From the NCBI GenBank assembly GCA_017958565.1, contig JAGDCJ010000039.1:1-50168 (forward strand): a DNA stretch of 50,168 nt, given 5' to 3'. A program made the translations under genes and the position numbers. Source of the DNA: Opitutales bacterium (GTDB lineage Bacteria; Verrucomicrobiota; Verrucomicrobiia; Opitutales; UBA9783). Of the stretch, positions 1 to 50,168 are shown in pieces. The notes beneath the pieces are model-generated. The model worked only from the letters and a program-made list of their open reading frames with translations, had not been told where the DNA came from and made no database searches. Within the stretch, counting starts at the first letter, position 1. Each line of letters starts with the position of its first letter.

Positions 1-156
1 GGAACGGAACCTAAAATCAAGTTTTACCTATTCGGTGAAGCGCCTGTCAAACGCAGCGATGATTTGGAAAAAATCAAACAAGAAACCAAGAAACGTATCC
101 ATGCCTTGAAAAAATGGGTTCAAGCCGATGTAGAAAAACGAATCCAATCATTGTAA
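1..156 (+). CDS. 3' end of a phosphoglucomutase/phosphomannomutase-family gene (partial; start lies left of the window)
   Basis: Frame 1 is open from nt 1 to TAA at 154-156. The translation GTEPKIKFYLFGE... matches the conserved C-terminal GTEPxIxxY motif of alpha-D-phosphohexomutases. It is adjacent to pgi and glgP. Confidence 0.6.
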   Translation, partial: GTEPKIKFYLFGEAPVKRSDDLEKIKQETKKRIHALKKWVQADVEKRIQSL

Positions 157-227
157 AAATTTTTATATGTTCAACAAAAAACGTTGCAACTCAGCCTCCG
201 CCGGTCGTTGGGCCCTAATTCTCTTTT

Positions 228-1814
228 ATGACGTGGGAAACTTTTCAATCGTATTTTCTTGATTTATCACCGCTTCCTTTATCGCTGGATACCAGCAAGG
301 TGTTTTTTCAATGCTCGTTTTTCGAATCCATGCAGCCGAAAATTGCGCAAGCGCTTGCCCAGATGGCTGATCTTGAAGCTGGCAGTATCGCCAACCCTGA
401 TGAACATCGACAGGTAGGGCATTATTGGTTACGCAACTTTAACTTAGCGCCTAACGAACCGATTCGTCGCTTGCTACAAGAAAACAAACAAAAACGAAAA
501 ACATTCGTACAATCCATTCGCAACGGTACGATCCAAAGCCCGCAGGGCCCCTTCCAAAACCTTCTTTGTATTGGCATCGGCGGATCCGCTTTAGGTCCTC
601 AATTACTCACCGACGCACTGGTCGATGGAGCCAATGGACTCCAAACCTTTTTCTTGGATAACACCGATCCTGATGGAGTTGCTCGCCTTCGAAACCGTCT
701 CGATCCTCATTGGGACCGTACCCTTGTACTTGTCACCTCAAAATCCGGAAGTACACCAGAGCCACGCAACGGATTAATGGAAATTCGCGCCATTTTTCAA
801 GAACAACGATTGCATTTTCCTTCACACGCCGTAGCGATTACGTGCGAAGGAAGTCCATTGGATGAGGTCGCAAAAGGCGAACATTGGTTAGCTTCGTTCC
901 CCATGTGGGATTGGGTTGGTGGACGTACAAGCCTCTTGAGCCATGTCGGATTACTTCCAGCAGCCTTGCAGGGAATCGACACGGATGCTCTTCTCCAAGG
1001 AGCCGCGGCGATGGATACCCTTACGCGCCGAACCTATACATTTCAAAACCCCGCCTTGATGATGGCACTTGCGTGGTATGCCGGCACGGACGGCTGCGGG
1101 AAACGGAATTTGGTCTTTTTACCCTACAAAGACACGCTATCACTTTTCCCAAAATACCTGCAGCAACTGATCATGGAATCGCTGGGGAAAAAAGAGGATG
1201 TATCCGGGCGTATCGTACACCAAGGCTTAACGGTTTACGGGAATAAGGGTTCGACGGACCAACATGCGTATGTACAACAGCTGCGCGATGGATTAAACGA
1301 CGCATTGGTTACATTTCTGGAAGTACAAGCGGCAACCCATCCTTCGTCCGTTCACGTTGAATCGGACCTCACGAGCAACGATTTTTTGGAAGGATTTTTC
1401 TTGGGAACCCGAGCAGCGTTGACAGAAGTGCAACGACCCTCCATCACCATCACCCTATCCCAAGTAAATGCGTACACGCTGGGTGCCTTGGTTGCTTTAT
1501 TCGAGCGCACAGTAGGTTTTTACGCAACCTTCATCGGCGTCAATGCGTACCATCAACCGGGAGTGGAAGCAGGGAAAAAAGCTGCTCAACGATACTTGCA
1601 CCTTCAACAACAGTTACTGACTTATCTGCGTACCCACCGCGAACAATCGTTCACTGCAGAAGACTTAGCGCATGCATTGCTCCTGCCAGAACAAACAGAA
1701 GAAATTTTCAAACTTTTGGAATATTTAACCGCCAATCAACGCTTAACGCGAAACAACGCTTCCTCCTTGACGCAACGCACGTATCAAATACACTGTGAAG
1801 GCGATGTGGCTTAA
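228..1814 (+). CDS. pgi: glucose-6-phosphate isomerase
   Basis: 528-aa ORF with an ATG start. PGI-family motifs are present (GIGGSALGP, SKSGSTPE, GGRTSLLS, QHAYVQQL). Confidence 0.9.
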   Translation: MTWETFQSYFLDLSPLPLSLDTSKVFFQCSFFESMQPKIAQALAQMADLEAGSIANPDEHRQVGHYWLRNFNLAPNEPIRRLLQENKQKRKTFVQSIRNGTIQSPQGPFQNLLCIGIGGSALGPQLLTDALVDGANGLQTFFLDNTDPDGVARLRNRLDPHWDRTLVLVTSKSGSTPEPRNGLMEIRAIFQEQRLHFPSHAVAITCEGSPLDEVAKGEHWLASFPMWDWVGGRTSLLSHVGLLPAALQGIDTDALLQGAAAMDTLTRRTYTFQNPALMMALAWYAGTDGCGKRNLVFLPYKDTLSLFPKYLQQLIMESLGKKEDVSGRIVHQGLTVYGNKGSTDQHAYVQQLRDGLNDALVTFLEVQAATHPSSVHVESDLTSNDFLEGFFLGTRAALTEVQRPSITITLSQVNAYTLGALVALFERTVGFYATFIGVNAYHQPGVEAGKKAAQRYLHLQQQLLTYLRTHREQSFTAEDLAHALLLPEQTEEIFKLLEYLTANQRLTRNNASSLTQRTYQIHCEGDVA

Positions 1815-1851
1815 TCCCCCACCTTTCATGACCTGCAACGAACTATTTTAT

Positions 1852-2013
1852 ATGAAACGGCGAAAGAAATTCTTATTCCCTTGTTTTATTATTTTCTCTC
1901 TTCTGATGCTAGGAGGATGCGCAAATACCTCGAAATCTCTTGATCAATCTTGCTTGCCATGGGGAAAGCCAGCGGATTGGGAGACGCAAATGCCTGGGAT
2001 TCCGCTTTCCTAG
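1852..2013 (+). CDS. small lipoprotein (hypothetical)
   Basis: Internal ATG at 1852 of ORF 1795-2013 gives MKRRKKFLFPCFIIFSLLMLGGC, a basic n-region plus hydrophobic core plus lipobox L-G-G-C. It fills the pgi-xth gap. Confidence 0.45.
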   Translation: MKRRKKFLFPCFIIFSLLMLGGCANTSKSLDQSCLPWGKPADWETQMPGIPLS

Positions 2014-2014
2014 G

Positions 2015-2791
2015 ATGTTAAAGATTATCACATGGAACATCAATGGGCTTCGGTCGATTCTGCGAAAAAATTTTCATTCATTCGTCGCGGAACATCAACC
2101 GGACATCTTATGCCTACAAGAAACACGCGTAGATGAAAAAAGCTGCCCCGTCATAGAAGGGTTTTCTCACACGTTCTTTCATCATTGTACCTGCAAAAAG
2201 GGCTATTCGGGAACGGCCATTTTTTCACAAATTTCCCCTTTGGGGGTACGCTACCTTGATGTCGATGCGGAACATCCGGAAGGACGTATTATCGTCGCAG
2301 AATTTCCTCGTTTTTTTCTTATTAACACCTATGTTCCTAATTCGCAAAACGATTTACGACGCCTCTCGTACCGTATACACATCTGGGATACCGCGATCCG
2401 CTCTTTCTTGAAACGGTTAGAAGCAACCAAACCGATCCTTTGGTGTGGTGATCTCAACGTAGCGCATCAGCCGATCGATTTGTTCGATCCTCAACACAAC
2501 CATGAAAATGCAGGGTTCACTGATGAAGAACGACAATCTTTTTCGGAGCATCTAAAAGCTGGCTTCGTCGATGTGTTTCGACATTTCCATCCTCAACAGC
2601 CGAAATGTTATACTTGGTGGTCTTATCGCATGCACGCGCGCGAGCGGAACATCGGTTGGCGGATTGATTATTTTTTATCCTCTCCTCCCTTGCTACCCTT
2701 CCTCTCTTCCTGCAAAATTCTTTCTCAGGTCAACGGCTCGGATCATGCACCGGTCGAAGTGATATTGAAAGAAACATCACCTAAATCGTAA
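2015..2791 (+). CDS. xth: exodeoxyribonuclease III (AP endonuclease, EEP family)
   Basis: ATG at 2015 gives MLKIITWNINGLRS..., followed by LCLQETR, WCGDLNVAH and SDHAP motifs typical of ExoIII/Xth. The upstream part of ORF 1940-2791 overlaps the lipoprotein ORF and is probably not translated. Confidence 0.9.
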   Translation: MLKIITWNINGLRSILRKNFHSFVAEHQPDILCLQETRVDEKSCPVIEGFSHTFFHHCTCKKGYSGTAIFSQISPLGVRYLDVDAEHPEGRIIVAEFPRFFLINTYVPNSQNDLRRLSYRIHIWDTAIRSFLKRLEATKPILWCGDLNVAHQPIDLFDPQHNHENAGFTDEERQSFSEHLKAGFVDVFRHFHPQQPKCYTWWSYRMHARERNIGWRIDYFLSSPPLLPFLSSCKILSQVNGSDHAPVEVILKETSPKS

Positions 2792-2862
2792 CAGTTCTCT
2801 TTTATATAAAAAGAAACAAGCAGGGCCACCAAGCGCCTTTTTTAAAAAATCCGCTAAAATCC

Positions 2863-5301
2863 TTATAATTTCCAAATTTCCCGCACGTATTCTCGAATCG
2901 TTCGGTCGCTAGAAAAATAGCCCAAACGCGCCGTATTGAGCAACGCTTTCTGCGTCCATGAACGTGTTTGTTGATAACAACGTTCACAGAGCTGTTGTTG
3001 TTCGCAGTACGAACGAAAATCCGCCAAGACAAAAAATGGATCGCTTTCTAACAAATTTTTGCGAATCATGCGAAGGGGAAAATGCCCATGATCTTCAAAA
3101 CAATCCGCATCCATCCAATCCAGCAAGATTTTTAGCTCCGGATCGTTTTGATACCAATCATACGGATGATAACCGGATTGCTGCAAGGTTTCCAATTCTT
3201 CCACGGTATGACCAAAAATAAACATATTTTCCGCACCAACCTGCTCCAACATTTCTACATTCGCACCATCAAGCGTCCCAATGGTACAGGCACCATTCAG
3301 CCCTAGCTTCATATTTCCTGTCCCCGAAGCTTCTTTGCCAGCCGTTGAAATTTGCTCCGAAAGATTGGCAGCCGGAATGATTTGCTCTGCCAATGATACG
3401 CTATAATTGGGCAAAAAAATGATTTTCAGCGCTCCTTGGATGCGAGCATCCTGATTCACATGTTGCGCCACAACATGAATTGCATGAATCATTTCTTTTG
3501 CAAAAACGTACTCCGGCGCAGCCTTTCCGGCAAATAAAATCACGCGCGGGACCACCGGAGCTACACCATGCAACAAATCGAAGTACTTTTTTAAGCCATG
3601 CAGTAAGTTTAAATGCTGCCGTTTGTACTCATGAATCCGCTTGATTTGCACATCAAAAAGCGCCTTGGGGTCGATAGAAATTCCTAAAGAAGATTGAACA
3701 TATCGCGCAAAATCCTCCTTATTGGCTTGTTTCACCGATGCATATTCATTTAAAAAGGTGTCATCCTCCACGTACCTTTCTAAGGGTTGCAATTGCTCAA
3801 GATGGGTCAACCAACGATCATGCCCTAACCGTTTCGTAATGAGGTGGGTTAATCGAGGATTGGCAGATTGTAACCACCGCCTTGGGGTAATTCCGTTGGT
3901 CTTATTGTTAAATTTCTTTGGATAGAGCGTATGAAAGTTCGGGAAAAGGCGACTTTTTAACAGTTGCGTATGCAATTGCGCAACCCCATTGACGGAAAAA
4001 CTGCCCACAATCGATAAATACGACATGCGGATATATTGCGGATCTCCTTCTTCGATCAATGATAATTCTCGCTTTTTATCATTATCTCCTGGCCATTGTG
4101 CCTCCACTTCATGATCTAAAAACCACTGATTGATTTCAAAAATCAACTGCAAGTGCCGCGGTAAAAGAAGGCGCATCATCGGAACGCTCCAACGCTCTAA
4201 TGCTTCCGGCAATAAGGTATGATTGGTGTAGGCAAACACGGATCGGCAAAGTTTCCATGCGGATTTCCATGAAAAACCTTCTTGATCGATCAATAATCGC
4301 ATCAATTCCGGAATCGCAATCGACGGATGCGTATCATTGAGCTGAATCACGACCTTTTTAGGAAACTCATCAAACGTTTGATGATTCGCTTTGTACCGAC
4401 GAAGGATATCTTGTAAAGAACAGGAGGCAAAAAAATACTGCTGGATTAAACGCAACTTTTTTCCGTTTTCCAATTTTGCATTCGGGTAAAGAATTTTGGA
4501 AACCGTCTCACTGTACGCTTTTTCACGCACGGATTGAATATACCCACCTTCATTGAATTTTTTTAGATTGAATTCTTGCGAAGCGCGCGCTTGCCATAAA
4601 CGTAAGAAATTGACCGTTTTCCCTCGATAACCGACGACCGGGATATCCCAGGGAACCCCTAAGAGGGTATCTGCATCCACCCAACAGGATTTTAGATCCC
4701 CTGTATCGGTACAAATGGTTTCGACATGTCCACCGACCTGAACCATTTCCGTCCGGCTGGGACGAATAAAACACCATGGATTCCCAAAGCGCAACCAATG
4801 ATCCGGCAACTCCTCTTGCTGATGGTTCGTAATCGCTTGCCGAAAAAGGCCAAATTCGTACAAAATTCCGTACCCAATCGCCGGATAGTCTAAGGTCGCT
4901 AAAGAATCCATGAAACAAGCTGCTAATCGTCCTAAACCACCGTTTCCCAACCCCATATCATCTTCTTCCAAACGCAATTGATCATAATCTTGTCCCAACT
5001 CCTGTAAGGCAGCGCGGAAGGTACTCTGTAACAACAAATTATCCAAATTGGTATGGAGCATCCTTCCCATAAGATATTCGAGTGAAAAATAATAAACGCG
5101 CTTCTCATCCTTTTCGACCTGTTCTTCTTGGCTCTCGGTTAACCGTTGCAGTAAATAATCCCGAACGGCATAACAACTAGCAAGCCACCAATCGTGAAGG
5201 GTTGCATCGGTTTCATTTCGCGCAATCGTTTGGTGCAAATGGCGCACAATTGCCTCTTTAAGGGTATTTTTTGTAAGCACGGAAGAAGCAACATCTTTCA
5301 T
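2863..5301 (-). CDS. glgP: glycogen/maltodextrin phosphorylase
   Basis: 812-aa ORF with an ATG start. GT35 phosphorylase hallmarks are present (EEDDMGLGNGGLGRLAACF, NDTHP, and EASGTGNMKLGLNG with the PLP lysine region). Confidence 0.92.
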   Translation of the reverse strand: MKDVASSVLTKNTLKEAIVRHLHQTIARNETDATLHDWWLASCYAVRDYLLQRLTESQEEQVEKDEKRVYYFSLEYLMGRMLHTNLDNLLLQSTFRAALQELGQDYDQLRLEEDDMGLGNGGLGRLAACFMDSLATLDYPAIGYGILYEFGLFRQAITNHQQEELPDHWLRFGNPWCFIRPSRTEMVQVGGHVETICTDTGDLKSCWVDADTLLGVPWDIPVVGYRGKTVNFLRLWQARASQEFNLKKFNEGGYIQSVREKAYSETVSKILYPNAKLENGKKLRLIQQYFFASCSLQDILRRYKANHQTFDEFPKKVVIQLNDTHPSIAIPELMRLLIDQEGFSWKSAWKLCRSVFAYTNHTLLPEALERWSVPMMRLLLPRHLQLIFEINQWFLDHEVEAQWPGDNDKKRELSLIEEGDPQYIRMSYLSIVGSFSVNGVAQLHTQLLKSRLFPNFHTLYPKKFNNKTNGITPRRWLQSANPRLTHLITKRLGHDRWLTHLEQLQPLERYVEDDTFLNEYASVKQANKEDFARYVQSSLGISIDPKALFDVQIKRIHEYKRQHLNLLHGLKKYFDLLHGVAPVVPRVILFAGKAAPEYVFAKEMIHAIHVVAQHVNQDARIQGALKIIFLPNYSVSLAEQIIPAANLSEQISTAGKEASGTGNMKLGLNGACTIGTLDGANVEMLEQVGAENMFIFGHTVEELETLQQSGYHPYDWYQNDPELKILLDWMDADCFEDHGHFPLRMIRKNLLESDPFFVLADFRSYCEQQQLCERCYQQTRSWTQKALLNTARLGYFSSDRTIREYVREIWKL

Positions 5302-5327
5302 AAGAAGCGACCAACGTTAGTAGTAGT

Positions 5328-6788
5328 TTAATTGTTTTTTGAAAAAACCACAAGTTTTTCTTCTTGCCTGCCTGGTTGTGCGATGATCCAAGCAAATACA
5401 AACAAGCAAAAGCCAAAAATTCGAGGTGGCATGGAAACGTGAACCATCGCACCCGGCAGCCTTTCCAACATCTCGACACTGTTGAGAAGAAAAGAAAGAC
5501 TTATGCGTGAAAGCCATTCGATCACCGGGAAAAGAGGCGGTGCCAACAAGGAAATCAACCAAGAAATCATTCCCAAAACAACAATTCCACTTGCGAAAGG
5601 GATCAAAAATAAATTCGCCAGAAATGACCACGGGCTAAACAAATTCCAGTAGTAAATCGAAAACAAGCTACTCATAAGACTCGCCGCAAAAGAAACAATC
5701 AAGGTTAAACGCCAAGGAGATACCGGTTGTTTTTGACAACGCGCATACCATTGAGAAAGCGGAATTCCGATACACAAAATGCTCGCGACGGTCCCATACG
5801 ATAATTGAAAACCAACATCCCATAATGCAAACGGATTGCAAGCTAACGTAAGCCCAATGGTATTGAAAAAAGCATTGCGTCCATTGATGGGACGAGAAAA
5901 CAACTGTGCCAGAAGGACAAATCCAACCATCAACGAAGCTCGTACGGTAGAGGGGCTAAACCCAACCATGCTAGCATAAAGAAAAACGCCGCCGCACGTG
6001 AGAAGCCAGCGGAAGCAGGCAGGAAGGCATAGCAATCGTCCCACAAAAAAGAAAAAGGTGCTCACAATGCCTACGTGCAAACCACTCACCGCAAACAAAT
6101 GCATGGTCCCGGTATAAAAAAAATGCTTAATTTGTCGTTTGGTCAGCTCTTCTTTTTTCCCCATTAAAATCGCGCGATAAATACGAGACAAACGATCCTC
6201 TTTCGTCGTAAGCGCCGTAAAAAGGCTTTGCCGACAACGTTGTAGCCAATTTGGTGGCGATGGTTCCGGTACCAGTGACAAAGATACACGCGTTGTATGC
6301 CAACGAAGGAAGCGTGACCAAAGATAAAACGAAAAATTTTGCGAGCTTCGAAACGGATTGCGCAGTGGTTGTAGGTATCCGGAAAAACGATAAGGTTGGG
6401 TATCTTTCCAAACGATTGCCTCCGTAGATGGAGCATGGACATATAAAGGAATCGTTGTTCTATTAGCCAACGTTAACGTTCCGAAACCACCGACACGACC
6501 CGGCTGCGTACGAAACAATTTTTCAAATTGGAAAACACCTCGTTGGTAACATCCATGCTTCGGAAGATAAGTACATGTATGGATCATCCAAGCCGCAATA
6601 CCCAAACTGCACAATTGGGGAACCCAAAAAGACTTTGCAGAAAGGCGTGTACACGTACCGCGTAAAAATAACCCATAACATCCGAAGTACAGCGCCCAAT
6701 CGAGATAGGAACGCGGCGCTAAAATCCCTTGTGCTCCGATCAGCGTAAAGGCGCAAATAAAACCAAACCTTCCAAATGGGTAACGCAC
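5328..6788 (-). CDS. ComEC/Rec2-family membrane protein (competence domain only, no beta-lactamase-fold domain)
   Basis: Polytopic membrane ORF with the ComEC motif TGTMHLFAVSGLHVGIV. The longest ORF starts at ATG 6887 but would overlap ribF by 98 nt. A GTG at 6788 lies 1 nt after the ribF stop, so the start is uncertain. Confidence 0.7.
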   Translation of the reverse strand: MRYPFGRFGFICAFTLIGAQGILAPRSYLDWALYFGCYGLFLRGTCTRLSAKSFWVPQLCSLGIAAWMIHTCTYLPKHGCYQRGVFQFEKLFRTQPGRVGGFGTLTLANRTTIPLYVHAPSTEAIVWKDTQPYRFSGYLQPLRNPFRSSQNFSFYLWSRFLRWHTTRVSLSLVPEPSPPNWLQRCRQSLFTALTTKEDRLSRIYRAILMGKKEELTKRQIKHFFYTGTMHLFAVSGLHVGIVSTFFFFVGRLLCLPACFRWLLTCGGVFLYASMVGFSPSTVRASLMVGFVLLAQLFSRPINGRNAFFNTIGLTLACNPFALWDVGFQLSYGTVASILCIGIPLSQWYARCQKQPVSPWRLTLIVSFAASLMSSLFSIYYWNLFSPWSFLANLFLIPFASGIVVLGMISWLISLLAPPLFPVIEWLSRISLSFLLNSVEMLERLPGAMVHVSMPPRIFGFCLFVFAWIIAQPGRQEEKLVVFSKNN

Positions 6789-6789
6789 G

Positions 6790-7536
6790 TTAACAATCGT
6801 GTTCGAAAAACAATCGGCAAGCACCCGGTAACGGTGCCGTTTTGCGATCTTTAAAAAACCGAATGCGCCCCTGCGAAACCTGTGCATTCAGCAACTGAGA
6901 TCCGCGTCGATTCTGCAAGCGACAAGCATAGGTCCCGTCTTTTACAATACATTCCTGGTGAATGGAGAAAAAAGAACCTCGATCCATTCCAATACAGTGA
7001 TAGGGTTGACCAAACAGGTGATTCGCAATGGAAATTGGTTGCTGCCGCAGCGCTTGCCGAATACGCGTGCTGCTAATTTTTTCTCCTTGTTCATAAAGCG
7101 TCGGACAAACGAACAACGAACCATGATGAGAGGCACAAAGCGCTTGAAGCGTAGCCGTATCTCCACAGCGATGGGCCCCAAAATGAAAATCTTCCCCTAC
7201 GTACAATGCGGTCAAGGATGGAAAAATTTGCCGCAATTTTTTCAAAAATTCCTCCGGTGTTTGGCTCGCCAACGTAGCATCAAACGGTTGCACCCAAACG
7301 ATTTCGCAACCGAACTGGTGCAACAACCATCGGCGCTGCGGAAGAGGATAAATCAAAGAAGGTGCACGGGAAGGGTGTAAAATTTGTTGAGGGTGCGGAT
7401 AAAAGGTACATACCGCGGACGCTTGCTGTAAGCGCCGCGCATTTTGAACAGCCTGGCGAAGCAATGCTTGGTGGCCACGATGTACTCCATCAAAAACACC
7501 GAGAGCAACATGAACCGGACGCAGCAGCGTTCCCAT
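6790..7536 (-). CDS. ribF: FAD synthetase (RibF family) with a short, degenerate riboflavin-kinase region
   Basis: The N-terminal motif GVFDGVHRGHQALL and ISSTRIR fit the FMN adenylyltransferase domain. The ORF is only 248 aa, and I could not see the PTAN-type kinase motif in the C-terminal ~85 aa. Confidence 0.75.
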   Translation of the reverse strand: MGTLLRPVHVALGVFDGVHRGHQALLRQAVQNARRLQQASAVCTFYPHPQQILHPSRAPSLIYPLPQRRWLLHQFGCEIVWVQPFDATLASQTPEEFLKKLRQIFPSLTALYVGEDFHFGAHRCGDTATLQALCASHHGSLFVCPTLYEQGEKISSTRIRQALRQQPISIANHLFGQPYHCIGMDRGSFFSIHQECIVKDGTYACRLQNRRGSQLLNAQVSQGRIRFFKDRKTAPLPGACRLFFEHDC

Positions 7537-7663
7537 AAAAAGACGGTAGCGATTTTACCGCTTTTTCTCAAGGGGAAAGTAGATTTTGTCGAAGGCTTCA
7601 AACAGCGTTCGATAGAAATGCAGCCAATATGGTCTCCATAAAATTTCCGAAGACGATAGGCTA

Positions 7664-8449
7664 TTAACTGATCGAATCAAAAGGAAGAAGCACTTGCGGA
7701 AGGAGGGAAGGGTTTTGCAACAACGTATCCAAGGCAATCGCTTGCGAAAGGGAAAACGAACCGCTCTGCGTGCGTCGCAAAGCAGCTAAATGCCCACTGC
7801 ATCCCAATCGGACCCCTACCTCATGCGCAAAAGAACGAACATAGGTCCCTTTAGAACAATGAATTCGAAAAGATACACGAGGTACTTCGTAACGCAATAA
7901 ATCGCACTGAAAAATGGTGATAAAATTCGGCTTCCTTTCCACAGATTGCCCCTTGCGCGCCAGCCGATAACAAGGAACTCCCTTGACTTTTTTCGCAGAA
8001 AAAATGGGCGGTTGCTGATATTGATCCCCCACAAACGTTTGAAAGGTTTTCTGAATTTGTTTTTCATCTATGCCCTCCACCGGTTGGGTAGCCACCACCG
8101 CCCCTTCTCGGTCATACGTATCGGTTTCGACTCCCAAATGAAGGACCCCCTCATACGTTTTTTCTCCGCACATCAACGCTTGCGAAGCTTTCGTTGCTTT
8201 TCCTAAAACGATCAATAATAATCCGGTCGCAAGCGGATCCAACGTACCGGCGTGCCCAATTTTTGAAAAACCAAAAACGTACTTCAATCGACGGATCACA
8301 TCAAACGAAGTACAACCGCATGGCTTATCGATCAGCAACAAACCATCCACCTCTGTACGCGCCGCTGCGCGCGTGAATGGAAAGGCAGAATGCACCCACG
8401 GTTTTGCAGGAAGAACGGAAGTTTCGAACGTTTGTTCCCGTTGATCCAT
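7664..8449 (-). CDS. truB: tRNA pseudouridine(55) synthase
   Basis: Contains GLLLIDKPCGCTSFDV and GHAGTLDPLATGLL (catalytic Asp). ATG 8449 has an AAGG about 10 nt upstream and avoids overlapping the upstream gene. The longer alternative starts at ATG 8470. Confidence 0.85.
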   Translation of the reverse strand: MDQREQTFETSVLPAKPWVHSAFPFTRAAARTEVDGLLLIDKPCGCTSFDVIRRLKYVFGFSKIGHAGTLDPLATGLLLIVLGKATKASQALMCGEKTYEGVLHLGVETDTYDREGAVVATQPVEGIDEKQIQKTFQTFVGDQYQQPPIFSAKKVKGVPCYRLARKGQSVERKPNFITIFQCDLLRYEVPRVSFRIHCSKGTYVRSFAHEVGVRLGCSGHLAALRRTQSGSFSLSQAIALDTLLQNPSLLPQVLLPFDSIS

Positions 8450-8453
8450 TTTT

Positions 8454-9422
8454 TCAAGCCTTCGATGCAATCGTCGCGGTCAATTGTTGCACCAAATCAT
8501 CGATGGAGAACTGGTTGGGTTCGCACTGAAACCCTGCTGCACAACGATGCCCAAATCCTCCCCAATGTTTCGCGACCGTATGAACTGGATACGCAGGATC
8601 GCACGAACGCAAACTTCCTTTGAGATAAGAAGTGTTTTTTTCAAGAAATGCTGCAACTTTTGCGGTTTTCAAAAGCAACAATTGATTCACAAAACCTTCT
8701 GTATCTTGGCGCGTTGCCCCTAATTGAGCGTAATCTGCTTCGGTTAAAAACGAAATCACCACTGCGCCTTCTGCATAAACCTGCACGCGACGTAAAAATA
8801 AGCTGTATAGTTGCCATTGCACCTGCGTTTTGTTTTTGTACAGCCGTTGGACTTGTTGATACGGTCGAACACCTGCGCGTGCCAATTGTTCCGCGTGAGC
8901 AAATGTAGCAGCCGTCGTATTTGTATTGGAAAAATTTCCGGTATCGCTCATCAATCCCAAATACAACGCTTCTTGAATCGCAGGGCAATCCATACGGTAA
9001 CCATTGGCTGTAAAGAAATCGAGCAACAGCTCGCACGTAGAAGATTGCTGCGGCTGAATAAGCCGAAAACTTCCCCAGCAAAGATTTTCAGGCTCTTCTG
9101 GATGATGATCGATCACCAATGTAAAAGGATACGACCGTACCGCTTCGGCAACACGCGTCGGATTTCCAGCATCTACAGCCACCCAATGAGCTTGTCGAGA
9201 AAACTCAGAAAGCGATTGCGTAGGAACATTTTGGAAAAATGGCCGAAAGGTTTCCGAAAGATCATCGGTTAAAAAAGCAAATGCGGGTACCTGTAAATGC
9301 CGAAGATAAAGGGTCAGAGCAACCTGACTGCCAACCGCATCACCATCCGGCCTCTCATGCGTAACGATATAAATGGGTTGCGAATCTTTCCACAAAGCAA
9401 GAATGGAAGAAAGAGCCAACAT
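8454..9422 (-). CDS. DHH/DHHA1 phosphoesterase (NrnA-like oligoribonuclease/pAp phosphatase)
   Basis: Motifs HERPDGDAVGS, VIDHH and GGFGHRCAAG are present. The ORF-track start at 9497 is a TTG. ATG 9422 (MLALSSIL...) gives the usual N-terminus. Confidence 0.8.
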   Translation of the reverse strand: MLALSSILALWKDSQPIYIVTHERPDGDAVGSQVALTLYLRHLQVPAFAFLTDDLSETFRPFFQNVPTQSLSEFSRQAHWVAVDAGNPTRVAEAVRSYPFTLVIDHHPEEPENLCWGSFRLIQPQQSSTCELLLDFFTANGYRMDCPAIQEALYLGLMSDTGNFSNTNTTAATFAHAEQLARAGVRPYQQVQRLYKNKTQVQWQLYSLFLRRVQVYAEGAVVISFLTEADYAQLGATRQDTEGFVNQLLLLKTAKVAAFLEKNTSYLKGSLRSCDPAYPVHTVAKHWGGFGHRCAAGFQCEPNQFSIDDLVQQLTATIASKA

Positions 9423-9531
9423 GGACTTATTAAAACAGCCGTTCTTGCACGATCGCAAGAAGTTTTCGGTTCGCCCTTCGATAAAAATGGTTACCAATTG
9501 CTTGCGTCAACTCTTGCAAACGAAAGAAATT

Positions 9532-10236
9532 TCACCCTTTTCGACCTTGATTTTCAATACACTCTGCCGCCAACACACTGTTGGGAATGATCAAATAAGA
9601 GTTTTGCTCGGTACGTAAGCGCGTGGAACGAATTCCGATTGAAATAACTTGCCCCGCAATATTCGCTTTCGGCAGCACGATCCAATCCCCTTCTCGAAAA
9701 GGCCGGTCAAGAACAATGGATAAAGCTGACCAGCCATCCGCAAGCGTTTTTTGTGCAGCAAAGGCAATCGCGGCCCCACCGACCCCTAAGGTTGTAAACA
9801 CCCCATTGAGCGAATAACCCAAATTGCTCATAGCAGTTAAAATTCCAAGGCATCCTGTACCCAACCGTACCCATTTTCGAAAAACGCCCATCGATGCTTC
9901 TTCACCCTGGAAACGCCGTTTCCAACCGATACGAAGGATCAACACGAAAAATTCTCCCAATAAAAGGCAAAAAACAAAACAAGCGACCGCTTTGCTCACC
10001 AGAAGCAAGGGTTCCAAGGACAACAATTTGGCCAAAATTCCTAATAACCAAACACACCACAACCCATACAATTGGAACCGAAGCGAACGAATCTGTGGAT
10101 CGGTCGCCATAGCTGTAAGCCCTTGCAAACGTTTCTGCAGCTTTGCGATGCTTTTCACAATCCAAACATGCAACGCAATAAAAAAGAAAAAATAGAGAAT
10201 TCCGCGCAAAAAACTCAAACCGACAGGATGTATCAT
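9532..10236 (-). CDS. mechanosensitive ion channel (MscS family), short form
   Basis: Several TM helices are followed by GVGGAAIAFAAQKTLAD...PFREGDWI...IPNS, the MscS pore-helix/beta-domain signature. At 234 aa it ends soon after the beta domain. Confidence 0.78.
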   Translation of the reverse strand: MIHPVGLSFLRGILYFFFFIALHVWIVKSIAKLQKRLQGLTAMATDPQIRSLRFQLYGLWCVWLLGILAKLLSLEPLLLVSKAVACFVFCLLLGEFFVLILRIGWKRRFQGEEASMGVFRKWVRLGTGCLGILTAMSNLGYSLNGVFTTLGVGGAAIAFAAQKTLADGWSALSIVLDRPFREGDWIVLPKANIAGQVISIGIRSTRLRTEQNSYLIIPNSVLAAECIENQGRKG

Positions 10237-10249
10237 AGGGGTTTTTTCA

Positions 10250-10918
10250 TCAACTTTTCACCGGTTGCTGGTCATGAGAAAAGGATTTTGGGGACGCAAC
10301 ACCCAAGGCTTCTGGCGTAACGGCACCTCCCGAAATAATTAATTTAATCGCATCGCCCACCGACATATCCAAGACAATTAGTTTTTCCTCAGGAACCATA
10401 ATCAAAAAACCTGAAGTCGGATTCGGCGTGGTCGGAACAAAAACATTGCAAACGGATTCCTTGGTTTTGTTTTGCGTTTCGCCGCTAGCGCGATTCGTCA
10501 AAAATCCGACAGAGTAAAGATGTTCACTCGGGAAGTGTACCAAAACCGCTTTTTGGAAAATTGCTTGTTTGTTTTTCCCAAACGTATCCACGATTTGCTT
10601 AACGGTCGCATACACCGTATTGATAAAAGGAATTTTTTGGATCAACTGCTCGGTAAACCCTAAAAAAGCACGCCCCAAAAAGAATCGAGAGAGCCAACCA
10701 AATAATGTAATGAGAAAGAGGACGATAAACATCGCCACCAAGCTTGCCAGCCATTCGACCCGTTGTGCACGTAGGAAATCACTCCAGTAGCTAAAAAACA
10801 AGGCACTTGCGGGCCGCCCAATTTTTTCCAGTAAAAACTGCGCAACAAAAAAGGCAACGCACAACGGGGTTAAAACCAATAAGCCGGTGATAAAAGAATT
10901 TTTTACCTTACTCCACAT
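10250..10918 (-). CDS. DUF502-family membrane protein
   Basis: 222-aa ORF with an ATG start. It has two N-terminal TM helices and the conserved PTTPNPTSGF motif typical of DUF502. Confidence 0.7.
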   Translation of the reverse strand: MWSKVKNSFITGLLVLTPLCVAFFVAQFLLEKIGRPASALFFSYWSDFLRAQRVEWLASLVAMFIVLFLITLFGWLSRFFLGRAFLGFTEQLIQKIPFINTVYATVKQIVDTFGKNKQAIFQKAVLVHFPSEHLYSVGFLTNRASGETQNKTKESVCNVFVPTTPNPTSGFLIMVPEEKLIVLDMSVGDAIKLIISGGAVTPEALGVASPKSFSHDQQPVKS

Positions 10919-11038
10919 TGTACCCTTATCAAAGGCAAAACCGACCTTTTTGGCAAGGAAGAAAGTCTCCCACTAACGAACTCCCTCAACAATCCAAACG
11001 CTCAAATATCAAGAGAAAACACTCACTAGCAGACACCC

Positions 11039-12850
11039 TTACTTGTTCTCTTCTTCTTTCTGTTGAAATGCTTCCATCGTTTTTTTCGTACGCCGTACCC
11101 GACCGCTTGGTGCAACATTCGAATTCGCTGACTGCGGTTGAGGCGAAGAAAAAACGTCCTTCTTTACTAGAAAAGGATCTTTCGCTATTTCCTTCTGGTT
11201 GTCAGCCGGTTTCATTTCTTCTTTTGTCAGTAATCCATAATCAACCAAACGATTGTATAAAGGTTCTGCCACCTTTTCGATTCTTTTCAATACGTTACCA
11301 CATCCTCCTATCACAGATTGTTTTGTGTAATAATTATTCGGATCCTCGTCTAAAATTTTCAGAAAATCCTTTTCCGCTTTTTGCGCCTCAGCTACCTTTG
11401 CTTGATATGCTTGATCCCATTCTTTAGCCTTTTTTCGATCAGCTTCTAGATCATTCCCCGATTCTTGCATTTCTCTCTCTCTTATCCAGTCGCACATCTC
11501 AGCTTGACATAACAGGACCTCATCACACGCTTGCATGTATGCAACAACAGGGTTACATTCTGACTTCCATTTCTCTACCTGGCCATCAGTGATTGCCTTT
11601 CGACATTCCCGACGGATCTGAATCCCATTTTCTCGTTTTAAACTTTTCAATTGGTCCGAAAACTGTGCGGCAAGAGAGGAAAATTGTTGATCCAACAAAG
11701 ACCCAAGATCATACTGAAATAAGTTTTTCTTACAAGTTGCAACGAGAGATGGGTTTGAAACTTTCTTTGCCGATTCCTCTTCCGAATCTGAATCCTCTGA
11801 GCCCCAAAAATTGCTAAAAACCTCTTCAGTTTTATCCATTTTTTTCGTGCACGTACTCATCATCTTGCTAAAAAAACTCTCTTTCCATGCCAAAAGTTTC
11901 TTGTGAAAAAGGTTCGCTTGCTTCTTTATACAAGCAACCACTTGTTTTTCTCGAACCTCTTTCTGCCCATAGGGGGTCTCAAACTTCACTTTGTTCATAT
12001 CCAAGCCCGCAACATCATACTGTTTTTCGGAAGCTTGCTTCTCTTCCTTTACAAGAGAAATCTGAGACACCGCAAACTGCAGGTTTTCCCAAACAACACT
12101 GGACTTCACCCGACTCGACACTCGACTAGAAATTAACTTTTGTCGCTTTGCCTCCCTCATATCATCGGTAATAAAGTTACCATAAGCATCAAAGACATCA
12201 TCATTGTCATCATCCCCGTTATTGCCATCGTCAAAGTGGCTTATATGTTTTATCGTTTCCTGCAAAGAATCGATTTCTTTTAATAAAGCGTTGATTTCCT
12301 CCCACTTGGCCAATAAACTTTTCTTTTGCTGAGAAGAAGATGCAACCTGATTGGCTTCTTGAAGGCGTTTCATCAATTGATTCATCTTATCCGCAAAAGA
12401 CTGATAAATAAGTTGGATTTTTTCAAAAACAACTTTGACCAAAGAATCATAATCTTTTATAGGGTATATATGGACAGCAACAATGTGCGACTTCTCTTTC
12501 AATCTCTCTGCTAAGGCTTCTGTTATGTCTTTCGGCTGAAAAGCAGATTCTTTCCACTGTGACAGCCCTGATTGCGATTGCAATGCTTCAATCGAAGAGT
12601 CTACAAACTTACAAAAAGAACAATCATTCTTCATAACTTCTGGCATGGACCACTTCCACAACCACCGGTAGCATACCCCCTTCGAGTATTCAACATCCTC
12701 CGCCCTAACCGTAGTAGATTGCAACGCTATCATCTTCCGGTCGAACCACTCCTTTACAACCTCTTCTCTGAAATCCGCTTGCACAAATGAAGCAGACAAG
12801 CAGCATGCACTGAAAAAGGTGATGGTTTTTATGTTCAAAATATTTTTCAT
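11039..12850 (-). CDS. hypothetical secreted protein, acidic and coiled-coil-rich, no recognisable domain
   Basis: 603-aa uninterrupted ORF with an ATG start. It has a signal-peptide-like N-terminus (MKNILNIKTITFFSACCLSASFVQA), an acidic tract (DDGNNGDDDNDDVFD) and Lys/Glu/Gln-rich heptad-like stretches. Sampled lines are 33-43% GC, lower than the flanks. Confidence 0.65.
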   Translation of the reverse strand: MKNILNIKTITFFSACCLSASFVQADFREEVVKEWFDRKMIALQSTTVRAEDVEYSKGVCYRWLWKWSMPEVMKNDCSFCKFVDSSIEALQSQSGLSQWKESAFQPKDITEALAERLKEKSHIVAVHIYPIKDYDSLVKVVFEKIQLIYQSFADKMNQLMKRLQEANQVASSSQQKKSLLAKWEEINALLKEIDSLQETIKHISHFDDGNNGDDDNDDVFDAYGNFITDDMREAKRQKLISSRVSSRVKSSVVWENLQFAVSQISLVKEEKQASEKQYDVAGLDMNKVKFETPYGQKEVREKQVVACIKKQANLFHKKLLAWKESFFSKMMSTCTKKMDKTEEVFSNFWGSEDSDSEEESAKKVSNPSLVATCKKNLFQYDLGSLLDQQFSSLAAQFSDQLKSLKRENGIQIRRECRKAITDGQVEKWKSECNPVVAYMQACDEVLLCQAEMCDWIREREMQESGNDLEADRKKAKEWDQAYQAKVAEAQKAEKDFLKILDEDPNNYYTKQSVIGGCGNVLKRIEKVAEPLYNRLVDYGLLTKEEMKPADNQKEIAKDPFLVKKDVFSSPQPQSANSNVAPSGRVRRTKKTMEAFQQKEEENK

Positions 12851-12993
12851 ACAAGACTAGTTAAAAAAGCATTTTTGGGAAACGCAAGCTTTTTTTGAAA
12901 AAATTTCTTTTATCGGAAAATTTTTCCTTTTTTGCTTTGATTGAAGCAAGGGAAAAGCATTGACAATGCGCAAAAGGATTTTTGTATAAAATC

Positions 12994-13683
12994 ATGAAAG
13001 CAACACTTGCGTTGCAGGGTTTAACCTTTCGCCGAGAGGGGAAAACGATTTTTGAAAACCTCGAGTTATCCCTATCCACCGGAGAGGTTCATGTACTATC
13101 GGGCGCTAATGGCGCCGGGAAAAGTTCATTGTTGCAATGCGTGGCCGGTCATCCGCACTACAAACTCGAATCTGGCCAAATCCAGCTCAATGGAGAAAAC
13201 ATCGTTGATTGGCCTCCTGAAAAACGGGCGCAAGCTGGCATTTTTTTAGCGTTTCAAATGCCTTACGAATTGGAAGGCCTGACGGTTGCAAATTTTTTGC
13301 GGACCGCGTTGAAGTTTTTCCCTCAACATCCCCTCCATGGGGCTTCTGCCACAGAATTTTACCAACAAATCTACCGGTTACTGGAAGCTGTCGGCTTGCC
13401 CAAAACGTTCACCGGGCGTTCGGTACACCAGGGATTTTCCGGCGGCGAAAAAAAACGATTCGAGTGGTTACAATTGCGACTGCTACAGCCAAAATTTGCC
13501 CTTTTGGATGAAATCGACAGCGGGTTGGATGTCGACGCACGGCAGTGCATTGGGAAATCGATACAAGAAATGCGATCCACCACCGGATTTCTTCTCGTCT
13601 CCCACAACCAAGACTTTGTAACCCTCTGCCAGCCTACCGCTTTGCATCAACTGGAAAATGGGCATTTGCAAAACCTTCCGTAG
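12994..13683 (+). CDS. sufC: Fe-S cluster assembly ATPase SufC
   Basis: Walker A GANGAGKSSL, signature FSGGEKKR and Walker B LALLDEIDSGLD are present. The ORF-track start 12982 is a TTG, and the first ATG is 12994 (MKATLAL...). Confidence 0.9.
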   Translation: MKATLALQGLTFRREGKTIFENLELSLSTGEVHVLSGANGAGKSSLLQCVAGHPHYKLESGQIQLNGENIVDWPPEKRAQAGIFLAFQMPYELEGLTVANFLRTALKFFPQHPLHGASATEFYQQIYRLLEAVGLPKTFTGRSVHQGFSGGEKKRFEWLQLRLLQPKFALLDEIDSGLDVDARQCIGKSIQEMRSTTGFLLVSHNQDFVTLCQPTALHQLENGHLQNLP

Positions 13684-13692
13684 GCATTTTTC

Positions 13693-15048
13693 ATGCATCC
13701 ACACGGCTCTACGTTCCATACAGGTTTTGGGTTAAGCGAAGAAACGGTGCGTTCGATTTCCGCAATGAAAAAAGAAGCGCCGGAATGGTTGCAATTTCGC
13801 TTGCAAGCGCTGAAAACTTTTTTCCAATTGTCTTTGCCGAAATGGGTTCCCGAAGACGTTCGCGCCCTCGATTTTCAACAACTGCAATATTACGTAGCCG
13901 AAGGACAAACCCCCAAACGCACGTGGGCGGAAGTTTCACCAGAAATGCTGTCGACGTTTGAAGCAATGGGGATTCCGGAAAAAGAACGTTCGTTTTTAGC
14001 CGGCGTCGAAGCACAATGGGATAGTGAAGCAGCTTACTCGAAGATGCAGCAGCATTTGCAAGATCAAGGCGTTATTTTCACCGATTCTCACGAAGGGCTG
14101 CATCGGTACCGAAAGGTTTTTCAACCGTACTTCGCGAAAGTCGTTCCACCTTCCGACAATCGTTTTGCCGCTTTAAACAGTGCGGTCTTCAGCGGCGGAA
14201 GCTTTGTGTACGTTCCGAAAGGCGTAAAAGTCGCCCAACCCTTGCAAGCGTTTTTCCGCATTCAAACCGAACGTTTTGGGCAATTCGAACGGTCGCTGAT
14301 CATAGTCGATGAAGGTGCAGAATTAACCTTTATGGAGGGGTGTACAGCCCCCATCTGGAATACGCAAAGCTTACACGCAGCCGTGGTAGAATTCGTGGTC
14401 AAAAAAGATGCGAAACTGCAATTCATCACCGTACAGAATTGGTCGAAAAACGTGATCAATGCCGTTACCATTCGCGGTTGGGCAGAAGAAAACGCAGAAG
14501 TTCGTTTTATTGATGGACACATTGGTTCCAAGGTTACACTTAAGTATCCAGGGATTTTGCTCAAAGGTCGGCGCGCGCGTGGAGAAGTCTTATCCTTCGC
14601 CATTGCACATCAAGGACAACGGCAAGATACCGGCACGCGAATTTTTCATGTAGCGGACGAAACCACTTCCAATATTCTTTCCAAATCGATTTCGATCGAC
14701 AACGGTTGGGCGGGCTATCGAGGAAAAGTTTCGATAAAACCTGATTGTCACGGATGCAAAAATCGAACCGAATGCCACTCGTTGCTATTGGGAGAGCACA
14801 GCCAAACCGGGACGTTACCCACCGTAGATGTCTCGGGCAATACGCAACAAATCCGCCATGAAGCCAGTGTGTCGTCCATCGATGAAGAAAAACTGTTTTA
14901 TTTGCAACAACGCGGATTAAGCCGTTCCGCCGCCATGAGCTTAAGCGTGAATGGTTTCGTGAACGATTTGGTACAATCGTTTCCGTTGGAGTACAGTGTA
15001 GAACTAAAGCGGCTCATTGAAATGGAGGTCTCGCATGCGGTTGGATAA
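13693..15048 (+). CDS. sufB: Fe-S cluster assembly scaffold SufB
   Basis: 451-aa ORF with an ATG start, lying between sufC and sufD. SufB/SufD beta-helix family sequence is present (ERSLIIVDEGAELTFMEGCTAP..., HEASVSSIDEEKLFYLQQRGL). Confidence 0.9.
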   Translation: MHPHGSTFHTGFGLSEETVRSISAMKKEAPEWLQFRLQALKTFFQLSLPKWVPEDVRALDFQQLQYYVAEGQTPKRTWAEVSPEMLSTFEAMGIPEKERSFLAGVEAQWDSEAAYSKMQQHLQDQGVIFTDSHEGLHRYRKVFQPYFAKVVPPSDNRFAALNSAVFSGGSFVYVPKGVKVAQPLQAFFRIQTERFGQFERSLIIVDEGAELTFMEGCTAPIWNTQSLHAAVVEFVVKKDAKLQFITVQNWSKNVINAVTIRGWAEENAEVRFIDGHIGSKVTLKYPGILLKGRRARGEVLSFAIAHQGQRQDTGTRIFHVADETTSNILSKSISIDNGWAGYRGKVSIKPDCHGCKNRTECHSLLLGEHSQTGTLPTVDVSGNTQQIRHEASVSSIDEEKLFYLQQRGLSRSAAMSLSVNGFVNDLVQSFPLEYSVELKRLIEMEVSHAVG

Positions 15049-15889
15049 GGTCCCCATAGAGCTTCTCACACCTGGACAATCACAACCTTTTGGCATTTGG
15101 GAACAACCGAATCGTTTTTGCTTTCATGAATCCATCGATCCAGAAATGTGGTTCGCTTTTGCGCCGCGAGAAGCCTCTAATCCTCTGTTTGTTCATATTG
15201 GGAAACAAGCACGCGTAAAACTTATCGAACAACTCGGAGGGGTTTATTATCACGTACATGAGCAAGCTTCTCTCTTTCATGTACAAACATTTCATGCAAC
15301 AACATTGGTGATGGAATTGGACTCCCACGCACAGATTCAACACGCACTTTACGGAACTCTTTCGTCCGATTGCGAGATCACCACACGCGTTCATCTCAAT
15401 GCCACCGGCGCCTCGATCGATTGGAACGAAGGAATATCCATCGAAGGAAATCATACGTATCGAACCACCATGGCCCTTCATCATCGAGCACCGCAAACAC
15501 GCTCCCATTGCTGCCTTCGAACGGTTATTTGGGAAACAGGTACCTTGCAAGGAATCTATGAAGGCTATGTGGAAGAAACCGCTAGCCAATCGGTGTTGCA
15601 CCAGCAAAACACCAATTATATCCTTCACCCTAAAGGACATGCGTGTATGCTGCCACACATGTGGATTGCCCATAAAAACGTAGAAGCTTCCCACGGAACC
15701 GCCACTGAGCCGTTTCCAGAAGAAGCTATATTCTACTTACAATCGCGCGGGTTTTCGGCCCAAGACGCGCAAAAAACCTATTTGCAAAGTTTCTTGCAAG
15801 CACCCTTCGCGGGATATTCTGAGTTTCCATTGGAAACGCTCGAAGCAAAACCAGAAATTTGTCCACCGGTTGCAACCTCTTCTCGTTAA
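15035..15889 (+). CDS. sufD: Fe-S cluster assembly protein SufD (short)
   Basis: ATG 15035 is preceded by GGAGG at 15024-15028 and overlaps the sufB stop by 14 nt. The C-terminal motif ASHGTATEPFPEEAIFYLQSRGFS is typical of SufD. Confidence 0.8.
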   Translation: MRLDKVPIELLTPGQSQPFGIWEQPNRFCFHESIDPEMWFAFAPREASNPLFVHIGKQARVKLIEQLGGVYYHVHEQASLFHVQTFHATTLVMELDSHAQIQHALYGTLSSDCEITTRVHLNATGASIDWNEGISIEGNHTYRTTMALHHRAPQTRSHCCLRTVIWETGTLQGIYEGYVEETASQSVLHQQNTNYILHPKGHACMLPHMWIAHKNVEASHGTATEPFPEEAIFYLQSRGFSAQDAQKTYLQSFLQAPFAGYSEFPLETLEAKPEICPPVATSSR

Positions 15890-15899
15890 CCTGGAAAAA

Positions 15900-16346
15900 A
15901 TGGAACCGTCTAATCATACCTCGGAGCATCCACCGTCGAAATCGGCGGCCGGCATAGAAGAATCCACCTTATTAGCACGCATTTGGGAGTTGCTCCATCA
16001 AGTCATCGATCCGGAGATGAAAATCAATATTGTAGATTTGGGGTTGGTGTACCAGATTTCTTTACGCGAAGATGAACCAACGCCGCCTGAAAAAAAAGGG
16101 ATTTTTCAAAAAATTTTCTCCAAAAAGCCCGTTGTACCGCAGCAAGAACCGGGAAAGAAAGTTATCATCGAAATGACCCTCACCTCTCCTAGCTGCCCCA
16201 TGGGCCCACACATTTTTTCATGCATCTACCGCACCATTGAATTTCTCAAAGGAGTTTCATCGGTCGACATCTCGCTGGTATGGGAACCGCCTTGGTCTCA
16301 AGAGAAAATTTCAGAGGCTGGAAAGATGGAATTAGGGCTCTTGTAG
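15900..16346 (+). CDS. DUF59 / SufT-like Fe-S assembly factor
   Basis: VIDPEMKINIVDLGLVY and MTLTSPSCPMGP match DUF59 (MIP18/SufT). ATG 15900 follows the sufD stop. There is a ~35-aa Pro/Lys-rich insert between the two motifs. Confidence 0.75.
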   Translation: MEPSNHTSEHPPSKSAAGIEESTLLARIWELLHQVIDPEMKINIVDLGLVYQISLREDEPTPPEKKGIFQKIFSKKPVVPQQEPGKKVIIEMTLTSPSCPMGPHIFSCIYRTIEFLKGVSSVDISLVWEPPWSQEKISEAGKMELGLL

Positions 16347-16420
16347 TTCCGATGTTCAAGAAAAGGAAAGCCTACGCAGTTTTCCTATTCTTTCTTGCCA
16401 CAATATTCGGCTTTTTGTAA

Positions 16421-17062
16421 ATGTATTTTATGGAAACCTCGTGGATCGCAAAACATTTATTGGCCTTCTTCCTGCTGCTGGTCAGCTTAGTATTGCACGA
16501 ATGGGGACACGCATGGGTAGCATATCATTGCGGCGATTCGACACCCAAGCTAGCAGGACGCGTCACCTTGAATCCGCTCCCTCATGTGGATTTTTTAGGG
16601 ACCATTCTTTTCCCATTGATTTGCATCTTTACTGGCGGAGGTATTCTGTTCGGTTGGGGCAAACCGGTTCCTATGAACCCCACCGCTTTTTCCAAACCGT
16701 GGAAGTGGACGCTCGCCAATAGCGCTGGCCTTTTGGGAAATTTTCTGCTGTGCTTGGTGGCCTCCTTCGTGCTGACGGCTAGCTCGCAATACGCGCTGCT
16801 CGCTTATACGTTGCTACAACTGAATGCGGTGCTCATTGCCTTCAACCTACTACCTTTACCTGGATTGGATGGTTTCCCGATTTTTCAACATCTTTGTCGC
16901 TTTTCCGAAGAAACGGTACTTTTTTTGGAACGTTGGGGATTTTTTATCCTGCTGTTACTCATCAACCTCCCGATTGTTCGTACCGTACTGTTTCACTTAG
17001 TTGAAGGCATTATCGCCACCTTCCTTCGCATTAGCATTGCTTTGTATGGAATGCTGGGGTAG
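16421..17062 (+). CDS. site-2 protease family (peptidase M50) membrane metalloprotease
   Basis: An HEWGH zinc motif sits in TM1, with multiple TM helices and an LPLPGLDG motif. Confidence 0.8.
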   Translation: MYFMETSWIAKHLLAFFLLLVSLVLHEWGHAWVAYHCGDSTPKLAGRVTLNPLPHVDFLGTILFPLICIFTGGGILFGWGKPVPMNPTAFSKPWKWTLANSAGLLGNFLLCLVASFVLTASSQYALLAYTLLQLNAVLIAFNLLPLPGLDGFPIFQHLCRFSEETVLFLERWGFFILLLLINLPIVRTVLFHLVEGIIATFLRISIALYGMLG

Positions 17063-17155
17063 GGTAATGTGCAAAAAATGGTGCATGGGGCTTCTCAGTT
17101 TCTTTTCTTGCTTCGCTGTTTTTCCAACATTCGCACAAAAAAATTTCCAGCCGCA

Positions 17156-17177
17156 ATCTTTCCAAGTCTGGAAAGAT
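17156..17177. terminator. perfect 9-bp inverted repeat between convergent genes (possible bidirectional terminator hairpin)
   Basis: ATCTTTCCA-agtc-TGGAAAGAT at 17156-17177. On the minus strand a T7 run follows 9 nt downstream. There is no T-tract immediately adjacent, so the call is weak. Confidence 0.3.
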
Positions 17178-17310
17178 GCGGAAAAAAGATCCCGTTTTCA
17201 GCCACCTTTATCCTCGAGTTCTCGAAAACGCTCCCAATCGCTCACAACGATTTCTTCGCGTCCGCTTGATTTCAAAACCTTTCCACACAACTTCTTTCAA
17301 AAAAGGAACA

Positions 17311-18477
17311 TTATCCCAAATTCCCGTTCATCGATAAAAAAGTTTGTAAAATCGGAAGAAAAGCGACCAGCATTCCTCCGAGAATTAAAATCGCAATTCC
17401 GGTAATACAAACAGGCTCTATCCACTTACAAATTTGTATCCAACATGCTTCATATTGTTGATAACATTGCTGAGACCATTGCTGCAACGTTTGCACCAAA
17501 TCACCTCGAACTTCCGCAGCCGCTAGCGATTGTCGAAAGTCATCCGGGAAGCCCTCTAGTGCTTGCGCAACCATCGCTCCTTCCATAATCCGTTGGTAAA
17601 CTGGTTGAAACAAAAATTCTTTTCCCGAAAGATCCTCCATGGCCATTTGCAGGCTTTTCAATAATGGAAATCGATTTGCTAACAACGTACTGAAATTTAA
17701 CGCAAACAAATGATATTGGTACCATCGATACCCGATTTTTCGTAAAAAAAACAAAACTACCGAGATGTTTTTCTTACGAATGAGAAAAACAGCAATTGCC
17801 GTTCCCGCACTGAAAACGAAGGCAAGCATTTCCATGTGATGATTCAGTTGCAACAAGATTTTCATCACAGGATGGATGGCGATGCTCTGTTGGTACAAAA
17901 ATTCTTCGAATCGTGGCAAAAGAAAAGTATAAACAATTACTCCGAACGTTCCTAGCATCCCAAACAAGCAAACAGGATAAATCAGTGCATGACGAATTTT
18001 TTGTTGTACCTGAATCTTCATTCCCAACAACGATTGAACTTGCTGAATTCCTTGTTTGAAATACCCTTTCACCTCCGATATATGCAATAATTGCACTATC
18101 GAAACACCCAACGTTGTAATAAACGGTTGAAACAACGGGTAGATATAGTACCCTTGTTGCAATCGATACAGTGCGTGCATCACAAGCATTTGTTGCTCCC
18201 TCGAAAGCACGTTTCGTGGAAAATGTTTCAATGCTACAATCAATGACATCCCGCTATGCAAGCGTGCATGCAATTCCTGAAAAAAAGCAAACCACTGCGC
18301 GTTTGTGGTCGATACCTGCTGCAAACGAAAACAAAAAACATTTTGCAGACAAAGTAATCGCTTAGGGAAACATCGCCTTTGCAATAACATTCGCAAACAA
18401 TGATACAAAGAAGGCGATCGGAACAAACGCCACCGAGGCAAACCATCCGCTTGTATTGCTTGGCAAAAGAACCACAT
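17311..18477 (-). CDS. gspF: type II secretion / type IV pilus platform protein (GspF/PilC family)
   Basis: 388-aa ORF with an ATG start. It has two repeated T2SS-F-like helical modules with 3 TM segments, and its length fits the family. Confidence 0.78.
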   Translation of the reverse strand: MWFFCQAIQADGLPRWRLFRSPSLYHCLRMLLQRRCFPKRLLCLQNVFCFRLQQVSTTNAQWFAFFQELHARLHSGMSLIVALKHFPRNVLSREQQMLVMHALYRLQQGYYIYPLFQPFITTLGVSIVQLLHISEVKGYFKQGIQQVQSLLGMKIQVQQKIRHALIYPVCLFGMLGTFGVIVYTFLLPRFEEFLYQQSIAIHPVMKILLQLNHHMEMLAFVFSAGTAIAVFLIRKKNISVVLFFLRKIGYRWYQYHLFALNFSTLLANRFPLLKSLQMAMEDLSGKEFLFQPVYQRIMEGAMVAQALEGFPDDFRQSLAAAEVRGDLVQTLQQWSQQCYQQYEACWIQICKWIEPVCITGIAILILGGMLVAFLPILQTFLSMNGNLG

Positions 18478-18500
18478 AGGGAAAGTATAAACTCGTTTCC

Positions 18501-19583
18501 TTACGAGTCAATGGAACACCCTACCGTTCGTTCGAGATCATCCGCTAACATTTTTGCTCCATCGTCCGAAGATACAGCATACAGATGCAAAGCCATTTCT
18601 TGCAATTGGGAGGGCTGAGAAAGCAACTTTTGTACCATTCCCCATAATTCGGAAAGCTTCGATTGTTCCAACACGTAACACCCGCCAGCTTGTTCCCACA
18701 CGCGAGCGTTCGCCATTTGATGATGATCGGCAGCCGTTGATAACGGAACCAAAATCGAAGGAGTTTCGCATCGCGCCAATTCTGCGATGGTTCCGGCACC
18801 CGCACGACCAATGACCAAATCCGCTGCAGAATACAATATAGACATAGAATGAGAAAAAGGAAGAAAACGGCAAAAAATGCTCGATACGCCGGTTGGACTT
18901 TTTATAGAAGAACGCATGCCGGTCACACAAATCATCTGAATCCCTTTTTCTGCACAACGACTCACTTGTTCACAGGCCCATTGAGAAAGGACCTGAGAGC
19001 CTTGACTCCCTCCAACGATCACCAATAAAGGCTTTTGTGGATCGCACCCAAGCTGTTTTTTAGCCTCAACTGCATCTATTTTTTTAAAATCTTTTCGCAA
19101 TGGAAAAGGGCATGGCTTGGTAGACAAGCGAGAAGTTTGGCAAAATGAAGGAGGTACATAAACCATGGTGGCCCATCGACCCAACCATCGGATGGTTCGC
19201 CCCATCACTTGATTGGCTTCGTGCAAAAAACATGGTTTTCGTAACAGGAAGGCCGATACAATCACCCCTACATTGGTAAACCCACCAAAACCGATCACCG
19301 CATCCGCAGAATACGTTTGCATCCATCGAAACGATTGAAAAATGTTTTTCAAGGCCTGCCATCCGCATCGTGGCCACGTAAAAACCCGTCGCGTAAAACC
19401 GATCCCCGGCAACACCAAGGTGGATAAATGTGGATACGCTTGGCAAAACGTTTGATCGATCGCTTTTTGCGAAACGAGCAAGATACACCGATGGCCACGA
19501 TCGAGAAGCTCTTGCGCAACCGCAATCCCTGGCGAAAGATGCCCACCGGTTCCGCCACAAGCAATCAAGAAGGTTTTAGCCAT
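18501..19583 (-). CDS. murG: UDP-N-acetylglucosamine--N-acetylmuramyl-(pentapeptide) pyrophosphoryl-undecaprenol GlcNAc transferase
   Basis: CGGTGGHLSPGIAVA near the N-terminus, GGSQGS, and RAGAGTIAEL are present. It lies downstream of ftsW. Confidence 0.9.
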   Translation of the reverse strand: MAKTFLIACGGTGGHLSPGIAVAQELLDRGHRCILLVSQKAIDQTFCQAYPHLSTLVLPGIGFTRRVFTWPRCGWQALKNIFQSFRWMQTYSADAVIGFGGFTNVGVIVSAFLLRKPCFLHEANQVMGRTIRWLGRWATMVYVPPSFCQTSRLSTKPCPFPLRKDFKKIDAVEAKKQLGCDPQKPLLVIVGGSQGSQVLSQWACEQVSRCAEKGIQMICVTGMRSSIKSPTGVSSIFCRFLPFSHSMSILYSAADLVIGRAGAGTIAELARCETPSILVPLSTAADHHQMANARVWEQAGGCYVLEQSKLSELWGMVQKLLSQPSQLQEMALHLYAVSSDDGAKMLADDLERTVGCSIDS

Positions 19584-19644
19584 ACAAAGACAAAAAGAGA
19601 AAAGAAGCGCAAAAATTCCATGTTTTTTGAAAAAACCGCTCGGT

Positions 19645-20745
19645 TCATTTTTGCAACATCCGAAAAGGCGAATACAAATCGCGCGATAAATTGACCAACA
19701 AACCGATTAAACAGGCGTTCGCTACCAAATTCGAACCCCCATAACTTAAAAACGGAAGCGCAATTCCTTTTGTTGGAAGAAGCCCTGTGATCACCCCCAA
19801 GTTGAGAAAAACTTGAATAGTAATAAAACAAACAGCCCCTAATCCCACGTAAAACAGAAAACAATCGGTTTGTTGGCGGACAATTCGAAGACCTGCATAG
19901 GCAATGGCGCCAAAGCAACACAAGAGGATCACTGCGTGAACAATGCCCAATTCTTCCGCTAAAACTGCACCGATAAAATCGGTATGCGCTTCGGGTAAAA
20001 AGAAAAACTGCTGCCGTCCTTGCCCCAAACCGCATCCAAACCATCCACCGGAAGAAAACGCGAGCAAGCTTTGCCAAAGTTGATACCCACCAGCCGTTCG
20101 ATTGTTTTCTAAATCCAAAAACGCTAAAATACGACGCAAGCGTACCGGGTTGCAGTAGACCGCAATACTAAACAAAAGGGAAGATACAACGGTTGCTGGC
20201 AAAAGGAAAGCTAATCGAAGACCGCGTATAAAAAGCAATAAAACCGCTACCAAACCAAACAGCGCCGTCGTTCCAAAATCCGGCTCCACGATTAATAATC
20301 CGCAAAAAATTCCCACGACCAACATAGGCCGTACAAAACCTTTCCAAAAGCCTTGATTTTCCTCCATATGATGACTGAGAAAATAGGCAAAAAATAAAAT
20401 AAACCCTACCTTCGCCGGTTCCGATGCTTGCAATCGCAGCCCTCCGCATTCGATCCATCGGTGAGAACCCTTAATGCTACGACTCACCCCTGGCAAGAGT
20501 ACCAACATCAGCAACCCGATGGTACCCATGCCAATCCAAAGGCCAAAACGCTGTAATTTTTGTAGATGAATGTAGGCAAAAAAAAGAAAAAAACAAAAAG
20601 CGATGCCACACCACATACATTGCTTGATAAAAAGGGTACTCCCTCTCGGAAGCGGTTGTGTGCTGCTCCGCAGCATCAACAAACCGTAAAACGTTAAGAC
20701 AAAACTAAAAAAAAGAAGAGCGATCCGTGATCGAGAATTACTCAT
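19645..20745 (-). CDS. ftsW: FtsW/RodA/SpoVE (SEDS) family peptidoglycan polymerase
   Basis: 366 aa and polytopic. EPAKV, PDFGT, LPEAHTDFI and LPFLSYGGSN motifs are present, and the position upstream of murG fits ftsW. Confidence 0.88.
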   Translation of the reverse strand: MSNSRSRIALLFFSFVLTFYGLLMLRSSTQPLPRGSTLFIKQCMWCGIAFCFFLFFAYIHLQKLQRFGLWIGMGTIGLLMLVLLPGVSRSIKGSHRWIECGGLRLQASEPAKVGFILFFAYFLSHHMEENQGFWKGFVRPMLVVGIFCGLLIVEPDFGTTALFGLVAVLLLFIRGLRLAFLLPATVVSSLLFSIAVYCNPVRLRRILAFLDLENNRTAGGYQLWQSLLAFSSGGWFGCGLGQGRQQFFFLPEAHTDFIGAVLAEELGIVHAVILLCCFGAIAYAGLRIVRQQTDCFLFYVGLGAVCFITIQVFLNLGVITGLLPTKGIALPFLSYGGSNLVANACLIGLLVNLSRDLYSPFRMLQK

Positions 20746-21940
20746 GCTTCTCGTTCATCGGAATCGGCATGTCTTTATTTTCTTCAAACAAATCCTTAAA
20801 CTCCTTAAATTCGCTTTCTTCGTCTTCTTTCGGTTTTTCCTTTATTTCAACGGCCTGGCTCGGTTCTGACCCAAATGGATCCGCTGTTTGCTCCAACGAA
20901 CGTGAAGCAGCAGCAACCGGCGAAGAAGAAGACTTACAAATCGATAAAACCTGCCCGATTTGCAAACGATCTGGGTCCATTTGTGGATTGCACCGTTTGA
21001 GTTCCGAAACGGATACATGGCATCGTTTTGCAATCCCCCATAGCGTATCGCCCGATTGCACCTGGTAAGTATCTCCTGAAATTATTTTCTGAGGAGAAGG
21101 AACCGTAGATGGCTTCTTTGGAGAAATTCCGGTTTCAGAAACGACCAACGTTTGACCCACGTAAATCGTATCGCGTGTTAAATGGTTCCATTCTCGCAAA
21201 TTCGCAACCGTGGTTCCACATCGAGCTGCAATACGGGTTAACGTATCGCCCTTTTGCACACAATAGGTTCCTTTCCCGGACGAAGAATCCTTTGCTGAAA
21301 AAGAACCCTTACAAGATCCATTTTGGGGAATGATCAACGTTTGTTCAACGAACAGCTTATTTTTATTTGCTAACGAATTCGCTTGTTGCAACTGTTCTAC
21401 AGAAACACGAAAGCGTCGCGCAATGCGAGTTAAGGTATCCCCTTTTTGTACGCGATAACGCTCACCCTTCATCGGTTCCGGCTCTACTACAGGTGGAACA
21501 TCGGAAGAGGACGCATCATCACCTTGAGGAATCGATAAAATTTGCCCTACCCTTAACTTGTTTTTATTTCTCAAGTGATTCTCTTGCATCAATTGAAACA
21601 CCGAAACATGAAAGCGTCGCGCAATCTTGGTTAACGTATCCCCTTTGCAAACCACATAAAGGGAAGTACTCTCAGGAACTTCGTTTTCCTCAACCGGCTC
21701 TTCTTTCGGCTCTGGGCGACGAGGAACCGCACGAATCGACGGTTCCGTTCGTTGTATACCTGCATCCTGCTGAGCCAACGTACCGTCTCCTATTACGGTA
21801 GTGGTGGAAGCAATCGTTGGTTCTGACGCTGTTTTTTTGTTCCAGTTCCAAAAATCAAGGCTACAACCTTGTAAGAAAAGGCATGCGCCTATAAGAACAC
21901 TTTTAGGAGAAATTTTTCGAAAAGCAAGAGAAGGCAACAT
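20738..21940 (-). CDS. lipoprotein with four tandem LysM peptidoglycan-binding domains and no recognisable catalytic domain
   Basis: Lipobox LFLQGC (Cys26). There are four copies of Y-x-V-x-x-GDTL-x-x-IA-x-R...(V/I)GQ-x-L. The stop overlaps the ftsW start by 8 nt (ATGAGTAA). Confidence 0.85.
   Translation of the reverse strand: MLPSLAFRKISPKSVLIGACLFLQGCSLDFWNWNKKTASEPTIASTTTVIGDGTLAQQDAGIQRTEPSIRAVPRRPEPKEEPVEENEVPESTSLYVVCKGDTLTKIARRFHVSVFQLMQENHLRNKNKLRVGQILSIPQGDDASSSDVPPVVEPEPMKGERYRVQKGDTLTRIARRFRVSVEQLQQANSLANKNKLFVEQTLIIPQNGSCKGSFSAKDSSSGKGTYCVQKGDTLTRIAARCGTTVANLREWNHLTRDTIYVGQTLVVSETGISPKKPSTVPSPQKIISGDTYQVQSGDTLWGIAKRCHVSVSELKRCNPQMDPDRLQIGQVLSICKSSSSPVAAASRSLEQTADPFGSEPSQAVEIKEKPKEDEESEFKEFKDLFEENKDMPIPMNEKHE
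20939..21658 (-). repeat. intragenic tandem repeat (4 LysM modules, ~200-nt period)
   Basis: Modules 1 and 2 are also similar at the DNA level. For example, plus-strand gaaacacgaaagcgtcgcgcaatgcgagttaaggtatcccc (~21402) resembles gaaacatgaaagcgtcgcgcaatcttggttaacgtatcccc (~21603). Confidence 0.6.
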
Positions 21941-21996
21941 ATTAATTAACTTCTTTTAGATTAGAGACGATCGAAAGAAAATGCAAATCTTTTTGT

Positions 21997-22482
21997 TCAG
22001 GTTTTCGGAACTTCCCGTGAAACCCACCGTTGCACTTCAAAATCCGCTGTTTTTTTTACAATCGCCTCTTTTCTAAAAAATTTTTCGAATGGAGGGAAAA
22101 AAGCATCTCCTTCCACCTCCTGTTGGATCACCGATAGCAACAATTCTACACATTGCGGCAAAAATTGCGCATATACAGTAGCGCCTCCGCAAATCCACAC
22201 CGTTTTAATCGAGGCAGGCAATTGCTGAAGGTTGGCAATCGTGAAAACTCCCTCCTTTTTTATAGGTTGTTTCGTGAGAACGTACGTGGTCCGATCCAGC
22301 AACGGCCGACATCCCATGGATTCAAACGTTTTCCGTCCCATGACAAGCGTTTGATGGAGCGTTGTTTGCCGAAACCATTGCAACTCTTCCGACAAATGCC
22401 ACGGCAAACGCTGATCCCGTCCAATTACCCGATTTCGGGACATCGCTGCAATCGCTTTGAAAATAGGCATTTTGCAAAACAT
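21997..22482 (-). CDS. folA: dihydrofolate reductase
   Basis: VIGRDQRLPW, LVMGRKTFES and VWICGGATVY are present. ATG 22482 overlaps the thyA stop (TAATG). An alternative ATG lies at 22470, and the ORF-track start 22515 is a GTG inside thyA. Confidence 0.85.
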   Translation of the reverse strand: MFCKMPIFKAIAAMSRNRVIGRDQRLPWHLSEELQWFRQTTLHQTLVMGRKTFESMGCRPLLDRTTYVLTKQPIKKEGVFTIANLQQLPASIKTVWICGGATVYAQFLPQCVELLLSVIQQEVEGDAFFPPFEKFFRKEAIVKKTADFEVQRWVSREVPKT

Positions 22483-23279
22483 TACACCGCAACCGGAGCG
22501 GTAATCGTAGGCCACGGATCATAGTTTTCCAACCGAACCGATGCAAACGTAAAATGATTGATATTGGTAATCGTTGGATCCAGCGTTACCGTCGGTAACG
22601 GTTTCGGCTTGCGGGACAATTGCGTCCTCACTTGCTCGCAATGATTTTTGTAAATATGAGCATCCCCTATCGTATGAATCAACGTTCCTGGCTTCAAATG
22701 GCATACCTGTGCGATCATATACGTCAGCAAAGCGTAGGAAGCGATATTAAACGGAACCCCTAAAAACAAATCACCGCTTCGTTGATAAAGCTGACAACTG
22801 AGCGTTCCGTTTGTATGCACGTAAAATTGGAAAAGAGAATGGCAGGGAGGTAGCGCCATCCGATCCAATTCTCCCACGTTCCAAGCAGAAACGATGTGCC
22901 GACGGCCAAAAGGATTTTTTTGAATTCCTTCGATCACAGTTTGGATCTGGTCTATGAGGCGACCATCAGCTCCTTTCCAATGTCGCCATTGCGCTCCGTA
23001 CACCGGCCCCAAATCCCCCTTTTCATCGGCCCACTCATTCCAAATACGCACACCATGTTCTTGCAAAAAACGAACATTGGTATCACCGGACAAAAACCAC
23101 AGCAACTCGTACACAATCGATTTAAAATGGACTTTTTTGGTCGTCAGCAGCGGAAATTGCTGAGAAAGATCGATGCGCATTTGTGTCCCAAACACGCTGA
23201 TCGTTCCGACACCCGTGCGATCCAAACGCTCTTCTCCGTGTTCCAAAACGTACCTCAATACATCCAAATAAACTTGCAT
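22482..23279 (-). CDS. thyA: thymidylate synthase (ThyA type)
   Basis: 265 aa with an ATG start. Contains RTGVGT, the LPPCH active-site Cys, [21 protein letters not shown] and DAHIY. Confidence 0.93.
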
Positions 23280-23352
23280 CGTTTTCTTTTGATTATAAAA
23301 AAATTCTCTTCTGAAAATAGCAAAAAACAGGAAGGAAGCTACAAAAAATTTT

Positions 23353-23826
23353 TTACAATCCCAGCCCTCGACCGGCGTTCTGGCTCAATTTTTCCTGCAA
23401 CGCAGCTTGAAATTGTACTAAATCTTCTTGCGAGGGCCGATACCCTGGTTGGGTAGGTTGCAACGATAAGCGACCGAATCGATCCAATCCCCAAGTGGCG
23501 GTTTTCCCATCCGAAAACGTCACGCTCCCGTTCGTAACCATTCCCGGGCGCATAACGGGATCGACCGATACGCGCACCAAGCCCTCTTCCACCACTTCGC
23601 CTTCCATGGGATCCAAGGAAGATGCTGTTGTTTTTGGCTCCGACTTTACCGGTTCTGGCGCAAATTGCAAATCCCAATCATCCATCAAAAATCGCGTTTC
23701 TAAGTACGTCAGGTGGATTCGAAACGTTTCGTTGATTTTTGTTTGTAGCTCTCCGATGGAATGCAGCTTCGGCATCCAATTACGAATTTGCTCAATTTGT
23801 TCAGAAGAAAAAGCAGACGTAGTCAT
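23353..23826 (-). CDS. hypothetical protein (157 aa) immediately downstream of dnaA
   Basis: Clean ORF with an ATG start, co-oriented with dnaA and thyA. I recognise no motif in it. Confidence 0.55.
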
Positions 23827-23967
23827 TACATTCTTTACATGTTCTTAGAATAAAAATGAACAAAAATTTTTCAAGTTTTTCTGCAAAAACAAAAAGATCT
23901 TATCGGAAAAATTTTTAAAAACCTCTTTACGAAGGGAAAATTTCCGACCCTCGTTTGCAAGCCAACG

Positions 23968-25314
23968 CTAATTTTTTCGCACCAACTTTTGCTGTAAAAA
24001 TTGCAACGTACGTTGCGTGGTTGGTTCTTGCTGCAAAGTATTTTCCACGGTTTTGCAGGCATGAATCACGGTCCCATGATCACGTCCACCGAAGGCAATC
24101 CCAATTTCTTCCAATGAAGATTGTGTCAAAATGCGACAAAGGTACATCCCCACTTGCCGCGGAAAAGCAATGGCGTTAGGCCTTTTCTTCCCCAACAAAT
24201 CCGTCATGGTAATGTGATAAAAATCACAAATCTGCTTTTGAATATCCTCAATCGTTACTTGCGAGGCCAATTCTTCCTGAAAAATATCGTACAAAAGCTC
24301 TTCTACTTTATGAAGCGATAAATCGGACACATGCATCCATTTTTGATAACCGGCAATGCGGTTTAAGGCACCTTCCATTCGGCGTACATTGCGCGTTACC
24401 CGTTGCGCTAAAAATTCAATTACCGACGGGCTTAACGTCAATTGCATGGACTGTGCTTTTCGGGTCAAAATCGCCACACGAGTCTCAAAATCTGGCGCTT
24501 GAATATCACCAACAAACCCCCACTGGAAACGAGAAACCAGCCGACTTTCTAGTTTCGCAATTTCTCCGGCTGGACGGTCGCTACACAGCACGATTTGCTT
24601 TTGTGATTCAAACAATTCGTTAAACGTGTGAAAAAATTCTTCCTGGATTCGCTCTTTGCTGGCCAAAAAATGAATGTCGTCGATTAAAAGCACATCGGCT
24701 TTTCTGTATTTGCGACGAAAGGAAGGAAGGTGATTTTCTTGAAGCGCACTGATAAATTCGTTCGTAAATCGTTCCGTGGTGAGGTACATGACCTTCGCAG
24801 ATGCCATATGCTGATGGATAAAATTACCCATCGCTCGCATTAAGTGCGTTTTCCCCAAACCGGTATTCCCATAAATAAAAAGCGGATTGTACGCTTTTCC
24901 GGGAGCATTGGCAACGGCAACGGAAGCAGCGTAAGCCAATTGATTGTTCGCCCCTACCACAAAATTTTCGAAGGTATAAGAAGCCGACAACCCGTTGCAT
25001 ACACGGGAAGGAACGGTTTCAGAGGGAATAAAAGGAACCGAAGGAAGTTCAGGCGCAACCGCAGATTCTTGCATAGGTAACGCTTTGAACGTTAAATGAA
25101 CGGGATGCCCAACGAACTGTGCCACCTTTTGCTCCAACAAATCCTGATAATTATCTTGGATCCACATCGCTGCAAAATCATTGTTCGCAACCAATGTCCA
25201 TTGGCTATTCTCGCACTCTCCTTCCGCTTGCAAGGGCTGAAACCAGGTACGGTATAAATCTTCCGACAAGCGATTTTTTAACTCCTGCTTTAACTGCTCC
25301 AACAAATTCCTCAT
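23968..25314 (-). CDS. dnaA: chromosomal replication initiator DnaA
   Basis: 448 aa. Contains Walker A GNTGLGKTHL, Walker B LLIDDIHF, sensor/box VII motifs and a C-terminal DNA-binding domain (IAFPRQVGMYLCR...GGRDHGTVIHA). Confidence 0.93.
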   Translation of the reverse strand: MRNLLEQLKQELKNRLSEDLYRTWFQPLQAEGECENSQWTLVANNDFAAMWIQDNYQDLLEQKVAQFVGHPVHLTFKALPMQESAVAPELPSVPFIPSETVPSRVCNGLSASYTFENFVVGANNQLAYAASVAVANAPGKAYNPLFIYGNTGLGKTHLMRAMGNFIHQHMASAKVMYLTTERFTNEFISALQENHLPSFRRKYRKADVLLIDDIHFLASKERIQEEFFHTFNELFESQKQIVLCSDRPAGEIAKLESRLVSRFQWGFVGDIQAPDFETRVAILTRKAQSMQLTLSPSVIEFLAQRVTRNVRRMEGALNRIAGYQKWMHVSDLSLHKVEELLYDIFQEELASQVTIEDIQKQICDFYHITMTDLLGKKRPNAIAFPRQVGMYLCRILTQSSLEEIGIAFGGRDHGTVIHACKTVENTLQQEPTTQRTLQFLQQKLVRKN

Positions 25315-25609
25315 GCAACTTTTTAAGACTTATTCACACATTTTTCGCTCAAATGCTCGCAAAAAACAACCCTTTTGCTTGGAAGCCTCTTTTGATCCCG
25401 ATTTTTTCTTCGCAAATGGAACTTTTCATAGACTAAATCAGGTTTAACAAGCATTTTCTTCCCAAAAATTTTTATCCAATAGGAGGGTCTTTACGCGTTT
25501 CTTTTTCAAGAAAATTGATTTTTCATGCTCCGACAAGGAAAACTTATTTACAAATTGTTCACAAGTCAAATAATCGAGGATAAAAGCTCGTAAAAAAGGA
25601 CAAATTTTT
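25315..25609. promoter_or_regulatory. dnaA upstream spacer with degenerate DnaA boxes; candidate oriC and/or autoregulated dnaA promoter
   Basis: Box-like 9-mers are TTATTCACA (25330-25338, 1 mismatch to TTATCCACA), TTATCCAAT (25472-25480), TTATTTACA (25544-25552) and TTGTTCACA (25555-25563). AT-rich tracts are present. Predominant gene orientation switches from minus (left) to plus (right) here. Confidence 0.4.
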
Positions 25610-26176
25610 TTGAAAAACCATTCTTCCCCTCGTAAAAGAGAAAAGTTTTCACAAACCGAATTGTTGGATCTTTCGTATGATCGATCCTTTTTGCAACAAT
25701 CCGCCGTTCATGTCGCACGTCAACTGATTGGATTTCGCTTGTGTCGGTATTGGGAAGGGAAGGTTTTCATGAAGGTAATTACAGAAACCGAAGCCTATAT
25801 GGGAGAAGAAGATGGTGCTTCTCATGCTCGTTTTGGTCGGACCAATCGCAATGCACCCATGTATGGGCCTCCTGGAATATGGTATGTGTATGTATGTTAC
25901 GGAATACATGCCATGTTAAACCTGGTCACCGGGCGTGAAAACGAACCAGCAGCAGTTTTACTGCGCTCTGTACAAAACGTTTCGGGCCCCGGTCGTCTGA
26001 CCCAATGGTTTCATGTTACTCGTTCTCTAAACGGACAACCTTGCGAACCTTCCTCAGGGCTATGGTTATTACCACCCACCGAACGCTTTTCGGTACATAC
26101 CGCACCGCGAATCGGAATCAATTACGCAGGGAAAGAATGGGCCCAAAAACCGTGGCGCTTTATCGCAGAAATATAA
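25610..26176 (+). CDS. DNA-3-methyladenine glycosylase (Mpg/AAG family)
   Basis: ARQLIGFRL, ITETEAY, DGASHA, GIWYVYVCYGIHAMLN and GPGRL are typical of the AAG family. The start is a TTG at 25610, and there is no in-frame ATG upstream of the conserved core. Confidence 0.82.
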   Translation: MKNHSSPRKREKFSQTELLDLSYDRSFLQQSAVHVARQLIGFRLCRYWEGKVFMKVITETEAYMGEEDGASHARFGRTNRNAPMYGPPGIWYVYVCYGIHAMLNLVTGRENEPAAVLLRSVQNVSGPGRLTQWFHVTRSLNGQPCEPSSGLWLLPPTERFSVHTAPRIGINYAGKEWAQKPWRFIAEI

Positions 26177-26247
26177 ATCGGACCCAATTTCCATCTTTGC
26201 TTACCTTTCTTCTTGTAACCAAAAGCAAAAAAATCCACGATAAAAGA

Positions 26248-26991
26248 ATGCGACGAACCGGTTGGGCTTTCTTCTTAGGTGGCCTTCTTTTTTTGATTGG
26301 ATTTTTTTTAGGGAAAGGTCCAAGCAAAAAAGAAACAACCTGCCTGGAAACCGAAGACCCTTTTTTTCAAAAAGCACAGCAATGTTTGCGAGAAAACCGT
26401 GCAGAAGAAGCGTTTTTGTTCTTAAATCGCTTCATCGATGAACGGCAAATCCATTGCCCGGAAACGCATTTCCAACTAGGGCAATTGTCCGTCAAGCGCG
26501 ATCCGATCCTGTCGATTTACCATTTCCAACAATACTTATTGCAAGCTCCCAACGGGGTTCGCTCGAAATTGGTCCTGCAATTGATCGAAACCGCTAAAAA
26601 AGAATTTTCCCGATCGTTACCGCTCAGCAATCGCACCCTAGAAACGCCAGAATTTTTACAATTAACCGAATCCTTTCAACGAATGCGAGAAGAAAACGCG
26701 CAGTTAAAAAAACAACTGGCGCAAGCTCGTTTTTCGCAAACACCGGCGCATGAACGATTCGGTGAAAACGTTACCCCGGTCGCGCTAGAAGAAATGCAGC
26801 AAGATCGATGGTACGTCGTACAACATGAAGATTCTCTTTCCAAGATCAGCTCCAAAATGTACGGAACCGCGGTGCAATGGCATCGGATTTATGAAGCAAA
26901 CCGCGCAATTTTACCATCAGCCAACAGCTTAAAAATTGGGATGAAATTACGCATTCCGGCCTGGACACCTAAAGCCAAGCAAAAACCATGA
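26248..26991 (+). CDS. membrane-anchored protein with helical/coiled-coil region and C-terminal LysM domain
   Basis: ATG 26248 gives MRRTGWAFFLGGLLFLIGFF (TM anchor). The C-terminus YVVQHEDSLSKISSKMYG...IGMKLRIP is a LysM domain. The stop overlaps the ruvC start (ATGA). The upstream part of ORF 26005-26991 overlaps mpg. Confidence 0.7.
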   Translation: MRRTGWAFFLGGLLFLIGFFLGKGPSKKETTCLETEDPFFQKAQQCLRENRAEEAFLFLNRFIDERQIHCPETHFQLGQLSVKRDPILSIYHFQQYLLQAPNGVRSKLVLQLIETAKKEFSRSLPLSNRTLETPEFLQLTESFQRMREENAQLKKQLAQARFSQTPAHERFGENVTPVALEEMQQDRWYVVQHEDSLSKISSKMYGTAVQWHRIYEANRAILPSANSLKIGMKLRIPAWTPKAKQKP

Positions 26992-27569
26992 CCGATCATC
27001 GTCGCGTCTTATGGACGAAGCTGCTGAAACATAAAAAATCAACCGCGTTTTCGGTACAAGCCCATCCTTTTCGAGGAATCGTTTTAGGGGTGGATCCAAG
27101 TTTGCGCGGAACCGGGTTCTTTCTCCTAAAAGTTTTGGATGCGCATTCGATGGAACGGCTCGATTCGCTTACGCTAACCTTATCACCCAAAGAATCCTTC
27201 GTTGCGTGCCTAGGAAAGATTTTTTCTACCACCGAGCAGTGGTTAGAAAAAGTTCCCGTTCAAGCGGTTGCAATTGAACGAACCGTTTATGTGCAAAATT
27301 CTCGGACGGCGCATATTTTAGGCTCTGCCCGCGGGGCATGTTTAGCAGCCGTTGCCCTTCGATCGCTGCCAGTGATGGAATTTTCACCCGCGCGCATTAA
27401 AAAGGCAGCAACGGGAAACGGCCAAGCGATCAAGGAACAAGTGGCGCACATGGTTAAACAAATCTTGCACCTGCCTCAACCTTTACCACCGGACGAATCC
27501 GACGCTGCTGCGGCCGCTCTTTGCTACGTCTTCTCATTAAAAAGCTTGAAAGGTCCCACAGTTTCTTGA
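26988..27569 (+). CDS. ruvC: crossover junction endodeoxyribonuclease RuvC
   Basis: Contains IVLGVDPSLRGTGF (catalytic Asp), AIERTVY and PPDESDAAAAAL. There is a ~28-aa N-terminal extension relative to typical RuvC. Confidence 0.86.
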   Translation: MTDHRRVLWTKLLKHKKSTAFSVQAHPFRGIVLGVDPSLRGTGFFLLKVLDAHSMERLDSLTLTLSPKESFVACLGKIFSTTEQWLEKVPVQAVAIERTVYVQNSRTAHILGSARGACLAAVALRSLPVMEFSPARIKKAATGNGQAIKEQVAHMVKQILHLPQPLPPDESDAAAAALCYVFSLKSLKGPTVS

Positions 27570-27585
27570 TGCAATCAAAAACACA

Positions 27586-27663
27586 CGGGATGTAGCTCAG
27601 CTTGGCTAGAGCACTACGTTCGGGACGTAGGTGTCGCTGGTTCGAATCCAGTCATCCCGACCA
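27586..27663 (+). tRNA. tRNA-Pro (anticodon CGG), CCA encoded
   Basis: Hand-folded cloverleaf: acceptor cgggatg/catcccg (C1-G72), D stem gctc/gagc, anticodon stem ctacg/cgtag with loop ttCGGga, T arm gctgg-ttcgaat-ccagt, then A-CCA. Confidence 0.9.
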
Positions 27664-27717
27664 GATAGGTGGCTTTTGGCGTAAAGGGTCCCCAACAATC
27701 GGTTTATTCGTTCATTT

Positions 27718-28293
27718 ATGGCTTATTATTTAAAAAAATTTACAATTCGAAATTTTCGATCCATCAGCGACCCTGTTACATTACAATTTACCAAGGGTGA
27801 ATTAACCATTTTATGTGGCCCCAACAATAATGGAAAAACAAATTGCTTAAGAGCGATGGACTTGTTTTTCCGTATGGACCCGAAACAGTTTCAAGCGCAG
27901 AAGGATATGCCGTATCACATCACGCATGGATCAAGAGGCGGCAAAAGTCAAACAACCTTCACAGGTACTTTTGAGGACGATGAGGGAAAAGAATATATCA
28001 TAAAACAGGTATACAAAGGTAAACCAGCTACCCTTACAATAATCTTAAACAAAAGCGAGAAGAAGGAGGATCAGGAAAAAGCTAGAAACATTATAAACCA
28101 GTTTCAGTTTATTTTCGTAGAAGCTAATAATGTAAATCTACCTGAACTCATTAGGAAAATGTTTACAGAAAAAATCCTTGCACTAGGTATGAAAAAGAAC
28201 AGGGGACAAACAAAGGCACGGGAAAGACTTCAGAACTTCCAAGAGGATTGCCAGAAGGTTGTAAACAAAATCAATAAAAATTTAACCGAGTAG
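27718..28293 (+). CDS. OLD-family nuclease, N-terminal fragment (ABC-ATPase Walker A half plus helical insert); ends at an in-frame TAG
   Basis: MAYYLKKFTIRNFRSI... with Walker A GPNNNGKT (27817-27840). A Lys/Glu-rich helical tail follows. It is in the same frame as the next ORF. Confidence 0.75.
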   Translation: MAYYLKKFTIRNFRSISDPVTLQFTKGELTILCGPNNNGKTNCLRAMDLFFRMDPKQFQAQKDMPYHITHGSRGGKSQTTFTGTFEDDEGKEYIIKQVYKGKPATLTIILNKSEKKEDQEKARNIINQFQFIFVEANNVNLPELIRKMFTEKILALGMKKNRGQTKARERLQNFQEDCQKVVNKINKNLTE

Positions 28294-28380
28294 TTCCATT
28301 CCTTTTTTAAGGATTCTTCTCTTAAAAAAAAGGTTTCCGGTTGTAAATTCAACATAACATTTCCTCAGTCCTTAATCGAG

Positions 28381-29607
28381 GTGATGGAAAGTTTCATAAA
28401 CATAACATTACAGGATCAAAATGATTTAGACCTAGAATGGAAAGGGAGTGGATATCAACGATTGGCGTTATTTGCCATGATATCTTATTATGCAAAATTA
28501 ATAAAAGACAAGAAGGTAATATGGGGAATAGATGAGCCAGAGGGATCTTTACAATCGAAATTGCAAAAACATACTTTCCAAAACCTGAAGAAACTCGCCC
28601 AAAATCACTGTATAATCATAACAACACATTCAAGCTTTTTTATTGATATACATCATTTAGACACAACTTTTCTCCTGGAAAGCAACCCTGCCCCCAAAAA
28701 GCACAGGAAGAAGGAAAAAGTGTATCGAAATACAACTTTCATTAGCCCAAGTACCGGACCCGAAAAATTGAAATTGATAAAAAACTACATAGGTATCGAC
28801 GCAGTAGATACTTGGGAACTCTTCCCTAACAATATTTTGGTTGAAGGTAAAACCGATCGAAACTACCTCCAAACTTTAGCGGAAGCTTTACAATTACAAT
28901 GCCCTAACATAATTCCAGTTCATGGCGCACAGAATATGCGCATACATCTTCCGTTTTACAACAGCCATAGGGCAGATGACGATCAAGCTAAAGACAATAC
29001 TGAAAGCAGCAAAGAACCAAAACCTAAAATTACGTGTTTGCTCGACCGTGATCAAGAGGGGAGAGACGTATATAAAAAGATAAAGCCACATTCTTATGAA
29101 AATATAGAGGTTAGCACAGAATACGTTTGTGGTGCTGATGATGATAAATTAAAAGATAAATTCCGTAGGACAATTGAAGATCTTGTTTATCCAAAAGTAA
29201 TATTGCACGCAACAAATCAATTTTTAACATTGAAGAAGCTCAACAAAATTCCTGAAGACTGCCTCGAGAAACGCTTAACCGAGGCATACCAGGAAAAAAC
29301 TTTTTTGGAATTTTTAGCGGAACAAGCTCGGCATGCAGATAGCCGCTGTAATCTTAATTTTAATGAAAAAGGTATAAAAAGCGAAATATGCACAGGGGCA
29401 ATACAGTACATAAAAAACCCTCCGGAGGGAATTAAAAAATTGGATGAAAGCCATCCGCAGGTAAGAAAATTTTTACAAAAATTATTTACATTTCGGAAAA
29501 ACTCGGAAGAAGGACCTAAACCGGCACAAACAGGAGGAAGCAATGAACGGAACGATAAAAAATCACCAAAACCTGTAGAGAACAGACAATTGCCTTTTCT
29601 TTCATAA
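28381..29607 (+). CDS. OLD-family nuclease, C-terminal fragment (ABC signature/Walker B/H-loop plus Toprim domain)
   Basis: GSGYQRL (28444-28464), VIWGIDEPE (28516-28542), TTHS (28621-28632), Toprim ILVEGKTD (Glu at 28843-28845) and LLDRDQEG (DxD at 29044-29052). The nominal start is GTG 28381 or ATG 28384, and neither has a well-spaced SD. Confidence 0.75.
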   Translation: MMESFINITLQDQNDLDLEWKGSGYQRLALFAMISYYAKLIKDKKVIWGIDEPEGSLQSKLQKHTFQNLKKLAQNHCIIITTHSSFFIDIHHLDTTFLLESNPAPKKHRKKEKVYRNTTFISPSTGPEKLKLIKNYIGIDAVDTWELFPNNILVEGKTDRNYLQTLAEALQLQCPNIIPVHGAQNMRIHLPFYNSHRADDDQAKDNTESSKEPKPKITCLLDRDQEGRDVYKKIKPHSYENIEVSTEYVCGADDDKLKDKFRRTIEDLVYPKVILHATNQFLTLKKLNKIPEDCLEKRLTEAYQEKTFLEFLAEQARHADSRCNLNFNEKGIKSEICTGAIQYIKNPPEGIKKLDESHPQVRKFLQKLFTFRKNSEEGPKPAQTGGSNERNDKKSPKPVENRQLPFLS

Positions 29608-29703
29608 CTTGCAGGCTTTTGTATGCGTATTATGTTTTTGAAACAGCACAGAAGCATTCCTTCTTTGCAACCGAAAGAAGTCCCCTAAATCCACTGCTAT
29701 GCC

Positions 29704-29793
29704 TGGCGGAGAGGGGGGGATTCGAACCCCCGATACGCTTTCACGTATGCAGCATTTCCAATGCTGTGCATTCGGCCGCTCTGCCACCTCTCC
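29704..29793 (-). tRNA. tRNA-Ser (anticodon GGA), long variable arm, CCA encoded
   Basis: The reverse complement reads ggagagg-tg-gcag...cagca-ttGGAaa-tgctg-catacgtgaaagcgtatc-ggggg-ttcgaat-ccccc-cctctcc-g-cca. Confidence 0.9.
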
Positions 29794-29922
29794 GGACATT
29801 CTCAATATGGGAAAAAACAAGACACATCTTCAAGTTTAAAACATGAAGGCGGATCTTTATATCGAAAAGCATCCAAACCCACCGTTGATGACAACCCGTT
29901 TACCAAGAGCAGAAAGTTGCCC

Positions 29923-31137
29923 TTATTTCGAAACCGCAACGGTTCTTTTCAATCCCAACACATATTCCACATCCTTATCGCCGCGTCCGGAAAGATTTAC
30001 AAGGATCTTGCGGAATTTTTTCTCTTTTGCCAAACGTACAGCGTAAGCGACCGCGTGCGCGCTCTCCAATGCCGGGATGATACCTTCCGTTCTTGAAAGT
30101 TCAAAAAATGCATCCAACGCTTCCGCATCCGAAACAGTATCATAATGGACACGCCCGATGGTTTTCAGGTAACAGTGCTTGGGTCCAACGCCGGGGTAAT
30201 CCAATCCGCTGGCGATCGAATACGCATTCGCAACGTTCCCGTGTTCATCCTGCAACACAAGATTTTTGAAACCGTGCAAAATTCCCTCCTTCCCATAGGT
30301 GATACTAGCGGCGTGTGAACCGAGAGAGGTTCCTTTCCCAAGTGGTTCAACACCAAACAACGCCACCGATGGGTCATGCAAGAAACCGTTAAAAATTCCA
30401 AGAGCATTGGAACCGCCACCAACACAAGCAATTACGCATTCTGGCAAACTACCGGTTAATTCCGTAAATTGCGCACGCGCTTCTTTCCCCACAATCGACT
30501 GAAAATATTCTACCATCATCGGGAACGGATGCGGTCCGACCACGGAACCAATGGCATATAACACATCCGGATAAGTTTTGCTGTAAACCTCAAAAGCTGC
30601 ATCAACAGCATCCTTCAATGTTTGCGTGCCGCTCGTAACCGAAATTACCTTTGCACCTAACAGTTTCATGCGATCCACGTTCGGCTTTTCCTTGGCAACA
30701 TCCACCGCCCCCATGTAAATATCGCATTCGAGCCCGACGAATGCGGCTGCCGTTGCAAGCGCGACACCGTGTTGTCCGGCACCTGTTTCGGCGATCAATT
30801 TTTTCTTGCCCATTCTCTTCGCTAACAACGCCTCGCCGAGACAATGATTGATTTTATGCGCACCCGTATGATTTAAATCTTCGCGCTTTAGATAAAGATC
30901 TGCTCCATACTTTCGGGAAAGATTTTTGGCGAAATAAACAGGGCTCGGTCGACCAACATAATGCGTATAAAGATCGCTCAATTCGGCATGAAATTTGACA
31001 TCCTTCTTACAGTTCAAAAAGGCCGCCGTGATATTTTCAAATTCCGCCTTCAAACACTCCGGCACAAACGCGCCGCCAAAAGTTCCGTAAAAACCATCTT
31101 TGTCCGGATTGTCCAAAAATTCCACAAAACCATACAA
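29923..31137 (-). CDS. trpB: tryptophan synthase beta chain (no trpA or other trp genes in window)
   Basis: Contains [24 protein letters not shown] (PLP lysine), [14 protein letters not shown] and GLDYPGVGP. The start is a TTG at 31137; a GTG 4 codons downstream is an alternative. Confidence 0.9.
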
Positions 31138-31210
31138 ACATCCAAAGAATTTGCTTGCAAGTCAAAATAAGCCACCTTGTGCGTATCGTACGCCCGAAAC
31201 ACCACTGGAC

Positions 31211-31231
31211 AAAAAACGCCTCGCGACGCTT
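31211..31231 (-). terminator. rho-independent terminator downstream of the pyrophosphatase gene
   Basis: The minus strand reads AGCGTC-GCGA-GGCGTT followed by TTTTT. This is a GC-rich stem (2 G-U pairs) with a GNRA loop, about 80 nt after the stop at 31311. Confidence 0.5.
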
Positions 31232-31310
31232 TCAAGCGACAAACTCTAGAATCTTATCGGATTCTTTGATAGAAAGCCAAACTTTTGTCCGAGCTACTTG
31301 TTGGGATCCT

Positions 31311-33488
31311 CTAAAACTGGAATGCCAACGTTAAACCGGAGCCGACAATCGATGCGATCGTCATCAGTTTCAGCAAAATATTCAAAGAGGGACCGGCCGT
31401 ATCTTTAAACGGATCCCCCACCGTATCGCCAATAACCGCGGCTTTATGCGCTTCCGAACCTTTCCCTCCAAAATGGCCTTCCTCGATATACTTTTTGGCG
31501 TTATCCCAAGCACCACCGGCATTGGCCATAAAAATCGCCAATACAAACCCGCTGGCCAATGTTCCGGCCAACAAGCCGATCACACCCGCTACCCCTAAAC
31601 AAATCCCAACCAAGAAAGGGAACGTAATACATAAAAGAGCCGGCAGTAACATTTCTTTTTGCGCAGATTCCGTAGAAATCCGCACACATCGCGAATAATC
31701 CGGTTTTGCTTCTCCGGTTAAAATTCCCTTAATTTCTCGAAATTGACAGCGGACCTCATCCACCATTTTGGAAGCCGCACGGCCCACGGCATTCATCGAT
31801 AATCCGCAAAAGACAAAAGCCAGCATCGATCCGATGAACATTCCCATCAACACTTTTGGATTCAACAAATGCACTTCAAAAAAGTGCATCAATTCCACCA
31901 AAGACACATCGCTGGTTTTAATCATCTCCCCATTGATTTCCACAAACTCTTTGCCCATCCGCATTAAGCCGCATTTTAATTCTTGCACGTACGACGCAAC
32001 AAGTGCCAATGCCGTTAAGGCTGCAGAACCAATCGCAAAACCTTTTCCTGTAGCCGCCGTCGTATTCCCGATCGCATCCAAGGCATCGGTTCGTTGGCGA
32101 ACCTCTTTCGGCAAACCACTCATTTCTGCATTTCCACCGGCATTATCCGCAATCGGTCCATACGCATCCGTCGCAAGCGTAATTCCCAACGTGGAAAGCA
32201 TTCCGACCGCTGCCAATCCAATACCATACAATCCTTTATTAAAGGCAGTTGCTTGAAATTGCGAAGCAAGGCCAAAGGCGATCGCCATTCCAATAACTAC
32301 TGCAAACACTGGAATCATGGTAGAAGACATCCCGGCTCCTAACCCACCAATCACAACCGGACCAGCACCGCTTTCTGCTTGCTGAGAAATCAATCGTGTC
32401 GGTTTATACTCTGCTGATGTGTAGTATTCACACGCTTTCCCAATGACGATACCGGTAATCAATCCTGCAATCAAAGATCCCCATAAATAAACGCCCAATC
32501 CCAACCATTGCAAAAGGAAATAGGAAAGGATCACCAAGCCGATCGCTGCCACATGAATTCCATGATCGAGCGCTTTTAAAATTGCTTTTCCGGATTCTAC
32601 ACACCCAACCCTTACTTGAAAAATACCGACTAGGGACAAAACAATACCCAATGCCCCGATCAGCGCAGGAGCAAGAACCGCATTCCACTGTAAGTTTGGT
32701 TGATGAAAGAAAGCAATCGCACCCAAAGAAGCAGCTGCAATAATGGAACCGTAATACGATTCATACAGATCGGCCCCCATTCCGGCTACATCCCCAACGT
32801 TATCCCCTACGTTATCGGCAATGGTTGCTGGATTTCTCGGATCATCTTCCGGAATATTCGCCTCTACCTTCCCAACTAAATCGGCTCCTACATCGGCCGC
32901 TTTTGTGAAAATTCCCCCTCCAACACGGGCCAATAAGGCATTTGTGGAGGCTCCGATCCCAAACGTAACCATGGTGGTCGTAATCAACAAAACCCGTTCG
33001 GCTTCCGAAGCACCTACCGCACAATGTTTTAGCACAAAGAACCAAAAAGAGTAATCGAGCAACGCCAAACCGACTACCACCAAACCCATCACCGCACCGC
33101 TCCGAAAGGCAACCGTCAACCCTCTATTCAAAGAAGTTCGCGCCGCTTCAGCGGTTCGTGCAGAAGCAGCTGTTGCCGTTTTCATTCCCAAAAACCCGGC
33201 AAGTCCTGAGAAAAACCCGCTGGTTAAAAAGGCAAACGGAACCCATTCGTTTTGTAACTGAAATCGATAGGCTAAAATTCCCAAAAAAACGGCTAAAATC
33301 AGGAAAAGGAACAACACCACCTTATATTGCTGCTTCAAATACGCCATGGCTCCTTCGCGAACATAACCCGCAATGGAACGCATGGTTTCATTCCCTTCAC
33401 TTTCTTGCTTCATTTGTTTATAAAAGTACGCTGCAAACATCAACGCACTGCATCCGGCAACGGGGACAAACCAAAAGATTTCACTCAT
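31311..33488 (-). CDS. hppA: membrane-bound ion-translocating inorganic pyrophosphatase
   Basis: 725 aa and highly hydrophobic. H+/Na+-PPase motifs are present (GGIFTKAADVGADLVGKVE, DNVGDNVGD, AGGAWDNAKKYIE, GDTVGDPFKDTAGPS). Confidence 0.93.
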   Translation of the reverse strand: MSEIFWFVPVAGCSALMFAAYFYKQMKQESEGNETMRSIAGYVREGAMAYLKQQYKVVLFLFLILAVFLGILAYRFQLQNEWVPFAFLTSGFFSGLAGFLGMKTATAASARTAEAARTSLNRGLTVAFRSGAVMGLVVVGLALLDYSFWFFVLKHCAVGASEAERVLLITTTMVTFGIGASTNALLARVGGGIFTKAADVGADLVGKVEANIPEDDPRNPATIADNVGDNVGDVAGMGADLYESYYGSIIAAASLGAIAFFHQPNLQWNAVLAPALIGALGIVLSLVGIFQVRVGCVESGKAILKALDHGIHVAAIGLVILSYFLLQWLGLGVYLWGSLIAGLITGIVIGKACEYYTSAEYKPTRLISQQAESGAGPVVIGGLGAGMSSTMIPVFAVVIGMAIAFGLASQFQATAFNKGLYGIGLAAVGMLSTLGITLATDAYGPIADNAGGNAEMSGLPKEVRQRTDALDAIGNTTAATGKGFAIGSAALTALALVASYVQELKCGLMRMGKEFVEINGEMIKTSDVSLVELMHFFEVHLLNPKVLMGMFIGSMLAFVFCGLSMNAVGRAASKMVDEVRCQFREIKGILTGEAKPDYSRCVRISTESAQKEMLLPALLCITFPFLVGICLGVAGVIGLLAGTLASGFVLAIFMANAGGAWDNAKKYIEEGHFGGKGSEAHKAAVIGDTVGDPFKDTAGPSLNILLKLMTIASIVGSGLTLAFQF

Positions 33489-33619
33489 GTTATTCCTTTT
33501 TAAAAATTTTTTTTAGTCTACTTTAATATCTTTCCCATCAGCAAGTTTTTTCGCAAACAAGAAAAATTTTCTCGACGTTTATGCGAAAAACGAAGGGCAT
33601 TGGAAACGAGGTTTTTTAC

Positions 33620-33647
33620 TTGATTTCTGCGGACTCAGTTGCATAAT
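33620..33647 (+). promoter_or_regulatory. candidate sigma-70 promoter for the tRNA-Lys/Thr(/Leu)-serS cluster
   Basis: TTGATT (33620-33625), a 16-nt spacer, then CATAAT (33642-33647). The tRNA-Lys 5' end is 14 nt downstream. Confidence 0.35.
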
Positions 33648-33660
33648 AAGCTTTGTTTGT

Positions 33661-33735
33661 GCCCGGCTAGCTCAACGGTAGAGCAACTGACTCTTAATCA
33701 GTGGGTTGGGGGTTCGAAACCCCCGTCGGGTACCA
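33661..33735 (+). tRNA. tRNA-Lys (anticodon CTT), CCA encoded
   Basis: D stem gctc/gagc, anticodon stem actga/tcagt with loop ctCTTaa, T arm ggggg-ttcgaaa-ccccc. The acceptor gcccggc/gtcgggt has two G-U pairs, including 1:72, hence slightly lower confidence. Confidence 0.82.
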
Positions 33736-33736
33736 T

Positions 33737-33811
33737 GCCGGCTTAGCTCAGTGGCAGAGCATCTGTTTTGTAAACAGGGGGTCGTCAGTTCAACCCTGAC
33801 AGCCGGCTCCA
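33737..33811 (+). tRNA. tRNA-Thr (anticodon TGT), CCA encoded
   Basis: Acceptor gccggct/agccggc, anticodon loop ttTGTaa, T arm gtcag-ttcaacc-ctgac. It starts 1 nt after tRNA-Lys. Confidence 0.9.
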
Positions 33812-33930
33812 TGTCGGCTTGCTGATTCCATTTTTCTGCGATTTGTTCCCTAACAGCTCCTGGTTTTGACAACAAAGGAGCTGAGAATAAACTTGCCTGC
33901 TTCTTAATATGAAATAAATTGAAAACAGTC

Positions 33931-34014
33931 GCCCAGGTGGTGGAATGGTAGACACGCATGTTTGAGGTGCATGTGCTGAAAGGCTTACGGGTTCAAGTCC
34001 CGTCTTGGGCACCA
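33931..34014 (+). tRNA. tRNA-Leu (anticodon GAG), long variable arm, CCA encoded
   Basis: Acceptor gcccagg/cttgggc, anticodon stem catgt/gcatg with loop ttGAGgt, variable arm tgctgaaaggctt, T arm acggg-ttcaagt-cccgt. Confidence 0.87.
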
Positions 34015-34034
34015 GAAGTTTAAAAAACGGTCAT

Positions 34035-35354
34035 ATGTTAGACATTCATTATTTTCGCGAACACTTTGAGGAAGTCAAACAACGATTGGCAACCAAACAC
34101 TTTGCTTGCGATTGTGAAGTAGTACGACAGCTGGATCAACAACGTTTAAGCAGTCGTAAAACATTCGAAGCCGCTCGTGCGCAACAGCAAGCAGAAAGCA
34201 AAAAAATGGGCACAGTCGATAAAACTGCTGCAGAACTTCAAACCATTCTTCAAAAGCTCAAAACGTTATCAAAGGAAGCCAAAACATTAGAAATGACACA
34301 TAAAGCAGATGAAAACGCTTTTCAAGAAGCTTGGTTAACCGTGCCAAATCTTCCGGATCCGTCCGTTTCAACTGGGAAAACGTCGCAAGAGAATCAAGAG
34401 CGGAAACAATGGCATCCAGAAAACGAAGATTTTTCCCGAAGTTGTCCGCATTATGAACTACCTGGGTTTGAAAATGGGATCGATTTTAACCGCGGAACCA
34501 AAGTGATGGGCGCCGGATTTCCATTCTACGTCGGACCCGTCGCGCGCCTTGTGCGAGCATTGATTGCGTTTTTTCTCGAAAAGGCACGTGATCATGGTTA
34601 CACGGAACTCTTACCACCCTTATTGGTTAATACGGCCAGCGCAACTGCCACCGGGCAACTTCCAGACAAAGAAGGCCAGATGTACGTCGCACGAAAGACG
34701 GTAATCGATGATAAAAATCAGCCAAGCAAGTTGATCGACGAAGGATATCTCATCCCTACAGCCGAAGTATCGGTCACCAATTTTTTCCGCGATGAAATTC
34801 TTTCGGAAGAAGATTTGCCAAAAAAATACTGCGCATATTCTCCCTGTTTCCGTCGGGAAGCGGGAAGCTGGGGCAAAGATGTTCGTGGCCTCAACCGTCT
34901 GCATCAATTTGATAAGGTGGAATTGGTGCAATGGGTACATCCGGAAGCAGGAAGGGACACCCTACCATCTTTGGTGAAAGAAGTGGAAAATCTTTTACAA
35001 GCATTAGAATTGCCTTACCGTGTGATGGAAATCTGTACCGGCGATCTAGGATTTCCGCATGCCAAACAATACGATTTGGAAGTGTGGGCAGCTGGCCAGC
35101 AACGTTGGTTGGAAGTTTCCAGCTGCAGCTGGTTTACCGATTTTCAAGCCCGGCGCGCCAACATCCGTTTCCGCGAAAAAAATGGCTCGTTACGCTTTGT
35201 CCATACCTTGAACGGTTCCGGCTTAGCCATCCCTCGCGTTCTAGCAGCCATGTTGGAAAACAATCATTGCGGAAATGGCCGCATTCGCATTCCGGCGGTT
35301 TTGGAGTATTGGCTGCCCAAAGAAGAAATCATCGATTTACAAAAAAATGGTTGA
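34035..35354 (+). CDS. serS: seryl-tRNA synthetase
   Basis: ATG 34035 gives MLDIHYFREHFEEVKQRL, the canonical SerS N-terminal coiled-coil arm. Class II motifs are present (LIPTAEV, FRREAGS, HTLNGSGLAIPR). The longer ORF from 34005 would start inside tRNA-Leu. Confidence 0.92.
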   Translation: MLDIHYFREHFEEVKQRLATKHFACDCEVVRQLDQQRLSSRKTFEAARAQQQAESKKMGTVDKTAAELQTILQKLKTLSKEAKTLEMTHKADENAFQEAWLTVPNLPDPSVSTGKTSQENQERKQWHPENEDFSRSCPHYELPGFENGIDFNRGTKVMGAGFPFYVGPVARLVRALIAFFLEKARDHGYTELLPPLLVNTASATATGQLPDKEGQMYVARKTVIDDKNQPSKLIDEGYLIPTAEVSVTNFFRDEILSEEDLPKKYCAYSPCFRREAGSWGKDVRGLNRLHQFDKVELVQWVHPEAGRDTLPSLVKEVENLLQALELPYRVMEICTGDLGFPHAKQYDLEVWAAGQQRWLEVSSCSWFTDFQARRANIRFREKNGSLRFVHTLNGSGLAIPRVLAAMLENNHCGNGRIRIPAVLEYWLPKEEIIDLQKNG

Positions 35355-35385
35355 CATTCGTCCATTTCTACAAAAAAGTAAAAGT

Positions 35386-36342
35386 ATGAAAATTTGGAAA
35401 AAATTACTCGCAGGTTTTAGTTTTTGCTCGATGCCGTTTGCTACTTTTGCAGAAGAGGCGGTTGTAAAAGCAGTAGAAGCAAAGGAAGAAAAAACAAATG
35501 CTGATGTTAAAAAAGTAGAGCAAAAAGAAGAAGCTGCTCCTACGAAAGAGCAAATTGCGTTGTACTTTAAAGTACTTGGATACTTGAATACGGCACAAAG
35601 TGGGTGTAAAAACCTAGATATGTCCGTGGAGGAACAAAAGAGTTACATCGAAGGTGTTCAATTAAGCCTGGAAGGAAAAGAACCACCAGCTAAATTCGGT
35701 GATATTATGGATCCTATGCAAAAATTCTTACAAACCCGTGCAGCGGCATATGAAAAAAAGCGTCAAGCGAAGATGAAAGAGGAAGCAGCGGAAAATCGCA
35801 AAAAATGGGAAGAATACGCCAAAAAGCTTGTCAATGAAAACAAAAACGTCAAAAAAACAGCTTCGGGATTGCTCTACGAGATCACTAAGCAAGACAACCC
35901 AAAGAATGAAAAAGCAAAGGAAGAGGATACGGTTGAAATTTTCTACCAAGGGAAACTGATCGATGGGAAAGTGTTCGATGAATCGAAAAAAAATCCGGTC
36001 AAATTCCCGCTAAGTGGTGTTATTCCGGGAATGAAAGAAGGCTTGCAGTTGGTCGGAGAAGGAGATTCGATTACGTTGTACATTCCGGATCATTTAGCAT
36101 ACGGTGAGTACGAACTTCCTGCAATTCCTGCAGGTTCGGCATTGATTTTCGAAGTAACGGTTGTCAAAGTAACGAAGCCTGTAAAGGATGCTGTTCCCAA
36201 AGCAGAACCAAAAGAAGCAAAAATTTCAAAGGAAGCTGATAAAGCAGCAGAAGCCATACCGCAAGAAACGGAAAAAATAAAAGAAAACAGCGCACCCAAA
36301 AAGGGAAAGAAATCTAAAAATATCAAGGGTTCTTTAGAGTAA
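35386..36342 (+). CDS. FKBP-type peptidyl-prolyl isomerase, Mip-like, secreted
   Basis: Signal peptide MKIWKKLLAGFSFCSMPFATFA, then a Lys/Glu-rich helical N-domain. The FKBP core follows (VEIFYQGKLIDGKVFDES...VIPGMKEGLQLVGEGDSITLYIPDHLAYGE...LIFEVTVVKV), then a Lys-rich tail. Confidence 0.85.
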   Translation: MKIWKKLLAGFSFCSMPFATFAEEAVVKAVEAKEEKTNADVKKVEQKEEAAPTKEQIALYFKVLGYLNTAQSGCKNLDMSVEEQKSYIEGVQLSLEGKEPPAKFGDIMDPMQKFLQTRAAAYEKKRQAKMKEEAAENRKKWEEYAKKLVNENKNVKKTASGLLYEITKQDNPKNEKAKEEDTVEIFYQGKLIDGKVFDESKKNPVKFPLSGVIPGMKEGLQLVGEGDSITLYIPDHLAYGEYELPAIPAGSALIFEVTVVKVTKPVKDAVPKAEPKEAKISKEADKAAEAIPQETEKIKENSAPKKGKKSKNIKGSLE

Positions 36343-36366
36343 AGTCTTTTCTTATTTTTTCAAAAC

Positions 36367-36399
36367 AAGCGAAAAAGAAATTTTTCGCTTTTTTGTTTT
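36367..36399 (+). terminator. rho-independent terminator of the FKBP gene
   Basis: AAGCGAAAAA-gaaa-TTTTTCGCTT (10-bp stem) followed by TTTTGTTTT. Confidence 0.7.
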
Positions 36400-36625
36400 G
36401 TAAAACCGAAAAAACGTCTGATAAGATGGGCAGGTGCCTTTGTATGGACGGATTTTATCGATCATAAAATTATCCTAACAATGAAGATGAAGGGATTTCG
36501 GGAGTCATGTCGCTGTCACACCCACAAGATGGGATCACAAAAGCATTACCAAGAAAACCCACTTATTATGCAAGAGGCATAATTTTTCATCGGACGTCCA
36601 TCGGCACCCCTGAAACCTCTTTCAT

Positions 36626-36661
36626 AAAAAAAGGATCGATGATAAAAGAAATCTACGATCC
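36626..36661 (-). terminator. possible terminator downstream of the sigma-54 regulator gene
   Basis: The minus strand reads GGATCG-(17-nt loop)-CGATCC followed by TTTTTTT, about 85 nt after the stop at 36745. The stem is short and the loop long. Confidence 0.35.
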
Positions 36662-36744
36662 TCGTCCAACTGAAAATAAATGGACCCTATCCTCGATCCT
36701 TCGATTCCTCTATAGGTATTTTTTGCAACATGTTTGCACAAAAC

Positions 36745-38055
36745 CTACAACAATTTCCATTTTTCCAATTTCCGATAAAAAGTACGACGCGGCATTCCCA
36801 GCAACCGAGCGGCTTCGGTTTTCTTGCCTTTTGCTTGTAACAACGCTTTTTGCAAATCTTCCTTTTCGGAAGCATTTGGTTCCGAAAGCCTTGTGGTAAC
36901 CGGCGATAAAAATTTTGGATCCAAATCTTCTAACCGTATAGCGCGCGCTCGATGCAACACCACCATATTTTCTGCAAAATTCCGCAATTCGCGAACATTT
37001 CCTGGCCAAATATACCGCTGAAGTGCCAACAAAACCTCATCTGTAAGCTCTGGCGTCACCACATGATTTTCTTCTGAAAAAATTTGCAAATAATGACGCA
37101 ACAAAAGCCCGATATCTTCGATACGCTCGCGCAACGGCGGTACCACCAATTCAACCACATTGAGTCGATAATATAAATCTTCACGAAACCGACCAGCTTG
37201 TACTTCGGTTGGCAAATGACGATTCGTAGCACCGATCAATCGTACATCCAAAGGAATAGACTGCGTACTTCCAAGACGTTCGATGGATTTTGTTTCTAAA
37301 AATCGCAACAATTTTACTTGAACCGAACGATCGATTTCACCAATTTCATCTAAAAAGAGCGTACCTTTATGCGCCGTTTCAAACCAGCCGATGTGACGTT
37401 GCAATGCACCCGTAAACGCACCTCTCTCATGCCCAAACAATTCCGATTCCAACAAATGAGCGGGAAAGGCTGCACAATGCACCGGAACCCATTTTTCCTT
37501 GGAACGCAAGCTCAACGCGTGTAATTGATGGGCGACTAATTCTTTCCCGGTCCCCGTTTCTCCGGTAATCAACACCGTGGTTTTCGCTGGCGCCACTCGG
37601 GAAATTTGCTGCATAAGTTTTTGAAAGGCTAGCGATTTCCCTAACAGTGGTAGCTCGGATGAAAGGTTCCGATGGTCCAAAACCTGCTTACGATCTGCCA
37701 TCGCACGCGCCACCATACACTCTAACTTTTCCAGCGCGATGGGTTTGCTAATAAAATCATAAGCCCCATGCTTCATCGCTTCCACCGCGATTTCAATCGT
37801 TCCATAAGCGGTCATCAAAATGCAAATCGGTCGGTTTGGAAGCTGCAGCGCTTGATCGATCACCGATAATCCGCTTTGAGAACCCATTCGCAAATCGGTC
37901 AAAATCACATCAAAAATTTCGGTACGCATCAACCGAAAGGCTTCCTCCGGCTGAGAAGCAGTAAACACTTCAAATTTTTCTGCAAACACTTGCGCAAGGC
38001 CTTCCCTCGTGTGCTTTTCATCATCGACAATCAACAACAATGGCTTCGGTTTCAT
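36745..38055 (-). CDS. sigma-54-dependent response regulator (NtrC/AtoC family)
   Basis: Receiver domain (LLIVDDE..., DVILTDLRMG), AAA+ domain (GETGTGKE, the GAFTGA motif in ERGAFTGA, LFLDEIGE) and a Fis-type HTH (AARLLGMPRRTFYRKLEK). ATG 38055 overlaps the plsC TGA (TGATG). The ORF-track start 38058 is a GTG. Confidence 0.9.
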   Translation of the reverse strand: MKPKPLLLIVDDEKHTREGLAQVFAEKFEVFTASQPEEAFRLMRTEIFDVILTDLRMGSQSGLSVIDQALQLPNRPICILMTAYGTIEIAVEAMKHGAYDFISKPIALEKLECMVARAMADRKQVLDHRNLSSELPLLGKSLAFQKLMQQISRVAPAKTTVLITGETGTGKELVAHQLHALSLRSKEKWVPVHCAAFPAHLLESELFGHERGAFTGALQRHIGWFETAHKGTLFLDEIGEIDRSVQVKLLRFLETKSIERLGSTQSIPLDVRLIGATNRHLPTEVQAGRFREDLYYRLNVVELVVPPLRERIEDIGLLLRHYLQIFSEENHVVTPELTDEVLLALQRYIWPGNVRELRNFAENMVVLHRARAIRLEDLDPKFLSPVTTRLSEPNASEKEDLQKALLQAKGKKTEAARLLGMPRRTFYRKLEKWKLL

Positions 38056-38711
38056 CACTTTCCCTTCCTTTCTTCGTCAATCGGTCGATGAAGATTAGCA
38101 ATGGCTTGCATCACCCGATCGCTGGCAGCCTGGTAGGGATCGGGATCGTTTTGACAAGATGCAAAATCATCTGGTAAAAGCGGTTTCCCAAAAACCACCG
38201 AAATTTGTGGGCGAAAACTCGGGAAGCGTTTTCCTTTTGGCCAGGCTTCAAAGGTTCCAAACACGCGCACCGGTACGACCGGTACGCGGCCTTTTAGCAA
38301 AAACCATCCCACTCCTTTTTTCCCTCGTTGCAAAACCCCATTGGGAGAGCGCGTACCCTCCGGAAACATTTGGACCACCTGATGGTTTTGGAGCAATTGA
38401 AGAACCTGCCGAAAAGCGTGCAAATCGCTTCCTTTATCGCGATCCACCTCAAGCATATAAAGCCGTCGAAACCACCAACCCATTCCATGCTGAAATAAGG
38501 TTTGTCGCGCAAACGAGTACACCGGTTGACGAGAGCAATGCACCGCAATCAATGGCGGATCCAAATAACTAACATGGTTACCCGCTAAAATCACCCCACC
38601 GGTCGATGGCACATGCTCCAACCCATAAACTTTCCGTCGATAACCCCATCGAAAAACCATGCGAAAAAACGCAACACTCATTTGATAAGGCCAAGAAAGT
38701 CTTGTGCTCAT
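38055..38711 (-). CDS. plsC: 1-acyl-sn-glycerol-3-phosphate acyltransferase
   Basis: Contains the acyltransferase HX4D motif (AGNHVSYLDPP) and FPEGTRS. Confidence 0.85.
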   Translation of the reverse strand: MSTRLSWPYQMSVAFFRMVFRWGYRRKVYGLEHVPSTGGVILAGNHVSYLDPPLIAVHCSRQPVYSFARQTLFQHGMGWWFRRLYMLEVDRDKGSDLHAFRQVLQLLQNHQVVQMFPEGTRSPNGVLQRGKKGVGWFLLKGRVPVVPVRVFGTFEAWPKGKRFPSFRPQISVVFGKPLLPDDFASCQNDPDPYQAASDRVMQAIANLHRPIDEERKGK

Positions 38712-38753
38712 AGGGAAAAGCGTATAAAATTTCCGAAAAAAGGAAAAGGTTAA

Positions 38754-39221
38754 ATGTCGGACGATACAAAATCATTAGAAACGTTGAAACAATGGATTCA
38801 AGCTCTTCCGCAACGTCCTTCTTGGAATTTGTATTTTATGTCGATTGCCTGGCTTCTTTCCACGCGCTCTACCTGTGAACGATTGCATGTCGGTTGCGTG
38901 TTGGTCTCGAAAGAAAACCACCGCATCATTGCCACAGGTTATAATGGTTTTTTAGCCGGGATGCCGCATCAATCCGTTGTTCGCGATCAACATGAACAAT
39001 TGACGGTACATGCCGAACAAAACGCTATTACGGATGCTGCACGCCGTGGTGTTTCTACACAAAAAGCAACCGTATACGTTACCCATTTCCCTTGCATCCA
39101 TTGCGCAAAAGCGTTACTTGCGCTCGGAATTGAACGCTGTTATTTTAATGAGGATTACCACAATGATGATCTCGTGACGCGGTTGTTTTCCGAATCTTCA
39201 GTCCCTTTCAAACGTTTATAA
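38754..39221 (+). CDS. deoxycytidylate (dCMP) deaminase
   Basis: Zinc motifs HAEQNAI and PCIHCAK are present. The 155-aa size and N-terminal region are typical of ComEB/dCMP deaminases. Confidence 0.85.
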   Translation: MSDDTKSLETLKQWIQALPQRPSWNLYFMSIAWLLSTRSTCERLHVGCVLVSKENHRIIATGYNGFLAGMPHQSVVRDQHEQLTVHAEQNAITDAARRGVSTQKATVYVTHFPCIHCAKALLALGIERCYFNEDYHNDDLVTRLFSESSVPFKRL

Positions 39222-39222
39222 A

Positions 39223-39768
39223 ATGGAAAAAATTCCTCTTCCGCCAGTTGGCATGATTCTACTCGCACAGGTACCTTCCGGAAACCCATTCGCACAAAAA
39301 GTGGTTGTCATTATTCGCAGTCAACCATCGGGAATTATGGGGTTGTGCATCAATCAGCCGCTACGATTGATGGTAAGCGATTTTGAAGAACCTTCCAATA
39401 ATCAAATCCTGGATACCATCCCCGTTTATTGCGGAGGCCCTTGTCAGCCGGAAAAATTGACCATTACAGGTTTAGAATATCAATCACCTCACCATATGCA
39501 ATGGCACTTCGATTTGAATCCAAACGCGTTATCCCAATGTGCGGAACAGCATCCTCATATGAAATTTAAAGCGTTTTGTGGATACGTCGGTTGGGATTTT
39601 TCACAATTTGCATCTGAAATGGAACAAAAACAATGGCTGCCGATTCCCTTTCCGTTGCCATCGATTTTTTTGGGGACCAACACGCGTTTATGGGAAACTT
39701 TGATGTTACAATTTTACCCTTTTGCAATGAAAGCCCCTTATCTACCCAAAAACCCGCATTGGAATTAA
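39223..39768 (+). CDS. YqgE/AlgH-family protein (UPF0301)
   Basis: 181 aa. The pattern ...FAQKVVVIIRSQPSGIMGLCINQPL...VYCGGP... matches the AlgH family. It starts 2 nt after the deaminase stop. Confidence 0.75.
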   Translation: MEKIPLPPVGMILLAQVPSGNPFAQKVVVIIRSQPSGIMGLCINQPLRLMVSDFEEPSNNQILDTIPVYCGGPCQPEKLTITGLEYQSPHHMQWHFDLNPNALSQCAEQHPHMKFKAFCGYVGWDFSQFASEMEQKQWLPIPFPLPSIFLGTNTRLWETLMLQFYPFAMKAPYLPKNPHWN

Positions 39769-39780
39769 CCCAATACGCAC

Positions 39781-41145
39781 ATGATGTCTTTTCATCATCT
39801 TGAGAACCACCACCTGTCTAATAAAACGGTCGAAGAGGAGTTTCCAAAGCCGTGGCGAGTTTCTAGCCGAAAAGCGCTGTTTCCTTGTGTCATTTTTGTT
39901 GCTTTTTATTTTGGTTTTGCCTTTGCAACAAAGGATTTTTACAAGGTACCGATGACCATTGCGTTTCTCCTATCTTCCGCAACCGCTTTATGCCTAAACC
40001 GTCAAGAAAGCTTACATCGGAAAATGGAATTGTTCGCACTGGGCATGGGTCACCGAGATATTATGATCATGTGCCTGGTGTTTATTTGTGCCGGAGCATT
40101 TACCGCAACCGCAAAAGCAATCGGCGGTGTGGAAGCCGCCGTTGCGCTGGCGCAGCAGTGGATCCCCTCTTCTTTCATGCTTTCTGGATTTTTTATGATT
40201 GCTTGCTTCATTTCGCTTGCTATCGGGACTTCCTGCGGAACCATCGCCGCCATGGTTCCCATTGCGGTCTCCTTGTCCCAAAACATGGGATTTTCATCGT
40301 CGTTGTTCATCGGAGCCGTCGTGGGTGGGTCGATGTTTGGCGATAACTTATCGCTGATTTCCGACACCACTATTGCCGCTACACGCACGCAAGGAGTAAA
40401 AATGCGCGACAAAATGCTTTATAATTTGAAAATTGTACTCTTGCCCGCACTTGTTTGCGTTTTTGTATACGCTTTACCGATCTTTTCCCATACCGCCCAC
40501 GCACCGATCGAGTCATCGTTATCAGCCGAAATTTTTGTAAAAACTTCTACCTATTTTTTACTCCTATTTTTGGGAATATTTGGCATCAATGTCTTGTTCC
40601 TATTATTTCTCGGAACCATTCTCAACACCCTGATTGGGCTCTATTATGGAGCCTTTTCTCTCTTAGACGCCTTTTCGATCATCGGAAAAGGAACCGAGGA
40701 AATGACCACCACCATCTTGGTTTCTTTGTTAGCCGGCGGATTGCTCGTTTTAATCCGTTACAACGGTGGCATCGCCTACATCTTGCAAATTACTCACCGA
40801 TGGATTCGAAACCGCCGCACATGTGAACTAGGGATCTGTTTTTTAACGGGTGTCATGAATTTGTTAACCGCCAATAACACCATTGCCATTATTACTTCCG
40901 GGGCTCTAGCGAAAGAATTGGGACATCATTATGGCGTCAATCCAAAGCGAACCGCTAGTTTACTCGACACCAGCTCTTGCATCGTGCAAGGCATGATTCC
41001 TTATGGCGCACAAATCCTCATTGCAACCAGTTTGTCGGAATCGATTCATCTTAGCGCTTTTGATATTTTACAAGGTTGTTTTTATCCACCGATCATGGCT
41101 TTAGGAGTTTTGGGGTCGATTTGGTTCACCAACCGCAGACGGTAA
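39781..41145 (+). CDS. Na+/H+ antiporter, NhaC family
   Basis: 454-aa polytopic membrane protein. The NhaC-like region GGSMFGDNLSLISDTTIAA and overall topology fit the family. Confidence 0.75.
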   Translation: MMSFHHLENHHLSNKTVEEEFPKPWRVSSRKALFPCVIFVAFYFGFAFATKDFYKVPMTIAFLLSSATALCLNRQESLHRKMELFALGMGHRDIMIMCLVFICAGAFTATAKAIGGVEAAVALAQQWIPSSFMLSGFFMIACFISLAIGTSCGTIAAMVPIAVSLSQNMGFSSSLFIGAVVGGSMFGDNLSLISDTTIAATRTQGVKMRDKMLYNLKIVLLPALVCVFVYALPIFSHTAHAPIESSLSAEIFVKTSTYFLLLFLGIFGINVLFLLFLGTILNTLIGLYYGAFSLLDAFSIIGKGTEEMTTTILVSLLAGGLLVLIRYNGGIAYILQITHRWIRNRRTCELGICFLTGVMNLLTANNTIAIITSGALAKELGHHYGVNPKRTASLLDTSSCIVQGMIPYGAQILIATSLSESIHLSAFDILQGCFYPPIMALGVLGSIWFTNRRR

Positions 41146-41276
41146 CGTTTCCGCCATTCCAAAATCTTTTTGTTCAAAAAACCAATCGCCGTTTTTTCAT
41201 TACCTCCTCGATGGAATCAGGTTGACATTTGGGTCTAAAAATGGCTTTCTAAAAATTGACAAAAGGGAGAATTTTT

Positions 41277-41453
41277 ATGGGACAACCGAAAAGAAAACAG
41301 TCGAAAAGACGCAGTCGCTTACGCCGTGGCGCGCATGTCAAATCCTTACCTACTTTTGCAAAAACAGCGGATGGAACATTACGCCTTCTACATCGTGTCG
41401 ATCCAGTAACCGGAATGTATCGCGATCGGCAGGTATTAGAGATCAAGCTATAA
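41277..41453 (+). CDS. rpmF: 50S ribosomal protein L32
   Basis: ATG 41277 is preceded by AGGGAGA (41264-41270). The product MGQPKRKQSKRRSRLRRG... is the L32 N-terminal signature, and the gene lies upstream of plsX-fabH as in many bacteria. Confidence 0.9.
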   Translation: MGQPKRKQSKRRSRLRRGAHVKSLPTFAKTADGTLRLLHRVDPVTGMYRDRQVLEIKL

Positions 41454-41460
41454 TTCGCTC

Positions 41461-42537
41461 ATGTCTTTTGGGCCCCAACAGCCATCGTTGCAAAAATTTT
41501 GCATTGGTATTGATGCGATGGGCTCGGATTATGGACCCGAAGAGGTGGTGGCCGGCATTCATCGTGCGTTGCAAGCCGTTGCTCCTCGTATACAAAAAAT
41601 CACGCTGCTAGGTGATGAAACCATCGTACGACCTTTGGTGGATCGTTATGGTCTTTCAACATCACCATTGATCGGTCTACAACACACTTCCGAAGTCATC
41701 CACATGGATGAAAATCCGCTACAAGCTTTAAAGCATAAAAAAGAAGCTTCGATGTTCCAAGGTATAGAAGGAATACAAGACGGACGATGGAATGCTTTTT
41801 TAAGTTGTGGAAATACTGGCGCTTTAATGGCAAGTAGTACCTTAAAACTGCGAACCATTGAAGGAATCAATCGCCCTTCCCTAGCCAGTATCATTCCTAC
41901 CAAAACGAACCGTTTTATTTTAATTGATGTCGGAGCCAATCCAACGCATGAGGCAAAGGTTTTAGTTCATAACGCGATTTTAGGCTCCCATTTTGCCCAA
42001 GCAGTTTTGCAACTCCCGCATCCACGGATTGGCCTGCTTACAATTGGGACGGAAGAAGGGAAAGGGGATATGCCGATCCAAACAGCACATACGATCTTGA
42101 AACAGTGCAAAAACCTTTCTTACACCGGATTAATCGAAGGATTTGACGTATTTCAAGGGACAGTTGACGTGGTTGTATGCGATGGCTTTGTAGGAAATAT
42201 CATTCTGAAAACCTGCGAATCGCTCTTTTTACAGATTCAATCTTTTTTGAAAGAAAAAATACAGGAAACCTGTATCCGCAAATTGGGAGCCTTTTTTTGT
42301 CAAGGTGCTTTCCAGGAGATGAAAAAACAGTTAGCGCCTGAAAAATTCAGCGGCGCACCTTTACTGGGCCTGAACGGTTGGGTCTTTAAAGCACACGGTT
42401 CCAGTAAAGCTGCGGCCATTGCAGGTGCGATTCAAATGATGCTTGCTTGCATTGAAGTGTATCCTATACAAACCGTCAAAACAGACATCCACCAAGCCAA
42501 TGCGTTATTTGAAAAACTTTCCTCTTCATCGGAATAA
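41461..42537 (+). CDS. plsX: phosphate acyltransferase PlsX
   Basis: IGIDAMGSDYGPEEVV, SCGNTGALMA, VVCDGFVGNI and PLLGLNGWVFKAHGSS are present. Confidence 0.92.
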   Translation: MSFGPQQPSLQKFCIGIDAMGSDYGPEEVVAGIHRALQAVAPRIQKITLLGDETIVRPLVDRYGLSTSPLIGLQHTSEVIHMDENPLQALKHKKEASMFQGIEGIQDGRWNAFLSCGNTGALMASSTLKLRTIEGINRPSLASIIPTKTNRFILIDVGANPTHEAKVLVHNAILGSHFAQAVLQLPHPRIGLLTIGTEEGKGDMPIQTAHTILKQCKNLSYTGLIEGFDVFQGTVDVVVCDGFVGNIILKTCESLFLQIQSFLKEKIQETCIRKLGAFFCQGAFQEMKKQLAPEKFSGAPLLGLNGWVFKAHGSSKAAAIAGAIQMMLACIEVYPIQTVKTDIHQANALFEKLSSSSE

Positions 42538-42568
42538 AAACGTTGCTGGACGTTTTTTCAAAAAAACC

Positions 42569-43594
42569 ATGAACCAAAAGCAGAAAGCTTCTCTTTCAAA
42601 GACAAACGGTATAAATCCTTCACGGGTCTATATTGAAGGCGTGGGTTCCTATTTACCGGAACGGGTTGTCACCAACGATGACTTGGCGAAAATCGTCGAT
42701 ACGTCCGATGAATGGATCCGTACCCGCACCGGCATTCGTCAACGGCACCTTGCCTCCGAGCAAGAAGCCTGCTCGGATTTAGCTTATCAAGCAGCACAAC
42801 AAGCCCTTCAAGATGCCCAATTGCAACCGACGGACATTGATTTTTTGATCGTTGCAACCATTACGCCGGATATGCCGACTCCTTCCGCTGCAGCATTGGT
42901 ACAAAATAAATTGGGATTGCGACCCATTGCCGCATTGGACATCAACGCAGCTTGTGCAGGATTTCTATATGCATTGGAGATTGCACGCCATTTTTTACAA
43001 AACGAGCACTATCATCATGGTCTCGTGATCGGAAGTGAAAAATTATCTTCCATCACAAATTGGAAGGACCGCAGTACCTGCGTGTTGTTTGGGGATGGAG
43101 CGGGTACCGTTGTCGTTGGAAAAGATTCTGGTTTGACAATTTTGGATAACATAGTAGGCGCAGATGGTTCTGCTGCTTCTTTGATATGCGTCCCGGCAGG
43201 CGGCTCCTTACAACCCGCTTCGCTTCAAACGGTAGAAGCACACCTGCATTCGATTACGATGAACGGCGGTGAGTTATTTAAAGCTGCGGTTCGTCACATG
43301 ACAGAAGCGGTTACGACCATCTTACAAAGAAACTCCCTTACCACCGCCGACATCCGCTATCTGATTCCACACCAAGCCAACATGCGCATTGTACAAGCTC
43401 TATCGCAACAATTATCGTTCCCCATGGAACAAATGATTTGCAATATTGACCAAACCGGCAATACCTCTTCCGCTTCTATTCCGATTGTGTTGGCACAAGC
43501 TAAAGCCGCAAGACGATTCCAACCAGGCGATCGCATCTTGTTGGTTGCTTTCGGAGGAGGACTCACTTGGGGAGCAACTTTGTTGCAGCAGTAA
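42569..43594 (+). CDS. fabH: 3-oxoacyl-ACP synthase III
   Basis: ATG 42569 starts the gene. Contains SDEWIRTRTGIRQRH, the active-site Cys in INAACAGFLYAL, HQAN and GNTSSASIP. The longer ORF from 42443 overlaps plsX. Confidence 0.92.
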   Translation: MNQKQKASLSKTNGINPSRVYIEGVGSYLPERVVTNDDLAKIVDTSDEWIRTRTGIRQRHLASEQEACSDLAYQAAQQALQDAQLQPTDIDFLIVATITPDMPTPSAAALVQNKLGLRPIAALDINAACAGFLYALEIARHFLQNEHYHHGLVIGSEKLSSITNWKDRSTCVLFGDGAGTVVVGKDSGLTILDNIVGADGSAASLICVPAGGSLQPASLQTVEAHLHSITMNGGELFKAAVRHMTEAVTTILQRNSLTTADIRYLIPHQANMRIVQALSQQLSFPMEQMICNIDQTGNTSSASIPIVLAQAKAARRFQPGDRILLVAFGGGLTWGATLLQQ

Positions 43595-43680
43595 AAAACC
43601 CGAGAATCTGTATTTTCTTTCAGAAAAAAGCTTTGCAGATACCATTGACAAAAGCATCATTTACCCGCAGGATAAAGGAT

Positions 43681-44706
43681 ATGAAACGGTGGGTACCTTT
43701 TGGACTTTTGCTCTTGCTGGGTGGCTGTAAAGTCGTAAAAAACGATATTCCTCCTGAGCAAATTGCGATGCAAAGCCCGTTTCGTGAGCAACAAGCCGCT
43801 GAATTTTTTGAGCAAGGGAAAGCGTATGAAGAATCGGGCAATGCTTATGTTGCCGCTAAAAACTACCAAATTGTTTGCCGACAGTTTTTAGAAACCCAAG
43901 CAGCACCCAAAAGTTTTCATGCATGGAGCCGTATCCTCGCCTCTCAAAAAAAGTATGATTCGGCTTTCCAAAAACTGGCTTTTGTCCTAAAAAACTACCC
44001 CGATTATCCTTTGTACGATGTCGCTGTACAAGAAGGATTTACGATCGCTTGCTACTTAATGAAAAAATACGAACAGGCCAAACGGTCTTCAAAAATTTTA
44101 TCCTTTTTTAAAGATCCAAAGCAGGCGATTGAAGGGTTTCAGTACATCGTCTCTCATTCTCCTCGCTCTTCGTATGCTCCCCAAGCGTTACTGTATACAG
44201 CGGAATTACAGCAACTCGATCGAGAACCGGCCAAGGCAGTCGAAACCCTGGAACAATTGATCGATCGTTACCCCAAATCGGAATGGATTCCGAGTGCCTA
44301 TTTGTTGCAGTCAGAAATTTACTTATCGATGCTCAACAGCGCGGCAAACGATCAAGGAGTTACGCAACGCGCGGTCAGCAGTTGCGAGGAATTTTTGCTG
44401 CTGTTTGGCCAGCGAGAGGATCTCTCAAAAGAGATTGCAATCGCAAAAGCACGCCTACAAAAAGCGCAAAATTTGTACGCAAAAAGCCGACTGCTGTTTG
44501 GAGAATTCTTTTACTTGCGGCGTCATTACCCGGAAGGAGCATTACCGTTTTATCAAGAAGTTCGTTTATTCGCGCCGGAATCTTCTGCTGCCCAATTAGC
44601 CAATCGTCGTATTGAAAGCATTAACAACGGTACGCGAATTCCTACCAATTGGGCCGATCATTTGTGGGGTCCTGTCATCTATAAACCGATGGAAATTTCG
44701 GAATAA
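43681..44706 (+). CDS. TPR-repeat outer-membrane lipoprotein (BamD/YfiO- or CpoB-like)
   Basis: ATG 43681 is preceded by AAAGGA. The signal and lipobox read MKRWVPFGLLLLLGGC. TPR-like helical repeats run throughout, and the tolQ-like gene starts 1 nt after the stop. Confidence 0.65.
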   Translation: MKRWVPFGLLLLLGGCKVVKNDIPPEQIAMQSPFREQQAAEFFEQGKAYEESGNAYVAAKNYQIVCRQFLETQAAPKSFHAWSRILASQKKYDSAFQKLAFVLKNYPDYPLYDVAVQEGFTIACYLMKKYEQAKRSSKILSFFKDPKQAIEGFQYIVSHSPRSSYAPQALLYTAELQQLDREPAKAVETLEQLIDRYPKSEWIPSAYLLQSEIYLSMLNSAANDQGVTQRAVSSCEEFLLLFGQREDLSKEIAIAKARLQKAQNLYAKSRLLFGEFFYLRRHYPEGALPFYQEVRLFAPESSAAQLANRRIESINNGTRIPTNWADHLWGPVIYKPMEISE

Positions 44707-45339
44707 ATGAATGGCGATACAACCATCGGTTTTTTCCTGTATCCGTTAGGATTTTTGGGGCTTTTAGGGCTGTTATTTTTTACCGAGCGGTTCATTTTTC
44801 TACATAAAGGACGAATCCAACCGAAGTCGTTCGTGCAAGGCATTGAGACCTTATTGCAAAATTCTCGTTTCGAAGAAGCGTTATCAATTTGTGAGCAAAC
44901 GCCTGGAGCCGTAGCTCGATTAACCAAAATTGCTCTCTTGCATCGTCAAGAACCCAATGCTCTCTTGCGAAATATTTTGCAACAAAACGCTCTCCTGGAG
45001 TTACCGGTCTTGCGAAAACGGATGGAATCGTTACGGCTGATTGGGCAAATCGCACCATTGGTGGGGTTAATCGGTTCGGTTTTTTACCTTTTGCAAGGAT
45101 TTTTCTCGTTATCGAAAGAATCAGCGTACACCTACTTGATGAGTTTCGCGCCGTTATTGGTCTCTGCGCTCTCCGTTACACTCATTGGATTGCTGGAATT
45201 GTTCGTTTTTACGCTTGCGTACCATTTTTTAAACGGTCGCATACGATCTTTCGTGTTCGATTTAGAATGGACCGCTAGTGAATGGCTGGTCTTTTTTCAA
45301 CAACATTCCTTCGAGTGCAACGAAACCGTACCGAAATGA
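44707..45339 (+). CDS. MotA/TolQ/ExbB proton-channel family protein
   Basis: 210 aa with three TM segments. The conserved C-terminal region IAPLVGLIGSV...LVSALSVTLIGLL is typical of TolQ/ExbB. Confidence 0.8.
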   Translation: MNGDTTIGFFLYPLGFLGLLGLLFFTERFIFLHKGRIQPKSFVQGIETLLQNSRFEEALSICEQTPGAVARLTKIALLHRQEPNALLRNILQQNALLELPVLRKRMESLRLIGQIAPLVGLIGSVFYLLQGFFSLSKESAYTYLMSFAPLLVSALSVTLIGLLELFVFTLAYHFLNGRIRSFVFDLEWTASEWLVFFQQHSFECNETVPK

Positions 45340-45429
45340 ACCATTCCTGAAACGTTTTCAGAAAGCCAACCATCACCCTCTTTCCACAAATGAAATAAAT
45401 TTGTTCTTTTATTTAAAAAAACCGAAAAT

Positions 45430-45708
45430 ATGATCATGATACGTTTTCGTCCTTCTTGGTACCTCCTCCTAATGGTTCTTGTTCCTTCTCTTGCAAATGG
45501 TTGGTACTGCCGAGTTTGCCAAAAAGAACATACCGACATTTGCACCCAAATGCCTTGGCCAACGCCCTATAATCGTAAAAGCCCTAAAAAATACCTTCGA
45601 GAGTGGGAAAAGGACCAAGATCGACTTGAAATAGAAATGGAAAGAGAGAGCAAAAACAATCAACCATCGGCTACGTACTCCAAACGCAAAGAAATCAAAC
45701 GGCTATGA
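45430..45708 (+). CDS. small hypothetical membrane/secreted protein (92 aa)
   Basis: N-terminal hydrophobic segment WYLLLMVLVPSLA, a CRVCQ...C cysteine cluster, and a Lys/Glu-rich tail. The stop overlaps the next start (ATGA), suggesting co-translation. Confidence 0.5.
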   Translation: MIMIRFRPSWYLLLMVLVPSLANGWYCRVCQKEHTDICTQMPWPTPYNRKSPKKYLREWEKDQDRLEIEMERESKNNQPSATYSKRKEIKRL

Positions 45709-46142
45709 AGTTTGTCAATACCCTTGAACCGATCGGATTACGCGCACAGCTGGAATTATCAGAATGCTCTTCTGTTTCATTACAATGGGTACCCTACGTG
45801 AACTTGTGTGTACTTGCGGTCGGCATGTTCCTTTTAAGCTCAAAATGGCTTTGTCCACCTGGGATCCCTATCGAAACACCGCACTTTAACCTCTCTTGGT
45901 CTTATCAATACGCATTACCTGCAGAAGAGGTGCTGATGGTTGATGCACAAGCTCGCATTTTTTTCCGTCATCATCAATATGATTTTTCTCAACGAGATCA
46001 GGCTTTTTCTGCTCCTATACCTCGTTCGTTACTGTTACGCTTGGACAAACATTTGCCGTTTCAACAAGTACTAGACATTCTTTCGACCGCTAAAGGACAA
46101 GGGATTACTTCTCTTCAGGTAGCGGTTGAACCAGAAGAATGA
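45705..46142 (+). CDS. ExbD/TolR-family biopolymer transport protein (divergent)
   Basis: A single TM (VNLCVLAVGMFLLS) is followed by a periplasmic domain ending LLLRLDKHLPFQQVLDILSTAKGQGITSLQVAV. That pattern resembles ExbD/TolR, and the gene follows the tolQ-like gene. Confidence 0.65.
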   Translation: MKFVNTLEPIGLRAQLELSECSSVSLQWVPYVNLCVLAVGMFLLSSKWLCPPGIPIETPHFNLSWSYQYALPAEEVLMVDAQARIFFRHHQYDFSQRDQAFSAPIPRSLLLRLDKHLPFQQVLDILSTAKGQGITSLQVAVEPEE

Positions 46143-46627
46143 ACATTCTTTTTCTTTTGTGCGGATGGCTGGTGGTTTTCGAAAAACAAGCCAGCTGGAT
46201 TCCACACCTACCTTTACCGGCTCAACCGGTACTGTTATACCCACAGAATACGCCCTTTTTTACGTTTTATGAACTCCGTTTGACGGAAAAAGAAATTTTT
46301 GATCTTCGCCCAGATGCCATCCAAACCGATTACAATTTTTCCATTTATTCCTCTCCCAAACAGCCGATTTCTTCTCTCCGAACAACCATTGAGGATCGTT
46401 TATACGCTTCGCTTCCTTCTTTTGAAACATTACCCGATACTCTCCCTCATGCTACGTTTCAACCCAATGATTTTTCTCCGATCCCATGGCCACACCCACC
46501 GCTTGCTTCGTATGCAAAAACCCGTGAGGAAGCTTCTTCCTCTTTCTTTCCAACCGATTCCTCTGCTTATTCGCAAACAGGAAGCACCGGATTATCCAGC
46601 CGCATTTTTGACGGCAAAGAAAATTAA
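46139..46627 (+). CDS. hypothetical Pro/Ser-rich membrane-anchored protein in the TolA/TonB position
   Basis: ATGA overlap with the exbD-like gene. It has an N-terminal TM (ILFLLCGWLVVF) and a Pro-rich region. I recognise no TonB C-terminal motif. Confidence 0.45.
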   Translation: MNILFLLCGWLVVFEKQASWIPHLPLPAQPVLLYPQNTPFFTFYELRLTEKEIFDLRPDAIQTDYNFSIYSSPKQPISSLRTTIEDRLYASLPSFETLPDTLPHATFQPNDFSPIPWPHPPLASYAKTREEASSSFFPTDSSAYSQTGSTGLSSRIFDGKEN

Positions 46628-46631
46628 AAAA

Positions 46632-48470
46632 TTATTTTTGCATCGATTCCGGCAATTGCCGCGTTTCGATTTCTTTTCTCAAAATCTCGAAAATGGTTTC
46701 GAGCGAATAAGAACCCTTGTGGCTGGGTTGACAACGCGAACGAACCGAAACCGTCTTCCCTTCTTTTTCTTTTCTCCCAACCACCCACACGTAAGGAACT
46801 TTTTCTGCTTCCGCTGCTCGAATTTTTGCATTTAACGTTTCCGATCGATCATCGACCGAAACACGAATATTCTTTTGCTTACACTGTGCAGATAATTCTC
46901 TCGCGTAGGGAATCACGTCCTCCTGAATCGGCAAGATACGCACTTGCTCGGGGGATAACCATAAGGGGAAATCACCGCCAAAATGCTCGATGAGCAACCC
47001 GCAGAATCGTTCCATAGAACCAAACGGCGCTCGGTGAATCATAATCGGTATATGCGGTTGATTATCCGCACCTATATAATGGATATGAAAACGATAAGGT
47101 AAATGGTAATCGATTTGGATGGTTCCCAACTGCCATTCGCGACCCAACACATCTCGAACGATAAAATCCAACTTGGGGCCATAAAAAGCCGCCTCTCCTA
47201 TCGCTTCTGTCACCGGTTGCGTGCATTGTTTCGCTGCTTTTCGCAAACCGTTTTCTGCTTTTTCCCACAACGACTTTTCTCCAATGTACTTGTCCGATTT
47301 TGGATCGCGTAGCGAAATGCGCACACGATAATCGCTCATTCCTAAGGTGGTAAAAATGGTATGAATCAATTGCAAACAGCCAGACAACTCATCTTCCAAT
47401 TGATCTTCTCGGCAAAAAATATGCGCATCATCTTGCGTAAAACCACGCACGCGCGTAAGGCCACTTAACTCCCCCGATTGCTCCCAACGATACACCGTTC
47501 CAAACTCCGCCATACGAATCGGTAATTCTCGGTATGAACGAGGTTGCGAAGCGTATAACCGCACGTGCATGGGGCAATTAATCGGCTTTAACAAAAATCC
47601 ATCGACCGTTGCATTTTCCTCTAACCGCTGCCGAAGCTCTTCGCACGAACGAGAGGCTTGAAACGCTTTTTCTAAACTATCTCGCTCCCAAATTGGCGCA
47701 AATTGAGATTCTTTGTAATACGGGTAATGACCGGATGTTTTAAACAAATCGAGTTTCCCAATGTGGGGCGTCATCACCTGCACATAATCTTGGCGATTCA
47801 ACTCCTCCTCCAAAAACGCTTGCAATTGTTTTCGTAAAATCGTTCCTTTGGGCGTCCATAAAATCAAGCCTGGCCCTACCATTTCATCGATCACAAACAA
47901 GTTTAATGCAACGCCTAACTTGCGATGATCGCGCTTTTTTGCTTGTTCCAATTGCTGCAAATAGGCTTCCAAATCTTTTTCGGAAAAAAAAGCCGTTCCA
48001 TAAATACGCTGCAGTTGTTGTCGATGCTCATCCCCTCGGTAATAACAGCCGGCAATGGACAGCAATTTAATAGCCGGAATGCATCCGGTTCGTTCCACAT
48101 GAGGCCCTCGGCACAAATCCAAAAACTCTCCATTGCGGTATAAAGAAACCGTTTCTCCTTCCGGGATATCCGCCAATCGTTCACATTTGTACGGTTGATG
48201 TAGCCGCTCCATCTGCCGCTTGGCCTCTTCTCGAGAAACTTCTATCCGTTCAAACGGTTGGTTTTCCGATAAAATCCGCTTCATTTCCGCTTCAATCGCT
48301 TCCAGATCCTTCATGGTTAAGGTTCGCGGCAAATCAAAATCGTAATAAAACCCATTTTCGATCGCTGGACCGATATCACACTTTGCTCCGGGAAATAAAC
48401 GCAACACAGCCGCTGCCAATACGTGGGCTGCTGAATGCCGCAATTGCGATAAATCTGAGGAAGAAGCCAT
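46632..48470 (-). CDS. thrS: threonyl-tRNA synthetase (no N-terminal TGS domain)
   Basis: 612 aa. The editing-domain motif HSAAHVL is already at residues 12-18. Class II core (FRWEQSGELSGLTRVRGFTQDDAHIF, YGPKLDF, HRAPFGSMERF) and an anticodon-binding domain follow. Confidence 0.93.
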   Translation of the reverse strand: MASSSDLSQLRHSAAHVLAAAVLRLFPGAKCDIGPAIENGFYYDFDLPRTLTMKDLEAIEAEMKRILSENQPFERIEVSREEAKRQMERLHQPYKCERLADIPEGETVSLYRNGEFLDLCRGPHVERTGCIPAIKLLSIAGCYYRGDEHRQQLQRIYGTAFFSEKDLEAYLQQLEQAKKRDHRKLGVALNLFVIDEMVGPGLILWTPKGTILRKQLQAFLEEELNRQDYVQVMTPHIGKLDLFKTSGHYPYYKESQFAPIWERDSLEKAFQASRSCEELRQRLEENATVDGFLLKPINCPMHVRLYASQPRSYRELPIRMAEFGTVYRWEQSGELSGLTRVRGFTQDDAHIFCREDQLEDELSGCLQLIHTIFTTLGMSDYRVRISLRDPKSDKYIGEKSLWEKAENGLRKAAKQCTQPVTEAIGEAAFYGPKLDFIVRDVLGREWQLGTIQIDYHLPYRFHIHYIGADNQPHIPIMIHRAPFGSMERFCGLLIEHFGGDFPLWLSPEQVRILPIQEDVIPYARELSAQCKQKNIRVSVDDRSETLNAKIRAAEAEKVPYVWVVGRKEKEGKTVSVRSRCQPSHKGSYSLETIFEILRKEIETRQLPESMQK

Positions 48471-48531
48471 CCTCCTTTGATGAGATAAATCGAGAAAAAA
48501 AGCAAGAAAAACTAACGCAAATGTTTAAATT

Positions 48532-50168
48532 TTATTCAAACGCAGCGAGTGTTTTTTTTATCAGCGGTTCCAAAAGCTCCCGTGCATATTTGCAACCTGG
48601 ATGAAATTGCATTTCCACCTCCATCTCTAAACTTTTCGGAACAAAAAAAGAATTTTGTCTTGAAAGGGATCGCAAGCAATGGTTGATCGGAACAAGGGTG
48701 GCGATTTGAAAGGTAGGCGCTGCTCCTCCATGCCATCGCAAAGCATCGGTACTATACTGTCGTAAATCAAGTTGATAAAACGGATATAAAAGAGTTCCCT
48801 GGTTTAGGTTTTGCATCCAATAATTCCAAGAACCACAAAAATTTTCGTCACACCATCGATTTTTTTCTTGGTTCCATGATCGACTCTCTACCAATTCTGG
48901 ATGGTTGTGCTCGGTTTGTTGAAACAATTCCATTACTGCCCTTCGTAACTCCGGATGATTCTGGAACATAAGAAGGAGTCTTTTCTGTGAAAAAATGACC
49001 ATTGGCATCGCGTACGCTGTTTGCGCAACCCATTCTTGATACAAGGCGGTACTTCCATATATACGCAAAAGCTCGAGCAATTGCGCGTAGGCAAAAGTAT
49101 GATACGGTACGCACAAAACAGCTTGCGTGTAATAACGTACCGCTTTCAGAATGTTCCCAATGGTTGCATACAAAGCACCGCATGTTTCTAATATATCCAC
49201 TTGATGGGGATTGATTTGCAGAGATGTTTCGTAATACGAGAGTGCATGTTGCATACCTTCCTTGGAATAGGGGAACGCCTCACGCGTTTTTGCATACCCC
49301 CCGTGATTCCAATAAAATATCTGTTTCGGATCTGCTCGCAACGCACGTTGCAGATCAACCTCCGCGGATTTGTCCCCTGCGTCCGTTTTTTGAACAAAGC
49401 GATCGAAAGCACACCGGCCTTTACATTCGCAAATGCTTCCATATCCACAAACTATAGCTACAGCACTTACCAAATATTTTAAAATGGTAGCTTGTTGCAA
49501 ACACTCTTGTGATCTTTTTCGAACATCCGATAAAAACCAAAGAAAACCGATGATCCAACCGACCCATCCGGCTAAGGCCCATGCTTCAAAAGTATCCTCA
49601 CTATTGGTGCTCAAATAAGCCAAGAAACTCGTGAAACATCCAAAAATCAAACATTTTTGCTGGCGTGAAAAAGAAGCCGATCGTAAAAGGCGGCAACTTC
49701 CATAGAAAACCGTTCCTAAGATCGCAAAAAACGCTACTCCCCCCACCCATCCAAATTCGATCAAAAATTGGACAGGAGCTACATGCAATTGCCAAAAATG
49801 ATACACTTCCTCTGGCTGGGATTCTAAATAGTGCAATGGTGTTGTCGTAATTCCATGACCAAACCAAGGTTTGCTCTGCACGATTTTCCACCCATCTTGC
49901 GCCAAAACAAACCGTGCTTCATGGAAATTCCTTCTGTGTTTTATAGTACTAATTGATATTTTTACACGAGGGATCGAACAACAACATCGATAGATTCCAA
50001 AAAACACAACCATGAACAAAATCAATGTCGTCCATCGTTTTCGATAAAAATTTTTACATAAAACATACGCACACCATACAAATAAGGTGCACCCGGTAAC
50101 CATCCATGCCATCCGACCGCTTGATATAAACACGATTGTACCTGCGTATACCGCTCCTAGTATCCAAA
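48532..50168 (-). CDS. O-antigen ligase (Wzy_C)-like membrane domain fused to C-terminal TPR repeats (partial; 5' end beyond window)
   Basis: The frame stays open from 50133 to the window edge (…WILGAVYAGTIVFISSG…), so the GTG at 50133 is probably internal. TM segments with a WFGHG-type loop are followed by TPR-like repeats (YYETSLQINPHQVD..., AVRYYTQAVL...). Confidence 0.65.
   Translation of the reverse strand, partial: WILGAVYAGTIVFISSGRMAWMVTGCTLFVWCAYVLCKNFYRKRWTTLILFMVVFFGIYRCCCSIPRVKISISTIKHRRNFHEARFVLAQDGWKIVQSKPWFGHGITTTPLHYLESQPEEVYHFWQLHVAPVQFLIEFGWVGGVAFFAILGTVFYGSCRLLRSASFSRQQKCLIFGCFTSFLAYLSTNSEDTFEAWALAGWVGWIIGFLWFLSDVRKRSQECLQQATILKYLVSAVAIVCGYGSICECKGRCAFDRFVQKTDAGDKSAEVDLQRALRADPKQIFYWNHGGYAKTREAFPYSKEGMQHALSYYETSLQINPHQVDILETCGALYATIGNILKAVRYYTQAVLCVPYHTFAYAQLLELLRIYGSTALYQEWVAQTAYAMPMVIFSQKRLLLMFQNHPELRRAVMELFQQTEHNHPELVESRSWNQEKNRWCDENFCGSWNYWMQNLNQGTLLYPFYQLDLRQYSTDALRWHGGAAPTFQIATLVPINHCLRSLSRQNSFFVPKSLEMEVEMQFHPGCKYARELLEPLIKKTLAAFE

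Follow-up and report, generated by a model that had tools for sequence, protein, structure and literature searches.

The closest described systems to the gene analysed here are the stand-alone (Class 1) members of the OLD family, i.e. those without an adjacent helicase, retron or partner. The founding Class 1 protein, Old of phage P2, exerts its lethal effect by cleaving the anticodon stems of tRNAs once ATP has been hydrolysed (PMC12445682), and the solved Class 1 structure from Thermus scotoductus (TsOLD, PDB 6P74) carries a dimerisation insert in its ATPase, located between β8 and β9 (PMC7049728). In Vibrio cholerae, the stand-alone Class 1 anti-phage protein Vc OLD is blocked by a direct phage inhibitor, Oad1 (PMC12392090). 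The remaining classes are represented by GajA of Gabija (Class 2), retron effectors (Class 3) and AriA/AriB of PARIS (Class 4). Against this background, the locus presented here is probably a stand-alone Class 1 OLD gene that occurs as a real, young loss-of-function allele and that is under strong diversifying selection while functional.

The gene is located at positions 27718-29607 (forward strand) of a 50,168-nucleotide stretch of DNA from an Opitutales bacterium (contig JAGDCJ010000039.1), the whole of which is referred to here as the window. Translation yielded 629 sense codons with one internal TAG at 28291-28293 and a terminal TAA. A first-pass annotation, made from the letters of the window, had described exactly such a frame, with this TAG as its sole interruption and with two ORFs in the same frame separated by 29 stop-free codons; both points were confirmed by translation, and its motif coordinates (Walker A, signature, Walker B, H-loop and Toprim) were all found to be right. 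The features of the gene are as follows:

27718-28293, forward strand: N-terminal fragment ORF, consisting of codons 1-191 and the amber stop, covering the N-lobe of the ATPase with its Walker A motif and the initial helices of the insert
27817-27840, forward strand: Walker A (P-loop) motif GPNNNGKT (G34-T41), of which G34, N36, N37, G39, K40 and T41 are invariant in alignment A1
28138-28395, forward strand: predicted helical insert in the ATPase (approximately residues 141-226), counterpart of the TsOLD dimerisation domain in an AF2 model
28291-28293, forward strand: in-frame amber codon 192, which is CAA (Gln) in orthologues; the same TAG is present in contigs L001, L090 and L091
28294-28380, forward strand: 29 sense codons from the stop to the first possible restart codon, including the family-invariant residues F215, P216 and L219
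28381-29607, forward strand: C-terminal fragment ORF, with signature, Walker B, H-loop, Toprim, C-terminal helical region and disordered tail
28444-28464, forward strand: ABC signature-like motif GSGYQRL (G243-L249); K242, S244 and Q247 are invariant, and G243 and G245 nearly so, among 44 homologues
28516-28542, forward strand: Walker B motif VIWGIDEPE (V267-E275), with D272, E273 and P274 invariant
28621-28632, forward strand: H-loop TTHS (T302-S305), with T303, H304 and S305 invariant
28843-28845, forward strand: Toprim catalytic Glu, E376 of ILVEGKTD, invariant in alignments A1 and A2
29044-29052, forward strand: Toprim DxD motif, D443/D445, invariant in alignments A1 and A2

The amber codon falls where the long helix in the helical insert ends. 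The C-terminal ORF comprises 408 aa if read from GTG 28381 and 407 aa if read from ATG 28384, and the 29 codons between the stop and this restart region contain neither a stop nor an ATG, GTG or TTG. The 437-codon stop-free continuation past the TAG, in DNA of 35% GC, cannot have arisen by chance, and it exhibits end-to-end homology to uninterrupted proteins. The lack of a well-spaced Shine-Dalgarno sequence before the second ORF, to which the first-pass annotation had drawn attention, holds in the strict sense (a GAGG is present, its end 2 nt upstream of ATG 28384), but carries no weight here because almost none of the 19 called genes in the window has a Shine-Dalgarno sequence.

The repaired protein is an OLD-family ABC-ATPase and Toprim nuclease with a single-polypeptide architecture, and profile and fold searches recovered both of these domains, as had been proposed. 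Pfam AAA_15 matched the repaired protein at 1.3e-28 (101 bits against a cut-off of 32), the N-fragment at 1.6e-15 (profile positions 3-188 of 374) and the C-fragment at 6.4e-14 (profile positions 287-374). Among the PADLOC models, the AriA ATPase model scored best (8e-33), alongside Old (1.1e-30) and the GajA models (1e-14 to 5e-17). The PF20469 score of the repaired protein was below threshold (17.4 versus 23.2 bits), while precomputed PF20469 matches were present on several homologues. A profile of 44 homologues retrieved TsOLD 6P74 from the PDB as the best match (3.5e-20), with GajA at ~1e-19. The description of the gene as P2-Old-like was thus upheld at the profile and fold level, but not by tblastn against a phage collection, in which P2 Old was not detected and only two Vibrio PE001 elements matched (31-32%).

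An AF2 model of an intact orthologue (P0002; pLDDT 80) likewise returned 6P74 as the top Foldseek match (E 2.7e-17, 504 columns), the match spanning the Toprim domain. In this model, helices at residues 141-160, 163-195, 200-206 and 219-226 lie between the ATPase lobes and are predicted to form a helical dimerisation insert matching that of TsOLD. The conserved motifs point to an N-terminal ABC-type ATPase (Walker A, Walker B and H-loop), and the C-terminal Toprim domain possesses the conserved Glu and DxD.

The OLD-family gene occupies a low-GC island bounded by two tRNA genes, GC content dropping from ~46-52% outside to ~35% across the gene:

27586-27663, forward strand: tRNA-Pro(CGG), which bounds the low-GC island on the left (ARAGORN, Rfam)
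29704-29793, reverse strand: tRNA-Ser(GGA), right boundary (ARAGORN, Rfam)

Within ~10 kb on each side of the gene, only housekeeping genes were observed (RuvC, LysM protein, DNA glycosylase, DnaA, ThyA, DHFR, PALP enzyme, H+-PPase and SerRS), the tRNA-Ser on the 3' side being followed by the convergent PALP enzyme gene. No helicase, reverse transcriptase or AriB was present among these neighbours, and an Rfam search over 23000-35000 returned tRNAs only, without an msr/msd ncRNA. As the OLD gene has only tRNA-Pro, tRNA-Ser and housekeeping genes around it, it is assigned to Class 1. A Gabija-type (Class 2) assignment does not apply to this locus, nor does a retron effector (Class 3), with no RT domain among the called genes and no msr/msd, or PARIS (Class 4), since the break at codon 192 lies inside the ATPase and the orthologues are single genes. 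The earlier conclusion that the locus fits neither Gabija nor two-gene PARIS therefore stands, given a neighbourhood devoid of helicase and AriB. Signatures of a mobile island were absent, as neither att-like direct repeats of the tRNA ends at the locus nor an integrase among the called genes near the OLD gene was found.

Promoter-like and terminator-like sites at the locus were at or below chance, and a DnaA-box scan near dnaA was not above chance. The DnaA protein of the window shows 50-55% identity to Opitutia/Puniceicoccales, which points to an uncultured, Opitutia-like member of the Verrucomicrobiota as host; the H+-PPase, with 64% identity to homologues of mixed phyla, is uninformative in this respect. 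In the wider family, no conserved partner gene was identified; an N6/N4 methylase gene was located upstream at 15 loci and a DpnII endonuclease gene at nine. RuvC-based scans of GTDB representatives and JGI metagenomes revealed no further alleles or empty sites, and the best GTDB match to the family was 38% identical.

The exact 191-aa product was recovered on four contigs from four datasets (ERZ27257298, which corresponds to the window, ERZ28653429, SRR29908351 and SRR32285422), rendering the TAG allele the most often recovered one (four of six datasets). One carrier, L090, represents a distinct haplotype with 18 differences elsewhere, although it is identical to the window over 27583-29449 (1.87 kb), and the allele is present in at least two haplotypes. 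The possibility of a base-call error, raised in the first-pass annotation, is refuted by these observations. TAG also terminates five other long ORFs in the window, including dnaA and the H+-PPase gene, whose products align with homologues to their last residues; TAG is therefore not recoded. Among the five tRNAs in the window, ARAGORN detected no CUA-anticodon suppressor. With normal TAG terminators and no CUA tRNA, reassignment or suppression of TAG was ruled out for the window, and neither hallmark of programmed recoding (a sense TAG or a suppressor tRNA) was found within it. A sequencing or assembly artefact, or a TAG read as sense through an altered code or pyrrolysine, might be considered, given that the contig is metagenomic and the lesion of a single-base type, and that the orthologues encode Gln, as which some recoded phages read TAG. 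However, the recurrence of the codon across datasets and in a distinct haplotype, the two nucleotide differences (CAA versus TAG), rather than one, that separate it from the orthologues, the use of TAG as terminator by dnaA, the H+-PPase gene and three other long ORFs and the missing CUA tRNA render such an origin extremely improbable.

Alignment of orthologous loci, as the first-pass annotation had proposed, showed that the TAG is missing from both syntenic orthologues, each of which constitutes one gene: L003 (634 aa) and L004 (630 aa), with 84% amino acid identity, contain no internal stop and carry CAA at the TAG site. The ancestral codon being CAA, two substitutions separate it from TAG. 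Nearly all of the 71 homologue matches are likewise single polypeptides of 560-640 aa, while ~8 of 80 GTDB family loci (~10%) contain stops or frameshifts at various sites. On the window branch, ~1.5 stop-creating changes are expected per 51 substitutions, so that the observed load of substitutions is itself sufficient to predict a stop. The allele is judged to be young, given that it carries no second lesion, retains all family-invariant residues and is identical in the window and L090 over 27583-29449, and recent nonsense inactivation is the best supported of the four explanations offered by the first-pass annotation. A mutational hotspot for stops was rejected, as only 1.1-1.3% of stop-prone mutational paths fall within five codons on either side.

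By reference to the family, the intact protein of ~630 aa would dimerise through the helical insert of its ABC-type ATPase, ATP binding and hydrolysis would control a two-metal Toprim nuclease, and this nuclease would damage phage or host nucleic acid during infection. Conversion of Gln-192 (CAA in sister strains) to TAG, where the long helix of this insert ends, would then cause translation to yield a 191-aa piece with Walker A only, and the signature, Walker B, H-loop and nuclease would not be produced in normal amounts. We infer a defence role for the gene, a loss of function for its amber allele and, as discussed below, a cause for its diversification.

Two aspects of its distribution were counted against a knockout, namely that the TAG allele is the most frequent and that two haplotypes with differing flanks on either side share the same 1.87 kb. 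Such a spread is not obviously expected of a deleterious knockout; loss of a costly defence gene can, however, be favoured.

Comparison of three alleles (the window, L003 and L004) revealed rapid evolution of the protein, with dN ~0.08 versus dS ~0.03 and omega values of 2.6-4.7, as against 0.06-0.23 for the flanking genes. All eight indel events among these alleles are in frame. Synonymous changes were three-fold depleted (15 observed versus 45.5 under spectrum-matched random placement), and codons with a single hit comprised six synonymous versus 109 non-synonymous changes (P = 2e-7). Stops have been purged in L003 and L004, since neither contains any, compared with ~3 expected in each. An omega above 1 with all indels in frame indicates diversifying selection on the whole gene, presumably driven by an arms race with phage-encoded triggers or inhibitors; by analogy, an arms race of the Vc OLD/Oad1 kind could account for the elevated omega observed here.

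Three other origins of this pattern were rejected. Pseudogene drift was ruled out by the synonymous depletion, the in-frame indels and the absent stops, and sequencing errors in the Logan contigs by the clean flanks on the same contigs (omega ~0.1). A diversity-generating retroelement was dismissed as changes from A (~36-41%) equal the A content, are spread over 1.9 kb and have no RT nearby.

The sequence around the TAG was further predicted to fold into an RNA structure, which is treated here as a lead only:

28288-28395, forward strand: predicted RNA hairpin between the sequence immediately past the TAG and the restart region with GAGG, GTG and ATG

The hairpin has an MFE of -25.7 kcal/mol (z -2.7), and the same region folds at -17.1 and -19.1 in the orthologues and at -12.3 in the inferred ancestor, a gain with P = 0.010 when substitutions are placed at random with a matched spectrum. 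Nine window-specific substitutions cluster in a 100-nt stretch surrounding the TAG, and eight of these stabilise the hairpin. Its stability is not exceptional for a 121-nt window of this gene. This derived hairpin was counted against a plain knockout, as was a break in the homologue of Legionella rowbothamii, the only stop of which, a TGA, is located four codons from the equivalent site and splits the protein into 193 aa and 357 aa. A third break at this site, suggested by P0084 (197 aa), was rejected because its TAG is followed by 16 nt of unrelated sequence up to the contig end, indicative of a junction rather than of a nonsense point mutation.

Leaky readthrough of the amber codon by a small minority of ribosomes, throttling a potentially toxic nuclease to a tolerable dose and possibly aided by downstream RNA structure, would be in keeping with the widespread TAG allele, with the intact downstream frame, including the invariant F215, P216 and L219 within the 29 linker codons, and with a 9-bp helix (28307-28315 with 28367-28375) that starts ~14 nt past the stop and belongs to a fold (z -2.7) stabilised by window-derived substitutions. 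Yet the youth of the allele accounts for the intact frame, the haplotypes with the TAG being identical to each other over 1.87 kb. In this genome, TAG serves as an ordinary terminator, with no suppressor tRNA among the five in the window, and the hairpin does not stand out from other windows of the gene. Readthrough stimulated by RNA structure is not known as an established mechanism in bacteria. This explanation is considered unlikely.

Alternatively, the locus could encode a functional two-piece enzyme, in which the 191-aa Walker A fragment and a C-fragment initiated separately at GTG 28381 or ATG 28384, possibly by coupling to termination at the TAG as the hairpin melts, would assemble into an active ATPase-nuclease. 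The break lies inside the helical insert, the position at which coiled coils separate the head halves of Rad50 and SMC; Rad50 heads have been reconstituted from two chains, and separate Rad50 head halves (PDB 1F2T/1F2U) were among the profile matches. In the predicted hairpin, moreover, the 11 nt that follow the TAG are base-paired to the restart codons and to an anti-SD-like GAGGTGAT string, which was generated by a window-specific A-to-G change at 28381, and the Legionella rowbothamii protein is split at nearly the same place. In contrast, a restart at 28381 or 28384 would drop residues 192-222, including the invariant F215, P216 and L219, the gap of 87-90 nt lacks a start codon, and promoter-like sites are not above chance. 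The split is also not conserved: a single chain is encoded by both orthologues and by nearly all homologues, and sense codons occupy the break site in P0042, which is related to the Legionella rowbothamii copy; the Legionella coincidence itself carries a post hoc chance of ~3-7%, and P0084 is a contig-end junction. A two-piece enzyme is accordingly regarded as very unlikely.

Together, the derived hairpin, the Legionella break and the split Rad50 heads constitute weak leads for a leaky or two-piece gene. In their boldest combination, the amber allele would be a selected state at an arms-race hotspot, with the enzyme throttled or split at its insert, the hairpin linking UAG to readthrough or to reinitiation at GAGGTGATG, and Legionella providing a second and independent instance; such a scenario is judged improbable, and a young loss-of-function allele remains the preferred explanation.

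Inactivation of a defence gene through a nonsense mutation is in itself a routine event. The public record, however, annotates the locus as two separate proteins of 191 and 417 aa, which would mislead the counting of defence systems. The three alleles, moreover, represent a rare bacterial case in which dN of a whole defence protein is well above dS among near-identical strains, a signature that is known from eukaryotic restriction factors in arms races with viral antagonists. This excess is in line with the recent finding that phages encode direct inhibitors of OLD proteins (Oad1), and it marks the clade as a place to seek antagonists. The break position, the derived hairpin and the Legionella parallel, finally, raise the question of whether an OLD ATPase can tolerate or exploit separated halves at the dimerisation insert.

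TsOLD is the nearest solved relative of the present family, yet shares only 18% identity with it. [quoted passage not shown] The present family exceeds TsOLD in length by ~100 aa and possesses an additional helical region at the C-terminus, together, in this lineage, with a disordered tail; in the window copy, moreover, an amber codon breaks the frame. A signature-like KGSGxQR is recognisable in the family, whereas this motif is degenerate in the Class 1 homologues examined in PMC7049728. With phage P2 Old, the gene shares the layout of ATPase and Toprim and a PADLOC Old match, although it is chromosomal rather than prophage-borne, with no integrase or att repeats. GajA has the same fold and provided the second-best PDB matches, but the window has no adjacent GajB/UvrD-like helicase, and PADLOC scores are far better for Old and AriA than for GajA. 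PARIS resembles the window copy in that OLD functions reside on two polypeptides, and its AriA model is the top PADLOC match; it is, however, divided between ATPase and Toprim into two proper genes, whereas the break in the window lies between Walker A and signature and results from a nonsense codon that is missing in orthologues. Rad50/SMC heads, with sequence and fold matches to the window protein, share a helical insertion between the Walker A half and the signature/Walker B half. In contrast to the window protein, they function in genome maintenance, possess long coiled coils and lack a Toprim domain, and they are relevant here solely as a precedent for such halves associating as separate chains.

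Translation of 27718-29607 (+) yielded 629 sense codons, with a single internal TAG (28291-28293, codon 192), and a terminal TAA, bearing out the one amber-interrupted frame proposed in the first-pass annotation. The ORFs at 27718-28293 and 28381-29607 were shown to lie in a common frame, and no stop, ATG, GTG or TTG is present in the 29 codons separating them. The motif coordinates assigned previously were all correct, and the residues concerned were invariant or nearly so across two family alignments (9 and 44 members):

Conserved motifs of the OLD-family protein (residue numbering of the full frame)
G34-T41, Walker A
G243-L249, signature-like motif
V267-E275, Walker B
T302-S305, H-loop
E376 and D443/D445, Toprim

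The NCBI annotation splits the locus into two proteins and does not mark it as a pseudogene: the N-terminal part is given as 191 aa, and the C-terminal part (window 28354-29607) as 417 aa with an ATA start codon (MTFPQSL...).

The ATPase and Toprim folds predicted for this gene were recovered by both profile and structure searches. The conceptually repaired protein matched Pfam AAA_15 (1.3e-28) and, weakly, OLD-like_TOPRIM (17.4 bits, cut-off 23.2), while the PADLOC models Old (1.1e-30) and AriA-ATPase (8e-33) both scored far above the GajA models. The best solved relatives of a 44-homologue profile were the Thermus scotoductus Class 1 OLD (6P74, 3.5e-20) and GajA (about 1e-19). Foldseek likewise ranked 6P74 first (E 2.7e-17, 504 columns aligned out of 512 residues) when queried with an AlphaFold2 model of P0002, an intact orthologue (mean pLDDT 80); GajA and the retron-Eco8 OLD came next. 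In the model, the ATPase N-lobe is followed by a helical insert (about residues 141-226) and the ATPase C-lobe; the Toprim domain comes next, and the chain ends with a C-terminal helical region and disordered tail. Codon 192 corresponds to the end of the long helix 163-195 of the helical insert, which in TsOLD is the dimerisation domain (PMC7049728).

The OLD gene has a GC content of about 35%, compared with about 46% around it, and is bracketed by two tRNA genes:

27586-27663, tRNA-Pro(CGG)
29704-29793, tRNA-Ser(GGA), convergent

Housekeeping genes occupy about 10 kb on either side: one flank carries dnaA, thyA and ruvC with the genes for DHFR, a DNA glycosylase and a LysM protein, and the other carries serS with those for a PALP enzyme and H+-PPase. 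Neither att-like repeats nor an integrase were found around the gene. As it is accompanied by neither a helicase nor a reverse transcriptase, and by no ncRNA or stand-alone Toprim gene, the OLD gene belongs to Class 1 of the context-based scheme (PMC10568477) and is not part of a Gabija, retron or PARIS system, in agreement with the earlier exclusion of Gabija and two-gene PARIS. DnaA is 50-55% identical to that of Puniceicoccales and Opitutales MAGs, and the host is probably an Opitutia-like member of the Verrucomicrobiota, with no close relative among GTDB representatives. A tRNA cluster comprising tRNA-Lys(CTT), tRNA-Thr(TGT) and tRNA-Leu(GAG) is present 4 kb downstream (window 33661-34014). 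Cleavage of tRNA-Thr(UGU) by P2 Old is now established; this cluster and the tRNA bracketing of the OLD gene are probably coincidental with respect to that substrate.

Inspection of neighbouring genes at family loci in GTDB representatives (L005-L084) revealed that OLD genes often adjoin restriction-modification genes: on the upstream side, 15 loci have an N6/N4 DNA methylase and nine a DpnII endonuclease, and in three loci an approximately 1080-aa ORF, read as putatively HsdR-like, lies downstream. None of these is encoded in the window. The sole matches in the phage collection were two approximately 14.5-kb Vibrio cyclitrophicus elements (PE001 records PQ189369.1 and PQ189310.1), each encoding a 31-32% identical OLD homologue annotated as hypothetical.

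Two full-length close relatives each share 84% identity with the window protein: P0001 (634 aa), encoded on contig L003, and P0002 (630 aa), on L004. Both contigs show the glycosylase-LysM-RuvC-OLD(-PALP) synteny of the window, indicating that these copies are orthologues in sister strains. Both carry CAA (Gln) at the TAG site, and the preceding codon also differs between the orthologues and the window (AAG against GAG). The 191-aa product that ends at the TAG is encoded identically on four contigs from four datasets. Among these, L001 shows 5 SNPs relative to the window over 21 kb, and L090 (SRR29908351) represents a distinct TAG haplotype, identical to the window across 27583-29449 (tRNA-Pro and most of the gene). 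The differences in L090 fall in tight clusters at 27530-27582 and from 29450 up to 29635 (gene end 29607); its 3' end resembles L003, and loss of the normal stop extends the ORF by 16 codons, which suggests mosaic alleles or recombination at the OLD locus. The base-call error considered previously is refuted by the recurrence of the TAG in four datasets, including this distinct haplotype, and a conserved two-gene arrangement is ruled out by the full-length orthologues with CAA at the site. Since both orthologues carry CAA and the four datasets include a distinct haplotype, the TAG is a genuine, strain-specific but established allele. The signature-like motif, nearly invariant in the family, lacks one Gly in the otherwise intact P0001 (L003:2504-4408; KGS-YQRL vs KGSGYQRL), and this protein may be functionally impaired as well.

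Global reassignment of TAG is excluded for the contig, as the window has five further long ORFs that end in TAG. Two of them are dnaA and the H+-PPase gene, and the alignments of their products with homologues extend to the final residue; no suppressor tRNA is present among the five tRNAs of the window. Among the 80 family loci in GTDB species representatives, 56 gave one clean, long alignment and about eight were interrupted, at scattered positions, by stops or frameshifts, and P0043 is a further broken copy. Disruption of the OLD gene is thus common in the family, making a young loss-of-function allele the default reading of the window copy. The allele is judged young, as the TAG haplotypes are identical over 1.87 kb and the window copy retains every family-invariant residue. 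At the substitution load of the window branch, about 1.5 stop-creating changes are expected, so the survival of a single nonsense codon is no surprise. With a single such stop, intact orthologues and about 8/80 disrupted family loci, recent nonsense inactivation is the favoured explanation and a rather probable one.

Amber readthrough, or function of the split protein as two pieces, are minor rivals that even jointly seem unlikely. Segment 28280-28400 is predicted to form a hairpin at 28288-28395 (MFE -25.7 kcal/mol, z -2.7) with the following pairings:

11 nt after the TAG, with 28378-28389 (restart region, with GAGG, GTG and ATG)
28307-28315, with 28367-28375

Within 28288-28388 the window carries nine substitutions of its own, about three times the branch average, and eight of these stabilise the hairpin, for which the inferred ancestor reached -12.3 and the orthologues -17.1 and -19.1 kcal/mol. 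Nine spectrum-matched changes placed at random reached -25.7 kcal/mol in 1% of trials (P about 0.01), although this value lies just 1.7 sd away from the average for 121-nt windows of the gene. The change at 28381 creates GAGGTGAT, an 8-nt match to the extended Shine-Dalgarno consensus given by the 16S 3' end, a motif rarely used by genes here. The lack of a well-spaced Shine-Dalgarno motif before 28381/28384, noted previously, is uninformative, because the motif is almost never present at the starts of the 19 called genes (window 18384-39607). Restart at 28381 or 28384 would remove residues 192-222, including the invariant F215, P216 and L219. There is a structural precedent for the position of the break: it falls at the point of the ABC ATPase fold at which the two halves of Rad50 and SMC proteins are naturally apart. 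A 31% identical homologue in Legionella rowbothamii LLAP6 (L033:5986-7725) carries one in-frame TGA four codons from the equivalent site, giving nearly the layout of the window (193-aa and 357-aa ORFs, 84-nt gap). However, the post hoc chance of this coincidence is about 3-7%, and P0042, a relative of the Legionella homologue, has sense codons at the break. No mutational hotspot for stops was detected at the TAG site, and P0084 was rejected as a third break, being a contig-end junction. The core interpretation of an OLD nuclease gene cut by one amber codon was right, and the object is a Class 1 OLD nuclease gene in the form of a probable knockout allele. By itself the interruption is of minor interest; the strong omega >1 signal and the hairpin and Legionella coincidences modestly increase that of the locus as a whole.

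Comparison of the three alleles (window 27718-29607, L003:2504-4408 and L004:2596-4488) revealed dS of about 0.02-0.03 and dN of 0.07-0.10 in the OLD gene, with omega of 2.6-4.7 by all four estimators (NG86, LWL85, YN00 and ML) in 3/3 pairs; flanking genes exhibited dS of 0.015-0.12 and omega of 0.06-0.23. Changes at codon positions 1:2:3 numbered 80:70:43. Synonymous changes were three-fold depleted on every branch (15 observed vs 45.5 expected under random, spectrum-matched placement; 0/3000 simulations as low), and codons with single hits included 6 synonymous vs 109 non-synonymous changes (P = 2e-7). All eight indel events in the gene were in frame, and neither L003 nor L004 contains a stop (about 3 expected each), ruling out pseudogene drift. 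A DGR-like origin is likewise ruled out, as the substitutions do not favour changes from A and the neighbourhood lacks a reverse transcriptase. Variable residues occur in every domain (17-37% of sites) and avoid the catalytic motifs, and substitution pairs no more than 3 nt apart occur at 2-2.6 times the expected rate. Based on whole-gene estimates from three alleles only, pervasive diversifying selection on the OLD protein would be the simplest explanation. Such diversification would fit an arms race against triggers or direct inhibitors encoded by phages, comparable to Oad1, which inhibits Vc OLD directly (PMC12392090).
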